DNA from: an uncultured delta proteobacterium | Lineage (GTDB): Bacteria > Desulfobacterota > RBG-13-43-22 | Length of the DNA stretch: 64,000 nucleotides | Assembly (NCBI GenBank): GCA_963743305.1 | Contig: CAVUPH010000020.1 | Coordinates: 64,001-128,000, forward strand | Direction: 5' to 3' | Shown: piece by piece, positions 1 through 64,000 of the stretch | Layout: every line of letters begins with the position of its first letter | Numbering within the stretch: position 1 is the first letter of the stretch | Translations under genes and position numbers: made by a program | Notes under the pieces: model-generated | The model's database searches: none | What the model was told of the DNA's origin: nothing | The model's input: the letters and a program-made list of their open reading frames with translations, nothing else

Positions 1-30
1 TCGCCGTGCCTGCCGCGTGGTTCACTCCGA

Positions 31-1041
31 TTAGAAGCCCTGTTTGGCCATAAAATCGGCCAGGTCCGCTACCCGGCAGGAATAGCCCCACTCGTTGTCA
101 TACCAGGCGACCACTTTGACCATAGTCCCCAGAAGCACCTGGGTAAACTCCAGATCGACAATGGAAGAATGGTCATTCCCTTTGAAATCCATGGAAACCA
201 GCCGCTCTTCTTCGCAGGCCATGATGCCCTTCAGACGACCCCCGGCGGCTTTCTTCAAGACCTCCCGTAATTCCTCGGTTGTGGTGGCTTTCTGCAATTG
301 GATGGTCAAATCCACCACCGAAACCGTCGGCGTGGGGACCCGGAGGGAATAGCCGTCAAACCGGCCGGCCAGCTCGGGTATGACCAGGGCCAAGGCCCGG
401 GCGGCCCCGGTGGTGGTGGGGATGATATTTTGGCCCGCGGCCCGGGCTCGGCGCAGGTCCTTGTGGGGGAGGTCCAGGATGCGCTGGTCGTTGGTATAAG
501 AGTGGACGGTAACCATCATGCCCCGTTCAATCCCGAAAGCCTGATGGATGACCAGGGTGGGCGGGGCCAGACAATTGGTGGTGCAGGAGGCGTTGGAAAC
601 GATCTGATGGGTTTTAGGCTGGTATTGATCCTGGTTTACCCCCATCACCACGGTCAGGTCGATTTCCTTGGCCGGGGCGGAAATGATCACCTTTTTGGCC
701 CCGGCCTCCAGGTGGGCCTGGGCCTTGGTACCGGTGGTAAACAGGCCGGTACTCTCGACCACCAGTTCCACGCCGATATCGTCCCAGGGAATGGTGGAGG
801 GGTCCTTGCAGGCGTAACTGATCACCGGCTGCCCGTTGATCAGAAAGCGATCTTTTTCGACAACCACTTTCCCATCGAAGCGGCCGTAATTGGTGTCGTA
901 TTTAAAGAGATGGGCGTTGGTCTCCGTGTCAAACAGATCGTTAATAGCCACCACCTGGAGGGTTTGGGGATACCGCTCCATGACGGCTTTCAATACCTGG
1001 CGTCCGATCCGGCCGAAGCCGTTAATCCCGATGCGAATCAT
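31..1041 (-). CDS. gap: Type I glyceraldehyde-3-phosphate dehydrogenase
   Basis: [10 protein letters not shown] Rossmann motif, ASCTTNCL catalytic motif, [10 protein letters not shown]-terminal motif. Confidence 0.98.
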
Positions 1042-1054
1042 GTGAGCCTCCTTA

Positions 1055-1618
1055 TTAATTGTCGTCCAGCCGAAACTTGTATTCGCTTAGTAGGGCGCAT
1101 TCCGTTTTCAAATGCTGGTGCAAACGGGCGTTTTCAATGGCCAGCGCGCTGAGGTTGGCCACGGCTTCCAAAAACTGAATTTCCTGGCCACTGAATTCCC
1201 TGGTTTTTTCCGTGTAGACCCTTAGGACGCCGATCACCTTTTTCCCGACCCCCAGGGGAACCACCAGAACGGATTTAATCCCTTCCTCCTTGGCCCGCTG
1301 CCCGTACTGAAAATTTTTATCCGATTGGGCATCTGCAATCCAAATGGTTTCCCCTTTGAGGGCCTTGCGGTCCAGTCCGCTTTTTTCCACAAGTACCGGT
1401 CCTTTGCGCACGTAACCGGTGGTCAGTCCGTAGGCGGCGGCCATGATCAGCCGTTTACGCTTGGGGTCAAGCAGTCGCAGGGAGCTGGCTTTCACGTTCA
1501 TAGATTCGGTAACCTGCCGAACGACTTTGTCCAGCACCTCGGGGAGTTCGAGGGAGGCGTTGATCACTTTCGCCACATCGTACAAGGCCGTAAAATAGTC
1601 CATCTTTTTTGTAGCCAT
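1055..1618 (-). CDS. Stand-alone GAF domain protein
   Basis: GAF-like pattern (SLELPEVLD...KSVLVVPL...VIGVLRVY...[24 protein letters not shown]); GGAG RBS; 13 bp upstream of gap. Confidence 0.85.
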
Positions 1619-1808
1619 GGTTTCGCTCCTTCTCCGGATTTTGGTTAACCGGGATTTTCCTCTTTTTTTTAAAAAAGATCAAGGAAATGGTGAAGTTAAT
1701 TAATCGGAAAGGGGCCAGGACGGCAAATTTAGGGCCACAGTTTTTCCAGGAGTACGATATTCTCCCATTCTTAACCAACAAGAATTGAGAATCGCGTTAA
1801 AAACTGCT

Positions 1809-1841
1809 AAAAAAAGGGCTTAGAATTTCTTCTAAGCCCTT
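1809..1841 (-). terminator. Rho-independent terminator after the tRNA pair
   Basis: On the minus strand AGGGCTTAGAA/TTCTAAGCCCT hairpin followed by a T-tract. Confidence 0.8.
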
Positions 1842-1849
1842 GGATATTC

Positions 1850-1926
<77 letters not shown>

Positions 1927-1937
1927 GCAACTCATGA

Positions 1938-2012
1938 TGGTAGGCGGAACAGGATTTGAACCTGTGACCCTCGGCTTGTAAGGCCGATGCTCTCCCGCTG
2001 AGCTACCCGCCC
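1938..2012 (-). tRNA. tRNA-Val(TAC)
   Basis: Acceptor GGGCGGG/TCCGCCT, anticodon arm TCGGC-CT-TAC-AA-GCCGA, GTTCAAATC T-loop, encoded CCA. Confidence 0.96.
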
Positions 2013-2024
2013 GGTAAAGCACAT

Positions 2025-2054
2025 ATAATACAAATTTCTGGTGTATTTTGTCAA
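2025..2054 (-). promoter_or_regulatory. Sigma70-type promoter for the tRNA-Val/Asp pair
   Basis: Minus strand TTGACA-18 nt-TATTAT ending 12 nt upstream of tRNA-Val. Confidence 0.65.
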
Positions 2055-2321
2055 GATTATTTTATAGTGGGGGTAGGTGGGGCACTGGAAGAAGAAGGAA
2101 GAAGGAAGATGGAAGCGGGGAAGCGTTGGGGTGATAAACTTAGACCTTTTGAAAGACCGGGATGGGGCAGCCGCGAAGCATGAACATAATTGACCTGGCG
2201 AGGACTTTAGTAAGGGTGGGTTCAATCCTACTCTTGTGAAGACAAATTATTAATAATCAATATTTAATTATTAACCGGTGAGTTTCTTTTTTGGTACCCT
2301 CCATCAGGGAAAGGAAGGGGT

Positions 2322-3498
2322 ATGAACAGCCAAAAGGCGTTTTTAACAGGTAAGGGCGAACGATGGGTCCGCAGCGGGCACCCTTGGGTGTTCCGGGACG
2401 ATATCGCCCGATTCGAGGAACCCGAGAATGGGGCCGTCACCCCATTTTTCACTCTACGGGGCGAGTTTCTGGGGTGGGGGTTTTTCAGCGCTCATTCCCG
2501 GATCGCCCTGCGAAGAATTTCTTCCCGGGAAATACCGATAGATGATGCCAGGTGGCGGCTGATTATCGAGAAAGCCCTGGCCCCTCGAAGAAACTGCCTG
2601 GACCAGGCCGATCAGGCCTGTCGTCTGGTTTTTGCCGAGGCCGACGGATTTCCCGGGTTGATCGCCGACTGGTATGCCGGCTATGTAGTCCTGCAAACCC
2701 TGATCCCCGGGACCGAACGTCTTCTGCCACTGCTGATCGGCCTTTTTCAGGATCTTCTTCACCCCCGATCCATTCTTCTGCGCAACGACCTGGAGGCCCG
2801 GACCATCGAAAAATTGCCCCGGGAGGTCAAGGTGCTGGCCGGTGAAATCCCGGAGCGGGTGATCATCCGTGAAGGGGAGATCCACTACCGGGTTGATTTG
2901 CTTGGCGGGCAGAAGACCGGGGCCTATCTTGACCAGCAGGAAAACCGAAAGCGGCTGGTTACCTTGACCCGGCCGGGAGGAAGGGTCCTGGATTGTTTCT
3001 CTTATACCGGGGTCTTCGCTCTTCACCAGGCCCTAAAGGCCGACGAGATTATCGCCGTGGACGACTCGGCCCGGGCCGTTGAAGAGGGAAGGGAAAATGC
3101 CCGGTTGAACGGCTTCGATCGGATTCGTTTCATAAAAGGCAATATTTTTGATTTTTTGAAGGAGGCGGAAAAACAGGCGGATCGGTTTGACCTGATTGTC
3201 CTGGACCCGCCCCCCTTTGCGCGGAAAAAATCGGAGGTGGCCGGCGGGCAGCGGGGTTATCTGGAACTGAACCGGCGGGCCATGGGGTGTCTGATCCGCT
3301 GGCGGCATTTTAGCCACCTATTCCTGTTCCCACAATTTCTCGGAGACGCTGTTTCTGGAGATGATTCGGGAAGCAGCCCGAAAGGCCGGACGCAAAGTGT
3401 TTCTACTGGAGAAGGCCCTCCAGTCTCCGGATCATCCGATTTTGTTGTCTTTTCCGGAAAGTTATTATTTGAAGGGAATGGTACTGCGGGTTGAGTAG
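2322..3498 (+). CDS. RlmI/RlmK-type class I SAM-dependent rRNA methyltransferase (frameshift near 3296)
   Basis: PUA-like GHPWVF, EADGFPGL, GQKTGAYLDQ, VLDCFSYTG, LDPPPFA; expected C-terminus (GGILATYSCSHN...PDHPILLSFPESYYLKG) continues in another frame to TAG at 3496-3498. Confidence 0.85.
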
Positions 3499-3611
3499 AA
3501 AGACGCAGGGCGCGGAGCGCGAAGCGCAGGGCGTTATAAAAACCAAGACGTTCGGCGTTCGGATAGAGATAAATTCTCAGTTTAAACCCGCATGACCCAC
3601 TGAGGCACTCC

Positions 3612-3697
3612 GAAGGATGAAAATCCCCCCCAACCCCCCTTTTTCTTAGGGGGGAGTTAAAGTCCCCCTTTGACAAAGGGGGATTTAGGGGGATTTT
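3612..3697. repeat. Repeat family A (G/C-run twin hairpin), copy 1
   Basis: GAAGGATGAAAATCCCCC..CCCCCTTT..AGGGGGGAG.TAAAGTCCCCCTTTG..AAAGGGGGATTTAGGGGGATT; near-identical copies at ~10045 and ~60987. Confidence 0.9.
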
Positions 3698-3791
3698 GAA
3701 TAAGCAGGAATAACCACCAAACTATTTATTTTCATACTAATATGTGAGCATCTGATATCTGCCCTTCGCCCGCTAAACGCCGAACGTTTCA

Positions 3792-5504
3792 TCAGCCCAT
3801 CTTTATCTTCAGGCTCCTCAGGCGATTGACAGCGGCGGCGGCTTCCAGGAGACGTGGCCTGACCAGGTTCCCGACTTTATAGGGCATCAAGCAGTCCATC
3901 CCCTTTTCCTTCACCTCCTGATAGGCTTTCTCCAGCCCTTCCCTCAGATTGTCGCTCTCTTTTAAATATTTGGACTCGTAGAGGTGGATCAGCCGTCCGA
4001 TGGTCCGGAGCTGGCCGGGTTCCACCAGTTGCTCCAGATAGGAGAGGTCGATGGCCTGGTCGCCGTAAAGGACGGTTTGCATGCCCTTAGCGTCGATTCG
4101 CACCTCCCGGCGCCCCAGGCTGGAATCGAAGGCCTCGGCCTGGGGTTGGCGTGCGGTAATTTCACCAAAGCCGCTCCCGCCTTCCTGCAATCGTCGGACC
4201 GGAAACCTTTGGGCGATCTCCCGGGCCTCCTCGGTTACCAGGGCGGGCCGGTAATTGTTCATCCAAATCACTTGGTCGGCCGCTTCGAAGTAATCCCCGG
4301 AGCCGCCCATGACTAAAACAGTGGAGACTCCATAATCCTGGTACAGCGGGCGCACTTTATCGACAAAAGGCCTAATGGGTTCATGAGCCTTGGGTATCAG
4401 TTCCTGCATCCGTCGATCACGGATCATAAAGTTGGTGGCCGAGGTGTCCTCATCCAAGAGCAGGACCCGGGCGTCCATCTCCAGGGCCTCCATAATATTA
4501 GCGGCCTGGGAGGTGCTGCCGCTGGCGTTTTCCGTGCGAAAACGGGTGGTGTCTTCCAACAGCGGAAGGGATCGAATAAAGGGACTGATATTCACTTTTT
4601 CCACATTCCGCCCGTCCTCGGCCCGAATTTTTACGGCCTGGGGATCGGTCACCACAAATTCCCGACCGTCCCCGGGAATGTGGCTGTAAATACCCAGTTC
4701 CAGTGCCCGCAGCAGGGTCGATTTCCCGTGAAACCCGCCCCCCACGATCAGGGTCACCCCTTCGGGGAGGCCCATGCCGGTCAGAAGGCCCTTGTGGGGG
4801 AGTTGAAAGGTGACGGTTAGATCTTGCGGCGGCCAAAAGGGTACCGCTCCCATGGCCAGGGGCCTGGAGCTGACCCCGCTTTCCCGGGGGAGAATCGCCC
4901 CCTCGGGAATAAAGGCGATCAGTTTTTTCCCTCGGAGCTGGTCTCGTAGCCATTCCTGGTCCTCGTAGGCATCGACGAAGCGTTTGACTTCCAGTATTTT
5001 GTTCGGGATTTGCTGGATCCCATGTTGCACGAGCAGGGGGATTTCCTCAAAAAAAATGGCTACCGCCTCCAGGCCCTGAATGGTCCGTCCCGCCGCCGGC
5101 AAGCCCACGGTCAGACGAAGCTCCAGGGTTTCCCCGTCGATTACCACGGAGGTCCGCTCCAGAATTTCCGGGCCGCCGGCCTCGATCTGCAGCAGTCCGC
5201 TCTTTCCGCCTCCCCCCTGTCTTTTTAATCGGGTGCGAATGGCCTGCTGCACCTGCCGTCCCACATAATCGCCAAAGGCTACCCGACGGACGGGGTTTTC
5301 CCAGAAGTCGGCCATGATCTTCCACTTTTTCAGGGAATAGAGGACCCGGAACCGGGAAGGCGGGGCAAAGGGATCGGCCTGGACCCGGTCAATGTTCAAT
5401 TGATACTGTGAGAAGAGGTATTCCCCCTCAATATCCTGGTAGGCCTTGTAGCCTTTTTCATGGATCCGGAACAGTGTCCGCTTCAAATCATCGGCCGGTT
5501 TCAT
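3792..5504 (-). CDS. ABC-class ATPase domain protein (COG3044-like)
   Basis: Walker A GGGFHGKST, VKIRAEDGR, ASGSTSQAANI, Walker B LLLDEDTSATNFMIRD. Confidence 0.9.
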   Translation of the reverse strand: MKPADDLKRTLFRIHEKGYKAYQDIEGEYLFSQYQLNIDRVQADPFAPPSRFRVLYSLKKWKIMADFWENPVRRVAFGDYVGRQVQQAIRTRLKRQGGGGKSGLLQIEAGGPEILERTSVVIDGETLELRLTVGLPAAGRTIQGLEAVAIFFEEIPLLVQHGIQQIPNKILEVKRFVDAYEDQEWLRDQLRGKKLIAFIPEGAILPRESGVSSRPLAMGAVPFWPPQDLTVTFQLPHKGLLTGMGLPEGVTLIVGGGFHGKSTLLRALELGIYSHIPGDGREFVVTDPQAVKIRAEDGRNVEKVNISPFIRSLPLLEDTTRFRTENASGSTSQAANIMEALEMDARVLLLDEDTSATNFMIRDRRMQELIPKAHEPIRPFVDKVRPLYQDYGVSTVLVMGGSGDYFEAADQVIWMNNYRPALVTEEAREIAQRFPVRRLQEGGSGFGEITARQPQAEAFDSSLGRREVRIDAKGMQTVLYGDQAIDLSYLEQLVEPGQLRTIGRLIHLYESKYLKESDNLREGLEKAYQEVKEKGMDCLMPYKVGNLVRPRLLEAAAAVNRLRSLKIKMG

Positions 5505-5635
5505 TTCAAGCCTCCTCTGGCTGATTGCAGTCGTATTTAATGTACACCAAAACGGCAGGATTGAAAAGGAGGGAAGAGCCGATCCTAAGCAGCCTGTTGG
5601 CGATTTATGATTGACAATAAATTCATCGTTTCATA

Positions 5636-5788
5636 TTGAGAGGAAGAGAGGGCAAATATCTGACCTATGGAATGACCTAAGGGGGGAGGAATTTATCACT
5701 CTGGCCTTTTACACGTTAGTCCGTTCGGCCTTTTCACCGTCTTGGCGTCGAACGGCGTCAATGTTAGACTGCGCTCATCTCTTCTCAA
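5636..5788. ncRNA. Candidate structured non-coding RNA
   Basis: Nested long-range complementarity in a 400-bp intergenic region, with TTGACA at 5611; see findings. Confidence 0.35.
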
Positions 5789-5903
5789 GAACGCCCAACC
5801 ATCCAAAATATCTAAATAAAAAAATGATTCTTGAAAAACAGCGGGTTGTTTGTTATCTATAATGAATCACTTTTCAATTCTGAAATCATAACTCGCAGGC
5901 GTT

Positions 5904-6836
5904 TTGAAAAAAGCCGGTGCCATAGACGTTGGTTCCAACACCTTACGGTTGTTAATCGCCCAAATCGAAGGAAATCGAATTCTCCCGGTCTGCCGTGATC
6001 GCGAAATGGTCCGGTTAGGGCGAAATTTTTTTCCAGGACGGGTCATCGGCCGTCAAGCCCTGGGGTCGGCCCTCCAGGTGTTGGAACGGTTCCAAAGGAC
6101 GGGCGTCCAGGAGGGGGTGGCCCGGTTCCGGGCCGCAGGCACTGGAATCCTGCGGGAATCCTCGAATACCCATCAATTTTTAGAGGCCGTTCGAAAAACC
6201 ACCGGAATAGCGATCCAGGTTCTTTCCGGTGAGGAAGAGGCCCGTTTAAGCGCCCTGGGGGTCCTGTCGGTTTTTCAGGATATCACCGGGCTCACCTGTA
6301 TTTTTGATCTCGGGGGCGGGTCCGTGGAATTCACCTGGGTGCAATCGGGGAAAATAAGGGAAACTCTCAGTCTGCCTCTGGGTGCTGTAGGGTTGACCGA
6401 GCAATTTCTTTTTTCCGATCCTCCGCTGAAACATGAGCTGGACCGCCTTCGCGGGCATTGTCTGCAGACGCTGCGGAAAAGAATAAATATAACTGAATCC
6501 GTTAGTTGCCTGATCGGAACGGCCGGAACGGTGACGACTTTAGCCGCCATGGTCCAGAAGTTGGCGGAGTACGCTCCGTCCCGGATCAATGGTTCTGTGC
6601 TTGATCAAGACACCCTGGATCGGTTATTATTTACGCTGACCTCTATCCCCCTGACCACCCGCCAAGAACTTCCCGGGCTGGAACCGGACCGGGCGGATAT
6701 AATCACAGCCGGCCTGGTGGTCGTGTTGTCGATTTTGGACTTTTTTGATGCCGATTCGCTCCGGGTTAGCGATGCCGGGTTGCTGGAGGGGTTGTTGCTG
6801 GACGAAGCGGCGACCTGTATCGGGCGCCGGCCATAA
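5904..6836 (+). CDS. Ppx/GppA family phosphatase
   Basis: AIDVGSNTLRL, LSGEEEARL, FDLGGGSVEF, GTAGTVTT, RADII, GLLEG motifs. Confidence 0.92.
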   Translation: MKKAGAIDVGSNTLRLLIAQIEGNRILPVCRDREMVRLGRNFFPGRVIGRQALGSALQVLERFQRTGVQEGVARFRAAGTGILRESSNTHQFLEAVRKTTGIAIQVLSGEEEARLSALGVLSVFQDITGLTCIFDLGGGSVEFTWVQSGKIRETLSLPLGAVGLTEQFLFSDPPLKHELDRLRGHCLQTLRKRINITESVSCLIGTAGTVTTLAAMVQKLAEYAPSRINGSVLDQDTLDRLLFTLTSIPLTTRQELPGLEPDRADIITAGLVVVLSILDFFDADSLRVSDAGLLEGLLLDEAATCIGRRP

Positions 6837-6867
6837 GGCAACCGAAGTTAATTGAAAGGAGTAACCC

Positions 6868-8337
6868 ATGGCCAACCAACCGAATGCCATTCCCGACGGA
6901 TTGACTTTTGACGATCTGTTAATCCAGCCGGCTTATGCCCAGATCGTACCCTCGGAGGTCGAGGTGTCCACCCGCCTGACCAAAGGGATTCAACTAAACA
7001 TACCCATCGTCAGCGCCGCCATGGATACGGTGACCGAGTACCAGACGGCCATCAGCATGGCGCGCCAGGGCGGAATCGGGATAATCCACAAGAATATGAC
7101 TATCGCCCTGCAGGCCACCGAGGTGGAAAAAGTCAAGAAATCGGAAAGCGGGATGATCGTGGATCCGGTGACCATCGAACCGGACCGCAAGGTCCATGAC
7201 GTCTTGGCCGTCATGGAAAAATTTGGCATTTCCGGGGTGCCGATCGTTAAAGGTAAAAAATTGGTGGGGATCATTACCAACCGCGACTTGCGTTTCGAGA
7301 CGGACATGAACAAGAGCGTGGAAGAAGTCATGACCAAGGACAATCTGGTGACCGCCAAGGTGGGAATCAACCTGGCGGACTCCAAGGCCCTGCTCCACAA
7401 GAACCGGATCGAGAAATTACTGGTCATCGACGATAAAGGCAACCTTAAGGGTTTGATTACCATCAAAGATATTGAAAAACTTAAAAAGTACCCTTTGTCC
7501 TGCAAGGATAAGCTGGGCCGTCTTCGGGTTGGGGCCGCGGTCGGAGTGTCCCCCGGGGAACTGGATCGGGTCGAGGCGCTGCGCCGGGCGGAGGTGGATG
7601 TGGTCGTGGTGGACGTAGCCCATGGCCATTCGCAGAATGTGGTCGAAGCAGTGAAAAATATCAAAAAGCGCTTTGCGGATTTGCAGGTTATTGCCGGAAA
7701 CGTGGGGACGGCCGAAGGGGCCGAGGCCTTGATCAAAGCCGGAGCCGACGGGGTCAAGGTGGGGATCGGGCCGGGGTCCATCTGTACCACCCGGATCGTG
7801 GCCGGGGTGGGCGTGCCGCAGATTACCGCCATCATGACCTGTGCCGGGGTGGCGAAAAAATACAAAATTCCGGTTATCGCCGACGGCGGCATCAAGTTCT
7901 CCGGAGACGTGACCAAGGCCCTGGCTGCCGGAGCAAACACGGTGATGATCGGCAGCCTTTTTGCCGGGACCGAGGAAAGCCCCGGTGAAACGATTCTGTT
8001 CCAAGGCCGGACGTACAAGGTCTACCGCGGCATGGGTTCCATCGAGGCCATGAAACAGGGCAGCAGCGACCGCTACTACCAGGAGGGATTTGAAAACGAA
8101 TCCAAGCTGGTTCCAGAGGGGATTGTGGGCCGAGTCCCCTACCGCGGCCCTCTATCGGCCATGGTCTACCAACTGGTGGGCGGGCTTAAGTCCGGCATGG
8201 GCTATGCGGGGTGCCGCACCCTGCCGGAATTGAGTGCCAAGGCCCGGTTTGTGCGCATCACCCCGGCCGGGTTGCGCGAGTCCCACGTCCATGACGTGAT
8301 CATCACCAAAGAGGCGCCCAATTACTGGCTGGATTAG
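6868..8337 (+). CDS. guaB: IMP dehydrogenase
   Basis: [16 protein letters not shown] pair, [11 protein letters not shown] catalytic loop, YRGMGS. Confidence 0.98.
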
Positions 8338-8435
8338 AGGGCGCGTAGCGCTGAGCGCAGAGCGCCTGGCGAAAGAAGACTGAACCCATTCAGCGCCCAG
8401 CATAAATTCTGAACCCTGAAAGAGGGAAAAACCCC

Positions 8436-9992
8436 ATGGACCTGCACAGTCAAAAAGTTCTTATCTTGGATTTCGGGGGCCAGACCAGCCAGTTGATCGC
8501 CAGACGGGTGCGGGAGGCCAAGGTTTACTGCGAGCTTCATCCCTTTAACTGGTCCTGGTCCAAAATTAAAGCCTTCGACCCTCAGGGGATCATCCTTTCC
8601 GGGAGTCCCGCCAGCGTCTATGACGCCAAAGCCCCCTTCCCGGACCCCAAAATTTTTGAATTGGGCGTTCCCGTGTTAGGCATCTGCTATGGTTTGCAGT
8701 TGCTGACCCACCAACTGGGCGGTCGGGTGGAACATTCCTCCAAACGGGAATACGGCCGGGTGGAGATGACCATTAGGGATTTTGAAGGGCTATTCCAGGG
8801 TCTGGACCGGGGCGGCCGAAAAGGCCAGACCGTCTGGATGAGCCACGGCGACCGGATCGAGAAGATGCCCCCGGGCTTCAGAGCCATTGCCGGCAGCGGC
8901 AATGCCCCGGTGGCGGCCATGAGGAATCGGTCCCGGACGATTTGGGGCGTTCAGTTCCATCCGGAAGTGGTCCATACCCCTAACGGCTATAAGATAATTA
9001 GAAATTTCCTGTTTAAGATTTGCCGGCTAAAACCGCTTTGGACCACTCGTTCTTTTATCAAACAGGCGGTGGCCGATATTCGGGAACAGGTGGGAACGGG
9101 AAAGGTGATCTGCGGCCTCTCCGGCGGGGTGGATTCATCGGTAGTGGCGGTCCTGCTCCACCAGGCCATTGGTGACCAGTTAACCTGTATCTTCGTCAAT
9201 AACGGACTGCTGCGGAGCGGGGAGGCGGAAAAAGTGGTTCAGGTGTTCCGCGGCCATTACCGTATCCCCTTAGTCCATGTAGACGCCGGGGCCGACTTTT
9301 TGAGAAAATTGAAGAAGGTAACCGATCCGGAAAAGAAACGCCGGATCATCGGCCACGAATTCATCCGGATCTTCGAACAGGAAGCCAAGAAGATCGGGCC
9401 GGTCCGTTTTTTAGCCCAGGGGACCTTGTACCCGGATGTCATCGAGTCCGTGTCCTTCCGGGGCCCTTCCGCCACCATCAAGACCCATCACAATGTGGGC
9501 GGCCTGCCGGCTCGGATGAAACTGAGTCTCATCGAACCGCTGCGGGAGTTGTTCAAGGATGAAGGCCGGCAGGTGGGGCGAAGCTTGGGCCTGCCGGAAG
9601 AGATGATCATCCGCCAGCCCTTTCCGGGGCCTGGCCTGGCCATCCGGATCGTGGGCGAAGTGACCGAAGACCGGCTGGCCGTCCTCCGCCGGGCCGATAC
9701 CATCGTTTGGGAAGAGATGCGGCGGGCCGGCCTCTACAACCGGGTTTGGCAATCTTTCGCCGTCCTGCTGCCCGTTAAAACCGTGGGGGTTATGGGGGAT
9801 GAACGGACCTACGAGCATGTGATCGCCTTGCGAATCGTGGACAGCCAGGATGCCATGACCGCCGACTGGTCCCGCGTTCCTTATACCCTGCTGGGGCTTA
9901 TCTCCAACCGCATCATTAACGAGGTCAAAGGCGTCAACCGGGTCGTTTATGATATTTCCTCTAAACCGCCGAGCACCATCGAATGGGAATAA
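8436..9992 (+). CDS. guaA: GMP synthase (glutamine-hydrolysing)
   Basis: [38 protein letters not shown]. Confidence 0.98.
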
Positions 9993-10044
9993 CCTTTCGG
10001 ACGCTGGGTTTAAAACAAAGCGCAGGCCGGGGGCGGATACCCGC

Positions 10045-10128
10045 GAAGGATGAAAATCCCCTCCAACCCCCCTTTATCAAAGGGGGGAGTTAAAGTCCCC
10101 CTTTGCAAAGGGGGATTTAGGGGGATTT
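10045..10128. repeat. Repeat family A, copy 2
   Basis: Same twin-hairpin sequence as 3612-3697. Confidence 0.9.
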
Positions 10129-10224
10129 AAACTCCGGCCAGGCATTGGGAATGTCCGCTATTTTTGCCTTCAACCTCTAACACGCAACGTTTCTAATTTT
10201 CAAAATAAGAGTAGCCCAACGACC

Positions 10225-13200
10225 ATGCAACACGCTTCCTTCGTTCACCTTCATGTTCATACCCAATACAGCCTTCTGGACGGAGGTATCCGCCTCAAGG
10301 AGCTTTTCGAAAAGGCCCAGGCCTTTAAACTACCGGCCATTACCATGACCGACCATGGCAACCTTTTCGGGGTGGTGGATTTTTATAAGCAAGCCCCTAA
10401 ATATGGCCTGAAACCGATTATCGGCTGTGAAGTGTACGTGGCCCCTCAAAGCCGCTTTCACAAAGAAAGCAGCGCAAATCTCGAGAACGCCTACCACCTG
10501 GTCCTGCTCTGCAAAAACGAAAAAGGTTACCGTAATCTGCTCCAGTTGGTCACGCTGGGCCATTTGGAAGGCTTTTATTACAAGCCCCGGGTCGACCGGG
10601 AGTTGTTGAAAAAACACAACCAGGGCCTGATCGCCCTTTCCGCCTGCCTACACGGAGAGGTGCCCCACGCCCTCCTGCGGGGTGACCCCCAACGGGCGTT
10701 GGAAACAGCCCGTGAACTGGGGGAGATCTTTGATCGAGATCGTTTTTACCTGGAGATCCAGAAAAACGACATTCCTGAACAGGAAATCGTCAACTCCGGA
10801 CTAGTGGAACTCAGCCGCCGTTTGAATCTACCCTTGGTGGCCACCAACGATTGCCATTACCTGGCCCAGGAGCATGCCCGGGCCCATGATGTTCTGCTTT
10901 GTATCCAGACGGGTAAAACGATCCAAGATCACAACCGGCTTCGTTTTTCCACCAATCAGCTCTATTTCAAATCACCGGAAGAAATGCAGGCCCTCTTCGT
11001 CGACTATCCCGAAGCTATCGAAAACACGGTGCGCATCGCCGAACGCTGCAATTTGGATCTGCCGCTGGGGCACTCCCTTCTGCCCCGTTTCCCTTTGCCT
11101 CCCGAAGAGACCATGGATCATCGTTTGAAGGGGGAGGCCCGGGCCGGTTTGGAAAAACGACTCAAAGCCAAAGAAACCGATCCCGGGTTCCTGCCCTCGC
11201 GGTTCAAGGACTACCGGGCGCGGTTGGAAAGGGAGTTGGCAGTCATCACCCAGATGGGTTTTTCCGGGTATTTTTTAGTGGTTTCCGATTACGTTCGCCA
11301 GGCCAAGGAAAAGGGCATTCCCGTGGGCCCGGGCCGGGGGTCGGCTGCCGGCAGCTTGGTGGCCTATGCCCTGGAGATTACCGATATCGACCCGTTGGTC
11401 TACGGGTTGTTCTTTGAACGCTTTTTAAACGTGGAACGCAAGGAACTGCCGGACATCGATGTGGATTTCTGCGTGGAACGGCGTGATGAAATCCTGAAAT
11501 ACATTATCGAAAAATACGGCCAGGACCACGTGGCTCAAATCATCACTTTTGGGAAAATGCTCCCTCGGGCCGTGATCCGTGATGTGGGGCGGGCCTTGAA
11601 TATGCCCTACGGCGAAGTGGACCGGATCGCCAAACTGGTACCGAATATTCTGAAGATTACCCTGAAAGAGGCCCTGGAAAAGGAGCCCCGCCTCCGGGAA
11701 CTCAAAGAAAACGACCCGATGGTGCGGGAACTTTTGACCATTGCCGAGGTACTGGAAGGCCTCCCGCGCCACGCCTCCACCCATGCCGCCGGCGTAGTGA
11801 TTTCTCCCCAGCCGCTGGTCGAGTGCACGCCTCTGTACAAGGGGCCAAAGGGCGAAACGCTGACCCAGTACGATATGAAATCGGTTCAGGAGGCGGGTCT
11901 GATCAAGTTCGATCTCCTGGGCCTCAATAATTTGACCATCATCCAGTACGCCTTAAAGATGATCGAGCGGTCTCAGGGCCGGCCCTTGGCCCTCTCCCAG
12001 ATCCCCTTAGATGACCCGGCCGTCTACGAATTGTTGGGACGAGGGGATACCACCGGGGTCTTTCAATTGGAAAGTTCGGGCATGAAGGACCTGGTGATCA
12101 AGATGAAGCCGGAAAACTTCGAGGACCTCATTGCCCTGGTGGCCTTGTATCGTCCCGGACCGCTGGAAAGCGGCATGGTGGATGACTTTGTCAAGTGTAA
12201 GCACGGCTTGATTCCGGTCGAATATCTGCTGCCCCAGATGGAGCCGATCCTCAAAGAAACCTACGGGGTCATCGTTTACCAGGAACAGGTGATGGAGTTG
12301 GGCAGCGTCCTGGCCGATTACTCCATGGGTGAGGCTGATATCCTGCGCCGGGCCATGGGCAAAAAAATAACCGAGGTAATGGCCCAGCAAAGGGAACGTT
12401 TTCTGCAGGGAGCCAAAAAGAAGAAGATCGACCTCAAAAAAGCGGAAACGGTTTTCAACCTGATGGAAAAGTTCGGCGGCTATGGGTTCAATAAATCCCA
12501 TAGCGCGGCCTATGCCTTGATTGCCTACCAGACCGCTTTTCTCAAGGCCCATTATCCTCTAGAGTTTATGGCGGCCTTGTTGACCAGCAAAATGGGCAAC
12601 GCTCCCGATATTATCAAATATATCACCGAATGCCGGGAGAAGGGGATTGTCGTTTTGCCGCCGGATATCAACCAGAGCCGGATGGATTTTTCCATTTTTG
12701 AGGATAAGATCCGGTTCGGTTTAGCGGCGGTGAAAAATGTGGGGGAGGGGGCCATCGAATCCATCCTCGAGGCGCGGGAGCAGGGAGGGCCTTTCCTTTC
12801 TCTGGTGGATTTATGTAAACGGGTCGATTTATTTCGGGCCAATCGCAAGGTCCTGGAAAGCCTGGTCAAGTGCGGGGCCATGGATTCTTTGGGAGTGGCC
12901 CGTTCCCGCCTGATGGCTTTTTTGCCCGAGGCCACGGAAATCGGTCAACAATTGCAGCGGGACAGGACCGGCAATCAGTTCAGCCTCTTTGATTTGGGGG
13001 ATCAGCCTGGATTTGATATGCCCGAGTCGGAACCTCCGGCGCTGGAGGAATGGCGGGAAAGTCAGAAACTGGCCTTTGAAAAAGAAATTTTGGGTTTTTA
13101 CATCACCGGGCATCCCCTGACCCGCTTTCTGGAGACCATGCAGGCTTTAAAAGCGACGGCTATCCAGGACCTCTCCGAGTTGGCCGACAAAGAAACGGTT

Positions 13201-13695
13201 CACCTGGCCGGTACAGTGGCCGGTCTCAAGGAAATCAACAGTAAAAAAGGGGATCGTATGGCCTTTGCCACGATCGAGGATCTGACCGGCTCTTGTGAAG
13301 TGATCGTCTTCGCCGATATCTTCCGCAAGTGTTCTCCCTTGCTGAAGGATGAGCTCCCCTTATGGATCACCGGTAATCTGAGCAAGGACGAGAAAGGGGT
13401 TAAGGTCATCGCCCAGGAGGTCATGACCCTGGAACAGGCTGAGGAAACTTCAGCCGTTAAGGCCACCCTCTCCATTTCGGCCACCGGTTTGAGCCGGGAC
13501 CAACTGGCCAATTTATCGGTCTTATTGCGTCACCATCCCGGGACCTGCCCGGTACAATTTTTGGTTCATTGTCCAAATCAGACCCAGGTTTTGTTCAGCC
13601 TGCCCGATGTCTATAAGATCAAGCCCTCGACGCGGTTAAAGCGGGAACTGCGAGATCTTTTCGGGACCCCGATTTTGGAAGTGCAGTTCCAATAG
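10225..13695 (+). CDS. dnaE: DNA polymerase III alpha subunit
   Basis: PHP domain HLHVHTQYSLLDG, GPGRGSAAGS, PDIDVD, GYGFNKSH, OB fold; no intein-sized insertion. Confidence 0.98.
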   Translation: MQHASFVHLHVHTQYSLLDGGIRLKELFEKAQAFKLPAITMTDHGNLFGVVDFYKQAPKYGLKPIIGCEVYVAPQSRFHKESSANLENAYHLVLLCKNEKGYRNLLQLVTLGHLEGFYYKPRVDRELLKKHNQGLIALSACLHGEVPHALLRGDPQRALETARELGEIFDRDRFYLEIQKNDIPEQEIVNSGLVELSRRLNLPLVATNDCHYLAQEHARAHDVLLCIQTGKTIQDHNRLRFSTNQLYFKSPEEMQALFVDYPEAIENTVRIAERCNLDLPLGHSLLPRFPLPPEETMDHRLKGEARAGLEKRLKAKETDPGFLPSRFKDYRARLERELAVITQMGFSGYFLVVSDYVRQAKEKGIPVGPGRGSAAGSLVAYALEITDIDPLVYGLFFERFLNVERKELPDIDVDFCVERRDEILKYIIEKYGQDHVAQIITFGKMLPRAVIRDVGRALNMPYGEVDRIAKLVPNILKITLKEALEKEPRLRELKENDPMVRELLTIAEVLEGLPRHASTHAAGVVISPQPLVECTPLYKGPKGETLTQYDMKSVQEAGLIKFDLLGLNNLTIIQYALKMIERSQGRPLALSQIPLDDPAVYELLGRGDTTGVFQLESSGMKDLVIKMKPENFEDLIALVALYRPGPLESGMVDDFVKCKHGLIPVEYLLPQMEPILKETYGVIVYQEQVMELGSVLADYSMGEADILRRAMGKKITEVMAQQRERFLQGAKKKKIDLKKAETVFNLMEKFGGYGFNKSHSAAYALIAYQTAFLKAHYPLEFMAALLTSKMGNAPDIIKYITECREKGIVVLPPDINQSRMDFSIFEDKIRFGLAAVKNVGEGAIESILEAREQGGPFLSLVDLCKRVDLFRANRKVLESLVKCGAMDSLGVARSRLMAFLPEATEIGQQLQRDRTGNQFSLFDLGDQPGFDMPESEPPALEEWRESQKLAFEKEILGFYITGHPLTRFLETMQALKATAIQDLSELADKETVHLAGTVAGLKEINSKKGDRMAFATIEDLTGSCEVIVFADIFRKCSPLLKDELPLWITGNLSKDEKGVKVIAQEVMTLEQAEETSAVKATLSISATGLSRDQLANLSVLLRHHPGTCPVQFLVHCPNQTQVLFSLPDVYKIKPSTRLKRELRDLFGTPILEVQFQ

Positions 13696-13756
13696 ACAAA
13701 CGTTGAAAAGGTTGATACCCATTCCAGGAAGATCTGGTTTAGTTGGGTGAATAAAA

Positions 13757-13800
13757 ACGAATTTCGAATATCGAACACCGAATGTCGAATGAACGAAGAA
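13757..13800. repeat. Repeat family C: degenerate 7-nt tandem (CGAATAT/CGAACAC)
   Basis: AACGAATTTCGAATATCGAACACCGAATGTCGAATG; related arrays at ~17783-17826, 18626-18770 and 22036-22077. Confidence 0.8.
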
Positions 13801-13823
13801 TAGTTATAGGTATTTGACGGCCG

Positions 13824-14552
13824 ATGCCTACCTACCAGGAACGTTTTTACCGCACCCAAACCGCTTCTCCCGACTGGGTATCTTTTGCCATCCAGGTCAA
13901 GGAAAGCGACCTCTGGATTCGGGCCCGTCGAAATTTGGCTGAGGAAGGATATGAGCGGCTATACCGCCATCGTCAGAACATCGAAGAGTATCTCCGCCAA
14001 CATCCGGAGTTTGGAGAGGCGCTGACGCCGCTGCCTCCCGATCCTCTGGCGCCGGGAATTATTAAAGAGATGCTGGCGGCCGGGAGGGCGGCCGGGGTGG
14101 GACCGATGGCCGCCGTGGCCGGGGCTGTCGCTCAATACGTGGGAAATGATCTGCTGGACCTCTCCCCGGAAATCATTATTGAAAATGGGGGAGACTGTTT
14201 TATTTCCTGTCGGGAATCCCTGACCGTGGGTCTATTCGCCGGGACTTCCCCGCTCAGTCGGAGGATCGGGATTTCCTTGCCGCCTGCCGAGGAGTCGGTG
14301 GGCCTTTGCACCTCTTCCGGGACGGTCGGGCATTCCTTGAGTTTCGGCCGGGCGGATGCAGTGGCCGTACGCTCCTCTTCGGCGATCCTGGCCGATGCGG
14401 CGGCCACGGCAGTGGGAAATCGCGTCCGGACCCGGCAGGACCTGCCCGCGGCCTTGGCCTTCGCTCAAACGATCCCGGGGGTCGATGGCGTTTTAGTAGT
14501 CCTGGGAGATCAGTTGGGTCTCTGGGGATCTTTAGAAATCGTCACCCTTTAA
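13824..14552 (+). CDS. UPF0280 / ApbE-like family protein
   Basis: KESDL, VGPMAAVAGA, IIENGGD, CTSSGTVGHSLSFG.ADAV, ADAAATA.GN. Confidence 0.88.
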   Translation: MPTYQERFYRTQTASPDWVSFAIQVKESDLWIRARRNLAEEGYERLYRHRQNIEEYLRQHPEFGEALTPLPPDPLAPGIIKEMLAAGRAAGVGPMAAVAGAVAQYVGNDLLDLSPEIIIENGGDCFISCRESLTVGLFAGTSPLSRRIGISLPPAEESVGLCTSSGTVGHSLSFGRADAVAVRSSSAILADAAATAVGNRVRTRQDLPAALAFAQTIPGVDGVLVVLGDQLGLWGSLEIVTL

Positions 14553-14581
14553 GCCCAGGGTTCCGGGTCTGGTGATTAAGC

Positions 14582-14610
14582 TTGACTCCTTTCGAGGGTT
14601 TTCTTAGATT
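14582..14610 (+). promoter_or_regulatory. Putative sigma70 promoter of the YqgE gene
   Basis: TTGACT-17 nt-TAGATT just upstream of the ATG at 14617 (possibly a leaderless transcript). Confidence 0.45.
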
Positions 14611-14616
14611 AATGCT

Positions 14617-15189
14617 ATGACGCTTAATACGGATTCTCATTCTCTAAAAGGGCAGTTTCTCATCGCCATGCCGAGTTTGCTGGACCCTAATTTCCATCAA
14701 ACCGTAACCTGTATCTGCGAGCATTCCGTGGAAGGAGCCTTGGGGTTGGTGATAAACCGGGTCTACCCGGATTTGACCGGCTTGGCGATTTTCGAGGAAC
14801 TGGGATTACCTTTCATCCCGGGGCGGGAAGAAATTCCCATCCATGTGGGGGGGCCGGTTCACAAAGGGCAACTCTTTATCCTGCACGGACCTCCTTTTGA
14901 TTGGGAGGGCAATCATCCGATATCGACCTCCCTGGCCCTCAGTAATTCCAAGGATATTTTAGAGGCCCTGGCCCGGGGACAAGGACCGACGGCCTTTATC
15001 ATTGCCATGGGCTGCGCCGGTTGGGGACCGGGTCAACTGGAAGCGGAGATTATGGCCAACGCCTGGTTGACCTGCCCGGCGGATGAACGGATAATCTTTA
15101 AGGCGCCCGTTGCCCAGCGTTGGGAAATGGCTGCCAAATTACTGGGTGTCGATCTCGCCTTATTGACGGACACGGTTGGGCACGCTTAA
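14617..15189 (+). CDS. YqgE/AlgH family protein
   Basis: LIAMP..DPNF, GALGLVINR, GGPV, GCAGWGPGQLEAEI..NAWL, GHA C-terminus. Confidence 0.92.
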   Translation: MTLNTDSHSLKGQFLIAMPSLLDPNFHQTVTCICEHSVEGALGLVINRVYPDLTGLAIFEELGLPFIPGREEIPIHVGGPVHKGQLFILHGPPFDWEGNHPISTSLALSNSKDILEALARGQGPTAFIIAMGCAGWGPGQLEAEIMANAWLTCPADERIIFKAPVAQRWEMAAKLLGVDLALLTDTVGHA

Positions 15190-15395
15190 TGGGCGAAATT
15201 CGCAGCACCTTAGACCTTATTGAGGAATTGGATCAAGCCCGAAGCGAAAAGGTCCGGTTGGCCTTAGATCGACTGGCTGAAAGGAATACTTCAGGCACAG
15301 CGGTGGTCCCGAACCTGAACGGCGACCCGGAGTGGGTCGCTTTTCGCCGGCTAAGGATTGAGGAATGCCTCCGGGAACTGAGCCTTATCCTTTAA
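15189..15395 (+). CDS. Short hypothetical protein, possibly an internally deleted remnant
   Basis: ATG overlaps the yqgE stop (TAATG); MGEIRSTLDL...SGTAVVPNL..DPEW resembles the two ends of a longer deltaproteobacterial protein (recalled, not verified). Confidence 0.45.
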   Translation: MGEIRSTLDLIEELDQARSEKVRLALDRLAERNTSGTAVVPNLNGDPEWVAFRRLRIEECLRELSLIL

Positions 15396-15624
15396 GGTCG
15401 GTTGAGCAGGTAAGATAGTCTCGCCAAAAGTAGAAAGACTAGTGATAAGCTGGTTATTGGGGATTGCTTTGGGGGGGTTACGAATCCGTCAGATATAATT
15501 GAATTAATAGTCCTCCACCGCTCTAAAAGTAGCCTCTGCCGCCTCTTTCCCCACTACCACCTCCCCGTGCCCGGGAAGGAGAATCTCTAGTTCCAGGGCG
15601 GCCAGCCTGCGGATACTTTTAATG

Positions 15625-16188
15625 TCACTCAAAAAGATTTAATTGTCCGCTGGGTTTTTTCTTTTTCCCGGCCGTTTTTGGTTTGAACACTTCAATGGCC
15701 GGTCCCGGGTCTGCCGGTGGAGATTCCTTAATCTGCGGGAGGTTCGAGTCCGGTTGAACCAGGAAGGAGCGGAAACTCTCAGCCCGCCTGCGGATGTCAA
15801 CCAGGCGGGATTGCAGCGTAAATTCGATGGCGGCCTGAAAGCTTTTCAGATCCTCAGGCGCTAAAGATACTTTCCCCCGAAGGTTGGTTGCCAATTCCGG
15901 CCAGAGTCGGCAGTGGGGAAAAATATAAAAAAGGCCCGTCGTAACGGTCTGGTCGTCTTCGCGGCTTAGTTGAAGCAATGAGCCATCCCGAATAACCATC
16001 CAAGGATGGGTCGTTTGCGGTCTGGATTTTGAAAGGAAAAGACGCCGCAGGATGGGCTGGTGGAGGAAGCAGCGCCAGATTTGAGCGGCCAAAGGGCTTT
16101 GTTCCGACTGGGGAAGGGAATCAAATCTTTCTTGAAAGACAGCCGGCTCCACCCGGAGGAAATATTCCAGCCACCAGATGAAATTCAT
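15625..16188 (-). CDS. Hypothetical protein
   Basis: 187-aa ORF ending in KKKKPSGQLNLFE; no family recognised. Confidence 0.6.
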   Translation of the reverse strand: MNFIWWLEYFLRVEPAVFQERFDSLPQSEQSPLAAQIWRCFLHQPILRRLFLSKSRPQTTHPWMVIRDGSLLQLSREDDQTVTTGLFYIFPHCRLWPELATNLRGKVSLAPEDLKSFQAAIEFTLQSRLVDIRRRAESFRSFLVQPDSNLPQIKESPPADPGPAIEVFKPKTAGKKKKPSGQLNLFE

Positions 16189-16483
16189 ATCCCGGAGGGA
16201 GAGTTCGGTTTCCTCCTGAACGGTTAGAGATTCCCCCGGGCGGAGATGAGGCGTTCAGCAGGGAAATAATCTCTAAAAGGATATTTTCCGGGTAGAAATC
16301 CATGGTCGGGGCCTTAACGATTTGGTTTCCTTCATTAGATACCGGTAAGCGGGTTTCCTGTCAAGGGAATTGCCGACCGAAATTTTCGGGTTGGGGAGTT
16401 CACCCGGCCGAATCGTTAAAGGGAATTGACAACAAATCCGGGGTTAGTGTATGGTCTACTAAATTTCGAAAAGGAGGAACTCT

Positions 16484-17344
16484 ATGGAGATCAAGAAAAT
16501 TGGTGTAGTGGGAGCCGGTACGATGGGCAACGGAATTGCTCAGGTTGCCGCCCTCATCGGGTGTGAGGTCATCATGCGGGATGTGGAAGAGCGTTTTGTC
16601 CAGAACGGGCTCAAGAATATTGATCGCTTCTTAAGCAAAAGCGTGGAAAAAGGAAAAATGACCGAAGACCAAAAGCAGGGTGTGCTGGGACGCATTAAGG
16701 GGACCACCAACATGGCCGATTTGGCCGAAGTGGATTTTGTCATCGAAGCGGTGATCGAGGACATGGACCTGAAGCGATCGGTTTTTAAGGATCTGGATGG
16801 GATCTGCCGGGCCGACGTAATTCTGGCCACCAACACCTCCTCCATGTCCATCACCGAGATCGCCGTGGCCACCCAGCGTCCCGAGAAGGTGGTGGGTATG
16901 CATTTCTTCAACCCGGTCCCTTTGATGCGTCTGGTAGAGGTCATCCGCGGTTTTCATACCAATGACGAAGCGGTTCAGGTGACCACGGACCTGGCTAAGA
17001 AAATGGGTAAGGAGACGGTGGAGGTCAAGATCGATTCCCCGGGTTTCATCGTCAACCGGATCATGATTCCCCACATGTTGGAAGCCATCAACATCGTCCA
17101 GGAGGGTGTGGCCTCCAAGGAGGACGTGGACAAGGCGGTCAAGCTGGGTTTGAACTATCCAATGGGCCCCTTTGAGTTAATGGATCTAACCGGCGTGGAC
17201 ATCTGCAAGTTTGTGGCCGATTATTTTTATAAGGAGCTGAACAAGGAAGGCAAGTGGGTGGCCCCGACCCTGATGAAGAATATGATCCGGGCCGGCCGTC
17301 TGGGCCGTAAGACCGGCGCGGGGTGGTTCGATTATAAGAAATAA
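16484..17344 (+). CDS. hbd: 3-hydroxybutyryl-CoA / 3-hydroxyacyl-CoA dehydrogenase
   Basis: GAGTMGNGIA, IEAVIE, ATNTSS, GMHFFNP, PGFIVNR, LNYPMGP; AGGAGG RBS. Confidence 0.93.
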   Translation: MEIKKIGVVGAGTMGNGIAQVAALIGCEVIMRDVEERFVQNGLKNIDRFLSKSVEKGKMTEDQKQGVLGRIKGTTNMADLAEVDFVIEAVIEDMDLKRSVFKDLDGICRADVILATNTSSMSITEIAVATQRPEKVVGMHFFNPVPLMRLVEVIRGFHTNDEAVQVTTDLAKKMGKETVEVKIDSPGFIVNRIMIPHMLEAINIVQEGVASKEDVDKAVKLGLNYPMGPFELMDLTGVDICKFVADYFYKELNKEGKWVAPTLMKNMIRAGRLGRKTGAGWFDYKK

Positions 17345-17387
17345 AATAAGCCTGCCGAACCGGGTATAATTCATTCGGAGGATGAGT

Positions 17388-17430
17388 AAAACCCCGGTTT
17401 CCCCGGAAAGGGGAGCCGGGGGTTTTTTTT
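17388..17430 (+). terminator. Rho-independent terminator after hbd
   Basis: CCCCGGTTTCCCC/GGGGAGCCGGGG stem followed by T8. Confidence 0.85.
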
Positions 17431-17547
17431 ATCTTCGCCCTTCGGCCTGATATATTTTGAAGGGGAAGATAAACGGTTTCAAATTTCGTATTAATGCCCA
17501 GGTCGGGGGCTGGTCCTCGGAAAGCATGAAAATAACCGAGCCAGTCC

Positions 17548-17642
17548 GTCATTGCGAGCGAAGCGAAGCAATCCCCCGTGCGGCTCACCCCTGCCTCCCC
17601 CCAAGCTTAACCAAGGGATTGCTTCGCTTCGCTCGCAATGAC
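17548..17642. repeat. Repeat family B (GTCATTGCGAG..GCAATC palindromic REP/RPE-like element), copy 1
   Basis: GTCATTGCGAGCGAAGCGAAGCAATCCC / GGGATTGCTTCGCTTCGCTCGCAATGAC perfect inverted repeat. Confidence 0.9.
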
Positions 17643-17827
17643 AGTGCAGTAGGGCAGGCGACCCCGCCTGCCGGCTGAGCAAGGGATACGGTTAACTCCA
17701 CATCCAAGGTGAGGCGTAGGCGGGGGTGGTCAAATCCAGCCCCGGTTTGGGCGGCGGGGTCGCCGCCTCTACGAAAAACCCCTTCTTCATTCGAAATTCG
17801 GCGTTCGATATTCAAAATTCGTTCTTT

Positions 17828-18393
17828 TTACGGACTAAATTCCTTCAGGAAAGCGGCCGAATCCATGACCCTCAGCAGCGGATAAAGGGGATTACGCCGA
17901 TAATTGTCCAGGGTCCGCTGGTGCATTTCCGGGGTGGGGGCGGCCGAGCAGTCCTCCAGGATGACCGACCCGAAAGTCATGGCAGAGGGCGTCCAAGGCT
18001 GTGGTCAGGACGCAGAAATGGGTGGCGATGCCGGTGACGGCCACCGTATCGATTTGAGAGTAGCCGCAGGGTCATGTCCAGATCGGTCTTGAAAAAGGCA
18101 CTGAAGCGGCGTTTGGGTAAAACAATGTCCGTGGGGGCCTGATCCAAAGCCTCCAGCACTTCAGCCCCCGGCGTACCTCGCAACGAGTGGGCCTTCATCT
18201 TCCCCTGAAAAATGAAATCACCTTCCAGGAAGCTGTCACAGGCAAAAATGATCGGGATTCCTCGTTGACGGGCTTCCTCAAGCAAGCGGTTCAGCGCCGG
18301 GACCATGGCCCGGGCGTGGGCGGTAATGGGCAGGTGGTCCTCGTCGTGAAAATTGTCCTTCACCATGTCGACGACAATAATGGCCGGTTTCAT
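17828..18393 (-). CDS. Isochorismatase-family cysteine hydrolase (two frameshifts, near 18055 and 17965)
   Basis: AIIVVDMVKD, KRRFSAFFKTDL, then in shifted frames VTGIATHFCVLTTALDA and VILEDCSAA to TAA at 17828. Confidence 0.8.
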
Positions 18394-18407
18394 AGGTTTT
18401 CTTCGCG

Positions 18408-18593
18408 CTAAAGGACGGTCAGCAGGTCGCTGAAGTTAATCTCCAGCATCTTGGCGCTGGCCAGGATACGGTCGGCGTTGCAGTCCGCCGCCTGAACCCC
18501 TCCGGAGAGATTTTTAAGCTCCAGGGCGGCGGTTTTGATGATTTGGATTTGCTCACTCAAGGCTTTTAGTTTGGCGATTTCGATTGGTTCCAT
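18408..18593 (-). CDS. Small hypothetical protein
   Basis: 61-aa helical ORF with GGGGA RBS, immediately upstream of the hydrolase. Confidence 0.6.
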   Translation of the reverse strand: MEPIEIAKLKALSEQIQIIKTAALELKNLSGGVQAADCNADRILASAKMLEINFSDLLTVL

Positions 18594-18625
18594 CGTGATC
18601 CCCTTCACCCCCGAAGTGCTAAAAA

Positions 18626-18770
18626 GATGAACATCGAACGTCCAACATCGAATGTTGAATAAGAGAAAATGAATAAATCCCGCCGAGATCGGGTTTAATG
18701 TTCAGTATTGGGCCTTTGTTTTTCATTCGACGTTGAACGTTGGATGTTCGATGTTGGACGTTCGATTTCG
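18626..18770. repeat. Inverted pair of family C heptamer arrays
   Basis: GAACATCGAACGTCCAACATCGAATGTTGAAT (~18629) faces TTCGACGTTGAACGTTGGATGTTCGATGTTGGACGTTCG (~18726). Confidence 0.75.
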
Positions 18771-18908
18771 TGGTCTTTCCTCTTGTTTTTTGTTCTTGCC
18801 CAGAATCCAGTATCAATGGTTCCGCAAGTCCTTGAACCGCCGGGCCTTGCCCTCCGGCCGGGGCAAGGCCCCGGAATGGAAAGGTCTTTGGCCGGGTCGA
18901 TCCCCATC

Positions 18909-21395
18909 TTATTCCGGTGTTAGACTTTTCGGGTTATTGGTCTTCCGGAAATCGTCATATTTCCAAGTCGGGCTCTGAAGCGGCAGGGTGTCCTTAAAAT
19001 AGTCTCCGGCCGGACGGCGGAAGGGTTCCAGGACCTGGCTGTTCAGTTCCGCCGTTTCTTCAAACAGGGACTTGGGCGTGGAAAATTCAATGATGTTATT
19101 GTCATCCGTATTGAGCGGGCCTTTCTGCGTCAGCACGGCAATTTCCCGGGGACCCATCACGAAACGACCCAGGAGGGTTTTCAATTCCGTAACCTCGATA
19201 CGTTTCAGGTCCTGGGCCACTTTGGGCCATTGCATTCGTTTTTCGATCTCCGCCGGAGAAAAAACGGGAGGGGTTTTGAAACCCACCAGGACCAGATCTT
19301 TGTCCTGAGGCTGGAAAACGTAGACGTGGGGAAAAACGGCGCGAAAGGTCCGCAAAACGGTTTTAAAGCTTTCCGGAGAAATTTTATACAACTGCAGCCA
19401 CTGGCAGAAAACGCCTTCCGGTTTAAGCTTGTCGAAGCCAAGCTGAAAGAATTCACGGGTGAAGACATTGGCGATACCGGCCATCCAGGGGTTGGAAGGT
19501 TCGGAAATGATCACGTCATAAAAATCAGGGGTTACTAAGAGGTAGTTGCGGGCATCAGCCACCCGCAAGACCATCCGCGGGTCTTCCAGGGGCCGGTAGT
19601 TGACGTGGTCGAAGAAATGGGACCCTTCGATAACCGCCTGTTCCAGTTCCACCAGGGTAATTTTTTTCGCGGGGAAGGTAGTCACGGATCCGATCGTCAC
19701 CCCGCTGCCCATGCCGACTACCAGGATTTCATCCAATTTGGGCGCCAGCAGCAGCGGAATGTGGCCCACCAGCACCTGAGTAGGCATGTCCCCCTTGGTC
19801 GAGGCCTCCACTTTGCCGTTGGACTTCATGTAAATGGTTCCGGTGTACTTGGACTTATGGACGCTGATGGTGCAGGTTTGCCCTTCTTTATAATATAAGA
19901 GGGGTTCGTTTTGGGGGGAATACATGGCCACGAGGTCGGACCGGGAGGTGTTTTCAAAATTATGGGCATAGATATAGACGCCGCTGGCCATCAGGGGCGC
20001 TTTCCATTCGGGTGGAAAGGCCATGATGGCGGCCGCGAAAAGAATGGTCAGCGAATAAGCTGCTCTTTTCAAATAGGGGCGCGGGGCCGGGGAGATCAAG
20101 AGGACGTATAGGCCGTAGAGCAGATTCAGACCGATGCCCAACAGGATGGTGTTGCGGATACCGATCAGCGGGATCAGGAAGAAGCCGCCGGCAAAGGACC
20201 CCAAAATGCAGCCGAGGGTATTGATAGTATAAATATTGCCCACTAGACGGCCCACCTGGTTGAGATGAGACATGCAGATCTTGATGGTCAGGGGGAAGAG
20301 GGCGCCCATTAAAAGGGTAGGGGCCAACATGATAAAAAAAGCCAGCAGGTACTTCCCGAGCAAAAGCAAATTGATGGACTGCCCGATGGTCTGGTAAAGC
20401 AATAAGTAGAGGTAGGGGAGCTCCTGAAAAAAAATCAGGCTCAGGAAGGCCAGGACCCCGATTCCGATTTGCATCAGGGCCCAGGTAAATCCCTGGTAAC
20501 GAAAGGTATCCACCCACCGGGAAAAAATCAGAGACCCGAAGGCGATGCCGACCAGGAAAGTGGTCAGCATGATGGTAAAACCGTAAACCGAAGAATCCAC
20601 CAGCAGAGACAGGGTCCGGCTCCAGGCCACTTCGTAGATCATGGAGATAAATCCGGATAGGGAGATCCCGATGACGATGGACCAGACCACCTTTTTGGGC
20701 AGTAGGCCCGAAGTGGCTTCCAGAAATTTCCCGGCGGGTTTTGGCCCCGGAGATTCCGCCACCATCGGGCGCTCAGGAAACCGGGGCAACAAGGCGAGGA
20801 TCAGCAGGGCGACCAGCAGGTTGATGCCTACGGCGATCCACAAGGTGTGTTGGACCCCCAGAGCGGGCAACAGGAAAAAACCGCTGAGGGCGGTGCCTAA
20901 CACGGCCCCGAAGGTGTTCAAGGCGTAAAGACGGCCGATGGTCACCCCCAGGGTGGTTTCTTCCCGGACGGCCCAGGTGCTCAGGATGGGCAAGGTGGCG
21001 CCCATGCAGGTGGTGGGAATGATCAGGACCACGGTAATCAGCAGGAATTGCAGGAGGGTGAAGCTGTAGAAATTCAAATTAAATTGCTGCCAGAGAAATT
21101 GGTATACCGGAATCAGTCTGCCGAAGATCCAGGGGATGATCAGGGCGTAAAGACCGATAACCCCTTCCAGTATCCCGTAATAAAGGAGGGGGCGTTTTTG
21201 ACGATCCATCATCCGGCCGAAAAAGTAGCTGCCCAGGGCCAGGCCGCCCATAAAGGCCGTCAAGACCGTGCTGATGGCCAGGGTAGTGGAGCCGAAGATG
21301 AGGATCAGCAGGCGCAGCCATAAGACTTCATACAGCAACCCGCTGAAACCGGAGAAAAAAAAGCACAATAGGACGATGGGACGGATCAAAGTCAT
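18909..21395 (-). CDS. Fused membrane (MFS-like) / spermidine synthase family protein
   Basis: SGLLYEVLW.R, MGATLP repeats, many TM helices; C-terminal VVGMGSGVT, VELE, DARNYL, DVIISEPSNPW; start taken at MTLIRP with AAGGAG RBS. Confidence 0.9.
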   Translation of the reverse strand: MTLIRPIVLLCFFFSGFSGLLYEVLWLRLLILIFGSTTLAISTVLTAFMGGLALGSYFFGRMMDRQKRPLLYYGILEGVIGLYALIIPWIFGRLIPVYQFLWQQFNLNFYSFTLLQFLLITVVLIIPTTCMGATLPILSTWAVREETTLGVTIGRLYALNTFGAVLGTALSGFFLLPALGVQHTLWIAVGINLLVALLILALLPRFPERPMVAESPGPKPAGKFLEATSGLLPKKVVWSIVIGISLSGFISMIYEVAWSRTLSLLVDSSVYGFTIMLTTFLVGIAFGSLIFSRWVDTFRYQGFTWALMQIGIGVLAFLSLIFFQELPYLYLLLYQTIGQSINLLLLGKYLLAFFIMLAPTLLMGALFPLTIKICMSHLNQVGRLVGNIYTINTLGCILGSFAGGFFLIPLIGIRNTILLGIGLNLLYGLYVLLISPAPRPYLKRAAYSLTILFAAAIMAFPPEWKAPLMASGVYIYAHNFENTSRSDLVAMYSPQNEPLLYYKEGQTCTISVHKSKYTGTIYMKSNGKVEASTKGDMPTQVLVGHIPLLLAPKLDEILVVGMGSGVTIGSVTTFPAKKITLVELEQAVIEGSHFFDHVNYRPLEDPRMVLRVADARNYLLVTPDFYDVIISEPSNPWMAGIANVFTREFFQLGFDKLKPEGVFCQWLQLYKISPESFKTVLRTFRAVFPHVYVFQPQDKDLVLVGFKTPPVFSPAEIEKRMQWPKVAQDLKRIEVTELKTLLGRFVMGPREIAVLTQKGPLNTDDNNIIEFSTPKSLFEETAELNSQVLEPFRRPAGDYFKDTLPLQSPTWKYDDFRKTNNPKSLTPE

Positions 21396-21431
21396 TCTCC
21401 TTTGGTTGTTTCGGAAAAAGTCACCCCGGCT

Positions 21432-21512
21432 GTCATTGCGAGCGAAGCGAAGCAATCCCCGCCATGGGAACTAGCCGATTATTGGGGATTGCTTCGCTTC
21501 GCTCGCAATGAC
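21432..21512. repeat. Repeat family B, copy 2
   Basis: Same inverted-repeat arms as 17548-17642 with a different spacer. Confidence 0.9.
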
Positions 21513-21588
21513 GGTACCGACGATTTTGGTATTTAATCCTAACAGATGAAGATTGCAAGAAGAAACTGCCTTGGGTTACAATAGCCCC

Positions 21589-22017
21589 ATGACTTTCAGC
21601 CGGAAGCCCTATCGCTTAATCAGCCATACCGGGGACCTGGGGATGACCGTTCAAGGTAAAGACCGGACTGATCTTTTCGAGCAGTCGGCCTGGGCTTTCT
21701 TTGACCTCCTGGTGGACGTCCGGAAGGTTGAACCGAAAAAACCGCTGGAGGTCTCGGTCGAGGCGCCGGATCGCGAGGCCCTGCTGGTGGCCTGGCTGGG
21801 AGAACTATTGTATTTATTCGACGCCCGCCGTCTGGTTTTCAGCCGTTTTGAAATCGAAGAGCTGACCGATCGGTCGCTGAAGGCCCGGGCTTGGGGGGAG
21901 GATTTCGATCCGGAACGGCATGGGTTCAAACACGGGGTGAAGGCCGTAACTTATCACCAACTGCAGATTCGGGAAACCCCGAAAGGCTGGCGGGCCAGGG
22001 TGATTTTGGATATATAG
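21589..22017 (+). CDS. Archease
   Basis: HTGD N-terminal motif, LLVAWLGELLY, VKAVTYH, C-terminal VILDI; directly upstream of rtcB. Confidence 0.93.
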   Translation: MTFSRKPYRLISHTGDLGMTVQGKDRTDLFEQSAWAFFDLLVDVRKVEPKKPLEVSVEAPDREALLVAWLGELLYLFDARRLVFSRFEIEELTDRSLKARAWGEDFDPERHGFKHGVKAVTYHQLQIRETPKGWRARVILDI

Positions 22018-22170
22018 GTGAAATGTAAAAATAAAAACGAATATCGAATATCGAACACCGAATATCGAATGACGAAGTGGTTTTTCGTAGAGGTTAAACC
22101 AGGGCAAACATTTTCCGGATATCCATTCTAGGTAGTCCGGATAGCGGGTACCTGAAAAAGGGGGAGAGTT

Positions 22171-23619
22171 ATGGCTGATAAAATCAAGATGGAACAAATC
22201 GATCCTTATCGATTTCGAATCCCCCGGGAGGGGAAGATGCGGACCGACGGCCTGGTTTTTACTTCTTCGGAATTGTTGCCGGATATCCGGCAGGACCAGA
22301 GTCTGAACCAAGTGGCCAATGTGGCCTGGCTGCCGGGGATTGTGGGGAATTCCCTGGCCATGCCGGACATCCACTGGGGGTACGGGTTTCCCATCGGCGG
22401 AGTTGCGGCCTTTGACCCTGCGGAGGGGATCGTTTCCCCCGGCGGGGTGGGCTATGATATCAACTGAGGCGTGCGTCTGCTGCGCTCCGGGTTGAGCCGC
22501 CGGGACATTCAAGGAAAAATGAAGGAAATCGTGGACGCCCTGTTCCGCAACATCCCTTCCGGGGTGGGGTCCCACCGCAAGGATTTTAAACTTACTCCGA
22601 AAGACCAGGAAAAGGTCCTTCAGCAGGGGGCTCCATGGGCCGTTCGGCAGGGCTACGGATCGGTCAAGGACCTGGAACATATTGAAGAGGCCGGGTGCAT
22701 CGAAGGGGCCCGGCCGGACCTTGTTTCCAACAGGGCGTTGGAAAGGGGGAAGGACCAGTTAGGGACCCTGGGATCGGGGAATCATTTTGTGGAAGTGGGC
22801 TACGTGGAAACGATTTATGAACCGGCGGCGGCCCGGGCTCTGGGGCTTTTTGAAGAACAGGTGACGGTGATGGTCCATACCGGCTCCCGGGGGTTGGGCC
22901 ATCAAGTCTGCGACGATTCCATCAAACAGCTTATCCGGGCCACGGCCAAGTATGCCATCGAGCTCCCGGACCGGCAATTATGCTGCGCCCCTATCAACTC
23001 CCCGGAAGGGCAGGACTATCTGGGGGCCATGGCGGCGGCCGCCAATTTCGCCTTTGCCAACCGGCAGATCATTACCCACTGGGTCCAGGAAACCCTGGAG
23101 CGGGTTTTGCGATGCGGGCCCAATGATCTTCGATTGGAATTGGTTTATGACCTGTGCCATAACATTGCCAAGTTTGAAGATCACTTGGTTGAAGGGAAAA
23201 TGAGACGGCTGTGCGTCCACCGCAAGGGAGCTACCCGGGCCTTTCCACCCCGGCATCCCCAGATCCCTCCCGATTTTTTTGAACTGGGACAGCCGGTGAT
23301 CATCCCCGGGGATATGGGTCGTTACTCCTATGTGCTGTTGGGGACCGAGCAGGCCTATACCGAGACCTTCGGCAGTACCTGCCACGGCGCCGGACGGGTC
23401 ATGAGCCGCCAGGCCGCCAAAAAGGCCGCCCGGGGCCGTGCGGTACTTCGGGAGTTGGAGGACCGGGGGATCATTGTCCGGGGAGCCGGCCTGGGGACCG
23501 TGGTGGAAGAGATCTCCGAGGCCTACAAGGACGTGGCCCAGGTGGTGGAGGTGGTCCATGGCGCCGGGATTTCTAAAAAGGTGGCGCGGTTAAGGCCCAT
23601 GGGGGTGGTGAAGGGCTAA
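22171..23619 (+). CDS. rtcB: RtcB RNA ligase (archaeal/eukaryote-like long form) with in-frame TGA at the catalytic Cys; probable selenoprotein, 482 aa
   Basis: ORFs 22171-22467 and 22471-23619 are in the same frame; [15 protein letters not shown]...GVGYDIN[TGA][41 protein letters not shown] all present. Confidence 0.92.
22475..22506 (+). promoter_or_regulatory. Candidate bacterial SECIS element
   Basis: Hand-folded stem (GUCU/GGAC, GC/GC, GCUC/GAGC) with apical loop CGGGUU starting 20 nt after the UGA. Confidence 0.5.
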
Positions 23620-23951
23620 GCAATAACGTTTTGTTCGCAAATTTCGTCGAGCCGGGCGTTAATGCTCTTGCGTTCTCTCTTGGCCGCCAGGGCGATGGCC
23701 CAATGCAGCTCGGAAGGAACCCGCACCATGAACCGACCGGAGAAAGGCTTTTCCGGCTCTCGCCCGATCCTCCTGCAGGTTTTTAGGTATTCGTCAACGG
23801 CGGTCCGAAAATCTTCTTCTAAATCCCCAACCGAGGCCCCCTCAAAAGTAATCATATCCGTGATTCCCATGAGCCGACCATGAAAAATACGGTCATCGGA
23901 ATCAAATATCACCGTTCCAGTGTATCCCTTGTATTTCAAGGTATTTTTCAT
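23616..23951 (-). CDS. HicB-like antitoxin (orphan)
   Basis: LKYKGYTG...IFHGR...ITFEG...FRTAVDEYL..C...PEKPFSGRFMVRV..ELH (partial RNase H plus RHH); GGAGG RBS; no hicA upstream. Confidence 0.85.
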   Translation of the reverse strand: MKNTLKYKGYTGTVIFDSDDRIFHGRLMGITDMITFEGASVGDLEEDFRTAVDEYLKTCRRIGREPEKPFSGRFMVRVPSELHWAIALAAKRERKSINARLDEICEQNVIA

Positions 23952-24023
23952 TTTATCACCTCCGCTATGATACTAAAAATGATATCCTTGGGCAAGGAAA
24001 TCTGACCACTCAAAACGACCTGG

Positions 24024-24130
24024 CCCAGGCTGCGGAGCGCCCCATCATTAATTTTTTTAGGCCTGCGGGTCCCCGGCCCATCAAACGGATTGAGCAGACG
24101 CACCAAGCCGCGTTCCTCATCCTGGGGGTT
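24024..24130. repeat. Repeat family E, copy 1 (left of vapBC)
   Basis: CCCAGGCTGCG...TAGGCCTGCGGGTCCCCGGC.CATCAAACGGA.TGAGCAGACGC...CCTCATCCTGGGGGTT, repeated at 24871-24975. Confidence 0.85.
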
Positions 24131-24167
24131 ATCCCCTAAAAAATAAACCTTTCAATTAGTCCACCTA

Positions 24168-24197
24168 ATGTGTATGATCTAGCCTATTTATACACAT
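24168..24197. promoter_or_regulatory. Putative VapB operator palindrome
   Basis: ATGTGTAT-N14-ATACACAT just before the vapB RBS; same half-sites at 49420-49438. Confidence 0.55.
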
Positions 24198-24209
24198 AGG
24201 AGGGAAGAA

Positions 24210-24404
24210 ATGAGAACGAATGTAGTCGTAGATGACGATCTGATGGAGTCGGCTCTCAAGGTATCCGGCCTCAAAACAAAAAAGGATGCCATAGAAGAGG
24301 GATTGAAACTGTTGGTGCAAGTTAAACGCCAGAAGGAAATTAAGCGTTTTCGAGGAAAACTCAAATGGTCTGGCAATCTCGACGAGATGAGGTTAGACAA
24401 ATGA
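24210..24404 (+). CDS. vapB: VapB-family antitoxin
   Basis: MRTNVVVDDDLM..AL..SGLKTKK..IEEGL...W.GNLDEMR; ATGA overlap with the PIN gene. Confidence 0.9.
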   Translation: MRTNVVVDDDLMESALKVSGLKTKKDAIEEGLKLLVQVKRQKEIKRFRGKLKWSGNLDEMRLDK

Positions 24405-24796
24405 TTCTCGTTGATTCGTCCGTCTGGATCGACTACTTTAACGGCAATAAAACATCTCAAACGGACTGGCTGGACTCTTCACTTGGAAATATACCCATCA
24501 TCATAAATGATCTTATTCTAACCGAAGTCCTTCAGGGATTTCAGAATGATAAAGACTTCAAGACAGCCAGGGACATTCTCTTAGGAATCCCATTTATGTC
24601 AATGGGAGGACAGGTATTAGCCATAGAGAGCGCTATGAACTATAGATTCCTGAGGAAGAAAGGTGTGACCGTGAGGAAGACGATAGACGTCATTATTGGA
24701 ACTTTCTGTATCCACCACCGGCTGACATTGTTGCATGACGACAGGGATTTTGATCCGATAGTTAAGTTCCTAGGTTTGGAGATAGTCGACACATAA
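24401..24796 (+). CDS. vapC: VapC-family PIN domain ribonuclease toxin
   Basis: MILVDSSVWID, TEVLQG, KTIDVIIG, LLHDDRDF acidic PIN residues. Confidence 0.92.
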   Translation: MILVDSSVWIDYFNGNKTSQTDWLDSSLGNIPIIINDLILTEVLQGFQNDKDFKTARDILLGIPFMSMGGQVLAIESAMNYRFLRKKGVTVRKTIDVIIGTFCIHHRLTLLHDDRDFDPIVKFLGLEIVDT

Positions 24797-24849
24797 CGAA
24801 TCAATTCACCGGACGCTCGTTCCTCGCGCCGGTGATTACATTGATGGGC
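24791..24849 (+). mobile_element. attC-like (59-base element) site
   Basis: ACATAAC (contains the vapC stop), TCACCGG-A-CGC/GCG-CCGGTGA stem with an extrahelical base, ends at GATGGGC; 59 bp. Confidence 0.55.
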
Positions 24850-24870
24850 CGCCTGGCTGCGGCCCATCCT

Positions 24871-24975
24871 CCCAGGCTGCGTCTCGCCATATAATCAAGT
24901 ATGGTAGGCCTGCGGGTCCCCGGCTCATCAAACGGAATGAGCAGACGCGATGGCGTGCTCCTCATCCTGGGGGTT
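24871..24975. repeat. Repeat family E, copy 2 (right of vapBC)
   Basis: Imperfect direct repeat of 24024-24130. Confidence 0.85.
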
Positions 24976-25034
24976 CCGTAGACATCGAAACACCATTCAG
25001 AAAGCCGCCGTCCAATAATGTTGCCGGCGGCTTC

Positions 25035-26258
25035 TTACTTACTGCGTGATAGCTTTTCTGTGATTACTTCCCAAACCTCCTCCACGGAGATGGCCTGGAG
25101 GCATTTGTTGTCCAAACAGGGGGTATTGCGGTGGTTGAAGGCGGTTAGGCAAGGGGAGCAGGGGAATTTCGAATAAAAAACATGGGTGTTTTCGCCAAAG
25201 GGTCCGTAAAGATAAGGGGACTCGGGACCAAGGAAAACAAAATTATTGATTCCGATCAACGACGCGAAGTGGGCCGGGCCGCTGTCGTTGGTGACCAAGG
25301 CCTGGGAAACGCTGAATAAGTCCATCAACTCCTCGAACGTCGTCTCGCCGGTCAGATCCAGGCAGCGTTGATCAGACAACGTTTCCGCCAGCCGGCCGGT
25401 GGTTTCCCGGTCCGCGCCGGCCCCCATCAGGACTAAGATCCGGTTGGGATCCCGGAGGAGCAATCGGGCCAGCTCCACATAATTTTCCAGGGGCCAGGCT
25501 CGGATGGGGATTTCCCCGGCGCTGGGATTTAAAAGGACTATTTGGCTGGACTCGCCGAATTCCGGGAACCGATTTCGGATCTTTTCCCGGATACGGGTTG
25601 TTCCCGATTCCGAGGCCCGATACGAGGCCGTTTCCAGACGGTTGTCCGGAATGGCCGCGTCCATGGTCGGCCAGTCCTTGGTCGGGTAGCGGAGCACGTC
25701 TAAGAAGGAGAGAAAGGATTTGCTGATATGCTGCTGAAAGTTGTACTGGATTTTATGGGTGTGCAGATTTCCCCGGTATAATCCCTCCATCCGGAATTTG
25801 TGAAAGCCCACCCGGACCGGGGCGCCGCTTAGATAGGTCAGGATGGCGGTCACCCGGGTGAACAGTTCCAGGTCGAAGACCACCTCGATCCCTTCCCGAC
25901 GAATCCGCACCACCGTTTTAATTACATCGGCCAGGAAAGATCCCAGGGATTTTTCGCGGATCGTCAACACGTTTTCCCGGGGGATCTGATTCAGGATGTC
26001 CACGCTGGCCCGGTTCTTGGCAAAGATCAGGAAAAAGAGTTCGGCCCCGGGATATTCCCGCTGAATGGCTTTCATGGTCGGATAGGCCAGAATGGCGCTG
26101 CCCATCTCGGACAGTTCGATAAACAGGAATTTTTTCAAAAGTGGCCGTTTACCCGGTCTTGGAAAAAAAAACCTCTTCACCCGATCCCAAAGACTCAATA
26201 AAAAACAGGCCGGGATGCCAACCCAGTAATCAACTTTTCTGACCGTTTCGATTTTCAT
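25035..26258 (-). CDS. Glycosyltransferase family 9 (heptosyltransferase-like)
   Basis: IELSEMGSAILAYP, RAWPLENY, DLTGETT, VTNDSGPAHFA, CSPC...CL..ISVEEV. Confidence 0.9.
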   Translation of the reverse strand: MKIETVRKVDYWVGIPACFLLSLWDRVKRFFFPRPGKRPLLKKFLFIELSEMGSAILAYPTMKAIQREYPGAELFFLIFAKNRASVDILNQIPRENVLTIREKSLGSFLADVIKTVVRIRREGIEVVFDLELFTRVTAILTYLSGAPVRVGFHKFRMEGLYRGNLHTHKIQYNFQQHISKSFLSFLDVLRYPTKDWPTMDAAIPDNRLETASYRASESGTTRIREKIRNRFPEFGESSQIVLLNPSAGEIPIRAWPLENYVELARLLLRDPNRILVLMGAGADRETTGRLAETLSDQRCLDLTGETTFEELMDLFSVSQALVTNDSGPAHFASLIGINNFVFLGPESPYLYGPFGENTHVFYSKFPCSPCLTAFNHRNTPCLDNKCLQAISVEEVWEVITEKLSRSK

Positions 26259-26344
26259 AGTTTATATCATTGGTTAGAAAGAGTCCAAATTTTGAGGAGA
26301 AATGTAGCGCAATTCCTGATACGCTGCAATCTAAAAGAGATTCA

Positions 26345-26460
26345 GACGCTTCGCCCTTTTGGGTGGGTACCCCCTGATCTGGTCTGGCCGCCGGGTCTCG
26401 GCGAAAAGGTTTTCCAAAGCTACTCCGGACTTCGAATCCGGGCCTAAGTGGTTAATTTTA
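26345..26460. repeat. Repeat family D (~116 bp element)
   Basis: Reverse complement of 40936-41052; partial inverted copy at 26567-26647. Confidence 0.85.
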
Positions 26461-26690
26461 TTTAAAGCAGGCCCAAACTCCGTGTTTCTTTATGCCTCCC
26501 AGGCTGGCCCTGCCTCCTGGAAGATTTGAAAACAGGGGGGCCGGGTTAGAACCTAAAAAACAATGTGGAAAACCCTTTCGCCGAGACCCGGCGGCCACGG
26601 AGGCCCGAATTCAGTCATATCTACCACACCCACCCAATAGGGCGAACAACCGAGATTTATTTATTCTCTGGCAAGAGAGAGGGGTCTTTT

Positions 26691-27620
26691 ATGAATCCTG
26701 TCGGCGCCCACATGTCTATTGCGGGGGGCCTGCATCGGGTCTTTGAACGGCTAGAGGCCGTGGGTGGGGAATGTCTCCAGCTTTTCGTCAAGCCCAATGT
26801 CCAGTGGGCTGCGGGGGATCTGTCGTCGGAGGAAGTGGAGTGGTTTGTCCGGGAGCAGGTCCGGACGGGGATCGCTCCGGTAGTGGCGCATGCCTCCTAC
26901 CTGTTGAACCTGGCCTCACCCGATCCGGGTCTGCGCCGGAAATCCGGACTCACCCTGGCCCTGGAACTGGTGCGCTCGGCCCGGCTGGGGATTCCTTTTC
27001 TGGTTCTTCATCCCGGGAGCCACCAGGGGGCGGGGGAGAAGGTCGGCCTGCGGCGGATTGCCCGGGGGATCGACAGGGCCCTGGCCCGGGCGGAGGTGCC
27101 GGACATCCAGGTCCTGCTGGAAACCACTGCCGGCGCCGGGACTCAATTGGGGTGCCGTCTGGAGCAGTTGAGGGACATCATCGGCTTGAGCCGGAATGAA
27201 GCGCGTTTGGGGGTTTGTCTGGATACTTGCCATGTCTATGCTGCCGGGTACGATCTCTCCCGGACGGAGACCTGCGAGGATTTTTTTGTGTCCTTTGACC
27301 GGCTGATCTCGCTGAAACGGCTGAAGGTGGTCCATGCCAACGATTCCAAAACCTCTTTGGGGGCCAAGGGGGATCGCCATGAACAGATCGGGCTGGGGGG
27401 ACTGGGGATCCCAACTTTTGAAAGGCTCCTGCGGGATCCCCGCTTATCGGGCCGGCCGTTTATTTTAGAAACCCCGAAAGGAAAACAAGGGGACCGCTCC
27501 TGGGATGAAATCAATATTCAAACGCTAAAAAGACTGCGGAGGCCCACAGCCGGGGGCGGCTGTGCCACAAGTAGGGGCGCCCGGTCGGTCGCCCGGTCAC
27601 CGCGAGCGATAACCGAATAA
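26691..27620 (+). CDS. nfo: Endonuclease IV
   Basis: GAHMSIAGG, HASYLLNLAS, LHPGSH, LLETTAG.G, CLDTCH, HANDSK, DRHE.IG, ILETP. Confidence 0.95.
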   Translation: MNPVGAHMSIAGGLHRVFERLEAVGGECLQLFVKPNVQWAAGDLSSEEVEWFVREQVRTGIAPVVAHASYLLNLASPDPGLRRKSGLTLALELVRSARLGIPFLVLHPGSHQGAGEKVGLRRIARGIDRALARAEVPDIQVLLETTAGAGTQLGCRLEQLRDIIGLSRNEARLGVCLDTCHVYAAGYDLSRTETCEDFFVSFDRLISLKRLKVVHANDSKTSLGAKGDRHEQIGLGGLGIPTFERLLRDPRLSGRPFILETPKGKQGDRSWDEINIQTLKRLRRPTAGGGCATSRGARSVARSPRAITE

Positions 27621-27671
27621 AACTGTTGCAGCGGCTTTTATTTCAGCCGGAAATAGTTCAACTATTTCCGG

Positions 27672-28643
27672 CTAAAGATACCCGGCGGCAGCATATTGTT
27701 TGATCTTTTGCGGGATCACCGTTTCCCAGTAGTGATCGAAATTAAACCCCGAATAATCATGGCAAGGGGCGGGACCGGTATCCACCAACAGGCACTGGCA
27801 GTCATTTCCCTTTAGTAAGACAAAAATATTATTGGGACTGACCGAGGTTTTCACTTCCGGGTTTTTGTCGAAAAGGTCAATCAGCCGGTCAATGAAGGAC
27901 TGCACGCTTTCCCGTACCAATCGATAGGCCGAATTGCCTGGTCCACCCAGGGAATAATAGGTTTTGGCCAGGGACTCTCCGGCCAGACGCTCTTTGATCA
28001 TGAAGCTGCCGTAGGGATCGCTCAACAGGATGCGCGGTACGGGAACGCCCTGCCTTTCGAAAAAGTCCGTTACCTCGTATTCCTCTTTCAGATGATTCCG
28101 GCTATAGGGACGGGGTTTGGCAAGTTTTAAGACCGCTTGCGGGGCTTCCTGATAGTCGTAGACGATCCCGTTTTCCCCTTCCCCGATCCTGGGCAGCTTG
28201 ACGGTATAATGATTGCCGGCCAGGTTGATGGGGATGGATCCGGAGGGAAAGCCGCCCAGCCCCTGAATGACGTGGCTGGATTCGTTATCCAGATAAAGGA
28301 CCCGTAGATCTTCCGCCAGGTTGGCCACGTAATCCCGGGAACCGAACCCGATAAAAGTCTCCGACCGGTCCTCCCTCAAGAACATACCGTAATAACCGGC
28401 GGTCTGAAGGGCCAGGATCAAATCGCTGATTCGGGCATATTGGGGAGCGAAAAGGATTTCGAACAAGCCCACTTCCCTCCCGGAAAGAGAGCGAAAGCCG
28501 CAAACCCGGCACTCATCCACCTGGACATTGGGGATACGGACAATGGACCCTTCGATGGTGATGTCCTGAGGGGTTTGAACCGTTATTAAAAAACCTTCTT
28601 CACAACGGGGACATATTTCCGTTTGGGGTTTCGGTTCATCCAT
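27672..28643 (-). CDS. YgiT/MqsA-type Zn-finger fused to a kinase-like (pseudokinase) domain
   Basis: CPRC...CRVC; IGEGENGIVY, VLKLAK, KEE, VPVPRI, IKERLAGESL, TSVSPNNIFV, LVDTG; start overlaps the upstream stop by 8 nt. Confidence 0.75.
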   Translation of the reverse strand: MDEPKPQTEICPRCEEGFLITVQTPQDITIEGSIVRIPNVQVDECRVCGFRSLSGREVGLFEILFAPQYARISDLILALQTAGYYGMFLREDRSETFIGFGSRDYVANLAEDLRVLYLDNESSHVIQGLGGFPSGSIPINLAGNHYTVKLPRIGEGENGIVYDYQEAPQAVLKLAKPRPYSRNHLKEEYEVTDFFERQGVPVPRILLSDPYGSFMIKERLAGESLAKTYYSLGGPGNSAYRLVRESVQSFIDRLIDLFDKNPEVKTSVSPNNIFVLLKGNDCQCLLVDTGPAPCHDYSGFNFDHYWETVIPQKIKQYAAAGYL

Positions 28644-29865
28644 GGGCGGTTTCCCCGGAGGCGTTAGGATCATGATTCTCCAAAACCTTTTCATGCTTGA
28701 CGGTCAATTGGAAAAGCCGTTCGGCCAAAATAACCGAGATGTTTTTGATGAGCTTATAGGGGGCCGTGAGGTTGGCCTCCAAAAGCTCGTTGAACTTGTC
28801 CTGATCGATTTCGATCAATTTGCAGGGGGTGGCGGCCACGACGGTCATGGACCGGGGCACATGGAGCAGGAAGGCCATTTCCCCCAGGACCGATCCCCGT
28901 CCGATCCGCAGGTGCCAGGAACCCGGTTTGGAATAATGCCCCCGCCGGACCTCCACCTCCCCCTCCAAAATCAGGTAAAAATTTTCCCCGATGGCCCCTT
29001 CCCGGAGGATGATTTCCTCCGGTTCGAATTCAATGGTCTTGGCCGTTTTCAGGAGCAGGAATATTTCCGCCGGTTTCAGGTCATGGAAAATTTCAAATTC
29101 CTTAGCCTCGTCCCGTTCGGATTGGGTCACTTCCTGCGGCACCAGCCACTGCAGGTAACCGGTGCGCTGGTACTTGCGGATGCGGTCGGGCAGGACTTCA
29201 TTCCAGTACTTGTTGAAGGTATAGCCTTCGTAATTCTTTTTTAAGGTGGTCCCCGGATCGATCAGGACAAATTGAGTGGGATCTTTAAACTTCCCCCCTT
29301 CGCTCAAGACATAAATGTTATTGGGGCTAACGCTGACTTTGCAATCGGGCCGCTTTTTGAATAATTCCAAAAGACGGTTCAAGAATTTTTCCAGGCCTTC
29401 CAGGATCAATTGCTGGCTTTTAACCGATAATTCGTTGAAGCGCAGATAAAGGCTGGTAATGGATTCCCCCTCTACAAATTCTTTGATACAAAAACGGCCT
29501 AAGGGATCCAAATGAAATATACGAGGGACGTACACTTGTTCGGAAAGGAAAAAATCCGTGGTCATGGCCTCTTCCAGGAGGCGCTCGCGACAAACCGGCT
29601 GCTGTTTGGCCACCTTGAGGCAGAGGGACCCCCGGGCCTCCGGGAGGGTTAGTGAATGGGAACGCAGCGGATAGACGATGCCGCGATCCCCCTCCCCGAG
29701 AGGCGGCAGGTTGATTCCCAGGGTGACCCCGCCGTAGACTTGATCGCTTTCCTTGAATCCGGCGGTGGCAGCCTGCTGCAAGGCCTCAAAAAAAACCACG
29801 GCCTGATCCTCCAATTCCGGGGCTTCAAACGCTTGAAGGGGTTTCTTTGCCGATGTCATAGTCAC
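28636..29865 (-). CDS. Kinase-like (pseudokinase) domain fused to a cyclic-nucleotide-binding domain
   Basis: LGEGDRGIVY, CLKVAK, LEE, IKEFVEGESI, VSVSPNNIYV, LIDPG; C-terminal IILREG...FYLILEGEVEV...LGEMAFL...PRSMTVVA. Confidence 0.8.
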   Translation of the reverse strand: MTMTSAKKPLQAFEAPELEDQAVVFFEALQQAATAGFKESDQVYGGVTLGINLPPLGEGDRGIVYPLRSHSLTLPEARGSLCLKVAKQQPVCRERLLEEAMTTDFFLSEQVYVPRIFHLDPLGRFCIKEFVEGESITSLYLRFNELSVKSQQLILEGLEKFLNRLLELFKKRPDCKVSVSPNNIYVLSEGGKFKDPTQFVLIDPGTTLKKNYEGYTFNKYWNEVLPDRIRKYQRTGYLQWLVPQEVTQSERDEAKEFEIFHDLKPAEIFLLLKTAKTIEFEPEEIILREGAIGENFYLILEGEVEVRRGHYSKPGSWHLRIGRGSVLGEMAFLLHVPRSMTVVAATPCKLIEIDQDKFNELLEANLTAPYKLIKNISVILAERLFQLTVKHEKVLENHDPNASGETAHG

Positions 29866-31100
29866 CTCTCTGCGGAAAGATTTTTGCTTCGTTCCTCTTT
29901 TTCGGCCCTCCAGCCCAAAAAGAAAACCACGGATCCCAAAAGGGGAAAAATACCCAGCCAGCCGAAAAGGGTGCGGGCCGATACCTGAAAGGTGGTTACC
30001 AATAGATAGACCGCCCCCATGGCCGCCAAACCAAAAATCCGGCTGCCGAAACTGGTGGTGGATTTGGCCCTTCCCTGAATGTGGGCCTCGGAGTAGCGGT
30101 TCACGATGGCGTCAATCCCCACGGCTTCGGAGGCCTGGCCGGCCCCCACCAGGGCCCCCACCAGGCAGGCCAGGAAGACGTCATTCACCAGATTAAAGCC
30201 GAAGAAAGCCATCCCAATTACGATCAGGGAAACTCCGGTAAGAAAAAAAGTGGAACGGTAGGCGAAGAAAAAAGGGATCACCAGGGCGGTGACCACCACC
30301 TTGCCTGCGGATTGGGCGGATTCAAAATAGCCGTAGGACGACAGCCCTTTGGCCAGGTGGGCCAGGTAAACCACCGATAGTACGGTAAAGGAGCCGCGAC
30401 CCACCGCTACCAGGGAACGGCCGATTAATAAAAGCCGCAGGGGTTTCTTGCCCCAGGTATAGCGGAGCCCCTCTTTTTGGCTGGCCCAATAGGATTTTTT
30501 ACGGACCCTCTGGTAATCAATGATGGATTCTCCGGTCAGTTGTAGGCGGGTGACCAGCAGGAAGGAAAGAAAGAATAGAGGTGGTCCCCAAAGAACTGCC
30601 ACTTTGAGCCCCAGCCAACCGGACACCAGACTGGCCAGGGCGTAGCCCGTGATATTGCTGAAATGGTTGGCGGCGTCCACCTGGGATAAGACTTTGGTCC
30701 CTTCCTTAACCGGAAAATTGACTTTAACCACTTTGTCGGCCGCCGGTTTAAAGAAAATAAAGACAAAATCTCCTAAAAAAGAAAGGACCAGATAAACCGG
30801 GTAGGGATAGCCCCAAAGCACGGCCGCCACCAGCATCAGGCTCAGGATCGTCCGCAGCAGCTCGGCGGCCATCAGGGAGGTGCGAATATGCAGTTTGTCG
30901 ATAAAGGGGCCGGATATGGCGTTGATCAGTATTTCGCAGACATACCGAAACACCAGCACCAAGCCGGCGATCATGGGGTCATGGCTCTTAGAGGCGACTA
31001 AGAGGACCGAGAGGATCCGCAAAAAGCCGTCTCCGATCCGGGTAAAAACCCGGCTGGAGATCAGCAAGAAGAAATCTTTTTGGATAGTGGAGGGTTCCAT
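29862..31100 (-). CDS. MFS transporter
   Basis: About 12 hydrophobic segments; FFLLISSRVFTRIGD, SGPFIDK, KEGLRY, IQGRA pattern of DHA3-like exporters; stop overlaps the next start. Confidence 0.85.
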   Translation of the reverse strand: MEPSTIQKDFFLLISSRVFTRIGDGFLRILSVLLVASKSHDPMIAGLVLVFRYVCEILINAISGPFIDKLHIRTSLMAAELLRTILSLMLVAAVLWGYPYPVYLVLSFLGDFVFIFFKPAADKVVKVNFPVKEGTKVLSQVDAANHFSNITGYALASLVSGWLGLKVAVLWGPPLFFLSFLLVTRLQLTGESIIDYQRVRKKSYWASQKEGLRYTWGKKPLRLLLIGRSLVAVGRGSFTVLSVVYLAHLAKGLSSYGYFESAQSAGKVVVTALVIPFFFAYRSTFFLTGVSLIVIGMAFFGFNLVNDVFLACLVGALVGAGQASEAVGIDAIVNRYSEAHIQGRAKSTTSFGSRIFGLAAMGAVYLLVTTFQVSARTLFGWLGIFPLLGSVVFFLGWRAEKEERSKNLSAER

Positions 31101-31165
31101 AAATAGTCGTCGCTATTCTAATAGCAAACCTTTCGGCGGGAGTCAATCCCAGTTTTTTCGGAGGT

Positions 31166-31194
31166 TTGACTTTGCTGAACCTTGGGAGTATAAT
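31166..31194 (+). promoter_or_regulatory. Sigma70 promoter of the cyclase gene
   Basis: TTGACT-17 nt-TATAAT; a back-to-back TTGACT on the minus strand (31141-31146) faces the MFS gene. Confidence 0.7.
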
Positions 31195-31223
31195 CATAAA
31201 AAAAACTTAACTAAGAATACGGT

Positions 31224-32855
31224 ATGCTCTATAAACTGCAAATTACCCCATCCGTCGGAAAGCGCTGGATCTATACCATAGAAAAACCGTTGGCCAGAAT
31301 CGGCCGGACCCCTCACTGCGAAGTGGTCATCAACGACCCGCTGGTTTCACGAGAACACTGTCTGCTGCAATTGATGCCCGAGGGACTGTTTTTGGAGGAT
31401 TTGCACAGCGCCAACGGCACCCTGGTCAATGAACAGCGGATTACCCGGGTCTTGCTGCATCCCGGAGATAAGATACGTTTGGGGCTGTCGGAATTCGTCC
31501 TGGAACAGATCCCTGAAAGAGAAGCGGTCCTTCCGGCTCCGCCGGCTCAGACCCCGGATCCGGGGCTCAGGCAGAGCGATCCAGGGGCAGCCCAGCAGCC
31601 GCGAGAAGCTGAACCGGAGAAGGCGGTAAAACCTTGGCCGGTGAAATCGCCGGAGGCGAAGCCGAAGAAACCTTCCTCGGAGAAATCGCCGGAGGCCAAG
31701 CCGAAGACCGAAGGGGAACCCCCGGTACCCCCCATTCCTCTGGTTTCCCCCAACCAAGAACCACCTTCCCTACTGGTCATTCATCCCGGATGTCCGAAAA
31801 TTGAGAAGCAACTCGAACCGCTGGTCGCTTCCGGAGTGGTGATCCGGCAGGCCACCGAACGGGATCAGGTCCGGGCGGCCCTGGAGAACCCGCTGCCCGA
31901 TTGCATCCTGCTCTGCCATCAGATCCCGGAGCCTCTGGAAATTTATCAGGAGCTGCGTTCCCATTCACAAAACATGCCCATTGTATTGTTACTCCATGGG
32001 GAGCCTTGGACCGAGGCCCAGACCCTCATTCGTTCCGGGGTGGATGAAATCCTGCATCATCAGGATTTCACGGAATTTCAGGTGCGGATTCGCAACATGA
32101 TTGAAATGAACCGGTTGCGAAAAGAAGCCATCCTGGTGACCGCCCAGGTGGAAAAGCGGGTCAGTGAGGACGTTTCCGAGGCTGAACGCATCACCCGACT
32201 GAAGCGGTACCTTTCTCCCCAGTTGGTGGCGGCGCTGCTGTCCGGGGATGAATCGCACGTTCTGAAGCCTACCCGCCAGGAGGTCACCATCGTCTTTTCC
32301 GATCTGCGGAACTATACCCATTTCTCGGAGACTTCGGAACCGGAAGAGATTATCGCCATGCTGAGTGATTTTCATGCCCTCTACGGCGAAATAATTTTTA
32401 AATATGACGGGACCCTGGAACGGTTTGCCGGGGATGGGGTCATGGTCTTTTTTGGTGCGCCGGTCCCTTTCAAGGATCATGCCCGCCGGGCGGTGGCCAT
32501 GGCCGTGGCCGCTCAGGAGCGTTTGGTCGACCTGCGGACCAAATGGAATAAATTAGGCTATACCCTGGATGTTTCCTTCGGGATTTCCACCGGCTACGTT
32601 TATGTGGGCAATATCGGTTTCGAAGGACGAATGGACTACGCCGCCATTGGTAAGACCACCAACCTGGCCGCCCGGTTATGCGCCGCGGCCAAGGGAGGTC
32701 AGATCCTGATCAGCCGCAAAACCCTTTTTCAGGTGGAAGATCTGGCGGAAGTGGAAGAAATCGGGGCACTGGAGGTGAAGGGCTTCGGCGAACCGGTCAT
32801 GGCCTACAACGTAATCGGCTTGAAAACCCCCTTTATCCCCGTTCCGATGAATTGA
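31224..32855 (+). CDS. FHA domain - Pro-rich linker - pseudo-receiver - class III nucleotidyl cyclase
   Basis: FHA IGR...VSREHC...DLHSANGT; receiver-like PDCILLC...PIVLL...GVDEIL; cyclase FSDLRNYT, ERFAGDG, GNIG, NLAARL. Confidence 0.9.
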   Translation: MLYKLQITPSVGKRWIYTIEKPLARIGRTPHCEVVINDPLVSREHCLLQLMPEGLFLEDLHSANGTLVNEQRITRVLLHPGDKIRLGLSEFVLEQIPEREAVLPAPPAQTPDPGLRQSDPGAAQQPREAEPEKAVKPWPVKSPEAKPKKPSSEKSPEAKPKTEGEPPVPPIPLVSPNQEPPSLLVIHPGCPKIEKQLEPLVASGVVIRQATERDQVRAALENPLPDCILLCHQIPEPLEIYQELRSHSQNMPIVLLLHGEPWTEAQTLIRSGVDEILHHQDFTEFQVRIRNMIEMNRLRKEAILVTAQVEKRVSEDVSEAERITRLKRYLSPQLVAALLSGDESHVLKPTRQEVTIVFSDLRNYTHFSETSEPEEIIAMLSDFHALYGEIIFKYDGTLERFAGDGVMVFFGAPVPFKDHARRAVAMAVAAQERLVDLRTKWNKLGYTLDVSFGISTGYVYVGNIGFEGRMDYAAIGKTTNLAARLCAAAKGGQILISRKTLFQVEDLAEVEEIGALEVKGFGEPVMAYNVIGLKTPFIPVPMN

Positions 32856-33040
32856 GTAAAATCGGACTTCAATGACGGAGTCTCCAACCGATCCTTCCGT
32901 CGGCCAGGCGCTTCCTGGAATGCCCATTTTAATTCTACCTGTTGCCTTCTCCCGGCCGGCGACTCTGTGGCGAGAGGTCGCCTCCGCTCAGAACATCCAA
33001 GGAGAAACCCTTTTTCTCACCGTTTACCATAAAAAAGGCC

Positions 33041-35012
33041 ATGTCCAACATTGATCAATTAAGAAAACCGCTCCTCCATTTGCGCGAACTTCTCCCCCGA
33101 GTGGTCGATTTGATCGAGACCGCTGACCCGGATTCGAGCGCACAGTGGAGAAACCTTGATGCCAGGCTGCTTCCGCTGATGGATAAACGTTTGCCCCTCA
33201 TGGTGGCCGTCTGCGGGGGCGCCAACTCAGGGAAGTCCACTTTGTTCAATTCCCTGTTGAAGATCCGTCTCTCACCGGCCCGAGGTGACGCCGGAAGCAC
33301 CCGCCGTGTTCTGGCGGCCATACACCCCGCCGTACTGCGCCGGAAGAACTTTATGGAAAACCTCTTTGAGCCTTTTGGTCTCATTCCCCGGCTCCTTGAG
33401 GATTCAACGGCCCTGCTGGAGACCGGTCCGCCGCTGGTGGTGTCCCACCCGGATGTGCCGCAGGATCAGGTCTGGATGGACACCCCCGACTTTGATACCG
33501 GGTCCGACGACCGTTATCTGAACCGTCCCATCGCCCGGGAGGTGCTGGAGGCCTGTAACGTCCTGATCTATATTGTCACCAATACGACCTACAACAATCT
33601 GGAGAACACCCGCTTTATGCGGCAGATTCTAACCGAGACCGGAATGCGGCGCTTAATCCTGGTCTATAGTTGTTCCCGCACGATCGAGGACCAGCAGGCC
33701 AGAGAACATTTGAATACTACGGCCTCCAATTTATATGGGCCGGCCCAAGAGGAGTATTTGATCGGCACCTACCGAACCGACACCAGCGACGAGGTGGCCG
33801 CCGGTCAGGCCTTCATGAATCCGCGACCGATCTTTTCCGGAGAACCGGATTTAATGGAATTGTTACGAAGACTGGACCCGCGGGCCATCAGGGAACGACA
33901 GATTCTTTCTACCCTGGAGGCCTTCGTCGGTTATGTGCGGCAGCTCATGAAGACCTCCAAGGTCGTGCGGGAGGAGATCGACCTGTATGTCGGTACGCTG
34001 CAACTGGCCCTCGGGCGGGCGGTTCAACAATCCCTGGTTTCTATCCCGGTCAAGAAGATCCTCCAAAGCATGAATGAGCTCTGGCTGCAAACCAGTCCGC
34101 CGCACCTCAAGTTCTTCCGCGGCGTGGGCAGCGTCCTCGGTAAACCTGCCAGGATGCTTCTATCGCTACTGAACCTGGCCCAAGGGGATGAGGCCCCCCA
34201 AAAAGGTTCTTTCACCCAACCGATCGATCCGCTGGAGGAAATCAAATCCAACCTCCTGGGCGCGGCCTCGGAACTGCGTGACCACCTCCTGGCCGAGGAA
34301 CTAATGGCCGAGATCGTGGCCAAAGAACCGGAAGGGGCCCGCCTGATCGCCCTGGTCGATCATATTCGCCAACACCGGGGATCCAAGGAAATCCAGTTAC
34401 CCTTTCGGCAAATGGCCCCCGGCAGAGGAACCGTAACCCTGCACGTGGTTGCTCCCGACGGGTACCGCCGTCGTCCGGAAAGCATTGGAGGGCCGTCCCT
34501 GGTCGGCTACCTCCGAGCGGATTGTTTCCACGGCCCGAGACCTTTTGGATATTTCCGAAGATGCCGTTTTGACCGCAGAGCTGACCAGCTTGATTAACGA
34601 ATTCCGTCTGCAAATGAATTTTCTTCAAAGAACCCGTGAATCATTTTTTGCTTCGTTGAATGTCTTACCGGCTACCCTCGGTATCGCCTATATTCTGACC
34701 ACCGGTGACCCGGTGGGCGGGAGCGGCCTTTACGCCAAACTTCACGGTATCTTCGGTATGCACGATTTATGGGCCCTGGTTTCCATCCCCGCTTCGGCCG
34801 GTCTGGATGAAACCGGACGGAAACAGCTTTCCGACATGCTGGAGCCGGTGGTCAGACGGTGGCTCGAAAATCGGGCCATTATCGTTCGGGAAGTCTTCGA
34901 GGAAACCATTACCGGCGGCGTGATCGAGGAATTAGTAAAAATGAGAGGGGTCCTCGATCAATTAATTGAAGAAATTGAAAAAGAACTGGACTTATTGCGA
35001 GGTTATCTCTGA
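33041..35012 (+). CDS. Dynamin-like/Era-like GTPase 1 (frameshift near 34456)
   Basis: G1 GGANSGKST, G2 GSTR, G3 DTPDFD; long helical C-terminus continues in ORF 34449-35012. Confidence 0.75.
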
Positions 35013-36780
35013 TGATCCAGGACGACTTCTATCCGCTTAAGGCCCGCGGGCGGTTATCGGCCGCCAGAGAATCCATTAGACAAATCCAGACCACGGCTGA
35101 AACCGCCGGCCACTGGATTCCCGGCCGGAGCCTATCGTCGGAATGCCGCGCGGCCGTCGATTTGCTGGAAAAAATGGAGGAACGGTTGGTCCACAAATTG
35201 GTGGTCACCCTGGTCGGTCCCAGCGGGGCCGGAAAATCGACCCTCTTGAACGCCCTGGCCGGTGAAGACCACCTTTCCCCTGTCGGAATCGACCGGCCAA
35301 CCACCAGAGGTCTCGTCGTTTTCTGCCGATCCCGGGCTGATGCCGAAATCCTGCTTCAGGGCCTGGATCCGGCCGCGGTCGAGGTGGAGCCCCGTCCGCT
35401 CGCGGCTGGATTGGAACAGGTCATCTTGGTGGACACCCCGGACATGGACAGCATGGAAAGTCGGCCCTTTCATCCGCTTCTGGAGAAAACCATCGCCCTG
35501 ACCGACGTGCTGGTCTGTGTCTTGAATGCCGAAAATCCCAAACGCCGGGATACCATCGTTTTTCTTAAACGGTTCGTTGAGCTGCTTTCCCGGTCTCTCG
35601 CTTGTACGTGGTTTTGAACCGCTGCGACCGCCTGCCGGAAGAAGAATTAAAGACCGTTATCCTCCCGGACCTCCAGACCCATCTGGAGACCTCCTGGCGA
35701 AGAAAGGTCGACCACGTATTTTGTCTCAGTGCCCGCGACCATTTGAAAGCGCCGGGCTGGCCGGAAGACGAAAAACCCAGACATCGGTTCGATCAATACC
35801 CGCAACTCCATAATCAGATCTTCGGGACCCTCAACCAGGAAGGGCGCTTGGTGGACGTTCGGCTGGAAAGGGCGGACCATCTGGTTGAATGGATACAGCA
35901 AACGGTCCGGCACACCCTGGCGGGAGTGCCGGAAAGACTGACGGAAATCAGAAAGGACATCCTGGATCTGGAACAAAAGGCGACCAGGACCGCAACGGAA
36001 ACCCTGAAGGAAAGCGGGGGGGAGATGTTGAGCGGGATACAAGCCCTGTTTTATCAAAAACTGGCCGATCGCTGGTGGGGTCCGGTAGGATGGCTGGTGG
36101 CCCTCTGGGCCCGATTTCTTATGGCCGGGGCCGGTGTTTTGGCCACGTTGCGTTTTGGAAACCCGTTGCTGCAGCTCTGGGGTTTGATTTCCTCCTTGGT
36201 CCGTTACCGGAAGTCACGTCAGGCGGTTGAAGAAGCCACAGCGGGAGGTGAGATGGCTTCCGTCTTGCTCAAATATCGTTTTACCATCCAGCAGGTTTGG
36301 CCGGATTTGGCCGGAAGACTGATTGCCCTTGGATTTAATCAGGGGGTGCGCGAGGCCAAAGCGGTCTTGCAGGACGAGGAAGACCTCCGTCTGCGCCTGG
36401 CTTCTTCCTGGAAAGGCGCTTTGGAAGAGGCCCTGAACCGCCGGGTAGGAAACTTATCCGGGTTTATTCTGCAGTTGATCTTCAATCTGCCGACCTTGGC
36501 GGTCATGGGGCTCTTTGCTTATCAAAGTGTAAAAAGTTTTCTCTGGCAGCAGAACCTGGTTCCCGAATATTTTCTTCACGCCACCGTCGCCATCCTTATA
36601 GTGAGTCTTCTTTCTTTCTTCCTCTTTCAAGTCCTGGTCCGTTTGGTCGGGGGCGGGCATCTGCTCAAGTCGGCCACCGAGCGGTTGGTCGGCTTGGTCG
36701 AGACGGCCGGCAGCGCCCGCCAGAACTATTCCATCCTCCAAGAGATTGATGCCGTGCTTCGTTTGGGAGAGGTAAAATAG
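35012..36780 (+). CDS. Dynamin-like/Era-like GTPase 2 with C-terminal TM segments (frameshift near 35586-35601)
   Basis: G1 GPSGAGKST, RPTT, DTPDMD; G4-like VLNRCD in the following ORF 35602-36780; start coupled to the GTPase 1 stop (TGATG). Confidence 0.75.
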
Positions 36781-36836
36781 CTGGAGACGTTGGTCCTTCG
36801 GCTCCGGGATTGGTCGGCCAAATTTCGCTGAATTTT

Positions 36837-39350
36837 TTAACCGGCCTTCGAGTCACCGAGTTTGCTGGAAACCGGTGAAGTCTTCCAAATGCGCTCGCAG
36901 TATTCCCGGATGGATCGGTCGGAGGAAAAATAGCCGATACGAGCGACATTGAGGATGGACAGGCGTGTCCAGTTCTCCCTGTCTTGATAGGCCAGGCTAA
37001 CCCTCTCCTGACAATCGATGTACGAGCGGTAATCGGCCAGGAGCATGAATTCGTCGTGGTCCAAGAGCGCGTTCACCAGCGGATGGAACAACCCGGGATT
37101 CTGAGGGGAGAAATAGCCGGAGTGGATCAGATCAAGGACCTCTTGGAGTTGATGATCCGCCTCATAATAGTCGCGCGCTCGATAACCACGGGATTTTACC
37201 TGGTCCACCTCGGCGGCGGTCAGACCAAAGAGAAAGAAATTTTCATGACCCACTTCGTTGCGGATTTCGATGTTCGCTCCGTCCAGTGTGCCAATAGTCA
37301 GGGCCCCATTCATCGCGAATTTCATGTTACCGGTACCGGAGGCCTCCATCCCCGCGGTGGAAATCTGCTCCGAAAGGTCGGCCGCCGGATAGACCCTCTG
37401 GGCGTTTTTAACATTGAAGTTGGGCAGGAAGATTACCTTTATTCGACCCTTGATCAGCGGATCTTGATTGACCGTTTCAGCTACGGAGGTGATCAATTTG
37501 ATCATCAGTTTGGCCATGGCGTAGCCGGGCGCGGCCTTGCCACCGAAAATAAAGGTGCGCGGCAACAGGTCAATATCCGGTGCTTGCCTCAACCGGTGAT
37601 AGAGGGTGAGAATGTGCAGGAGGTTCAGGTGTTGCCGCTTGTATTCGTGGATCCGCTTGGCCTGGATATCGAAAAGGGTGTCAGGATTGATGACCAGCCC
37701 TGTGAGGCGCAGTATCAGGGCGGCCAGTCCTTGTTTGTTTTGGAGTTTGATCTCCCTCCATTCCCGGCGGAAGGAAGGATCCTCAGCGGCCCCCTCAAGT
37801 TGCCGGAGTTCCTCAAGATGTTTGACCCACTGGTTTCCGATTCGGCGGGTGATCAGCTTGGCCAGACCGGGGTTGCTGAGCAGTAGAAAACGTCGGGGAG
37901 TGACACCGTTGGTCACATTGGTGAACTTCTCCGGTGAAAACTCCACGAAGTCGCGCAGGACACCGGATTTGAGCAGATCCGTATGCAGTTTGGCCACACC
38001 GTTGACGGAATGACTGCCCACGACCGCCAGATTAGCCATACGCACAAAACGCGGACCCTGCTCGTCGATCAGCGACATGCGGACTACCCGGGCCTCATCT
38101 CCGGGAAAGCGAAGCCGGACCTGGTCTAAAAACCTTTGGTTGATTTCATAGATAATCTCCAGGTGACGGGGCAGCAGGCTGCCGAAGAGCGGGAGGGGCC
38201 AACGCTCCAGCGCCTCCGGCAATAAGGTGTGATTGGTGTAACCCATCGTTTGCTGAGTAATCTGCCAGGCCTGTTCCCAGGGCAGGGCGTGCTCGTCAAT
38301 CAGCAGGCGCATGAGTTCAGCTACGGCGATGGACGGATGCGTGTCGTTAAGTTGCACGACCCACCGCTCGGGCAGTTGGTCCAGGGAACTGGCCCGTTGC
38401 AGATACATACGGATCATATCTTGCAGGGCGCAGGAGGCGAAAAAGTACTGTTGCTGAAGGCGGAGTTCCTTGCCTTGAAGGGATTCGTCGTTCGGATATA
38501 ACACCTTGGTGATGTTCTCGGAGACCACCTTTTCCATGACGGCCCTGAAGTAATCCCCGGTGTTGAAGGCCTGGAAATCGAAGGACTCAGCCGCTTCGGC
38601 TTTCCACAAGCGCAGTAGGTTCACGGTTTTCCCGCCATACCCGAGGACAGGCGTGTCGTAGGCCATCCCTTTGACCACGCGATCGGGAATCCAGCGAACG
38701 CGGTTTCTGCCGCCTTCGTTGTAGGTCTCGGTGCGTCCGCCCAGTTTGATGTCAAAGATTATTTCCGGTCGGGCGATTTCCCAAGGGTTGCCCAGCCGCA
38801 GCCATTTATCCGTGACCTCGACCTGCCAGCCGTCCCGGAGAGCCTGGTCGAAAATTCCAAACTCATAGCGGATGCCGTACCCGATGGCTGGGATCTGCAG
38901 GGTGGCCAGGGAGTCCAAAAAGCAGGCCGCCAGGCGTCCGAGGCCGCCGTTGCCCAACCCAGGTTCCCCCTCCTGTTCCAGCAATTCGTCCAAATCCAGA
39001 CCCAATTGCTTCATGGCTTCCCTTACCTGATCATAGATACCCAAGTTCACCAGGTTGTTGCCCAATTGCGGCCCCATTAAAAACTCAGCGGAGAGGTAAC
39101 ACACCGATCGGCTGCGCAGTTGATAATAAGTTTGGGCGGTATTGATCCAGCGATGCAGAAGACGGTCGCGGACTGAGTAGGCCAAGGCCACATATCTGTC
39201 GTTGAGGGTGGCCACCTCAGGAAATCGTGCGCAGAGATAGGCCAGATTGTCGGAAAAAGCCTGGGCGATCGTGGAAGGGCTCAGTCCGGAACGGATATCC
39301 TCGGGTTCAGACGGATTAATGGAAACGGGGTTATCAGTTTTTTGTTGCAT
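36837..39350 (-). CDS. glgP: Glycogen/starch phosphorylase
   Basis: LGNGGLGRLAAC, QLNDTHP, KRIHEYKRQ, EASGTGNMKF, FSSDRSI. Confidence 0.97.
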   Translation of the reverse strand: MQQKTDNPVSINPSEPEDIRSGLSPSTIAQAFSDNLAYLCARFPEVATLNDRYVALAYSVRDRLLHRWINTAQTYYQLRSRSVCYLSAEFLMGPQLGNNLVNLGIYDQVREAMKQLGLDLDELLEQEGEPGLGNGGLGRLAACFLDSLATLQIPAIGYGIRYEFGIFDQALRDGWQVEVTDKWLRLGNPWEIARPEIIFDIKLGGRTETYNEGGRNRVRWIPDRVVKGMAYDTPVLGYGGKTVNLLRLWKAEAAESFDFQAFNTGDYFRAVMEKVVSENITKVLYPNDESLQGKELRLQQQYFFASCALQDMIRMYLQRASSLDQLPERWVVQLNDTHPSIAVAELMRLLIDEHALPWEQAWQITQQTMGYTNHTLLPEALERWPLPLFGSLLPRHLEIIYEINQRFLDQVRLRFPGDEARVVRMSLIDEQGPRFVRMANLAVVGSHSVNGVAKLHTDLLKSGVLRDFVEFSPEKFTNVTNGVTPRRFLLLSNPGLAKLITRRIGNQWVKHLEELRQLEGAAEDPSFRREWREIKLQNKQGLAALILRLTGLVINPDTLFDIQAKRIHEYKRQHLNLLHILTLYHRLRQAPDIDLLPRTFIFGGKAAPGYAMAKLMIKLITSVAETVNQDPLIKGRIKVIFLPNFNVKNAQRVYPAADLSEQISTAGMEASGTGNMKFAMNGALTIGTLDGANIEIRNEVGHENFFLFGLTAAEVDQVKSRGYRARDYYEADHQLQEVLDLIHSGYFSPQNPGLFHPLVNALLDHDEFMLLADYRSYIDCQERVSLAYQDRENWTRLSILNVARIGYFSSDRSIREYCERIWKTSPVSSKLGDSKAG

Positions 39351-39404
39351 GCTGGCTTGGGAACTTCCTGGCTAACGATTATCGAGATTTTTATGTTTTT
39401 CAAA

Positions 39405-40406
39405 TTAAGCGGGTATCCGCACCCCCCTCAAAAATTCGGCGTCCTTTTCCGGCAACTGGGTATTGATGTACATCCCGGAACCCAGTTCAAAGCCGGCGGC
39501 TTTGGTCAGACGGGGGACGATGGCCATGTAAAAATGAAAATATTCAATATTCCCCTGGGGATCCGGCAGGGAGCGCAGGACATAGTTATAATCCGGGTCG
39601 TCCAGTCCGTAATACAATCGCTGCAGGGCCTGTTGGAGGGCGGAAGCCATATCCAAGAGTTCCGCTTCGGTCAGCGCGTCAAAGGAGGCCAGGTGTCGTC
39701 GCGGGAAAATCCAGGTATGGAACGGGGAGAGGGCCGCGTAGGGCACGAAGGCCACAAAGTGTTCGGTTTCCAAGACGATCCGGCCCCGGTCCTTCAGTTC
39801 TTCGGACAGAATCCGGCAGTAAAGACATTCGCCGGTATCGTCGTGGTATTTCTGGGCCTCTTCGATGCGGTGGCGGATCTGCGGGGGAATGACCGGGGTG
39901 CCCACAATTTGAGAATGGGGATGCTCCAGCGAAGTGCCGGCGGCCGCCCCGTTGTTCTTAAAAAGGATCACCGTTTTGACCCGCGGATCCTGATAAAATT
40001 GCCGGTATAAGGCCTGGTAGACCCGAAAGATGTCCTGCATCCCTGATAAGGGGATAACGGCCGGAAAGCCATTATGGAGGGGATTCTCGATAATCACGTC
40101 ATGGAGACCGACACCGGCCATGGTCCGTTTTATACCGTCCATCTGGCGTGACAGTTCCCCATCCCGGGCCAGGGCCGAGAATTTATTGGGGATGGAGCGT
40201 ACCTGCCAGGAATCACCGCTGCCAAGACGGTAGGTTTCCGGCGGGGTGAGGTGTTCGTGGCCGGGGCAAAAAGGACAGTTTTCCTTTAAATCCGGGAGTT
40301 GTCCCCGCACCACGCTTTTCTTGATAAAATCCTCCGGACGTTTAGCCCGCTCCGGAGCCATAATGACCCAGTCCTTGGTAACCAGATTGAAACGCAATTC
40401 GGGCAT
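39405..40406 (-). CDS. galT: Galactose-1-phosphate uridylyltransferase family (GalT/HIT-like)
   Basis: MPELR...WVI.APERAKRP, CPFCPG, GTSLEHPHSQ, AGFELGSG. Confidence 0.88.
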   Translation of the reverse strand: MPELRFNLVTKDWVIMAPERAKRPEDFIKKSVVRGQLPDLKENCPFCPGHEHLTPPETYRLGSGDSWQVRSIPNKFSALARDGELSRQMDGIKRTMAGVGLHDVIIENPLHNGFPAVIPLSGMQDIFRVYQALYRQFYQDPRVKTVILFKNNGAAAGTSLEHPHSQIVGTPVIPPQIRHRIEEAQKYHDDTGECLYCRILSEELKDRGRIVLETEHFVAFVPYAALSPFHTWIFPRRHLASFDALTEAELLDMASALQQALQRLYYGLDDPDYNYVLRSLPDPQGNIEYFHFYMAIVPRLTKAAGFELGSGMYINTQLPEKDAEFLRGVRIPA

Positions 40407-40661
40407 GGTATCCTCTTTGTCGATGTTCATTGCGGAGACGCAAAGAACGCAGAGGTTGAGTTCTTTGCAACCGGGGTAAGATGCGGCCGGTTGCAAAAAT
40501 AACCAGATTTCGACGGCTGACGCTCTACGTTCAATGCTTCGCAATCAGCGTATTTTACGACAAATTATACTATTTGGAAGGGAAAAGCTATTTAAAAGCC
40601 GGAGAAGGGGGAACCATGGCCCGGGGACCTTTCGGGGGTCAATTTCTCCCCCATTACTGAA

Positions 40662-40847
40662 TCAATTAATGGACTTGGTACTTAGGGCGCCAAAAACTTC
40701 ATCCACATAAAGGGTACAGATTATCTTGTGCCGATTGTTGCAGTGTAAGGTCTTAGGGCTCAATTCCAGCCAAAGACAATGCTGGCATTGGGGATCAGGC
40801 ATTTTCAGGTTCAGGCAAGGCATCCATTCCCGAGCTTTTTCCTCCAT
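40662..40847 (-). CDS. Small Cys-rich hypothetical protein
   Basis: 61 aa with C..CQHC..C..C pattern; purine-rich RBS AAGGAAGGGG. Confidence 0.45.
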   Translation of the reverse strand: MEEKAREWMPCLNLKMPDPQCQHCLWLELSPKTLHCNNRHKIICTLYVDEVFGALSTKSIN

Positions 40848-40935
40848 AACGACTTCCCCTTCCTTTATCTTGTACCTGATTTCTCTATACTATACAAGAT
40901 GTGGGGTGTCAAATAAATTATACTTCACTAACATT

Positions 40936-41052
40936 TAAAATTAACCTCTTAGGCCCGGATTCGAAGTCCGGACTACCCTTGAAAAACCCTTTCGCCGAGA
41001 CCCGGCGGCCATACCAGATCTGGGGGGTACCCACCCAAAAGGGCGAAGCGTC
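40936..41052. repeat. Repeat family D, full copy
   Basis: TAAAATTAACC..AGGCCCGGATTCGAAGTCCGGA..CCCTTTCGCCGAGACCCGGCGGCCA..CCAGATC..GGTACCCACCCAAAAGGGCGAAGCGTC. Confidence 0.85.
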
Positions 41053-41068
41053 AAATATTTTGGGGGGG

Positions 41069-42037
41069 TTATTGACTGGGAGGTTCAACCGGTGGCAGAC
41101 CTTCAGCGTGAGGGGAGGCGAGGCCTTTAGGACTTTTTATCCAGTCCTTGAAATTTTTTTCGCAATTCACTGATTTTCCAGGAGGAATTTTTAATTGATG
41201 GATCCCGGCCGCTAGGGTATAGCCCTGCAGTTCCACATTCAATTCTTTAAGTTCTTTATAGAACGACCCGCAGCCACGGGCTAAATCCCGGAGGTGGACT
41301 GGGTAGGGCAAATTAAAGGTGACCAGGTCAAATACCTCGGGATAATAGGCATACCCGTCCGGCAGTTGGTACCCGTAACTAACCGGGTCGCTTAAAATGA
41401 CTTTGGCCGTTAGAATTCGAAAAATATAGCGTTCAGTTTCCTGGGGCAAATCCAGACGGTAATAATCGGTTTCTCCCTGCTGGCTGATTTCTTCCTTGAC
41501 CCGTTCTTCTCCGCAATTGTAAGCCGCCATGGCCAGATTCCATTTGCCGAAGAGATTATAGAGCAATTTCAGATAAGACAGGGCCGCCTCCGTGGATTTG
41601 GCCAAGTCCAACCGTTCGTCAATTTGGGAATTTTTGCGCAGATTAAAACGTTTGCCGGTTTTCTCCATAAATTGCCAGTGGCCGGCCGCCCCCTTGTTGG
41701 AAAAAACCACGGGGCGCATGGCGCTTTCGGCGACCAGGAGGTATTTCAGGTCGTCCGGCATCCCTTTGGCCTTCAACTGGCTTTCGATAAAAGGAAAAAA
41801 ACGGGTGCTGCGTTTGAGCCAAAGGTAAACCTGGGCCTGGTCATGAACGGCCATGGTGAATTCCCGATCCATCATCTCCCAGAATTTTCGTTCCTGCAGC
41901 GGGACCGGTTCCCCGCAGAGGGTCAGGTTGGTCGGAAAGCTGTAGTAAGGCTGCTGGGCCTCCAGGGCAAGCGGAAAGAGCAGGGCGCTTAGGCAAAGAA
42001 AAGGCCAGAAATAAAGCCTGTTTATGGGCAGATGCAT
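41069..42037 (-). CDS. Lytic transglycosylase (SLT/MltD-like)
   Basis: Signal peptide; PDDLKYL.VAES, GAAGHWQFM, DERLD..KST.AA, AAYNCG, PQETERY. Confidence 0.92.
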   Translation of the reverse strand: MHLPINRLYFWPFLCLSALLFPLALEAQQPYYSFPTNLTLCGEPVPLQERKFWEMMDREFTMAVHDQAQVYLWLKRSTRFFPFIESQLKAKGMPDDLKYLLVAESAMRPVVFSNKGAAGHWQFMEKTGKRFNLRKNSQIDERLDLAKSTEAALSYLKLLYNLFGKWNLAMAAYNCGEERVKEEISQQGETDYYRLDLPQETERYIFRILTAKVILSDPVSYGYQLPDGYAYYPEVFDLVTFNLPYPVHLRDLARGCGSFYKELKELNVELQGYTLAAGIHQLKIPPGKSVNCEKNFKDWIKSPKGLASPHAEGLPPVEPPSQ

Positions 42038-42127
42038 TCGTTATACCCTTATTTTAATTCTAACCCAAAATACTTGTTCATCAGGTGTTAGAGAAAAATT
42101 CTCAGAATGAAATATGTAAAAAACTAA

Positions 42128-43129
42128 TCAATCAGACGGATTGAAGTGGTCGAACCCGGTTTCTTTCAGGAGACGGACCCTTTTGGGAAATTTGATAAAT
42201 ATCTTTTGGCCGGAAGTGATTTCCCCGATCGGGTATACCGGTCGCTTAAATTGTTTTACTACCCGGGTTTCCACCTTTTCGGCCAGATCCTTCGGGACGG
42301 AAAAGAGCAACTGATAGTCCTCACCGCCCGTCAAGGCCAACTCCAGCGGGGCGGTTCTCAGCAGGTCGGCGGCGCTCCTGAGGGCCGGGGAGAGGGGGAT
42401 TTGGTCCGCGTCCAGTACGGCGCCCACTCCGCTGGCTCGGCAAATATGCCGGAGGTCGGAAGCCAGCCCGTCGGACAGGTCAATCATGGCCCTTACCAAC
42501 CGATGCCGGACTAAAAAATGGCCTAAGGCGACCTGGGGCTCCGGGTCCTGATGGGCCTTAAGGAGTTCGCGAAAGACCCCCGGTCTTAATGACGGCGGGT
42601 GCTTTTGGAATTTCGTCAGGAGCCTGAATCCTGCCGCGGATTGACCCAGGGTGCCGCTGACGTAAAGGCGGTCCCCGACTTTGGCTCCGGAACGGTAAGC
42701 AATCGTGCCGGCGGCTTCCCCGATTACGGTCAGGCCAATGGCGATTCGCTGTGGTGATTGATGGGTGTCTCCCCCGGCCAGGGCCACGGAGAATCTTTCG
42801 GCCTCTTCCTTAAGTCCTTTGATAAAGGGAGAGAGGAAACCCCGGGGGACCGGCCTGGGCAATCCCAGATTTAGAAAAGCAAAGCGGGGAATTCCCCCCA
42901 TGGCGGCGATGTCGCTCAGGTTGACAGCCAGACACTTTTTTCCTAGACGGAAGGGTGGATTGGTTTCCAGACGAAAGTGGACTCCCTCCACCAAGGCATC
43001 GGTGGTGACCAGCCATGGTTGGCCTGCGGTCCGGAGGACGGCGCAGTCGTCGCCTATGCCCTGAATCATTCCCGGGAAGGGGCGGCCAAAAGCCTTTCGA
43101 AAAAGGTTGATTATCGCTGATTCGTTCAA
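42128..43129 (-). CDS. thiL: Thiamine-phosphate kinase
   Basis: GIGDDCA, TTDALVEGVHF, AVNLSDIAAMGG, IDLSDGL, GGEDYQL. Confidence 0.96.
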   Translation of the reverse strand: MNESAIINLFRKAFGRPFPGMIQGIGDDCAVLRTAGQPWLVTTDALVEGVHFRLETNPPFRLGKKCLAVNLSDIAAMGGIPRFAFLNLGLPRPVPRGFLSPFIKGLKEEAERFSVALAGGDTHQSPQRIAIGLTVIGEAAGTIAYRSGAKVGDRLYVSGTLGQSAAGFRLLTKFQKHPPSLRPGVFRELLKAHQDPEPQVALGHFLVRHRLVRAMIDLSDGLASDLRHICRASGVGAVLDADQIPLSPALRSAADLLRTAPLELALTGGEDYQLLFSVPKDLAEKVETRVVKQFKRPVYPIGEITSGQKIFIKFPKRVRLLKETGFDHFNPSD

Positions 43130-43546
43130 TTAGCCTACCATCTCCAGGGCGTTGAAAAAATAGCCCATTTCATATTGGGCCGTCTCTGGAGCGTCGGAGC
43201 CGTGGACGATATTCTGCTCGATACTGCCGGCAAAATCGGCCCGGATGGTCCCGGGGTCGGCTTTTTTAAAGTCCGTAGCGCCCATTAAGCGGCGGTTTTT
43301 CTCGATGGCCCCTTCGCCCTCCAGGATCAGCACTACACAGGGTCCGGAAGACATGAAGTCGGTCAGACTCTCAAAAAAAGGACGTTCTCGGTGGACCGCG
43401 TAAAAACCTTGGGCCTGGGTTTTGGACATTTGGATCATTTTCAGGGCCGCGATCTTCAGGCCGTTGGCTTCAAACCGTTTAAGCACTTCCCCGACGAGCC
43501 CTTTGGCCACGCCGTCGGGCTTGATGATGGATAAGGTTCGTTCCAT
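43130..43546 (-). CDS. ndk: Nucleoside diphosphate kinase
   Basis: [27 protein letters not shown]. Confidence 0.98.
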
Positions 43547-43685
43547 GTGGATCTCCTTTGCTGAGGTTTACCTGCTTTGAGATGAGTCTAGCTGAATAGA
43601 CCGAAAAGTGTCAAGGCTTTCAGGGGTTGAACAAGTCTGCTCCGCCATCGGCCGAAAAATAAGGGGGATTCTCGAGGCAAGCCTT

Positions 43686-44486
43686 TTATTTGATAAATGC
43701 TCCGATCATCCTCCGGAACTCCCCCGAAAAGACCATGATGGCCTGGTTGCGGTTTTCGAGGTTCAGGGCGGAATCCAGGGAGGCCGCCGTGAGGTTTTGC
43801 TCAAGTGCCCGTTTGGTTAACTTGAGGCCGCCTACGGTCTTGGCGGTCATCATTCGGGCATAGGACAGGGCGGACTCCAACAGGTTCTCGGCGGGAGCCA
43901 CCTGACTGACCAGCCCGATCCTCTCGGCCTCCTCGCCGAAAACCTTCCGACCGGTGAGCAGAATGTCCGCCGCTCTGGAAATTCCGACCATCCGAGGAAG
44001 CAGGAAGGAACTGCCCATCTCCCCGCCCGACAACCCAATGTTGATAAAGGAGGCCACGAAATAGGCTTCGGGGGCGCAGATTCGGATGTCGGCGGCCAGG
44101 GCGATGGCCATCCCGCCGCCGGCCGCGGCCCCGTTTACCGCGGCGATCACCGGCTGTCGAAGGCCCCGCAATTTCGACACCAATCCCGAATATTTTTCCT
44201 GCACTAGTCTCAGAAAGGACTCGGGATCGGCAAAGGACTCGGTTTGCGCCCGGGTGGCGACTTCTTTCAGGTCGGCTCCGGCGCAAAATCCGCGTCCGGC
44301 ACCGCTGATCAGAAGCACGCGGATGGCATCCTCCCGGTCGAGATGTCGCAGCAGCTCATCAAAGTCATCAAGCATGCGGTCGTTGATGGCGTTGAGCCGG
44401 TCCGGACGATTCAGGGTCACCAGCCCGATCTGCGGTTCGATTTCCTTAAAAGTAAGTGTTTCCAAGATGGGGATTGATGTACTCAT
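43686..44486 (-). CDS. Enoyl-CoA hydratase/isomerase family protein
   Basis: LNRPDRLNA, FCAGADL, AAVNGAAAGGG, DIRI, ERIGLV. Confidence 0.92.
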   Translation of the reverse strand: MSTSIPILETLTFKEIEPQIGLVTLNRPDRLNAINDRMLDDFDELLRHLDREDAIRVLLISGAGRGFCAGADLKEVATRAQTESFADPESFLRLVQEKYSGLVSKLRGLRQPVIAAVNGAAAGGGMAIALAADIRICAPEAYFVASFINIGLSGGEMGSSFLLPRMVGISRAADILLTGRKVFGEEAERIGLVSQVAPAENLLESALSYARMMTAKTVGGLKLTKRALEQNLTAASLDSALNLENRNQAIMVFSGEFRRMIGAFIK

Positions 44487-44560
44487 GGAGGCCTCATTAG
44501 GTGGTCATTCTCGTAGTCTTAACATCTGCTACTTTAAGGTTCATCCAAAGATTTCTCGCA

Positions 44561-44646
44561 CTGTCATTGCGAGGAACGAAGCGACGAAGCAATCCCCTAA
44601 TCAGCGTCTCGACTTACCCAAGCTCGATCGGGGGAAGCAATGACAG
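44561..44646. repeat. Repeat family B, degenerate copy 3
   Basis: CTGTCATTGCGAGGAACGAAGCGACGAAGCAATCCCC...GCAATGACAG. Confidence 0.8.
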
Positions 44647-44818
44647 AGGTATCAGATTTATTTTCGTATTAAACCCCCATGCCCGGGGCGGGCACCCCGA
44701 AGCATGAAAACAAAGGGAGCAGACATAATCCTAAGTTTTTGACATTAATAATTTATAATCAATTGTTCATTATTAATTATTGATGAATGCCCGAGTGACG
44801 CCAGGTTCTATTTTCGTA

Positions 44819-46165
44819 CTAAATCTTCCAAGGCAGCAGCCCTTTCATGGTCCTGCCGATCTGTTGCAGCCAGGATTGAGAATAGATGTAATTCACCATC
44901 AGACCGCAGGATTCGGCCAGGCCTTTCGCGGAGCGGTTGGCCCCGAAGTTGATATGGTTGGGGCTCACCGTGGCGCCGTTGCCCAAATGAAAATTCGCTA
45001 CCGGATTCAAAGGGCGCCCGCGTTTGTTTTTTTCTTGGGTCAAGTAGAAGTAGACGAGCTCGTTCAAGGGTTTCCGGATTAGGTTGGAAAATTCCTGTTG
45101 TTCAATCCAGTCCGTACGGCGTAACACCTGATAGAGCGCCTCCCGCAGATCGCCTGTTTCCTGACCGGTAATCCGGCGACCTTGGTCCAAGATTTGAGGA
45201 CGAAGCTTTTCCGGGAAAAAGTTTATCAAACGTTCCGGGGTAAGCGCAAAATGAACCGGTTCTCCTTGGAGGCAAGGTTCTAAATACCGTTCCCAGAAAC
45301 CCGGGACAGGACTCAGGGTGGCATACGTTTTTATGTCGGGGTTGTCTTTTTTCAAGGCCTCCACGACCTGGAAAATAAGGACTTTCCCCAGTCCCAGTCC
45401 GGCTAGACCATTCTGGGTATTGTTGATGGAATAGAAGATCGCGGAGTCAGGGGCCTTGACGCGCCGGCCCGGGGCCGCTGCCTCGCCGAGGATTTCGTCA
45501 ATGGACCGGGCCAACCCCCGGGTCAGCGCCACTTCGATGAACACCACCGGTTCCTGAGGTAGCGCCCGGTGATAAAGGGCAAAGCAGCGGCGGTCGGTTC
45601 CCAGACGCCGGCCCATTTCTTCCAGATCGGCCATGGGATGGACCAAGTCGCGGTCTTTTAAAAACCGGATTTGACGGAAAGGAGAATCCTGGGTGATTTC
45701 CTGAAGGACCAATAGACCCTGTTGAAACAGTAGGTTAAAGAGGGTGACGATGTCTTCGTCCAGGTATTCCAGATTCAGGGTAGTTTGCCGCTGGGTGGCC
45801 AACAAGTCTACCCGAAAGTCCAATAGAAATTTCAGGCCTCCAGGAAGATTCAGGAAGGGCGCAAAGAGCTGCCGATAAGGGGGGTCGATTTTCCGGCGCA
45901 GTTCGACCATCTGACGCTGCCAGTTGTCGGATCGGTCATCCGGCTCGGTCAACAGGGACTCCAGATTCGGGGCAATCTGATCTTTGGAGATTTGAAAAGT
46001 CAGAACCAGCGTTTCAAAGAAGGAGCCCCGATCATCCCGGTTCACCACGACATATTGGTTTTGAAATCTTTTGAGCAGGTCAAGGGAAGGTTCCTTCAAG
46101 TTTCGGATTTCCTTCAGCAGATTGATGAGTTCCTTAACCTTTTTATTGGTGGATCGGTCCGGCAT
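44819..46165 (-). CDS. Malonyl-CoA decarboxylase family protein
   Basis: GGLKFL.D.R.DL, DRRCFA..H...EP..FIEVAL, AIFYSI, ATLSPVPGF, NPVANFHLGNGA, GLMVNY.Y. Confidence 0.9.
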   Translation of the reverse strand: MPDRSTNKKVKELINLLKEIRNLKEPSLDLLKRFQNQYVVVNRDDRGSFFETLVLTFQISKDQIAPNLESLLTEPDDRSDNWQRQMVELRRKIDPPYRQLFAPFLNLPGGLKFLLDFRVDLLATQRQTTLNLEYLDEDIVTLFNLLFQQGLLVLQEITQDSPFRQIRFLKDRDLVHPMADLEEMGRRLGTDRRCFALYHRALPQEPVVFIEVALTRGLARSIDEILGEAAAPGRRVKAPDSAIFYSINNTQNGLAGLGLGKVLIFQVVEALKKDNPDIKTYATLSPVPGFWERYLEPCLQGEPVHFALTPERLINFFPEKLRPQILDQGRRITGQETGDLREALYQVLRRTDWIEQQEFSNLIRKPLNELVYFYLTQEKNKRGRPLNPVANFHLGNGATVSPNHINFGANRSAKGLAESCGLMVNYIYSQSWLQQIGRTMKGLLPWKI

Positions 46166-46396
46166 CCTTGGTCCCTGGACTTTTATAGTTTTGGCGCTTT
46201 CTTCTGATATCGATTTCTGTGGATGGTAATGTATTATGGACCACTCAGGTTGTCAACCCCGGTTTAAATCCAGCCTTGACCTTTTCAAAAAAATGAGGCG
46301 TTATGGGATGAAGGACGAGGGCCTAAGCTGCCTATGGGCTACAGAAAGACAGCCACGGCCTTCCCAGGCCGATTATTTTTACCAGGAGGCGGAATC

Positions 46397-47275
46397 TTGC
46401 CGACCGATTATTTTTTTTCCGGAGTGGACGGGGACTTCCATTACTTGGACTGGGGAGGTGAAGGACCGCTGCTGCATCTGGCCCACGCCACCGGCTACTG
46501 CGCCGGGGTCTATACTCCGCTGGCTGAAAGGTTGACTGCCAAATTGAGGGTGTTGGGGTTGGATGACCGCGGCCATGGGAAAACCTCGGTTCCGGCCGAT
46601 CCTCGGAAATTAAAGAATTGGAAGATATTCACGGAGGATCTGGCAGCCTTCATTCAAAGGCAGGGGAGCCCGCTGGTGGCCCTGGGCCACTCCCGGGGCG
46701 GGACGGTCAGCCTGATGCTGGCGGTGCAGTACCCGGAGTTGGTGCGCGCGCTCATATTGATCGATCCCACCATCCTGCCTTTCTCCTGGATGTGGTGGTG
46801 GTACCTGGCCAAAAAAACGGGTGCGGCTCGTTTTGTCCCGATTGCCTACCGTGCGGCCGGAAGACGGCGGATTTGGCCGGACCGGGAGACGATTTTTCAA
46901 TCCTATCGGCGCAAGGAGTCCATGAAACGCTGGGACGAAGCCTTCTTGAAGGCCTATGTGGAAGAAGGTACGGCCGAAACGGCTGACGGTCGGATTTCCT
47001 GGCGTTGTGCTCCCTCCTGGGAAGCCCGCTGTTTCGCCGTCTGCCCCCACGACGTCTGGCAATTCGTTCCGCAGGTCCGTTGCCCGACCCTGGTGCTTTA
47101 TGGACGAGAATCGGACACCTTCCTGAGGCCGGCCGCCGAGCGTTTTAAAAGAAAACTGCCTTCGGTCGAATTGGTCGGGATGGAACATACCAGCCACTTC
47201 GTCCCCATGGAAAGACCCGAGGAAACGACGACGGCCATATTTGAATTCTTAAGGCATAATCGAATAATAACCTGA
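46397..47275 (+). CDS. Alpha/beta fold hydrolase
   Basis: HATG, D.RGHG, nucleophile GHSRGG, SHFVPME.P; TTG start after AGGAGG. Confidence 0.88.
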   Translation: MPTDYFFSGVDGDFHYLDWGGEGPLLHLAHATGYCAGVYTPLAERLTAKLRVLGLDDRGHGKTSVPADPRKLKNWKIFTEDLAAFIQRQGSPLVALGHSRGGTVSLMLAVQYPELVRALILIDPTILPFSWMWWWYLAKKTGAARFVPIAYRAAGRRRIWPDRETIFQSYRRKESMKRWDEAFLKAYVEEGTAETADGRISWRCAPSWEARCFAVCPHDVWQFVPQVRCPTLVLYGRESDTFLRPAAERFKRKLPSVELVGMEHTSHFVPMERPEETTTAIFEFLRHNRIIT

Positions 47276-47279
47276 TCGA

Positions 47280-47504
47280 TTAAGCCGATTTCCGGGTAAG
47301 TGTTGGGTCGATCTCAAGTTCATATTTTAAGATGGTCCTGATATTTATTTTATGGGAGGCATTGAGTATTTCTATCCCCACAATTTTATCATCTTTTGTG
47401 GTGTCTAGATTAACCCCTTCAGAAATTTCAATCACGCCGTCCGGTTTTTGATTGCCGAGTTTAATATATACGGCATCAGCCTCATGGTCATAATGGACTC
47501 TCAT
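47280..47504 (-). CDS. DUF2283 family protein (putative antitoxin)
   Basis: MRVHYD.EADAVYIKL...IVGIEILNAS. Confidence 0.85.
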   Translation of the reverse strand: MRVHYDHEADAVYIKLGNQKPDGVIEISEGVNLDTTKDDKIVGIEILNASHKINIRTILKYELEIDPTLTRKSA

Positions 47505-47671
47505 TATTGAACCCTTTCCATGACAATTTGGTAAACCATAAGGGTCCCCTCTTGAGGTGTAAAAAAATCAGATCTAGCTTGTAGCTGTTTAAATTTAAGG
47601 GAAAAACAGAGGAGAGAAGCGACGAAGCAATCCCCCGGTGAGTCTATACTGTTTCATCGGACACTGTGGAT

Positions 47672-47815
47672 ATGGAAACCGTTTCCCTGAGCAATGACCC
47701 TAAGTTTATTGCCCTAATTGAACGCTCCCGCGCTAGACAAGAAGAAGAGGGGGGAATTTCCATCCAGGAAATGTGGCGACGGCTGGAAAGGCCAAAAGAT
47801 TTAAAACGGCCATAA
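47672..47815 (+). pseudogene. Probable antitoxin C-terminal fragment
   Basis: METVSLSNDPKFIALIERSRARQEEEGGISIQEMWRRL; begins just after a partial family B repeat (47609-47635). Confidence 0.4.
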
Positions 47816-48795
47816 CAAAAGAAGTTCCCGGCCGGATACTTTTGTGGATGAGGATCCCCTGGCCTGGGAGATTAAACGCCAGGGCCTACCGATTTCATTG
47901 GAAGGATGAGAAATGGTGCGGGTCCCGGGCGATTACCTCAGGATCGCCTCGATGACTCGGCAGATGGTTTAGGATTGTTTTAAATTTTTGCGGCAAGTTG
48001 GGCTACGCGAAGAACGGTATCTCGGTCCCGTCCCCGCTTTACTTTTTTGAAGTGCCTGAGTAGGGCAAGTTGTTCGGTCGGCAAACTGTCCGGCTGGTTC
48101 ATAAGAGGCCGTGTAGACTCCGGTTCAAAAAATTTTTACCTAGGTTACCGGGATACAAATCCAATTGGATCCCCGGTTGCGCGGCGGAAACGATGTGTGT
48201 AGTTTTCGATGAGAAATTTAGACATGCAACACCGAGAGAGTTCAACGGGAAGGCCAAGGACCTCGGTTTTTTTGCATATTTAGACAGCTAAGTTCTGAAT
48301 TTTATTCCCAAGCCTATGAGCGCCGTAAGGGCATTTGAAGCCGATTGATAAAAGAGGTTCGTGAAATCTTTGCCCAACAAAAATCATCTGCTCTTGCTTA
48401 ATAAAGGGGCTGAAGCCCAGATTCGAGCGCAGAAAGGATATGTAAAGGCAATATTTCGATAAATTGGAAGATGACTCTTGGCCATCCCAATGTCTTATTA
48501 TTATTGGACTGGCAAAGGCCTGTAATTTAATCAAGTGAAATTTAATTTTGAAATCTCTTTCCTCAGTGGCTAAACAAATCCAAGGGTGGCTGTGCCACCG
48601 GAGGGGCAAAGCCCTGTCCCAACGGTACCCTTTAGACGTCTTTCAAAATTCCTTACCGTATCATTGGGGTGAAGGGCCGAGCCTGGCCGGCCTGCCCGCG
48701 TGGTTACCAGGGCGGCGTCCATTGCTGCGCTTCCTTTTTGCCGGAGAAGGAAGGGGATGGATCGTTTGAGGTGATCGTCCGGAAAATAGAATAGA

Positions 48796-49198
48796 TCAGG
48801 TACTCTTGAACCAGGATATCTTCAAGGGGCGAATACGGGCAATTTTTTCGAAATCCCGATCTCGATTCAGCAAAAGAGCGTCGGCTTCCATGGCGATCTG
48901 AGCGATGCAACAATCAACAGGACTGCTGATTGTCAGCCCTTTTCTCCTTAATTCAAACCAGATTCGGGCGGCCTCTCTCCAGGTATTATCCCCGGCCTCC
49001 AGGTAATATTGATCGGCCAGGTATTCGTCCAGTAGCCGCCATTCCCGCTCGTCTTTCGCTCCCTGCAGGAGTTCAAGCTGAGTGAAGCGGCAAAGTACGT
49101 CAGGACTCATCTTCGATAATAACCTGAAAAGCCTTTTTGACCTTTCCCGTTCGATCCCGCAGCAACTCGACCCAGACCGAGGTGTCTACCAGGTTCAT
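48796..49198 (-). pseudogene. vapC: VapC/PIN toxin, frameshifted near 49105
   Basis: MNLVDTSVWVE in one frame; LELLQGA...SPVDCCIAQIA...LLNRDRDF in ORF 48796-49110. Confidence 0.75.
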
Positions 49199-49400
49199 CT
49201 GTTGGTTTTCCTTAATTCCTTATGATCAAACCCCGGATAAAAAGAAATACGGCCGGACAAGCTCTGTCAGGTCCTTACTGTTTTTTTAACCGGATCATTT
49301 CCCGTAGTGCCTCATGAATTAAGTCCTTTTTGGTTTTAGCCCGGCTGACGGAAAAGGCTTCTTTCATCAATTCATCGTCGATCACGATATTGGTTCGCAT
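49195..49400 (-). pseudogene. vapB: VapB antitoxin, frameshifted near 49250-49280
   Basis: MRTNIVIDDELMKEAF.VS..KTKKDLIHEAL; C-terminus KDLTEL/GRISFYPGFDHKELR in shifted frames; ATGA overlap with vapC. Confidence 0.75.
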
Positions 49401-49554
49401 CGCAAAATCATCTCCTTTTATGTGTATTTAATACACATTCTAATAAGCCTGAAATGAACGATCAAGATAATATTCACATGGGTGAGAAAACAGAAACGGG
49501 CTTTAGGCCGAATTGATTCCGAGACAAAGGTCTGAGGGCATCGGAGGGCCAAGT

Positions 49555-50788
49555 TTAAAGGCCGGTCCGGTTTAAGGCTCGAAAATAAACCTGTTCCACC
49601 CGCTCGAACACCCGGGTCCAGGAGTATTCTTCCAGGATGGGGGTCAACAGGGCCGGGTCCATTTTCGGCTCCTGCCGGACCGCTTTTATCTGATCCCGGA
49701 TGGCCGCGGCCAGACGCCCCTCAAATGAGGCTTCATCCTCCGGGTAAGGGGTGTCTAAACTTTTCAGGCGGGGCAGGTCCACCAGACGGCAATAGGACCC
49801 AGGGCAGTTCCCCCAGCACCTCCTCGATGCCGGGGAAGTTGGTCGAGACCAGTCGGCAGCCGCAGGCCAGGGCCTCCAGCAGGACCAGGGCCAGTCCTTC
49901 GTAAAAGGAAGGTAAAATCAGAAGATGGGAGCGCCGAAAGATCTCCGCCAGTTTTTCCTGGGGCAAAGGGCCGTGAACCTGGACCCGAGCTCCCAGGCTT
50001 TCCGCCAAGGAATGGGCCTCTTCTTTTTCCGGTCCAGCTCCTCCCCCAATCAGGTGCAATCTCCAGGACGGCTCGCTGATATCTGAGAGCGCCCTCAACA
50101 TCCAGGGGACTCCTTTGGCCCGGCTGAGCTTGCCGGCATAAACCATCTCGATCGGCGGGGGATGGGGTTTCGGTTCCGGTTTAAAGATTTCCTGATGGTA
50201 GCCTACTCCCACTACGGTGACCTGATCGGGAGAAAATCCATAGAGCCGGATGATCTCCCGCTTTTGTGCCTGGCTGAGGGCCATGATGCCCTCCAGACCG
50301 GCGCAACCGGATTGGACCCTTGGCTGAAGGTCACGGCATTTCTGAAACTGGCGCAGGTCGGAGCCATGGCAGGTGGTCACCACCGGGATTTGGGGAAAGG
50401 ACCTTTTGATGAGAGAAGTCAAAAGCCAGAGGTGGTGACTGTGGATGAGGTCCGGTTGAAAATCTTTGACGACTCGTTCCAAGCGGTCCGCAAAACATTT
50501 TTCATACAGTTCCAGGTCCGTGCCGGTCAGGTCGGAAAAGCGTTTGCTGGGGTAGGGCATGACGTCGCTCATGCCCACCACCGGAAAAGGGAGACGGGGG
50601 GTTTCGAAATGGACGTAGGAGCACTGGTCGCCGGTCAGACAGTCGAGCCGGGGTTGATCGTCCGAAGGGATGCCGGCCAGGAGGAAATTGTCATGCCCGG
50701 CCCGGAAGGCTTCGCGGACCATGGCCCGGACATAGATGCCGCTGCCGGTGGCTTCCGGGCGCTGGCTGAGAGCGTGGAGAATACGCAT
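49555..50788 (-). CDS. Glycosyltransferase family 4 (frameshift near 49798)
   Basis: TGSGIY, PDLIHSHHLW, TCHGSD, YAGKLSRAKG, PSFYEGL.LVLLEALACG; C-terminus YSWTRVF in ORF 49555-49782. Confidence 0.85.
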
Positions 50789-50972
50789 AAGTCCGATCAA
50801 AAACCAACATTAATAATCAATAATCAATTGTTAATTATTAATTGTTAACGGGCTGGTATGGGCTAGACTGAGGTTTTTAAACCACAACCTGCAACACTCA
50901 ACGCCCATTTACATACCAAACTTCCAAGCCCCAGGGGCCACCCTTGAAGCATAAAAATAACCGAACTATTCC

Positions 50973-51070
50973 GTCATTGCGAGGAGAGAAGCGACGAAGC
51001 CATCCCCCAAGGGGCTTAACCCCTCCCCACGAGCCCAACCAGGGGATGGCTTCGCTTTGCTCGCAATGAC
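50973..51070. repeat. Repeat family B, copy 4
   Basis: GTCATTGCGAG...GAAGCCATCCCC / GGGGATGGCTTCG...CTCGCAATGAC with a compensatory change (GCCATC/GATGGC). Confidence 0.85.
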
Positions 51071-51118
51071 AGTGGGGCGTGATTTTATTACAGCCAAAAA
51101 AATTTCATATTTTTTTGG

Positions 51119-51979
51119 TCAGACTTTCGGTTCCTTCCACCAGGGATAGAAATCCGGAAGGTCTTTGGTCGGGCTCAAGGGGAATCGGGGCGGACGTTTT
51201 TCCAGGAAGCTCTGTACGCCTTCGTAGGCATCCTTATTTTTTCCAGCCCAGAAAAATACGCGCGAATCGATCAGGTGGACCGACTGAGGATCGCCTTCGG
51301 CCAGCCCGTGCCAGAGCAGGGCCTTGCTCAACGTTACGGAAACGGCGGAGGTGTTGTCGGCTATTTCCCGGGCGATGGACAGGGCCTTCGGCAAGACCTG
51401 ATCCTGCGGCAGCACATAGTTAAAGAGGCCGGAGTGCGCCTCCTCCCGGGCCCGGAAGATCCGGCCGGTGAGTACGAGTTCGGCGGATTTGGAAATTCCC
51501 ACAATCCGGGGTAGAAACCAGGAAGAGCAGGCCTCCGGCACCACTCCCCGGCGGGCGAAGACAAACCCGATCTTGGCGTCTTCCGCTGCGATCCGGATAT
51601 CCATGGGCAGGGTCATGGTGATCCCGATGCCTACGGCCGGGCCGTGGATGGCGGCGATCACCGGTTTGCGGCATTGATAGACAGCCAGGGACACCTGTCC
51701 CCCTCCGTCGCGGTGCCGGCTGATGGGGATCTCCCGTTCTTCCCGGCGGGCCCGGTCAAAAGTCCGGCCTCCGGCCGACAGGTCGGCTCCGGCACAGAAG
51801 GCCCGGCCGGCGCCGGTCACCACCACCACCCGAACGGCGTCATCCTCATCGGCTTCCTTAAATAGATGGATCAATTCTTCCCGCATGACCGGGGTGAAGG
51901 CGTTCAATTGGTCCGGGCGATTCAGCCGGATGAGGGCGAGGCCGTCCTTAAGTTCATATTCGGTTTGTTCTAAGTTCAC
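51119..51979 (-). CDS. Crotonase / enoyl-CoA hydratase family protein
   Basis: LNRPDQLNAF, FCAGADL, AAIHGPAVGIG, RRGVVPEA, EGVQSFLEKRPP. Confidence 0.92.
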   Translation of the reverse strand: MNLEQTEYELKDGLALIRLNRPDQLNAFTPVMREELIHLFKEADEDDAVRVVVVTGAGRAFCAGADLSAGGRTFDRARREEREIPISRHRDGGGQVSLAVYQCRKPVIAAIHGPAVGIGITMTLPMDIRIAAEDAKIGFVFARRGVVPEACSSWFLPRIVGISKSAELVLTGRIFRAREEAHSGLFNYVLPQDQVLPKALSIAREIADNTSAVSVTLSKALLWHGLAEGDPQSVHLIDSRVFFWAGKNKDAYEGVQSFLEKRPPRFPLSPTKDLPDFYPWWKEPKV

Positions 51980-52219
51980 TGTGGCAATTCTCCTAAGTTT
52001 TATCGATATATGAGGCAGCGATGATTTAGCCGGGGGATCCCCGAACTGTCCTAATAAGGAGGCAACGATGAAGCAATCCGCTACCTCGGGGATCGATCTC
52101 TTCGATCAGGATGGCATCGAGGTATAATAGCCGGAAAGACTTATCCGGCAGACGGCTTCGACCCGCTGATGTGGATGGCCGCCCGAAGGCCGGCCGATCC
52201 CGTTCCCGAAACGATCAGG

Positions 52220-52831
52220 TCAGGGGCTTTCATCCCTTTCTCCGTTCCCGGGCATTTCCTTCTCCTGGTTTAACCGCGTGATGGTTTCGTCGACCAGGTG
52301 AAGCAGGGGGCCGTCTTCCCGCCAGAGTTGACAACTGTTGATCAGATAAGGCAGCCCTTGGACATCCTCTCTCGACCGCGGTCCGGGCCGGGGCTTCCGT
52401 GAATGCTCCGCCCAGAATCCATGCAGGATGGCCGGGCCCATGGCCAGGATCAGGTGGGTCAAATGCGAGCAGCCTTCCACCCCGCCCAGGCGACGGCGGA
52501 TCTGTTCGCTGAAACCGGCGGCCACCGACACCCCGACGATCTTTTGAACGGAGTCGGCTACGGTCGGACAGAGCTCATGGGGGATGTCCACCATTTCGGC
52601 TTCCGCCTCCAGGATGGCCGGCGGCCAATTCCCGACCAGGAGCCGGACCCCTATCCGGTGGACCACACCGGGAGGACGGCGGCGCCCGTCCCAATGATAC
52701 CCATCCAGCAGACGGTTATCGGTCAGCCAGCCTTCGACAATAATTTGTTGGTTTTCCAACGGAACCGTCCGGATCTCGATCTTCCGCTGATGAACGGGTG
52801 GACCCGGGATAAGATCCTTCAATCGACCCAT
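52220..52831 (-). CDS. DUF2889 family protein
   Basis: H.R.I, PH..CP, LGGVEGCSHL, LINSC..W pattern. Confidence 0.75.
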   Translation of the reverse strand: MGRLKDLIPGPPVHQRKIEIRTVPLENQQIIVEGWLTDNRLLDGYHWDGRRRPPGVVHRIGVRLLVGNWPPAILEAEAEMVDIPHELCPTVADSVQKIVGVSVAAGFSEQIRRRLGGVEGCSHLTHLILAMGPAILHGFWAEHSRKPRPGPRSREDVQGLPYLINSCQLWREDGPLLHLVDETITRLNQEKEMPGNGERDESP

Positions 52832-53114
52832 GCTGCCACTCCCTTCGAACGTTGCCTGTAGAGAATCAGAAATCCTTCCCTTATTCTCCGAGGTTATTCA
52901 TAATCTTTTAGCCTGTCAACGAAATCTGGGGAGAGGAAAGGAACTCCTGGTTGGGGTCCGATTCATTCGTGCCGCGGTTTTGGAAGCACAAGGAAGACCT
53001 AGCCAAAAGAATTATTTTTTTTGGCTGGAATAATAACCACATCCGTTGTTAAAAACAAATTCACAGAACAGTGGATGCAGGAATCGAATGCCGGGTAACT
53101 GAAGTGACCGGCAG

Positions 53115-55259
53115 TTAACGATCCAGGATTTCCCGCACTTTCATCGCCAATTGATGCGGTGAAACCGGTTTTTGGAGAAAATCGCCTCCGGTCGACGACA
53201 GCCCTCGTTCCTTGACGGTATCATCCATATACCCGGACATGAACAAGACTCTAAGAGTCGGCCGTTGCCGACGAAGCCGTTCAGCCAGCTCTTTCCCGTT
53301 GATGCCGGTCATGACCACATCCGTCAAAAGAAGATCGATAGCCTCCGGAATGGTTTGACTTTGTCTCAAGGCATCCTCCCCCGAAACGGCGGTGATCACC
53401 CGGTAGCCCAGCGGCTGAAAGGTGTCCAGGATAACCTGGCGAATGGCCGCATCGTCATCGGCCACCAGCAGGGTCTCGGTTCCTATCGGGATCTTCTTGG
53501 GTCCGAATGTCTTGGAAGCCACGGCGGTTTCCGCGGTGACCGGCAAGAGGACTTGAAAAGTGGAGCCTTTTCCGAGTTCGCTGTTGACCCTGATGAATCC
53601 GTTGTGTTGCCGGACAATGCCGTACGCCGTGGCCAGCCCCAACCCCGTGCCCTTACCCAAGCCCTTCGTGGTGAAGAAGGGCTCAAATATCCTTTCTTGG
53701 ACATCGGGGGCCATGCCCGCCCCGTTATCGGAAATGGATAAAAGGATATACCTTTCCGGGGATTCCCCTTCGGGTAAAAGATGGAAATCCGCCCCTGGAT
53801 CAAGATCGCGGGTGGAGACGATAATTTTTCCTCCCGGAGGCAGCGCGTCCCGGGCGTTGACCACCAGGTTCATCACCACCTGGCCGATCTGATCGGCGTC
53901 AGCCAGGATATTTTTCAGAGGTGATTTGGTTTTGACCTCCAGGGTCATATCCTCCCGGAGCAGTCGTTTCAGGATCTTGGCCAGGTTGTCTACTACCGAA
54001 TTCAGGCTGATCACTTTCATTTCCAGTACCTGCTTGCGGCTGAAGGCCAGCAGTTGCCGGGTGAGCGAGGCGGCTTTTTCTCCGGCTTCGTGGATAATTC
54101 TTATTTCCTCCCGGAGGGGGTGATCCTCGCTGAGTCTCAACAGGATCAGCTCGCTATAGCCGAGGATGGCCGAGAGGAGGTTGTTGAAATCGTGGGCCAC
54201 TCCTCCGGCCAGGGCCCCGATGGATTCCATCTTTTGCGCCTGCTGTAATTGCGCCTGCAAATCTTTCTGCTTTTTTTCAGACTCCTTACGGCTGGAAATA
54301 TCCCGGACGATATGAATAATTCCTACCAGGCGACCTTCCGGAGTGAGTCGAGGCAAGGCCTTGATCTCCAGGTGCTTATTCAAATGGGGTTCGAAAGACT
54401 CCACCGTTATGGCTTTACCGGTTTTCAAAACCTGACAACTGGGGCAGTCCTCCGGCGGGCAGCCGGCGCCGTGAAACAACGCATAGCATTTTTGGCGGTT
54501 CAGGTTCAGGAAAGGGGCTGCTAAAATACTTTGGGCGGCCCGATTAGCCTGAATAATGTTGAAATCCGAATCGTGGATGGTGATCGCATCGTTGATGATA
54601 TCAAAGGTCTCCTCCCATTCCTTTTTGGCGGTGGCCAATTCTAATGTCCGTTCTTCGACCGACGCCTCCAGTTGGCCGTGGTATTCCTCCAATTCATGCC
54701 GCAGGCTCATTTCAGCGATAACCCGTTTCCAGCCGAAAAAGCGCATGACCAGGGCGCTGACCAGGACGCCAACGATAAAAAAATTCGCCGTGAAGAAAAA
54801 CCTGAAATCAGTCACCGGTTCGCCGAGAACGATAGGGAGCAAATAAATTAGGTAAATCAAGAGGGCATAGGTGACATGCAGAAAGAATTTGGCTTCAATG
54901 AACCCGACGATGCAGACCCCCACCAGTATCATGCCTACATAGTAGGGGGAAGAGGGGCCTCCGGTCTTCAGAATCATTAATTCGACCGTTATGGCGGTTC
55001 CGATGACCGCCAGGTAGGCCAGGAGGTGGTGGATAATCCGGTGGTTGGTTCGGCCCGCCCCAAAAGAAATCGTTAGCAGATAGACGGCGGCAACTATTCT
55101 ATAAATGAGAAAAGTTTCGAAGTATTGGGGGAAGCTGAAGTAATCCAGGAAAGCCAAAGCGAGGAAGACCAGTCCTCCCCAGGCCGGGCCGCGCTGAAGC
55201 CAGAACTGGAAAAGACGATCGATTTCCGAGGCGGGATTGTATTTTGGAAGAGGAGCCAA
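53115..55259 (-). CDS. Hybrid sensor histidine kinase (TM - PAS - HisKA - HATPase - REC)
   Basis: N-terminal TM helices; WEETFD PAS with C..C..C; AGGVAHDFNNLL; NLVVNARDA; DNGAGM; FFTTK; GTGLGL; REC LLTDVVM. Confidence 0.93.
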   Translation of the reverse strand: MAPLPKYNPASEIDRLFQFWLQRGPAWGGLVFLALAFLDYFSFPQYFETFLIYRIVAAVYLLTISFGAGRTNHRIIHHLLAYLAVIGTAITVELMILKTGGPSSPYYVGMILVGVCIVGFIEAKFFLHVTYALLIYLIYLLPIVLGEPVTDFRFFFTANFFIVGVLVSALVMRFFGWKRVIAEMSLRHELEEYHGQLEASVEERTLELATAKKEWEETFDIINDAITIHDSDFNIIQANRAAQSILAAPFLNLNRQKCYALFHGAGCPPEDCPSCQVLKTGKAITVESFEPHLNKHLEIKALPRLTPEGRLVGIIHIVRDISSRKESEKKQKDLQAQLQQAQKMESIGALAGGVAHDFNNLLSAILGYSELILLRLSEDHPLREEIRIIHEAGEKAASLTRQLLAFSRKQVLEMKVISLNSVVDNLAKILKRLLREDMTLEVKTKSPLKNILADADQIGQVVMNLVVNARDALPPGGKIIVSTRDLDPGADFHLLPEGESPERYILLSISDNGAGMAPDVQERIFEPFFTTKGLGKGTGLGLATAYGIVRQHNGFIRVNSELGKGSTFQVLLPVTAETAVASKTFGPKKIPIGTETLLVADDDAAIRQVILDTFQPLGYRVITAVSGEDALRQSQTIPEAIDLLLTDVVMTGINGKELAERLRRQRPTLRVLFMSGYMDDTVKERGLSSTGGDFLQKPVSPHQLAMKVREILDR

Positions 55260-55835
55260 GTGAAACCCTTTTAATAGTTTTGCCGGTGGAACTTTTTGAG
55301 TCGAAAAACGAACTGACCGACTTCTTCGGGCGCCGCAAACATTATCCCCTTCTTTTCGGTATTTCTAAATAGATTCTTTAGGGGGATCTTACCCTGCGAA
55401 GGAAAACTCCGTTCTGAGGAGAGTGCCTATAGGTCAAGATTTTTGAGGATCGGGTTGATTTTTTGGATGAACTTCCGGGAGGTAACCTGCGTCGTCCGGT
55501 TGTAGCTGTTCCCGTCTTGCGGGTTATTTTGGACAACGGTGCTGAAATCAAGACCGGCTGAAAAGTTTAGACCGCACGTTCAGTAATTCTAATATTCTCA
55601 CGGTGGCCAAAAGAATTTATCTAAAGGAAAGGGTATTTGTCAAGGGAATATGATTGGAGGGGAAAAGGATATTTTTTGATAGATTTTAGAAGGCGGACTG
55701 AGAATATTTTTCCTTTAGAACAAGTCAGACTATCGGCATCTGGCATCCATTTTCCGATAGTGAAATGGCGGTCTTTGGGCCATTTCTTTAATTATCTCTT
55801 CACTCTTTTGGGTGGGGGGCTCCCCTTTCCGGCTT

Positions 55836-55895
55836 AGCCGCCGGGGTTCGGCGAAAGGGTTTCCAAATTCTTTCCGGAGCGAATCCGGGTCAAAA
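55836..55895. repeat. Repeat family D, degenerate partial copy
   Basis: GCCGCCGGGGTTCGGCGAAAGGGTTTCCAAA..TCCGGA..GAATCCGGG resembles 26387-26442. Confidence 0.65.
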
Positions 55896-55954
55896 CGCCA
55901 AGATTCGTTTTAAGGCAGACCAATATAGCCGCCAGCCCCCCCGGATCTTTCCAT

Positions 55955-55983
55955 TTGACAAAAAAGGATAGATAACCTAAGAT
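55955..55983 (+). promoter_or_regulatory. Sigma70 promoter of the ilv operon
   Basis: TTGACA-17 nt-TAAGAT. Confidence 0.7.
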
Positions 55984-56011
55984 AATTAATCAAAAAATTC
56001 AGGAGCAGCGT

Positions 56012-56254
56012 ATGGAAAAAAGGGACGAAGAATTGATCGACCAACTCCTGGCGGCGTCGGGGAATGATGATTTGCGTCGCCTCATGAAGGCTCACCGGGA
56101 ATTCGAAGCCCAGTTGCTGGAATTCAACAAGCGCCTTTATCTCTCCGATCAGGAGCAGGTGGAGCGAAAACGCCTCCAGAAGTTGAAACTGGCCGGTCGG
56201 GACCGTATCGACCAGATCCTCACCGACTATCGCCAAAAGGGGCTGGGAAGTTGA
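56012..56254 (+). CDS. DUF465/YdcH-family coiled-coil protein
   Basis: MEKRDEELI...H..FE..L...YLS..E..E.K.L.KLKLAGRDRI; AGGAG RBS; upstream of ilvB. Confidence 0.8.
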   Translation: MEKRDEELIDQLLAASGNDDLRRLMKAHREFEAQLLEFNKRLYLSDQEQVERKRLQKLKLAGRDRIDQILTDYRQKGLGS

Positions 56255-57939
56255 AATTATCGGGTGCCGAAATTCTAATCGAGAGCCTGCTTCAAGAGGG
56301 GGTGAAGATTGTCTTCGGCTACCCCGGAGCGGTGATTACCGATATTTACGATGTCCTGGAAAAGAAGCCCATCCGGCACATCCTGGTGCGTCACGAGCAG
56401 GGGGCGGTCCACATGGCCGACGGCTATGCCCGGGCCTCGGGTCAGGTGGGGGTCTGCCTGGTGACCTCCGGGCCGGGGGCGACCAACACGGTTACCGGCA
56501 TCGCCTCCGCCTATATGGACTCCATCCCCATCGTGGTTTTCACCGGACAGGTGCCGACGGAGCTCATCGGCAATGACGCCTTTCAGGAAGTGGACATCGT
56601 GGGGATCACCCGACCCTGTACCAAGCACAATTACCTGGTCAAACGGGTGGAAGACCTGGCCCGGGTGATCAAGGAGGCCTTTTTCCTGGCCCGCTCCGGT
56701 CGGCCGGGTCCGATCCTGGTGGACCTGCCCAAGGATGTGCTTAAGGCCATCACCGAGTTTAAATACCCGAAAAAAGTCGAAATGAAAAGCTATCGCCCCA
56801 CCTACAACGCTCACCCGGGGCAGATCGAGAAAGCGGCCGCCGCACTGCAGAAGGCCAGGAAACCGGTGATCTATGCCGGCGGCGGGGCGCTCTCTTCCCG
56901 TTGCTCCCCGGAGATCCAGACCCTGGCCGAAACCCTGTCCATCCCGGTGACCTCGACCCTGATGGGGCTGGGTTGCTTCCCCGGAAGGCATCCGCTCTCC
57001 CTGGGGATGCTGGGCATGCACGGGACCTATTGGGCCAACATGGCCGTCGGTCATTGCGACCTGCTAATCGCGGTGGGCGCCCGTTTCGACGACCGGGTGA
57101 CGGGCAATGTGGACCGGTTTGCGCCCGAGGCGCGCATCATTCACATCGATATCGATCCCACCTCCATCCGGAAAAGCGTGAAAGTGGAAATCCCGATCGT
57201 GGGCGATTGCAAGGACGCCCTGACCAAACTAAACCATCGGGTCCGGCAGTGGCCCGAACAGGATTGGAACGAGTTTCGCCTCCCCTGGCTTGAGGAGATC
57301 CGGGAGTGGAAGGCCTCTCACCCGCTGACCTACCGGCAGGAGGGGGAGGAAATAAAGCCGCAGTTTGTCGTGGAAAAGATCTACGAGGTCACCAGGGGCC
57401 AGGCCATCATCACCACCGAGGTCGGCCAGAACCAGATGTGGGCCGCCCAGTTTTACCACTTTGACCGCCCGAACTCTTTTATCACCTCCGGAGGATTGGG
57501 GGTCATGGGTTTTGGGTTCCCGGCGGCCATCGGGGCCCAAATCGCCTGTCCGGAGCGCATGGTTATCGACATCGCCGGCGACGGCAGCATCCAGATGAAC
57601 ATCCAGGAGCTGGCCACGGCCGTGGCCAACAACGTCCCGGTCAAGATCGCCATCCTGAACAATGGCTATCTGGGCATGGTCCGGCAGGTGCAGGAACTGT
57701 TCTATGGAAAACGCTATGCGCAAACGGCCCTGAAAGGCAACCCGGATTTCGTTAAGCTGGCCGAAGCCTACGGGGCAGTGGGGCTCCGGGCCACGCGGCC
57801 GGAAGAAGTGGTCCCGGTCATCAAAAAAGCCCTGTCGATCCCCAAGCTGGTGATCATGGACTTTGTGGTTTGTTCCGAGGAATGCGTTTCCCCCATGGTG
57901 CCGTCCGGGGCGGCTATGACGGAAATGCTCTTGGTGTAA
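56251..57939 (+). CDS. ilvB: Acetolactate synthase large subunit
   Basis: FGYPG, RHEQGAVHMADGYAR, TSGPGATN, GMLGMHG, GDGSIQMN...LNN.YLGMVRQ. Confidence 0.97.
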   Translation: MKLSGAEILIESLLQEGVKIVFGYPGAVITDIYDVLEKKPIRHILVRHEQGAVHMADGYARASGQVGVCLVTSGPGATNTVTGIASAYMDSIPIVVFTGQVPTELIGNDAFQEVDIVGITRPCTKHNYLVKRVEDLARVIKEAFFLARSGRPGPILVDLPKDVLKAITEFKYPKKVEMKSYRPTYNAHPGQIEKAAAALQKARKPVIYAGGGALSSRCSPEIQTLAETLSIPVTSTLMGLGCFPGRHPLSLGMLGMHGTYWANMAVGHCDLLIAVGARFDDRVTGNVDRFAPEARIIHIDIDPTSIRKSVKVEIPIVGDCKDALTKLNHRVRQWPEQDWNEFRLPWLEEIREWKASHPLTYRQEGEEIKPQFVVEKIYEVTRGQAIITTEVGQNQMWAAQFYHFDRPNSFITSGGLGVMGFGFPAAIGAQIACPERMVIDIAGDGSIQMNIQELATAVANNVPVKIAILNNGYLGMVRQVQELFYGKRYAQTALKGNPDFVKLAEAYGAVGLRATRPEEVVPVIKKALSIPKLVIMDFVVCSEECVSPMVPSGAAMTEMLLV

Positions 57940-57943
57940 CGGT

Positions 57944-58474
57944 ATGGAAAATAATCAAAATCAAAAACATACCATTTCGGTTTTAGTGGATAATGAACCC
58001 GGGGTTTTGTCCCGGGTGACCGGGTTGTTCAGCGGTCGGGGATTCAATATTGAAAGCCTCTGTGTGGCGGAAACCATGGAGCCCGAGGTTTCCCGGATAA
58101 CCCTGGTCACTCAGGGCAATGAGCAGATCGTCGAACAGATCACCAAGCAGTTGAACAAGCTGGTGAATGTGATCAAGGTGATCGATTTCACCCAGACCGA
58201 GTTTGTGGAAAGAGAAATGGCCCTGGTCAAGGTCAGGGCCGAAGCCGCCACCCGGGCGGAAATCCTGCGGATCGTGGATATTTTCCGCTGCCAGGTGGTG
58301 GATGTGAGCCCCCAGGAATATACCATCGAGGTCACCGGCAATGAAGGCAAGATCACGGCCATTTTGGACCTGCTGAGCCATTTGGGGATTAAAGAAATTG
58401 CCCGGACCGGGGCCATCGCCCTGGCCCGCAGCAAAAAAGAGGGGGCCTTGAAACGTGAAAAAATGAAAGGATGA
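57944..58474 (+). CDS. ilvN: Acetolactate synthase small subunit
   Basis: ACT domain N.PGVLSRV.GLFS.RGFNIESL, IARTG. Confidence 0.96.
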   Translation: MENNQNQKHTISVLVDNEPGVLSRVTGLFSGRGFNIESLCVAETMEPEVSRITLVTQGNEQIVEQITKQLNKLVNVIKVIDFTQTEFVEREMALVKVRAEAATRAEILRIVDIFRCQVVDVSPQEYTIEVTGNEGKITAILDLLSHLGIKEIARTGAIALARSKKEGALKREKMKG

Positions 58475-58524
58475 AGGGCTGTCGCCCTTATCTATAATTA
58501 GACTATTAGACTGAGGAGGAAAAG

Positions 58525-59514
58525 ATGAAGATTTATTATGATCAAGACGCCGACCTGAATGACCTGAAAGGGATCAAGGTGGCGATTATCGGCTACGGGA
58601 GCCAAGGGCACGCCCAGGCGCTGAATCTGCGCGATTCCGGGGTGGATGTGGTCGTGGCCGAATTGGCCGGAACGGACAATTACCGCTTGGCCCAGGAACA
58701 CGGCTTTTCTCCGGTGACGGCCGCCGAGGCCTCGGCTCAGGCCCAGGTCATCCAAATCCTGGCCCAGGACCATGCCCAGGCCTTTCTCTTTGAAAACGAA
58801 GTCAAAAAACACCTCCATCAGGGAAAGACCCTGGTCTTCTCCCACGGATTCAATATTCATTACGGGCAGATCCAGCCTGCTCCGGAGGTGGACGTGATCA
58901 TGGTCGCCCCCAAAGGTCCCGGGCACCTGGTCCGCCGCGAATACGAAAAAGGGGCCGGTGTCCCTTCCCTGGTGGCTATCTATCAAAATGCCTCGGGCCA
59001 GGCCCTGAAGATCGCCTTGGCCTATGCCAAAGGGATCGGGGCCACCCGGGCCGGAGTGATTGAGACCAACTTTAAGGAAGAGACTGAAACCGATCTTTTC
59101 GGGGAACAATCCGTCCTCTGCGGCGGGGTGACCGAATTGGTCAAAGCCGGGTTTGATACCCTGACCGAGGCCGGGTATCAGCCGGAGATCGCCTATTTCG
59201 AATGTCTTCACGAGTTGAAATTGATCGTGGATTTGATGTACGAAGGCGGCATCAGCCGCATGCGCTATTCGGTCAGCGACACGGCCGAATTCGGGGACCT
59301 GACCCGGGGGAAACGGATCATCACCGAGGAGACCCGGAAGGAAATGAAAAGGATACTGAAAGAGATCCAGAGCGGGGAGTTTGCCCGGGAGTGGATCCTG
59401 GAGAATCAGGCCAATCGTCCGGTTTTTAACGGGCTCAGACGGATCGAAGCCGAGCACCCGATTGAGGAAGTCGGGAAAAAGCTTCGGGGTATGATGAGCT
59501 GGCTGAAAAAATAG
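58525..59514 (+). CDS. ilvC: Ketol-acid reductoisomerase
   Basis: [43 protein letters not shown]. Confidence 0.98.
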
Positions 59515-59528
59515 GCCACTGGATCCGG

Positions 59529-60164
59529 ATGCGTATTCCCGTCGCCCGCCAGGGGGCTCCCATTATCGCCTTGGGTTTGGGACTGGTGGTCCTCTGCGGA
59601 TGGCTGGGGAGCTGGATAGGCATGAGTCTGACCGGTCTCTTCGCGCTCTTCGCGATCGCCTTTTTCCGGGACCCCGAGCGGGTTTCTCCGAGCGGAAAGG
59701 GGGCGATACTGGCGCCGGCTGACGGGCGGGTGTTGCTGATAGAGGAACAGGGGGCTGGACCGGGGGGGGCGGAACGAACGTTGAAGATCAGTATCTTCAT
59801 GTCGGTCTTTAACTGCCATGTGAACCGGGTTCCGCTCAGAGGGGTTGTCGAGGGGATCGACTACCGTCCGGGAAAATTTTTTGCGGCCCACCAGGATCGG
59901 GCCTCCGGGCAGAATGAACAAAATATCCTCCACTTGAAAACGGATCAGGGAGATCACTTTACGGTGGTCCAGATCGCCGGGCTGATCGCCCGCCGGATCG
60001 TCTGCTGGGTTCGAAGCGGTGATCGGGTCGGCGCCGGCGATCGTTTTGGTTTGATTCAGTTCGGATCCCGGGTGGACCTCTACCTGCCCCTCGAATCCCG
60101 GATCACCATTAAACGCGGCGACCGCACTAAAGCGGGATTGACCGTGTTGGGGTATTTGCCATGA
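59529..60164 (+). CDS. psd: Phosphatidylserine decarboxylase proenzyme
   Basis: FFRDPER, APADG, IFMSVFNCHVNR.P, QIAGLIARRI, FGSRVD. Confidence 0.93.
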   Translation: MRIPVARQGAPIIALGLGLVVLCGWLGSWIGMSLTGLFALFAIAFFRDPERVSPSGKGAILAPADGRVLLIEEQGAGPGGAERTLKISIFMSVFNCHVNRVPLRGVVEGIDYRPGKFFAAHQDRASGQNEQNILHLKTDQGDHFTVVQIAGLIARRIVCWVRSGDRVGAGDRFGLIQFGSRVDLYLPLESRITIKRGDRTKAGLTVLGYLP

Positions 60165-60925
60165 AGATGCAGCGCAGAGCCAAAAAACGGCGGGATAGAA
60201 GAAGAGGCATTTTTTTATTGCCGAACCTGGTTACCACGGCCAGTCTTTTTTGTGGATTTTATGCCATCATCGCTGCTATACAGGGAAATTTTTACCAGGG
60301 GGCGATTTCCATCCTGGTGGCTGCCGTGCTGGATGGACTGGACGGGCGCATTGCCCGCATGACCCATACCACCAGCGCTTTTGGGGTGCAGTATGATTCC
60401 CTGTCAGACCTGATCGCCTTCGGCCTGGCACCCGGCATCGTGGTTTTTTTGTGGGCCTTGCGGCCTTTCAACCGCCTCGGCTGGCTGGCGGCCTTTCTAT
60501 ACGTGGTCTGCGGGGCCTTGCGCCTGGCTCGGTTCAATGTCCAGGTGGGGCAGGTGAATCCCAACTTCTTCGTCGGGTTGCCCATTCCGGCGGCAGCGGC
60601 CATCGTGTCCGCCACCATCCTATTTGTCTACCAGATGGGGGGGGCCAGTTCGACCGGCTATCTCTTGATCCTGATCATGATGTATACCCTTTCTTTTCTG
60701 ATGGTCAGCAACCTGAGCTATCCGAGTTTCAAGGGGTTAAAACTGGCGGAGCGGCGTTCGTTCAATGTCTTAGTCGCCGGGGTCCTGTTGTTTGTCCTGA
60801 TCGCCATGGAGCCCTTCGTGATGCTGACCGTCTTCATCCTGGGGTATGTCCTCTCGGGCCCGGCAGTCAGCCTTTATTTGTGGAAAAAAAAACCGATTCC
60901 GGAACCGGTTGAAAAACCGATTTGA
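60161..60925 (+). CDS. pssA: CDP-diacylglycerol--serine O-phosphatidyltransferase
   Basis: LPNL.T, DGLDGRIAR...S.FG..YDSLSD, ALRLARFN, F.GLP.P. Confidence 0.95.
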   Translation: MKMQRRAKKRRDRRRGIFLLPNLVTTASLFCGFYAIIAAIQGNFYQGAISILVAAVLDGLDGRIARMTHTTSAFGVQYDSLSDLIAFGLAPGIVVFLWALRPFNRLGWLAAFLYVVCGALRLARFNVQVGQVNPNFFVGLPIPAAAAIVSATILFVYQMGGASSTGYLLILIMMYTLSFLMVSNLSYPSFKGLKLAERRSFNVLVAGVLLFVLIAMEPFVMLTVFILGYVLSGPAVSLYLWKKKPIPEPVEKPI

Positions 60926-60986
60926 ATCTTCGGCCGGCAAGAATAAGAGGTGGTTTGCCCTTTTGGGTGGGCGGCCAAATCATATA

Positions 60987-61069
60987 AAGGACGAAAATCC
61001 CCCCAGCCCCCCTTTTCCTAAGGGGGGAGATAAAGTCCCCCTTTGGCAAAGGGGGATTTAGGGGGATTT
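60987..61069. repeat. Repeat family A, copy 3
   Basis: Same twin-hairpin sequence as 3612-3697; lies between pssA and leuA. Confidence 0.9.
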
Positions 61070-61129
61070 CCAAAGAGCCGGAATAACCCCCAAACCTTTC
61101 ATTTTCGTATTAAGGATTGCGGATTTTTT

Positions 61130-62662
61130 ATGGCGGAACGTATTATCATTTTTGACACCACCCTGCGGGACGGCGAACAATCCCCGGGGGCCAGCATGAA
61201 CAAGGCGGAAAAGCTCCGCCTGGCCCGCCAGTTGGAAAAATTAAAAGTGGACGTGATCGAGGCCGGATTCCCGGTGGCTTCCCAGGGGGACTTTGAGGCC
61301 GTGAGTCTGATCGCCAAGGAGGTCCGGGGATTGACGGTAGCGGCCTTGGCCCGGACCCAAAAAGGAGATATCGACCGGGCCTGGGAGGCCATCAAGACCG
61401 CGGCCGACCCCCGTCTGCATATCTTCATCGCTACTTCGGACCTTCATTTGAAGTACAAGCTGCGCAAGACCGGGCGGGAAGTGCTGGAGTTGATTCGGGA
61501 AGGAATCGGTTACGCCCGCCGCTATACCCAAAACATAGAATTCTCGGCCGAAGACGCCTCCCGGTCCAAAATCGGGTTTTTATCCCAGGCCCTGCAGACG
61601 GCCGTTAAGGCCGGGGCCACGACCCTCAATGTGCCGGACACGGTCGGCTACGCCCTGCCGGAGGAATTCGGAGAAAAAATACGTTTCCTGCGGGAAAAGG
61701 TCCAAGCCCCGTCGGAGGTAGTCTGGAGCGTGCATTGTCATAATGACCTGGGCTTGGCCCTGGCCAATTCCCTGGCGGCCATGGACCAGGGGGCCCGCCA
61801 GGTGGAAGTGACGATTAACGGCATCGGGGAAAGGGCCGGGAATACCTCCCTGGAAGAACTGGTCATGGCCCTTCATACCCGGAAGGATCTGAAGCCCTAT
61901 GTAACCCGCCTGGATCGGCGGCAGATATTCCCCACCAGCCGATTGGTCAGCCGGATCACCGGTTTGGTGGTGCCGGCCAACAAACCCATCGTGGGGGCCA
62001 ATGCCTTCGCCCATGAATCCGGGATCCACCAGGACGGGGTGCTTAAGAAACGGTCCACCTACGAAATCATGACCCCCAAGGACATCGGCTTGGGTCAGAA
62101 CCTGTTGGTCCTGGGAAAGCATTCCGGACGCCACGCCTTTGAGGAGCGGCTGAAGGAGATGGGCTACGCGCTGAACCCGGAGGATTTCCAGAAGGTCTTC
62201 GATCGCTTTAAAGACCTGGCGGATAAAAAGAAAGAGGTGGTCAACGAAGACCTGGAAGCCCTGATCGCCGATGAAATTCTGATGATCCCCGATACCTACA
62301 AGCTGATTTATCTGAACGTGATCAGCGGCAACGTGGCGGTCCCGACGGCTACGGTCCAGATCGAATGGAACGGGGAAATCCTCCAAAAGGCCGGATTCGG
62401 GGTGGGGCCCATCGATGCCACTTTCAATACCATTAAAAAGATCACCCGGACCAATTCCCAGCTTTTGAGCTTCGCGGTGAACGCCATCACCGGGGGCATG
62501 GATGCCCAGGGGCAGGTCAACGTACGACTGGAGGAGCAGGGGATCGTCGTTTTAGGTAAAGGCGCCGATCCGGATATCATCACGGCCAGCGCCAAGGCCT
62601 ATTTGAATGCCTTGAACCGGCTGGAGTATTTAAAAAAGAACCCGATTAAGAAACTGCGATGA
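61130..62662 (+). CDS. leuA: 2-isopropylmalate synthase
   Basis: [32 protein letters not shown], regulatory domain GPIDA. Confidence 0.97.
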
Positions 62663-63966
62663 CTCGAAAAGCCCAGACCATTACCGAAAAAATCCTGGCC
62701 GCCCATGCCGGTTTGAAAACCGTCGAGCCCGGCCAATTGATCCAGGCCAAAGTGGACCTGACCCTGGCCAACGACATTACCGCCCCGATCGCCATCCAGG
62801 TTTTTAAGGAAGCCGGCGGGCGAAAGGTTTTCAACCGTCGGAAAGTCGTGCTGGTGCCGGACCATTTTGTTCCCAACAAGGATATCGCCGCCGCCGAACA
62901 GTGCCGCCTGATCAGGGAGTTCGCCCGGGAGCAGCAACTGGAATATTTTTTTGAGCTGGGCGAGATGGGGATCGAGCACGCCCTGCTCCCGGAGAAGGGA
63001 TTGGTGCTGCCCGGCGATTTAGTCATCGGGGCGGACAGCCATACCTGCACTTACGGGGCCCTGGGGGCCTTTGCCACCGGCGTGGGCAGCACGGACCTGG
63101 GGGCGGCCATGATCACCGGGACGACCTGGTTCAAAGTGCCGTCCAGCCTAAAATTTATTTATCGCGGCCGACCCCGGCCCTGGGTCTCCGGGAAAGACCT
63201 GATCCTCCATACCATCGGGGATATCGGGGTGGACGGGGCCTTGTATCAGGCCATGGAATTCTCCGGGCCGGCCGTCGCCCGGCTCTCCATGGCCGACCGG
63301 TTGACCATGGCCAATATGGCCATTGAGGCCGGGGCCAAATCCGGCATCTTCGAACCGGATGAAATCACCCGGGCCTACGTGCGGGAACGGTCAAAGAAGG
63401 AAGGCCGCTGCTACCACTCCGATCCAGGGGCGGAATACGCCGCGGTGCGGGAGTATGACCTGAGGGATATCGAACCGCAGGTGGCCTTTCCCCACCTGCC
63501 GGAAAATAGCCGGCCCCTGTCCCGGGTGGGCCGGGTTCCGATCGACCAGGCCGTTATCGGCTCCTGCACCAATGGGCGACTGGAGGACTTGCGCGTCGCC
63601 GCCCGGGTTCTAAAAAACCAAAAAACAGCCAGGGGGGTACGTTTAATCATCATTCCGGCCACCCCCTGGATCTATCGGCAAGCCATCAAGGAAGGTTTGG
63701 TGGAAATATTTCTGCAGGCCGGCGGAGTGGTCAGCACGCCGACCTGCGGTCCCTGTTTAGGGGGGTACATGGGCATTCTGGCCCAGGGGGAACGCGCCAT
63801 CGCCACCACCAACCGCAATTTTGTGGGCCGGATGGGACACCCGAAGAGCGAGGTCTATCTGTCCAACCCGGCTGTGGCCGCGGCCTCCGCCGTTTTGGGT
63901 CGGATCGGCGGAGTGGAGGAGCTACCCAAAACGGTAAGACGCCGGACGCCAAGCGCGCGGCGCTAA
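62659..63966 (+). CDS. leuC: 3-isopropylmalate dehydratase large subunit
   Basis: [37 protein letters not shown]. Confidence 0.95.
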
Positions 63967-64000
63967 GCCTTTTGCACAGTAAACCCGCGTGCCTGGGTCG

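Follow-up and report, generated by a model that had tools for sequence, protein, structure and literature searches.

The enzymes closest to the one described here are the RtcB RNA ligases (PF01139; PH1602, TTHA1785, E. coli RtcB and human RTCB). The accessible text of PMC9745838 assigns roles to the metal ligands and the nucleophile of the Pyrococcus horikoshii enzyme and describes one cysteine as bridging the two metal ions, M1 and M2, with its alanine mutant dead at all steps. That source and PMC12263435, in the portions available, term this cysteine conserved or 'invariant' and sensitive to oxidation: oxidants and copper inactivate RtcB through it, one crystal structure shows it oxidized to sulfonic acid, and in human RTCB metal-induced oxidative inactivation acts on this residue. 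An operon of archease and rtcB is likewise described in the accessible part of PMC3973293.

Selenocysteine (Sec) has been placed at the position of the bridging cysteine by engineering; the P. horikoshii U98 enzyme of Haruna et al. (2014, PMC4150793) acquires it at a UAG codon read by an EF-Tu-dependent system that uses no SECIS element, and backbone cleavage was reported for this protein. Among natural enzymes, the formate dehydrogenase alpha subunit (Mo/W-Se) and the [NiFeSe] hydrogenases (Ni-Se) use Sec in place of a cysteine that ligates the catalytic metal, and their Sec and Cys forms coexist among relatives; the benefit proposed for metal-binding Sec, according to the available text of PMC13188914, is protection from irreversible over-oxidation. 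A special tRNA and elongation factor pair, selC*/selB*, is described in Syntrophobacterales and Desulfobacterales, with both GCA and UCA anticodon forms, in the accessible part of Mukai et al. (2017, PMC5389517).

We analyzed a 64,000-nucleotide stretch of DNA from an uncultured member of the Desulfobacterota (hereafter, the window), which contains an rtcB gene with exactly one internal stop in the plus-strand frame 22171-23619, a TGA at 22465-22467 (Table 1). In the list of open reading frames the gene appears as two pieces, 22171-22467 (98 aa) and 22471-23619 (382 aa); the original prediction had joined them into one frame of 482 aa, and both the stop scan and the Pfam search agree with it. 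We found the 482-aa read-through product matches the RtcB model over its full length (PF01139, residues 47-482 against positions 1-426 of 426, E = 4.9e-176), with a score of 586.6 bits relative to a cut-off of 27. Its closest solved structures are T. thermophilus TTHA1785 (2epg, E = 7.3e-189), with about 60% identity as estimated by eye from the alignment, and P. horikoshii RtcB (E = 4.9e-171), and its PDB relatives span E = 7e-189 to 5e-140. This gene is the sole RtcB match of the genome at E ≤ 1e-30.

Table 1. Features of the rtcB locus, given in window coordinates.
Feature	Position	Strand	Description
Archease gene	21553-22017	+	154-aa ORF, true start may be further in; Pfam PF01951, E = 3.9e-45, residues 20-154 against model positions 1-136 of 136
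rtcB	22171-23619	+	482 codons plus TAA stop, read through one UGA
Asp96 codon (GYDIN)	22456-22458	+	M2 ligand Asp95 of P. horikoshii RtcB, by motif and alignment
UGA codon 99, proposed selenocysteine	22465-22467	+	Equivalent to Cys98 (P. horikoshii), Cys78 (E. coli) and Cys122 (human), bridging M1 and M2
Core of the proposed SECIS hairpin	22482-22500	+	5' arm GCGCUC, 22482-22487; loop CGGGUU, 22488-22493; 3' arm GAGC-C-GC, 22494-22500, with one bulged C
His205 codon (GNHF)	22783-22785	+	M2 ligand His203 of P. horikoshii RtcB, by motif and alignment
His236 codon (HTGSRG)	22876-22878	+	M1 ligand His234 of P. horikoshii RtcB, by motif and alignment
His330 codon (CHN)	23158-23160	+	M1 ligand His329 of P. 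horikoshii RtcB, by motif and alignment
His405 codon (CHGAGR)	23383-23385	+	His404 of P. horikoshii RtcB, the guanylylated nucleophile, by motif and alignment

All of the other catalytic motifs that had been listed as intact were located in the read-through product, including HRKGA at residue 350. The equation of the UGA with the metal-bridging Cys98 of P. horikoshii was confirmed by the phmmer alignment to the PDB chain (1uc2/4dwq), with the offset between residue 99 and Cys98 worked out by hand. The protein thus resembles known RtcB in its full-length match, its Asp and three His ligands, its counterpart of the guanylylated His and the archease encoded upstream, and it differs from them in that the metal-bridging residue is encoded by UGA instead of a cysteine codon (TGA, not TGC or TGT), with Sec, chemically the closest residue to Cys, proposed in its place. 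Since every other feature of the family is present, we file the gene as a variant within the RtcB family.

Archease is a known activator of RtcB guanylylation, and its gene precedes rtcB on the same strand, 153 nt away. Of the Sec-type loci, 122 include 650 nt or more of upstream sequence, and in 105 of these archease is likewise the gene directly upstream on the same strand.

The internal TGA recurs among relatives, which had been proposed as a check with the prediction. Across 41 related genomes, the aligned codon of 30 RtcB loci is TGA in 19 and TGC or TGT in 11, and these loci have no other in-frame stop. In a sample of 401 genomes from the phylum, RtcB was found at E ≤ 1e-60 in 326; among the best 150 matches, beyond which lie 184 weaker ones, 47 have one internal stop and 103 have none, and the stop is TGA in 47 of 47 cases, never TAA or TAG. 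Searching one genome per species with a 29-nt degenerate pattern around the UGA gave at least 118 matches, and 118 of 118 are RtcB by tblastn. These genomes come from many assembling groups and most are MAGs; their record titles name Thermodesulfobacteriota/'Deltaproteobacteria', Nitrospirota, Acidobacteriota, Binatia, Eisenbacteria, Gemmatimonadales, Polyangiaceae and one Planctomycetota bin. The pairing of Cys with UGA also holds, in that cysteine codons fill the same column in the loci that lack TGA. Three database proteins that appeared to have R or K at the Cys/Sec site were rejected as exceptions, as all three have Cys.

Purifying selection is the same on both sides of the UGA, with no relaxation in the 3' half: dN/dS between the window gene and seven Sec-type relatives is 0.05-0.11 upstream of the UGA and 0.07-0.105 downstream. 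On a tree of 97 Sec and 124 Cys rows, parsimony gives 21 switches between Sec and Cys, and well-supported branches force at least 11. Excluded from this tree were loci that do not span residues 12-475, as well as L099, which has three extra TGAs within a short out-of-frame stretch, and L124 and L126, which match in two pieces; we read the extra stops and the two-piece matches as assembly indels. We also rejected the idea that Cys-type relatives have Cys owing to loss of the Sec machinery, since three of them (G010, G014 and G029) keep selA and selB.

The original prediction had placed a hairpin at 22475-22506, with its CGGGUU loop 20 nt after the UGA, and ViennaRNA folds these nucleotides into that hairpin. 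The core starts 14 nt past the UGA, and a weak, non-conserved lower stem extends it to the full 32 nt. Taken alone, the window hairpin is no better than chance (32 nt, -9.4 kcal/mol, z = +0.68; 23-nt core, -6.1, z = +0.11), and the minimum free energy (MFE) structure of the 61 nt from the UGA, for the window sequence alone, prefers other pairings (z = +1.33). Its significance comes only from comparison with relatives, whose hairpins are individually strong (z = -4.1 and -4.7). In all lineages, a hairpin lies 13-17 nt after the UGA, with compensatory changes between lineages, and the pairing is kept while the encoded peptide varies by lineage (LRSGLSR, VKTSLVFE, LRSNL...).

The 142 Sec-type loci include genomes counted twice and reduce to 131 distinct sequences, in which we found three hairpin registers (71, 19 and 18 sequences); the other 23 mostly represent variants of the three registers. 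The bulged register of the window, that of the 71 sequences, is 95.7% paired compared to 23-39% with the partner slid, figures that are partly circular because the sequences were sorted into registers by fit. We therefore put weight only on changes to both sides of a pair and on the slid controls. Kinship alone can also beat shuffles in the absence of structure. In the unbulged register (19 sequences), four of the seven pairs change on both sides (e.g. CG in 8 and AU in 9; GC in 10 and CG in 8), and covariation is 0.605; shuffles score 0.212, with none of 500 attaining the observed value, and slid partners score 0.01-0.15. Simple unbiased measures separate Sec-type sequences from controls less clearly: the MFE averages -15.4 in the Sec type, against -12.3 in shuffles and -10.8 in 18 sequences of the Cys type, and 117 of the 131 Sec-type sequences contain a perfect stem of 5 bp or more, as do 691 of 1310 shuffles. 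Comparison across homologues, which had been suggested with the prediction, thus finds the hairpin conserved with compensatory changes.

Like known bacterial SECIS elements (e.g. that of E. coli fdhF), the rtcB hairpin is a coding-region stem-loop shortly after the UGA with a G early in its apical loop; loops of the Sec type include AGGUCU, CGGGUU, AGGUUU and GGUCU. Its spacing and G/U-rich loop presumably fit the bSECISearch model and the fdhF element. It differs from known elements in that no curated RNA family matches it, as an Rfam scan of 22300-22700 at E ≤ 10 returned only unrelated families at chance level and nothing at the hairpin. It also has at least three structural versions by lineage; one of them, in sequences titled mostly Nitrospirota, has a stem of 10-13 bp without a GGU loop. 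Some close RtcB genes with a Cys codon (L014, L015, L037, L058 and L059) retain the hairpin.

The genome encodes a tRNA-SeC with anticodon TCA (75 bits), a complete 639-aa SelB, and a selD of the Sec type, whose motif AAG-U-ASKLG contains a UGA and whose frame is broken in the assembly by an apparent frameshift beside a G run. Two full-length fdhA genes with one UGA apiece are also present. TGA ends 482 of the 1325 long open frames of the genome; hence, since TGA also serves as an ordinary stop, the code as a whole is not reassigned. The selenocysteine genes to be looked for with the prediction were therefore found in the case of selC, selB and selD, and selA was not found with PF03841 or TIGR00474 in this bin, which is 90% complete. 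All five relatives searched have selA, including both genomes of the same genus, which carry Sec-type RtcB, and the 17-kb selA neighbourhood of one of these (G002) is without counterpart in the present assembly. Hence, the missing selA says little, as the bin is 90% complete, the assembly contains nothing matching the selA region of G002 and the same-genus genomes have the gene; it nonetheless remains a gap. SelB is present in 45 of 47 Sec-RtcB genomes compared to 375 of 401 phylum-wide, so its co-occurrence fits Sec-RtcB but does not discriminate, given that Sec is used by nearly the entire phylum.

A broken or split gene, arising by sequencing error or fresh nonsense mutation, or yielding two polypeptides (98 aa, and 382 aa from the GTG at 22471) that assemble or are useless, is hardly tenable. 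Public gene callers do annotate the 382-aa piece as a protein (P0005, with at least nine similar clusters of 366-382 aa), the GTG is one codon past the TGA, and the assembly contains other apparent errors, as had been cautioned, with selD and selB* frame-broken elsewhere; however, these errors are indels, and a false TGA would require a substitution. The same codon is TGA in at least 118 species-level genomes from many assembling groups, the stop is always on the Cys column and, among the best 150 matches, is never TAA or TAG, and dN/dS is about 0.1 in both halves. A two-piece enzyme would have no bridging ligand, and RtcB that has lost this ligand is inactive at every step (PMC9745838, accessible text); since this residue is functionally indispensable, a truncated or split product would be inactive. 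A weaker point on the same side is that two contigs of one public DNA run (X1) bridge 22465-22467 with no other letter among the differences listed, although 49 further differences lie beyond that list, these are contigs only and the run may be the source sample. In the public runs, the best share of sampled words was 0.25, and the four runs compared were all contigs; contigs from metatranscriptomes match parts of rtcB at only 85-95% likeness and so derive from relatives. The comparative data thus already contradict a broken or split gene: judged from the aligned sequences, the TGA is not an assembly error and rtcB is not a pseudogene.

Decoding of the UGA wholly or partly as cysteine, by selC*/selB* or by a Cys-loaded tRNA-Sec at low selenium, would instead give a Cys-RtcB of the usual kind, with the recoding machinery controlling how much is made. 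The genome does contain such a pair, in the gene order described in the accessible part of PMC5389517: contig C14, which is not that of rtcB, bears a 92-nt tRNA, which the tRNA-Sec model scores at 50.8 bits, and immediately after it a SelB-like gene (GTP_EFTU, domain 2, SelB beta-barrel and SelB winged-helix). In that source, selC* tRNA(Cys) with a UCA anticodon is shown to be able to suppress UGA in E. coli, but UGA reading is tied to UCA-anticodon forms with a dedicated cysS*, and ARAGORN gives the anticodon of the tRNA here as GCA, matching UGC/UGU and not UGA. The pair is relevant only as a possible alternative decoder. Its selB* frame is split into ORFs of 465 and 213 aa in this assembly; the canonical tRNA-Sec(UCA) and SelB are both present. 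The hairpins retained in some close Cys-codon genes favor cysteine delivery; however, if Cys were the residue wanted, UGC would encode it at lower cost, and switches between the two forms do occur among relatives (at least 11 changes on the tree). Overall, we consider cysteine decoding unlikely. We regard as very unlikely that Sec is inserted for regulation, such that RtcB synthesis is tied to selenium supply or SelB and selenium brings no catalytic or protective advantage. The frequent interchange on the tree and the selA and selB retained in Cys-type genomes do suggest that Sec and Cys forms are close to interchangeable, yet the recoded residue is not arbitrary: among the metal ligands of the active site it is the single oxidation-sensitive one (PMC9745838 and PMC12263435, accessible text), as in other Sec/Cys enzyme pairs, and the Sec form persists across lineages with fully diverged SECIS sequences, which argues for long-term selection to keep it.

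In all likelihood, then, the product of this gene is an RtcB RNA ligase that naturally contains selenocysteine, with UGA 99 decoded via the SECIS hairpin and SelB. Recurrence, selection, hairpin covariation and the presence of tRNA-Sec, SelB and SelD support the Sec-RtcB interpretation of the original prediction, so the UGA is very probably read as selenocysteine; we infer both the insertion of Sec rather than Cys at position 99 and the reason for it. In the mechanism we propose, the UGA at 22465-22467 would escape termination during translation, the hairpin 14 nt downstream would serve as a bacterial SECIS element, and its recognition by SelB with Sec-tRNA(Sec, anticodon UCA) would place selenocysteine at position 99. 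The 482-aa enzyme would then act as an ordinary RtcB aided by the archease encoded upstream: His405 would be guanylylated by GTP, the GMP would be transferred to the RNA 3'-phosphate end, and the 5'-OH end would attack and seal the break. The difference would be that a selenolate, not a thiolate, is the single bridge between both catalytic metal ions.

Our preferred reason for the use of Sec is protection of the cysteine, the known weak point of RtcB, from oxidation, and the alternative is that Sec alters which metals the enzyme prefers. A selenolate remains deprotonated, and oxidized selenium is more readily reduced back; in animals, oxidation protection of RtcB is assigned to a separate protein, PYROXD1. 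We hold it possible, if not quite probable, that this enzyme is the first natural case of a selenolate bridging a binuclear Mn(II)-type center in non-redox nucleotidyl transfer, selected as self-protection of an oxidation-sensitive residue or as a retuning of which metals activate and poison the enzyme. The hairpins beside Cys codons in sister lineages, along with the selC*(GCA)/selB* pair, may mean that the same site is served by delivery of either Sec or Cys.

Sec-RtcB shares with engineered U98 the position of selenocysteine exactly, and differs from it in that the natural family uses UGA and a SECIS element and is under purifying selection; natural Sec-RtcB must avoid the backbone cleavage reported for the engineered protein (PMC4150793) or differ in context. 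Formate dehydrogenase and the [NiFeSe] hydrogenases are redox enzymes with Mo/W or Ni-Fe centers, whereas RtcB is a GTP-dependent nucleotidyl-transfer ligase, and its site is of a binuclear Mn(II) type in which the residue bridges two ions. Hence, of the proposal that selenium acts as a metal ligand in an RNA ligase, the class of enzyme and the type of metal site are new for Sec, whereas metal ligation by selenium is already known from those enzymes. The prediction that RtcB is not among the classic selenoprotein families agrees with Table 1 of the May 2026 selenoprotein review (PMC13188914), from whose 119 families and subfamilies it is absent. The accessible text of that review mentions neither RtcB/PF01139 nor ligase or splicing, and the terms of this kind searched in each of the BSepDB and deep-Sep papers are likewise absent from their main text; supplementary lists, such as those of BSepDB or of earlier surveys, could still contain RtcB. 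In the full-text literature searched, natural Sec-RtcB is not named, and only engineered U98 is in print.

Sec-RtcB is thus apparently an undescribed and widespread selenoprotein family, found in more than 100 bacterial species, and the bridging residue of RtcB would be replaced by selenocysteine in many anaerobic and soil bacteria. The gene also exposes a systematic annotation error: public gene calls truncate Sec-RtcB to 366-382 aa, and because of this truncation, surveys of RNA repair and of selenoproteomes both miss it. For the selenoprotein field, this would be a widespread family outside the usual thiol-oxidoreductase mould. For the RtcB field, it would provide a natural experiment on the bridging ligand with respect to metal choice, pKa and oxidative inactivation, since the Sec and Cys forms of RtcB would make pairs that differ by one atom and allow direct testing.

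We found that the window's rtcB gene is a single frame whose read-through product of 482 residues matches the RtcB family model PF01139 end to end (586.6 bits, model positions 1-426 of 426), with T. thermophilus TTHA1785 (E 7.3e-189) and P. horikoshii RtcB (E 4.9e-171) as the nearest solved structures. Residue 99, the TGA codon, falls on Cys98 of P. horikoshii RtcB in the printed alignment, and the remaining active-site residues are kept (D96, H205, H236, H330 and the nucleophile H405). Hence, the frame, the family match and the alignment confirm the original prediction of one rtcB frame with intact catalytic motifs and a single TGA at the metal-bridging cysteine. This is the only RtcB copy in the genome at E<=1e-30. 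According to PMC9745838, Cys98 bridges both metal ions (M1 ligands Cys98, His234 and His329; M2 ligands Cys98, Asp95 and His203), its alanine mutant has no activity at any step, and it was seen as sulfonic acid (oxidised) in one crystal; PMC12263435 terms the same residue of human RTCB, Cys122, invariant and oxidation-sensitive. The NCBIfam model for intein-containing RtcB matches the read-through protein in two stretches, the better one from residue 98 (model 578-961 of 961), and P. horikoshii Cys98 is an intein splice junction (Haruna et al., PMC4150793). Hence, the Sec site (residues 98/99, 22462-22467) is the classic RtcB intein insertion point too.

Features of the window and of other contigs (C) and extracted loci (L) of the same genome
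Feature	Location	Strand	Remarks
848-aa ORF	window 18909-21455	-	Major-facilitator transporter domain and spermidine/spermine synthase domain
Archease ORF	window 21553-22017	+	E 3.9e-45; directly upstream of rtcB, same strand
Archease-rtcB spacer	window 22018-22170		153 nt, AT-rich
Spacer motif copies	window around 22038-22070		About 3 copies of a short CGAATATCGAA-like motif (by eye)
rtcB	window 22171-23619	+	Single frame, one internal stop: TGA at 22465-22467
Candidate SECIS hairpin	window 22482-22500	+	GCGCUC / loop CGGGUU / GAGC-C-GC; weak lower stem to 22475-22506
HicB-family antitoxin-like ORF	window 23616-23951	-	Stop codon overlaps that of rtcB on the opposite strand
PIN-domain ORF	window 24365-24796	+	Just downstream of rtcB
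selC*-like tRNA	C14 ~97.3-100.8 kb (L002 1498-1589)	-	92 nt; tRNA-Sec 50.8 bits; Cys GCA anticodon
Second SelB-like gene	L002 202-1599, L010 1486-2127		Directly downstream of the selC*-like tRNA; 465-aa ORF (GTPase, domain 2, beta-barrel) and 213-aa ORF (winged-helix)
selD	C26 ~75.85-76.80 kb (L182 5746-6800)	-	In-frame TGA in AAG-U-ASKLG
Formate dehydrogenase alpha genes	C34:9616-12633, C40:27700-30708		Full length, one in-frame TGA each

The 3' half of the gene does not show relaxed selection, which had been named as a sign against selenocysteine: dN/dS between the window's rtcB and seven Sec-type relatives (TGA at the aligned codon; Cys-type genes have TGC or TGT) lies at 0.05-0.11 on the 5' side of the TGA and at 0.07-0.105 on the 3' side. 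Hence, the 383 codons past the apparent stop are translated and under selection. Genome-wide reassignment of the code was ruled out, since TGA also serves as an ordinary stop here, closing 482 of the genome's 1325 long open frames.

The TGA recurs at the same codon in relatives. RtcB was found in 35 of 41 related genomes (36 rows), and the aligned column of 30 loci extracted from such genomes holds TGA in 19, TGC or TGT in 11 and other stops in none. RtcB is also present in 326 genomes of a 401-genome phylum sample; among the best 150 RtcB rows, beyond which lie 184 weaker ones, 103 have no stop and 47 have one internal stop, TGA in 47/47. Scanning bacterial and archaeal genomes, one for each species, with a 29-nt degenerate pattern, back-translated from the 13-residue peptide at the TGA site, we found at least 118 stretches, and every listed one (118/118) lies within an RtcB gene. 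Their titles name Thermodesulfobacteriota/'Deltaproteobacteria' (Syntrophaceae, Syntrophorhabdaceae, Desulfarculaceae, Desulfobacterales and others), Nitrospirota (Thermodesulfovibrionales, Candidatus Magnetobacterium casense), Acidobacteriota (Vicinamibacterales and others), Binatia, Eisenbacteria, Gemmatimonadales, Polyangiaceae and one Planctomycetota bin, these names being submitters' MAG labels, some of which may reflect mis-binning. Three of the 118 listed Sec-type loci have local frame breaks, most simply assembly indels: L099 (a short stretch out of frame, with three additional TGAs) and L124 and L126 (two-piece matches).

The hairpin predicted as the SECIS element is present, and its support is comparative; its own folding energy is unremarkable (z +0.11 and +0.68; the MFE of a longer stretch favours other pairs) and no Rfam family matches it. 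We compared 131 distinct 63-nt stretches 3' of the TGA, sorted into registers by fit, so that the percentage paired is partly by construction. The bulged register of the window (71 sequences; loops AGGUCU in 29, CGGGUU in 15 and AGGUUU in 12) has a nearly invariant stem and therefore says little either way. The unbulged register (19 sequences; 7 bp, 5-nt loop) has compensatory changes between lineages, with 4/7 pairs altered on both sides (CG 8 / AU 9; GC 9 / AU 7; GC 10 / CG 8; AU 12 / UA 7) and a covariation score of 0.605, against 0.212 for shuffles (reached by 0/500, a test inflated by the relatedness of the sequences) and no more than 0.15 with slid partners. A long stem of 10-13 bp occurs in 18 sequences, with titles mostly from Nitrospirota, and the other 23 are mostly variants of the three named registers. 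Pairing is kept while the peptide encoded by the hairpin region varies (LRSGLSR, VKTSLVFE, LRSVLSV, LRSNL and others). The unbiased mean MFE separates the groups more mildly (Sec-type sequences average -15.4, shuffles -12.3 and a set of 18 Cys-type sequences -10.8), and distant Cys-type rtcB genes are without the hairpin. In five close Cys-type loci (L014, L015, L037, L058 and L059), the codon is TGT or TGC and a SECIS-like hairpin still stands directly behind it; these may be recent Sec-to-Cys switches, or the hairpin may be used with Cys codons.

Among the sel genes proposed as a check, those for tRNA-Sec, SelB and SelD were found in the genome, but selA was not. We found a tRNA-SeC with anticodon TCA (ARAGORN; Rfam tRNA-Sec 75.1 bits) and, on contig 4, a complete SelB of 639 aa with all domains. 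The UGA of selD lies in what we take to be the usual N-terminal loop; the gene is split into two overlapping frames beside a G run, probably by a homopolymer indel, in agreement with the earlier caution about assembly errors. Two further partial formate dehydrogenase alpha matches carry a TGA, and with several such genes the genome has a multi-member selenoproteome. Two models detected no selA in the bin, which is 90% complete; selA is present in 5/5 relatives searched, among them the two same-genus genomes that carry Sec-type RtcB, and 17 kb around selA of one same-genus genome is without counterpart in this assembly. We read its absence as probably an assembly gap, yet it leaves the sel gene set incomplete. 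In one relative with Cys-type RtcB (G014), the sole SelB winged-helix match (C30:178948-179085) lies in a 282-aa open frame, against ~640 aa elsewhere, and this SelB may be broken or mis-assembled.

SelB/SECIS-dependent selenocysteine insertion is very probably what yields full RtcB here, and the original prediction of a Sec-RtcB is supported: the UGA would be read as Sec by SelB and the SECIS, and the full-length enzyme would carry a selenolate bridging both metal ions. Insertion of cysteine instead has in its favour a tRNA-Sec-like tRNA(Cys) adjoining a second SelB-like gene in the same genome, a match to the selC*/selB* pair reported by Mukai et al. (2017; PMC5389517); because the anticodon of this selC* is GCA and not the UGA-reading UCA, we regard cysteine insertion as unlikely. 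The split of the second SelB-like gene may be an assembly indel, and the selC*(GCA)/selB* pair would be a candidate reader of the hairpin behind Cys codons. A broken or split rtcB gene is contradicted by the comparative data and is scarcely credible.

That Sec serves regulation alone, bringing no chemical benefit, would fit the frequent interconversion of Sec and Cys forms on the RtcB tree, and we hold it to be very improbable. In a FastTree of 224 proteins (97 Sec, 124 Cys and 3 unlabelled), we found at least 21 state changes, compared with 62-81 for shuffled labels, and at least 11 Sec/Cys changes are forced by well-supported branches; as the tree has no root and takes its Cys rows from the nearest database matches, it does not distinguish gains from losses. 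Hence, the two forms cluster yet switch frequently, which is also the pattern of other Sec/Cys families. The reason for selenium may be that the bridging residue is RtcB's known oxidation-sensitive point; in formate dehydrogenase and [NiFeSe] hydrogenase, according to PMC13188914, the advantage proposed for Sec is that it resists irreversible over-oxidation. A changed metal preference is the other candidate reason. A published result points in the opposite direction: backbone cleavage is reported for the engineered U98 enzyme, which natural Sec forms would have to escape or differ from in context.

The archease encoded beside rtcB is a known RtcB activator. The motif copies in the spacer between the two genes could be a candidate regulator binding site. 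The HicB-like and PIN ORFs are RNA-cleaving toxin-antitoxin-type genes adjoining an RNA-repair ligase.

No description of a natural Sec-RtcB was found in the main text of the open-access articles searched, which agrees with the earlier statement that RtcB is not among the classic selenoprotein families; the sole match on Sec in RtcB is an engineered variant, P. horikoshii RtcB U98 (Haruna et al. 2014, PMC4150793). The 119-family table of a 2026 selenoprotein review (PMC13188914) has no RtcB, and the terms ligase, splicing, Rtc and PF01139 have zero occurrences in that review and are absent from the BSepDB and deep-Sep papers as far as searched in each; the NCBIfam matches include no selenoprotein-type RtcB model. 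In public gene calls, Sec-type RtcB stands as a truncated protein of 366-382 aa annotated as tRNA-splicing ligase RtcB. This real and widespread RtcB variant appears to be an undescribed selenoprotein family, not a new kind of system, since RtcB and UGA/SECIS recoding are both well known. Sec-RtcB would overturn an 'invariant' catalytic residue and place selenium in a non-redox RNA enzyme, and it is open to immediate bench testing.

Follow-up and report, generated by a model that had tools for sequence, protein, structure and literature searches.

Two adjacent genes, here called A and B, encode what are most likely members of a family of minimal kinase-like domains that had not been modelled before, in the size class of Rio, Bud32, NleH and APH. 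As judged from the alignments, the family is defined by an S-x-S-P-N-N catalytic loop in which the general-base Asp of kinases is replaced by an invariant Ser. The genes lie in a window of 64,000 nucleotides from an uncultured delta proteobacterium (contig CAVUPH010000020.1), to which all coordinates below refer. The reading favoured here, to which about an even chance is given, is that the pair would bind ATP and be gated by cNMP, either as a pseudokinase or as a slow ATPase of the Rio/Bud32 kind, and that conventional phosphorylation of a substrate would not be its role. No published description of the family was found in the literature, and the supplementary tables of bacterial pseudokinase papers could list relatives.

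Gene A occupies positions 28636 to 29865 of the minus strand (409 aa; an alternative ATG start at 29859 gives 407 aa) and consists of an N-terminal helix, a minimal kinase-like domain and a C-terminal cNMP-binding (CNB) domain. The kinase-like domain, delimited by its invariant columns and by hhalign to Hanks kinases, covers residues about 36-242 (29140 to 29760, minus strand), with key sites at the Gly-loop G57-G62, K84, K87, E99, the catalytic loop 176-183, D203, Y212 and Y232. Its S178-V-S180-P-N-N183 motif lies at 29317 to 29334 (minus strand), where the translation reads SVSPNN. The cNMP-binding domain (residues 278-365; 28771 to 29034, minus strand) accounts for the sole Pfam match in A, PF00027, at E 2.7e-19 and 69.4 bits against a cut-off of 27.5, and the same model was found in 120/120 listed A homologues of about 400 aa. 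In the AF2 model of A (pLDDT 89.1), the CNB part was matched by Foldseek to the CNB domains of HCN, PKA-R and MlotiK1 at E about 1e-9, with that of PKG also matched. The phosphate-binding cassette of the domain reads GEMAF...PRSMT, which we take to be intact.

Gene B directly follows, and its longest reading frame (27672 to 28694, minus strand) encodes 340 aa. The start is probably M18, at coordinate 28643, because most B homologues have 323 aa; the gene would then span 27672 to 28643 of the minus strand. It encodes a YgiT/MqsA-type zinc ribbon, a helical linker and a minimal kinase-like domain that runs to the C-terminus. The zinc-ribbon segment (CPRC...CRVC; 28497 to 28613, minus strand) was matched by TIGR03831 (NCBIfam, E 3.3e-4) and TIGR03830 over residues 28-66 of the 340-aa frame, and its four Cys (C11, C14, C45 and C48) are invariant among homologues. 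The kinase-like domain of B (27675 to 28247, minus strand) was located by BLASTP to A and by Foldseek and VIA-align over model residues about 117-319, and its S-V-S-P-N-N motif, again read as SVSPNN in the translation, lies at 27828 to 27845 (minus strand). The AF2 model of B has a pLDDT of 83.8. The protein ends 35 residues past the DFG Asp, at GYL, whereas A continues into its cNMP-binding domain.

An earlier note, made from the sequence alone, had described A and B as paralogous kinase folds sharing an Asp-to-Ser change. The strings it quoted are all present in the translations, namely GEGDRG, LKVAK, KVSVSPNNI and IDPG in A and GEGENG, LKLAK, KTSVSPNNI and VDTG in B, as is the common tail F..YW..V.P..I..Y...GYL in both. 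The two kinase-like domains are 40% identical over 188 aa (BLASTP, E 1e-41). A profile search against the PDB (HMMER) reached PAK kinases in their N-lobes only (E 7e-4), in printed alignments that fell short of the catalytic loop, and for this reason the family domain was compared by hhalign with 22 Hanks kinase domains from related genomes. The resulting alignment (Prob 96.9%, E 1.3e-10) places S178 on the HRD Asp, which the earlier note had only inferred, S180 on the Lys, Pro on Pro, N183 on the Asn and D203 on the DFG Asp, and stops about 12 residues past the DFG.

Conservation at this position is nearly complete. Counting only homologue domains with a residue at the S178 column (280 in all), the residue is Ser in 121/121 A-type domains, in 118/118 of the B type and in 39/41 others; both exceptions in this last set are fragments, one of them garbled, and Asp occurs in 0/280. 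The suspicion that the motif might be unconserved among homologues can thus be set aside. K84, E99, N183 and D203 are invariant where covered, save for single occurrences of E99D, N183H, N183S and D203E among the other domains. Across A, B and the distant relatives, 16 columns are invariant, including the Gly-loop, beta3 Lys, alphaC Glu, catalytic-loop and DFG positions; K87, Y212 and Y232 are invariant residues peculiar to the family, and no invariant carboxylate was found across it beyond E99 and D203. The distant relatives are 28-32% identical, with the Ser and the ATP/Mg ligands equally invariant. Since the replacement is fixed in both paralogues and in these relatives, with the ATP/Mg ligands likewise invariant, the proposal that it is under selection is upheld. 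Furthermore, Ser178 is encoded by AGC in A and by TCG in B, and as these belong to different codon families and the motif is family-wide, its presence in both paralogues reflects neither chance nor gene conversion. It counts against the favoured reading that an active site so strictly invariant, in two paralogues and in distant relatives, is found more often in enzymes than in scaffolds. In the accessible part of one source, a pseudokinase is defined by sequence as lacking at least one of the beta3 Lys, the HRD Asp and the DFG Asp (PMC12599244); A and B fall under this definition through the change of the HRD Asp to Ser, with the Lys and the DFG Asp kept.

The assignment of both domains to the protein kinase-like (PKL) bilobal fold, as the note had proposed, is supported by the predicted structures, on which Foldseek and VIA-align agree. 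The Foldseek list of the full A model was filled by CNB matches, and the B model was therefore used for the fold question. With B, the best Foldseek matches were NleH2/NleH1, APH(2''), Bud32 and Rio2 (E 3.5e-6 to 3e-5, prob 1.00), with the JH2 domains of JAK2 and TYK2 also among the matches. VIA-align gave Z 10-11.5 over 146-186 residues for APH(2''), YabT, Bud32, Rio1 and Rio2, and placed Ark1 among the fold neighbours. Of the folds earlier suggested for comparison, RIO and APH were recovered, and likeness to SelO was not among the matches listed. In the models of A and B, only one long helix follows the DFG, and the domains appear to be without an activation loop or a substrate-binding C-lobe; a further helix precedes the N-lobe, at residues 16-34 in A and 111-130 in B.

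No Pfam or NCBIfam model covers the kinase-like domain. The sole Pfam model to match weakly was that of APH, PF01636, which covers only the N-lobe of B at E 1.4e-4 and 22.1 bits, below its cut-off of 23.2, and which reached A at E 0.25 and 8/25 family members at E<=1. The Hanks model PF00069 matched 1/25 family members, at E 0.22, and an APE motif, an alphaF-alphaI C-lobe and an activation loop were not found. Membership of the RIO family was rejected, as the window's genome yielded nothing for PF01163 at E<=0.01, against matches in 9/14 control genomes (8 above cut-off); in addition, the RIO1 model matched 0/25 family members at E<=1. Searched against PDB sequences, the A domain gave nothing significant, the best matches being a SAM synthase (E 0.25), the putative Ser/Thr kinase 8yv4 (E 0.38) and Bud32 (E 0.65). 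The nearest ESM Atlas clusters contain Bacillota proteins of 176-181 aa with automatic labels such as APH, protein kinase and RIO1, which are taken as leads only.

Several known systems resemble the pair in part. Rio1/Rio2 and Bud32/PRPK likewise have a minimal fold with no activation loop or substrate-binding lobe, and their helix before the N-lobe may correspond to that of A and B; against B, Rio1, Rio2 and Bud32 gave Z 10.6-10.7 and Foldseek E about 2e-5, and the Rio1/Rio2 alignments begin at model residue 92-97. In Rio and Bud32, a small hydroxyl residue stands at the ePK catalytic-loop Lys position, as S180 does in A, and the catalytic Asp is kept where the A/B family has Ser. These proteins have ribosome or KEOPS partners, whereas A and B have a cNMP-binding domain, a zinc ribbon and FHA neighbours. 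The smallest known kinase folds, those of NleH1/NleH2, OspG and HopBF1, are also similar to B (best Foldseek match 4o96 at E 3.5e-6, also 4lrk and 4lrj; VIA-align Z 10.1 for NleH1, 9.7 for OspG and 9.1 for HopBF1), and predatory-bacteria relatives of the A/B family also look exported. NleH, OspG and HopBF1 are active as kinases and have the canonical catalytic Asp; they are only 11-18% identical in the fold alignments and have neither a cNMP or zinc-ribbon fusion nor a paired paralogue. The best VIA-align score of all, Z 11.5, was obtained for APH(2'')-IVa. In APH, however, the position taken by Ser in A/B is held by the catalytic Asp of HxDxxxxN, the profile matches are confined to the N-lobe, and the C-terminal substrate-binding helices are absent from B, because the protein stops so soon after the DFG Asp.

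Regulatory pseudokinases provide a second group of comparisons. STRADalpha, the JH2 domain of JAK2 and HER3 are without the HRD Asp, still bind nucleotide and regulate a partner. Together with MviN, however, STRADalpha, JAK JH2 and HER3 have full-size Hanks/ePK domains, in contrast to the minimal ones of A and B. The MviN pseudokinase domain recruits the FHA protein FhaA after phosphorylation by PknB, according to the available text of the source (PMC12599244), which is paralleled by the FHA neighbours beside A/B. Seven bacterial STK pseudokinase families have been defined as PF00069 homologues, and in the portion of that report at hand their VAIK Lys is substituted, whereas the A/B family keeps it (10.1101/2025.01.12.632604). 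Finally, the PKA holoenzyme and PKG also couple a cNMP-binding domain to a kinase fold, and the CNB domain of A matches their CNB structures; A differs in its reversed order (kinase-like domain N-terminal), its minimal fold, the loss of the catalytic Asp and its obligatory paralogue without a CNB domain. The term 'cyclic nucleotide' does not occur in the accessible text of either pseudokinase source (PMC12599244; 10.1101/2025.01.12.632604).

The two genes travel together. Wherever a locus extends more than 300 nt upstream (52/52), B is immediately preceded by A in the same orientation, and the stop codon of A overlaps the B start codon. The family was found in 4/301 sampled genomes of the phylum, each with exactly two adjacent copies, and proteins carrying the labels Acidobacteriota, Thermoanaerobaculia and Riflebacteria include copies that are 57-75% identical. 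Gene pairs are seen in Thermodesulfobacteriota and Acidobacteriota, and tandem fusions, with two domain copies in one polypeptide, in predatory Bdellovibrionota. Because both halves of the fusions fall across a 100/99 branch from A+B, the tandem duplication in Bdellovibrionota is considered independent. Complex prediction with full-length A and B gave an ipSAE of 0.00 in two runs made without control complexes, which is evidence neither way.

The neighbourhood adds a signalling context. An MFS transporter gene (29862 to 31100, minus strand; PF07690, E 6.9e-16) lies directly upstream of A, and its stop overlaps the GTG start of A (GTGA); it is found at this place in 8/9 genome loci and, by reading of neighbourhoods, in 12/23 metagenome loci with room for it (absent from 11/23). 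Divergent from it is a gene for an FHA, receiver-like and class III nucleotide cyclase protein (31224 to 32855, plus strand; PF00498 E 8.8e-20, PF00211 E 9.8e-22, weak PF00072), which adjoins the MFS-A-B genes in 8/9 genome loci and is likely the source of the cNMP sensed by A. An FHA-domain gene is near the pair in 8/9 genome loci and 25/55 metagenome loci, and in many of them it encodes an FHA, CNB, sigma54-type AAA+ and Fer4_5 protein right after B; of the 10 metagenome loci whose two flanks are complete, however, 4 (L029, L030, L046 and L057) have no FHA neighbour, and these gaps, like those of the MFS gene, weigh against the favoured reading. Housekeeping neighbours of the locus, for an Nfo-like endonuclease and a heptosyltransferase-family protein, keep the same order in related genomes. 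The window's genome also has 4 canonical Pkinase genes, whose products are possible suppliers of phospho-Thr. In public sequencing runs, the shares were all small (0.14 or less), and metatranscriptome contigs on it came from three libraries in two studies, at 85-99% likeness and mostly from relatives; they are not counted as evidence of expression. One such contig, of 1090 nt, spans 28126 to 29215 over the A/B junction; DNA carry-over is possible, and a single transcript is not implied.

From these elements, a working model can be outlined. Judging by their motifs, the domains of A and B would both take up ATP-Mg and change conformation in response to the nucleotide, in a switch from which ordinary phosphotransfer would be absent. 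A and B would heterodimerise, as in the allosteric switch that the earlier note considered, and cNMP from the neighbouring FHA-cyclase would bind the CNB domain of A and gate the pair. The zinc ribbon of B may serve as an interaction module, and the output would be directed toward FHA-domain partners and, in many lineages, the MFS transporter. The ATPase variant of the model has a precedent in Rio proteins, described in the consulted part of a published source as ATPases whose reaction includes an ADP/phospho-Asp intermediate formed on the metal-binding Asp (PMC5815136).

The recurrent FHA neighbours, being phospho-Thr-binding, would also fit an active Ser/Thr kinase. An alternative, regarded as doubtful, is that A, B or both are genuine phosphotransferases, which would phosphorylate Ser/Thr on themselves or on a partner to create the ligand for the neighbouring FHA domains, with A as a cNMP-sensing regulatory paralogue. 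The base would then be relocated, the reaction substrate-assisted, or the mechanism slow and base-independent. Kinases mutated at the catalytic Asp, as well as HER3 and JAK2-JH2, keep weak activity, and every ATP/Mg ligand of A/B is invariant. In the post-DFG loop of B, His-Asp stands just before the invariant Tyr, the His-Asp-Tyr being conserved in 118/118, and could be a candidate relocated base, whereas A has Lys-Asn/Ser-Tyr there. Fold neighbours such as NleH, OspG, HopBF1 and Ark1 are active minimal kinases, and signal peptides apparent by eye in the distant relatives from predatory bacteria suggest exported effectors with real enzymatic activity, like NleH, OspG and HopBF1. Against this stand the missing activation loop and peptide-binding C-lobe, seen both in the models and in the end of the hhalign alignment, and the lack of any invariant family carboxylate except E99 and D203. 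A family-wide relocated base is not evident, because His-Asp is unconserved in A and in most distant relatives and it is the Ser that is conserved.

A tentative and rather unlikely idea is that the S-x-S-P-N-N family is a class of active, cNMP-controlled enzymes, in which the Ser-based loop together with Lys87, Tyr212 and Tyr232 would stand in for the general-base Asp. The reaction would differ from the usual phosphorylation of hydroxyls; candidates would be an ATPase cycle with a covalent phospho-enzyme, the transfer of a nucleotidyl group, or phosphoryl transfer to an anionic acceptor. If this were true, two copies of the domain would be needed, which would account for two independent domain duplications.

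Use of the kinase fold for another chemistry in general is quite improbable. This could be AMPylation or glutamylation, which the earlier note raised by analogy with SelO and SidJ, phosphoryl transfer to an anionic acceptor with no general base, or a covalent phospho-enzyme cycle through Ser178 or Asp203. The Asp-to-Ser change, the second invariant Ser and the double Asn inside an otherwise intact, constrained site would suit such a role, as would the family's own invariant residues K87, Y212 and Y232. The available part of the Rio kinase source indicates that a phospho-Asp enzyme cycle is possible in this fold (PMC5815136). The idea is purely inferred, however: neither SelO nor SidJ likeness appeared among the fold and family matches listed, and no pointers to a small-molecule pathway were found in the neighbourhood.

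A Pycsar-like anti-phage module, in which infection would set off cyclic-nucleotide synthesis by the cyclase and CNB-bearing A would act with B as effector, is retained among the rivals but held to be very improbable, because the PADLOC matches are only generic. The PycC models of PADLOC match the cyclase (best E 2.7e-21) and its Pycsar effector models the CNB domain of A (E 2.8e-9), and the distribution is patchy, with few carriers in the phylum yet similar copies in proteins labelled as other lineages. These matches, however, concern generic cyclase and CNB domains with scores like the Pfam ones, there is no PADLOC match for B or for either kinase-like domain, and A has no TIR or TM effector domain of the kind expected of a killing protein. 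In addition, FHA and receiver-like sensor domains are part of the cyclase, and the housekeeping neighbours are in conserved order. Equally far-fetched is the notion that A and B are fully dead, nucleotide-independent scaffolds, for while the loss of the HRD Asp makes them pseudokinases by sequence in the terms of the partly consulted definition (PMC12599244), dead scaffolds normally lose the Gly-loop, beta3 Lys, alphaC Glu, Asn and DFG Asp that are invariant here, and the seven described bacterial STK families, as far as the accessible text goes, are all substituted at the VAIK Lys (10.1101/2025.01.12.632604).

Altogether, the A/B active site is one in which the catalytic base alone is lost and an invariant Ser takes its place, with the whole ATP/Mg site kept, unlike in the catalogued bacterial STK pseudokinases. 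The domain comes as a conserved unit of two paralogues or, in another phylum, as a tandem fusion. Pseudokinases and atypical kinases have repeatedly been a source of new chemistry and of allosteric signalling modes, and the bacterial ones are experimentally little explored. Through the CNB fusion of A and the FHA and cyclase neighbours, the pair is one of the few candidates in bacteria for a connection between cNMP signalling and signalling by kinase folds, in a system that is small, soluble and experimentally tractable.

Two adjacent minus-strand ORFs of the window each encode a kinase-like domain, combined in A (409 aa, 28636-29865) with a cNMP-binding (CNB) domain and in the downstream B (340 aa as the longest ORF, 27672-28694) with a zinc ribbon. 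ORF calling recovered both where the earlier note had placed them, together with every motif it had quoted, and translation located the SVSPNN hexapeptide at 29317-29334 in A and 27828-27845 in B, both on the minus strand. The two proteins share 40% identity over 188 residues (BLASTP, E 1e-41). The codons of the first motif serine, AGC in A and TCG in B, belong to different codon families; SVSPNN has thus been kept at the protein level, and gene conversion as the source of the common motif is ruled out. The stop of the MFS transporter gene immediately upstream overlaps the GTG start of A in a GTGA junction, and an ATG two codons downstream could alternatively be the true start. The ATG of B is overlapped by 8 nt by the stop of A. 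Since 323 aa is the commonest length of B homologues (most of the 120 listed of 187), M18 (coordinate 28643) is the probable start of B.

Conservation of the motif was assessed across the family of S-x-S-P-N-N kinase-like domains. This family is compact: only 33 of 1.84 billion cluster representatives matched the A domain at E ≤ 1e-3. Word-index searches yielded 163 proteins of A-type and 187 of B-type, with 120 of each type listed, and all retrieved domains were aligned to a family HMM for per-column counts. At the column of S178 (A numbering), serine is kept in 121/121 A-type and 118/118 B-type domains, two further B-type proteins being truncated before it, and in 39 of 41 other domains, where the exceptions are a garbled frameshifted fragment (Glu) and a 113-aa fragment (Ala). 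Aspartate occurs at this column in none of the aligned A-type, B-type or other domains. In the same three sets S180, P181, N182, N183, D203, K84, K87, E99, G57 and G59 show no or almost no variation. Furthermore, an alignment of 61 sequences, comprising A-type and B-type domains and relatives of 25-30% identity, retains G57, G59, V64, K84, K87, E99, G123, G133, S178, S180, P181, N182, N183, D203, Y212 and Y232 without exception, thereby including Gly-loop, beta3 Lys, alphaC Glu, catalytic-loop and DFG positions. The post-DFG loop is paralogue-specific: B-type domains carry His-Asp before Y212 (118/118), and A-type domains carry Lys (121/121) followed by Asn, Ser or Asp, with Thr-Thr after the DFG Gly in 112/121 and 105/121, respectively.

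The earlier note had also claimed that the motif serine replaces the HRD aspartate, and profile-profile alignment (hhalign) with 22 Hanks-kinase domains, collected from related genomes as well as the window's own, agrees (Prob 96.9%, E 1.3e-10, 139 aligned columns). S178 falls on the HRD Asp, S180, P181 and N183 on the Lys, Pro and Asn of D-x-K-x-x-N, D203 on the DFG Asp, and the two Gly-loops on each other. In a PDB profile search, the family N-lobe aligned to PAK kinases; there K84 lies at most one residue from the VAVK Lys, and the alphaC Glu is matched by E99.

Curated domain models recognize little of this region. The sole Pfam domain of A is cNMP-binding PF00027 (residues 278-365, E 2.7e-19), and the sole Pfam match of B is a sub-threshold APH N-lobe (22.1 bits vs a cut-off of 23.2). 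The N-terminus of B matches a YgiT/MqsA-type zinc ribbon (NCBIfam, E 3.3e-4) whose four Cys are kept by all 52 B-type sequences aligned. Among 25 family members scanned at E ≤ 1, Pfam gave only weak matches (APH 8, ABC1 5, Pkinase 1, Kdo 1, YrbL 1) and none to RIO1, and PF01163 had no match in the window's genome. Because these scans gave weak or no matches, the kinase-like domain of A and B is covered by no curated model. The kinase fold proposed in the earlier note was recovered by structure comparison of AlphaFold2 models built with family alignments (pLDDT 89.1 for A, 83.8 for B). Full-length A matched solely CNB domains in Foldseek; the top PDB matches of B were NleH2/NleH1, APH(2'')-IVa, Bud32 and Rio2 (E 3.5e-6 to 3e-5). 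Against 48,161 representative chains, VIA-align scored B at Z 10-11.5 with APH(2''), YabT, Bud32, Rio1, Rio2 and NleH1 and at Z 9-10 with OspG, HopBF1 and the archaeal RNA kinase Ark1, values that are effectively tied. In both models an N-terminal helix leads into an N-lobe of five strands plus alphaC. After this lobe come alphaD and alphaE, and then the catalytic loop, a pair of short strands, the DFG position and one long helix; activation loop and alphaF-alphaI lobe are absent from the models, and the predicted structure is a minimal kinase fold.

The two domains occur as a pair. The window's genome contains the fold exactly twice, alongside four canonical Pkinase genes. In a phylum sample, 4/301 genomes carry the family, all in one family of genomes and each with exactly two adjacent copies. 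Of 9 genome and 55 metagenome loci, 52 have over 300 nt of sequence upstream of B, and in all 52 of them A is the gene immediately preceding B, in the same orientation; the remaining 12 are too short. By name, homologues derive from Thermodesulfobacteriota, Syntrophobacteraceae, Acidobacteriota/Thermoanaerobaculia and Riflebacteria, and a distant branch from Oligoflexales and Bacteriovoracaceae. Several distant-branch members contain two tandem domain copies, each with an S-x-[SAN]-P-N-N loop, and several have hydrophobic N-termini resembling signal peptides by eye. Four tandem S-x-S-P-N-N proteins of these predatory groups (P0254, P0255, P0259, P0269) are all annotated as hypothetical. A maximum-likelihood tree was built from 36 domains, leaving out four near-duplicate proteins (six domain rows). 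In it, a 100/99 branch separates A, B and one long-branch sequence from all tandem halves, whose N-terminal and C-terminal copies form separate groups. Because of this split, the two-copy state arose at least twice. We infer selection for a two-domain unit, within which A-B binding is putative.

The surroundings of the pair are more variable. Divergent from it, a plus-strand gene (31224-32855) encodes FHA, a weak receiver-like region and a class III cyclase (Pfam), and this cyclase/MFS-A-B arrangement is kept in 8/9 genome loci, the ninth being truncated. Two related loci contain an extra FHA-domain coding sequence between cyclase and MFS gene (L007:3273-6017, L024:3129-5789). In more distant metagenome loci, including many Acidobacteriota-like ones, the gene directly after B often encodes a protein of ~1000 aa with an unusual FHA, cNMP-binding, sigma54-type AAA+, lid and Fer4_5 (membrane polyferredoxin-like) architecture. 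Pfam was run on three (L031:7968-10985, L056:8010-11129, L033:5821-8946), detecting no DNA-binding domain in them; tblastn matches in 17 further loci bring the number to 20. A local FHA HMM found FHA genes in 8/9 genome and 25/55 metagenome loci, and in 6 of the 10 metagenome loci whose flanks are complete at both ends (absent in L029, L030, L046 and L057). By our reading, MFS genes precede A in 12/23 metagenome loci with room. Since A-B pairing holds in 52/52 while these neighbours vary by locus, A-B is the constant unit, FHA-plus-cNMP partners are frequent and MFS is lineage-dependent. Elsewhere in the window, two dynamin-like or P-loop GTPase genes (weak Dynamin_N and MMR_HSR1 matches) follow the FHA-cyclase gene at 32942-36780 (+), the first apparently split into overlapping ORFs (32942-34597, 34449-35012), with the same break in the relative L001. 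An 848-aa ORF (18909-21455, -) joins an MFS_1 transporter region to a spermine/spermidine-synthase-like domain, and overlapping 64-aa and 143-aa ORFs (24210-24796, +) resemble, by eye, a VapB/VapC (PIN) toxin-antitoxin pair.

Taken together, the evidence supports a strongly constrained nucleotide-binding site from which the general base is missing. The favoured reading, held with about as much doubt as confidence, is that A and B would work as an ATP-dependent switch, or as a slow ATPase, under the control of cNMP acting on the CNB domain of A. Precedents are Rio proteins, described as ATPases whose metal-binding Asp forms a phospho-Asp intermediate (PMC5815136), and the pseudokinase MviN, described as recruiting the FHA protein FhaA once phosphorylated by a true kinase (PMC12599244). 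The FHA neighbours, the relatives that appear exported by eye and the invariant His-Asp of B fit a genuine kinase whose base has moved or is not needed, a reading that is rather unlikely. An enzyme with other chemistry is less probable still. The cyclase scores similarly with PADLOC Pycsar cyclase models (E 2.7e-21) and Pfam Guanylate_cyc (E 9.8e-22); a Pycsar-like defence role for the locus, like a dead scaffold, is very improbable.

Seven bacterial pseudokinase families, treated as PF00069 homologues and all with VAIK-Lys substitutions, are described in a bacterial STK atlas (10.1101/2025.01.12.632604) and a 2025 review (PMC12599244), whose main texts do not contain the term 'cyclic nucleotide'. 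Full-text literature searches found no description of the S-x-S-P-N-N family, and source names for the kinase-like part are solely 'hypothetical', CNB domain, zinc finger, APH or Bud32. The S-x-S-P-N-N domains are classed as a new family of kinase-like fold and an atypical pseudokinase, distinct from the seven families of those main texts. What this analysis adds is the independent tandem duplication, the statistics of FHA/cNMP partners and the paralogue-specific His-Asp of B.
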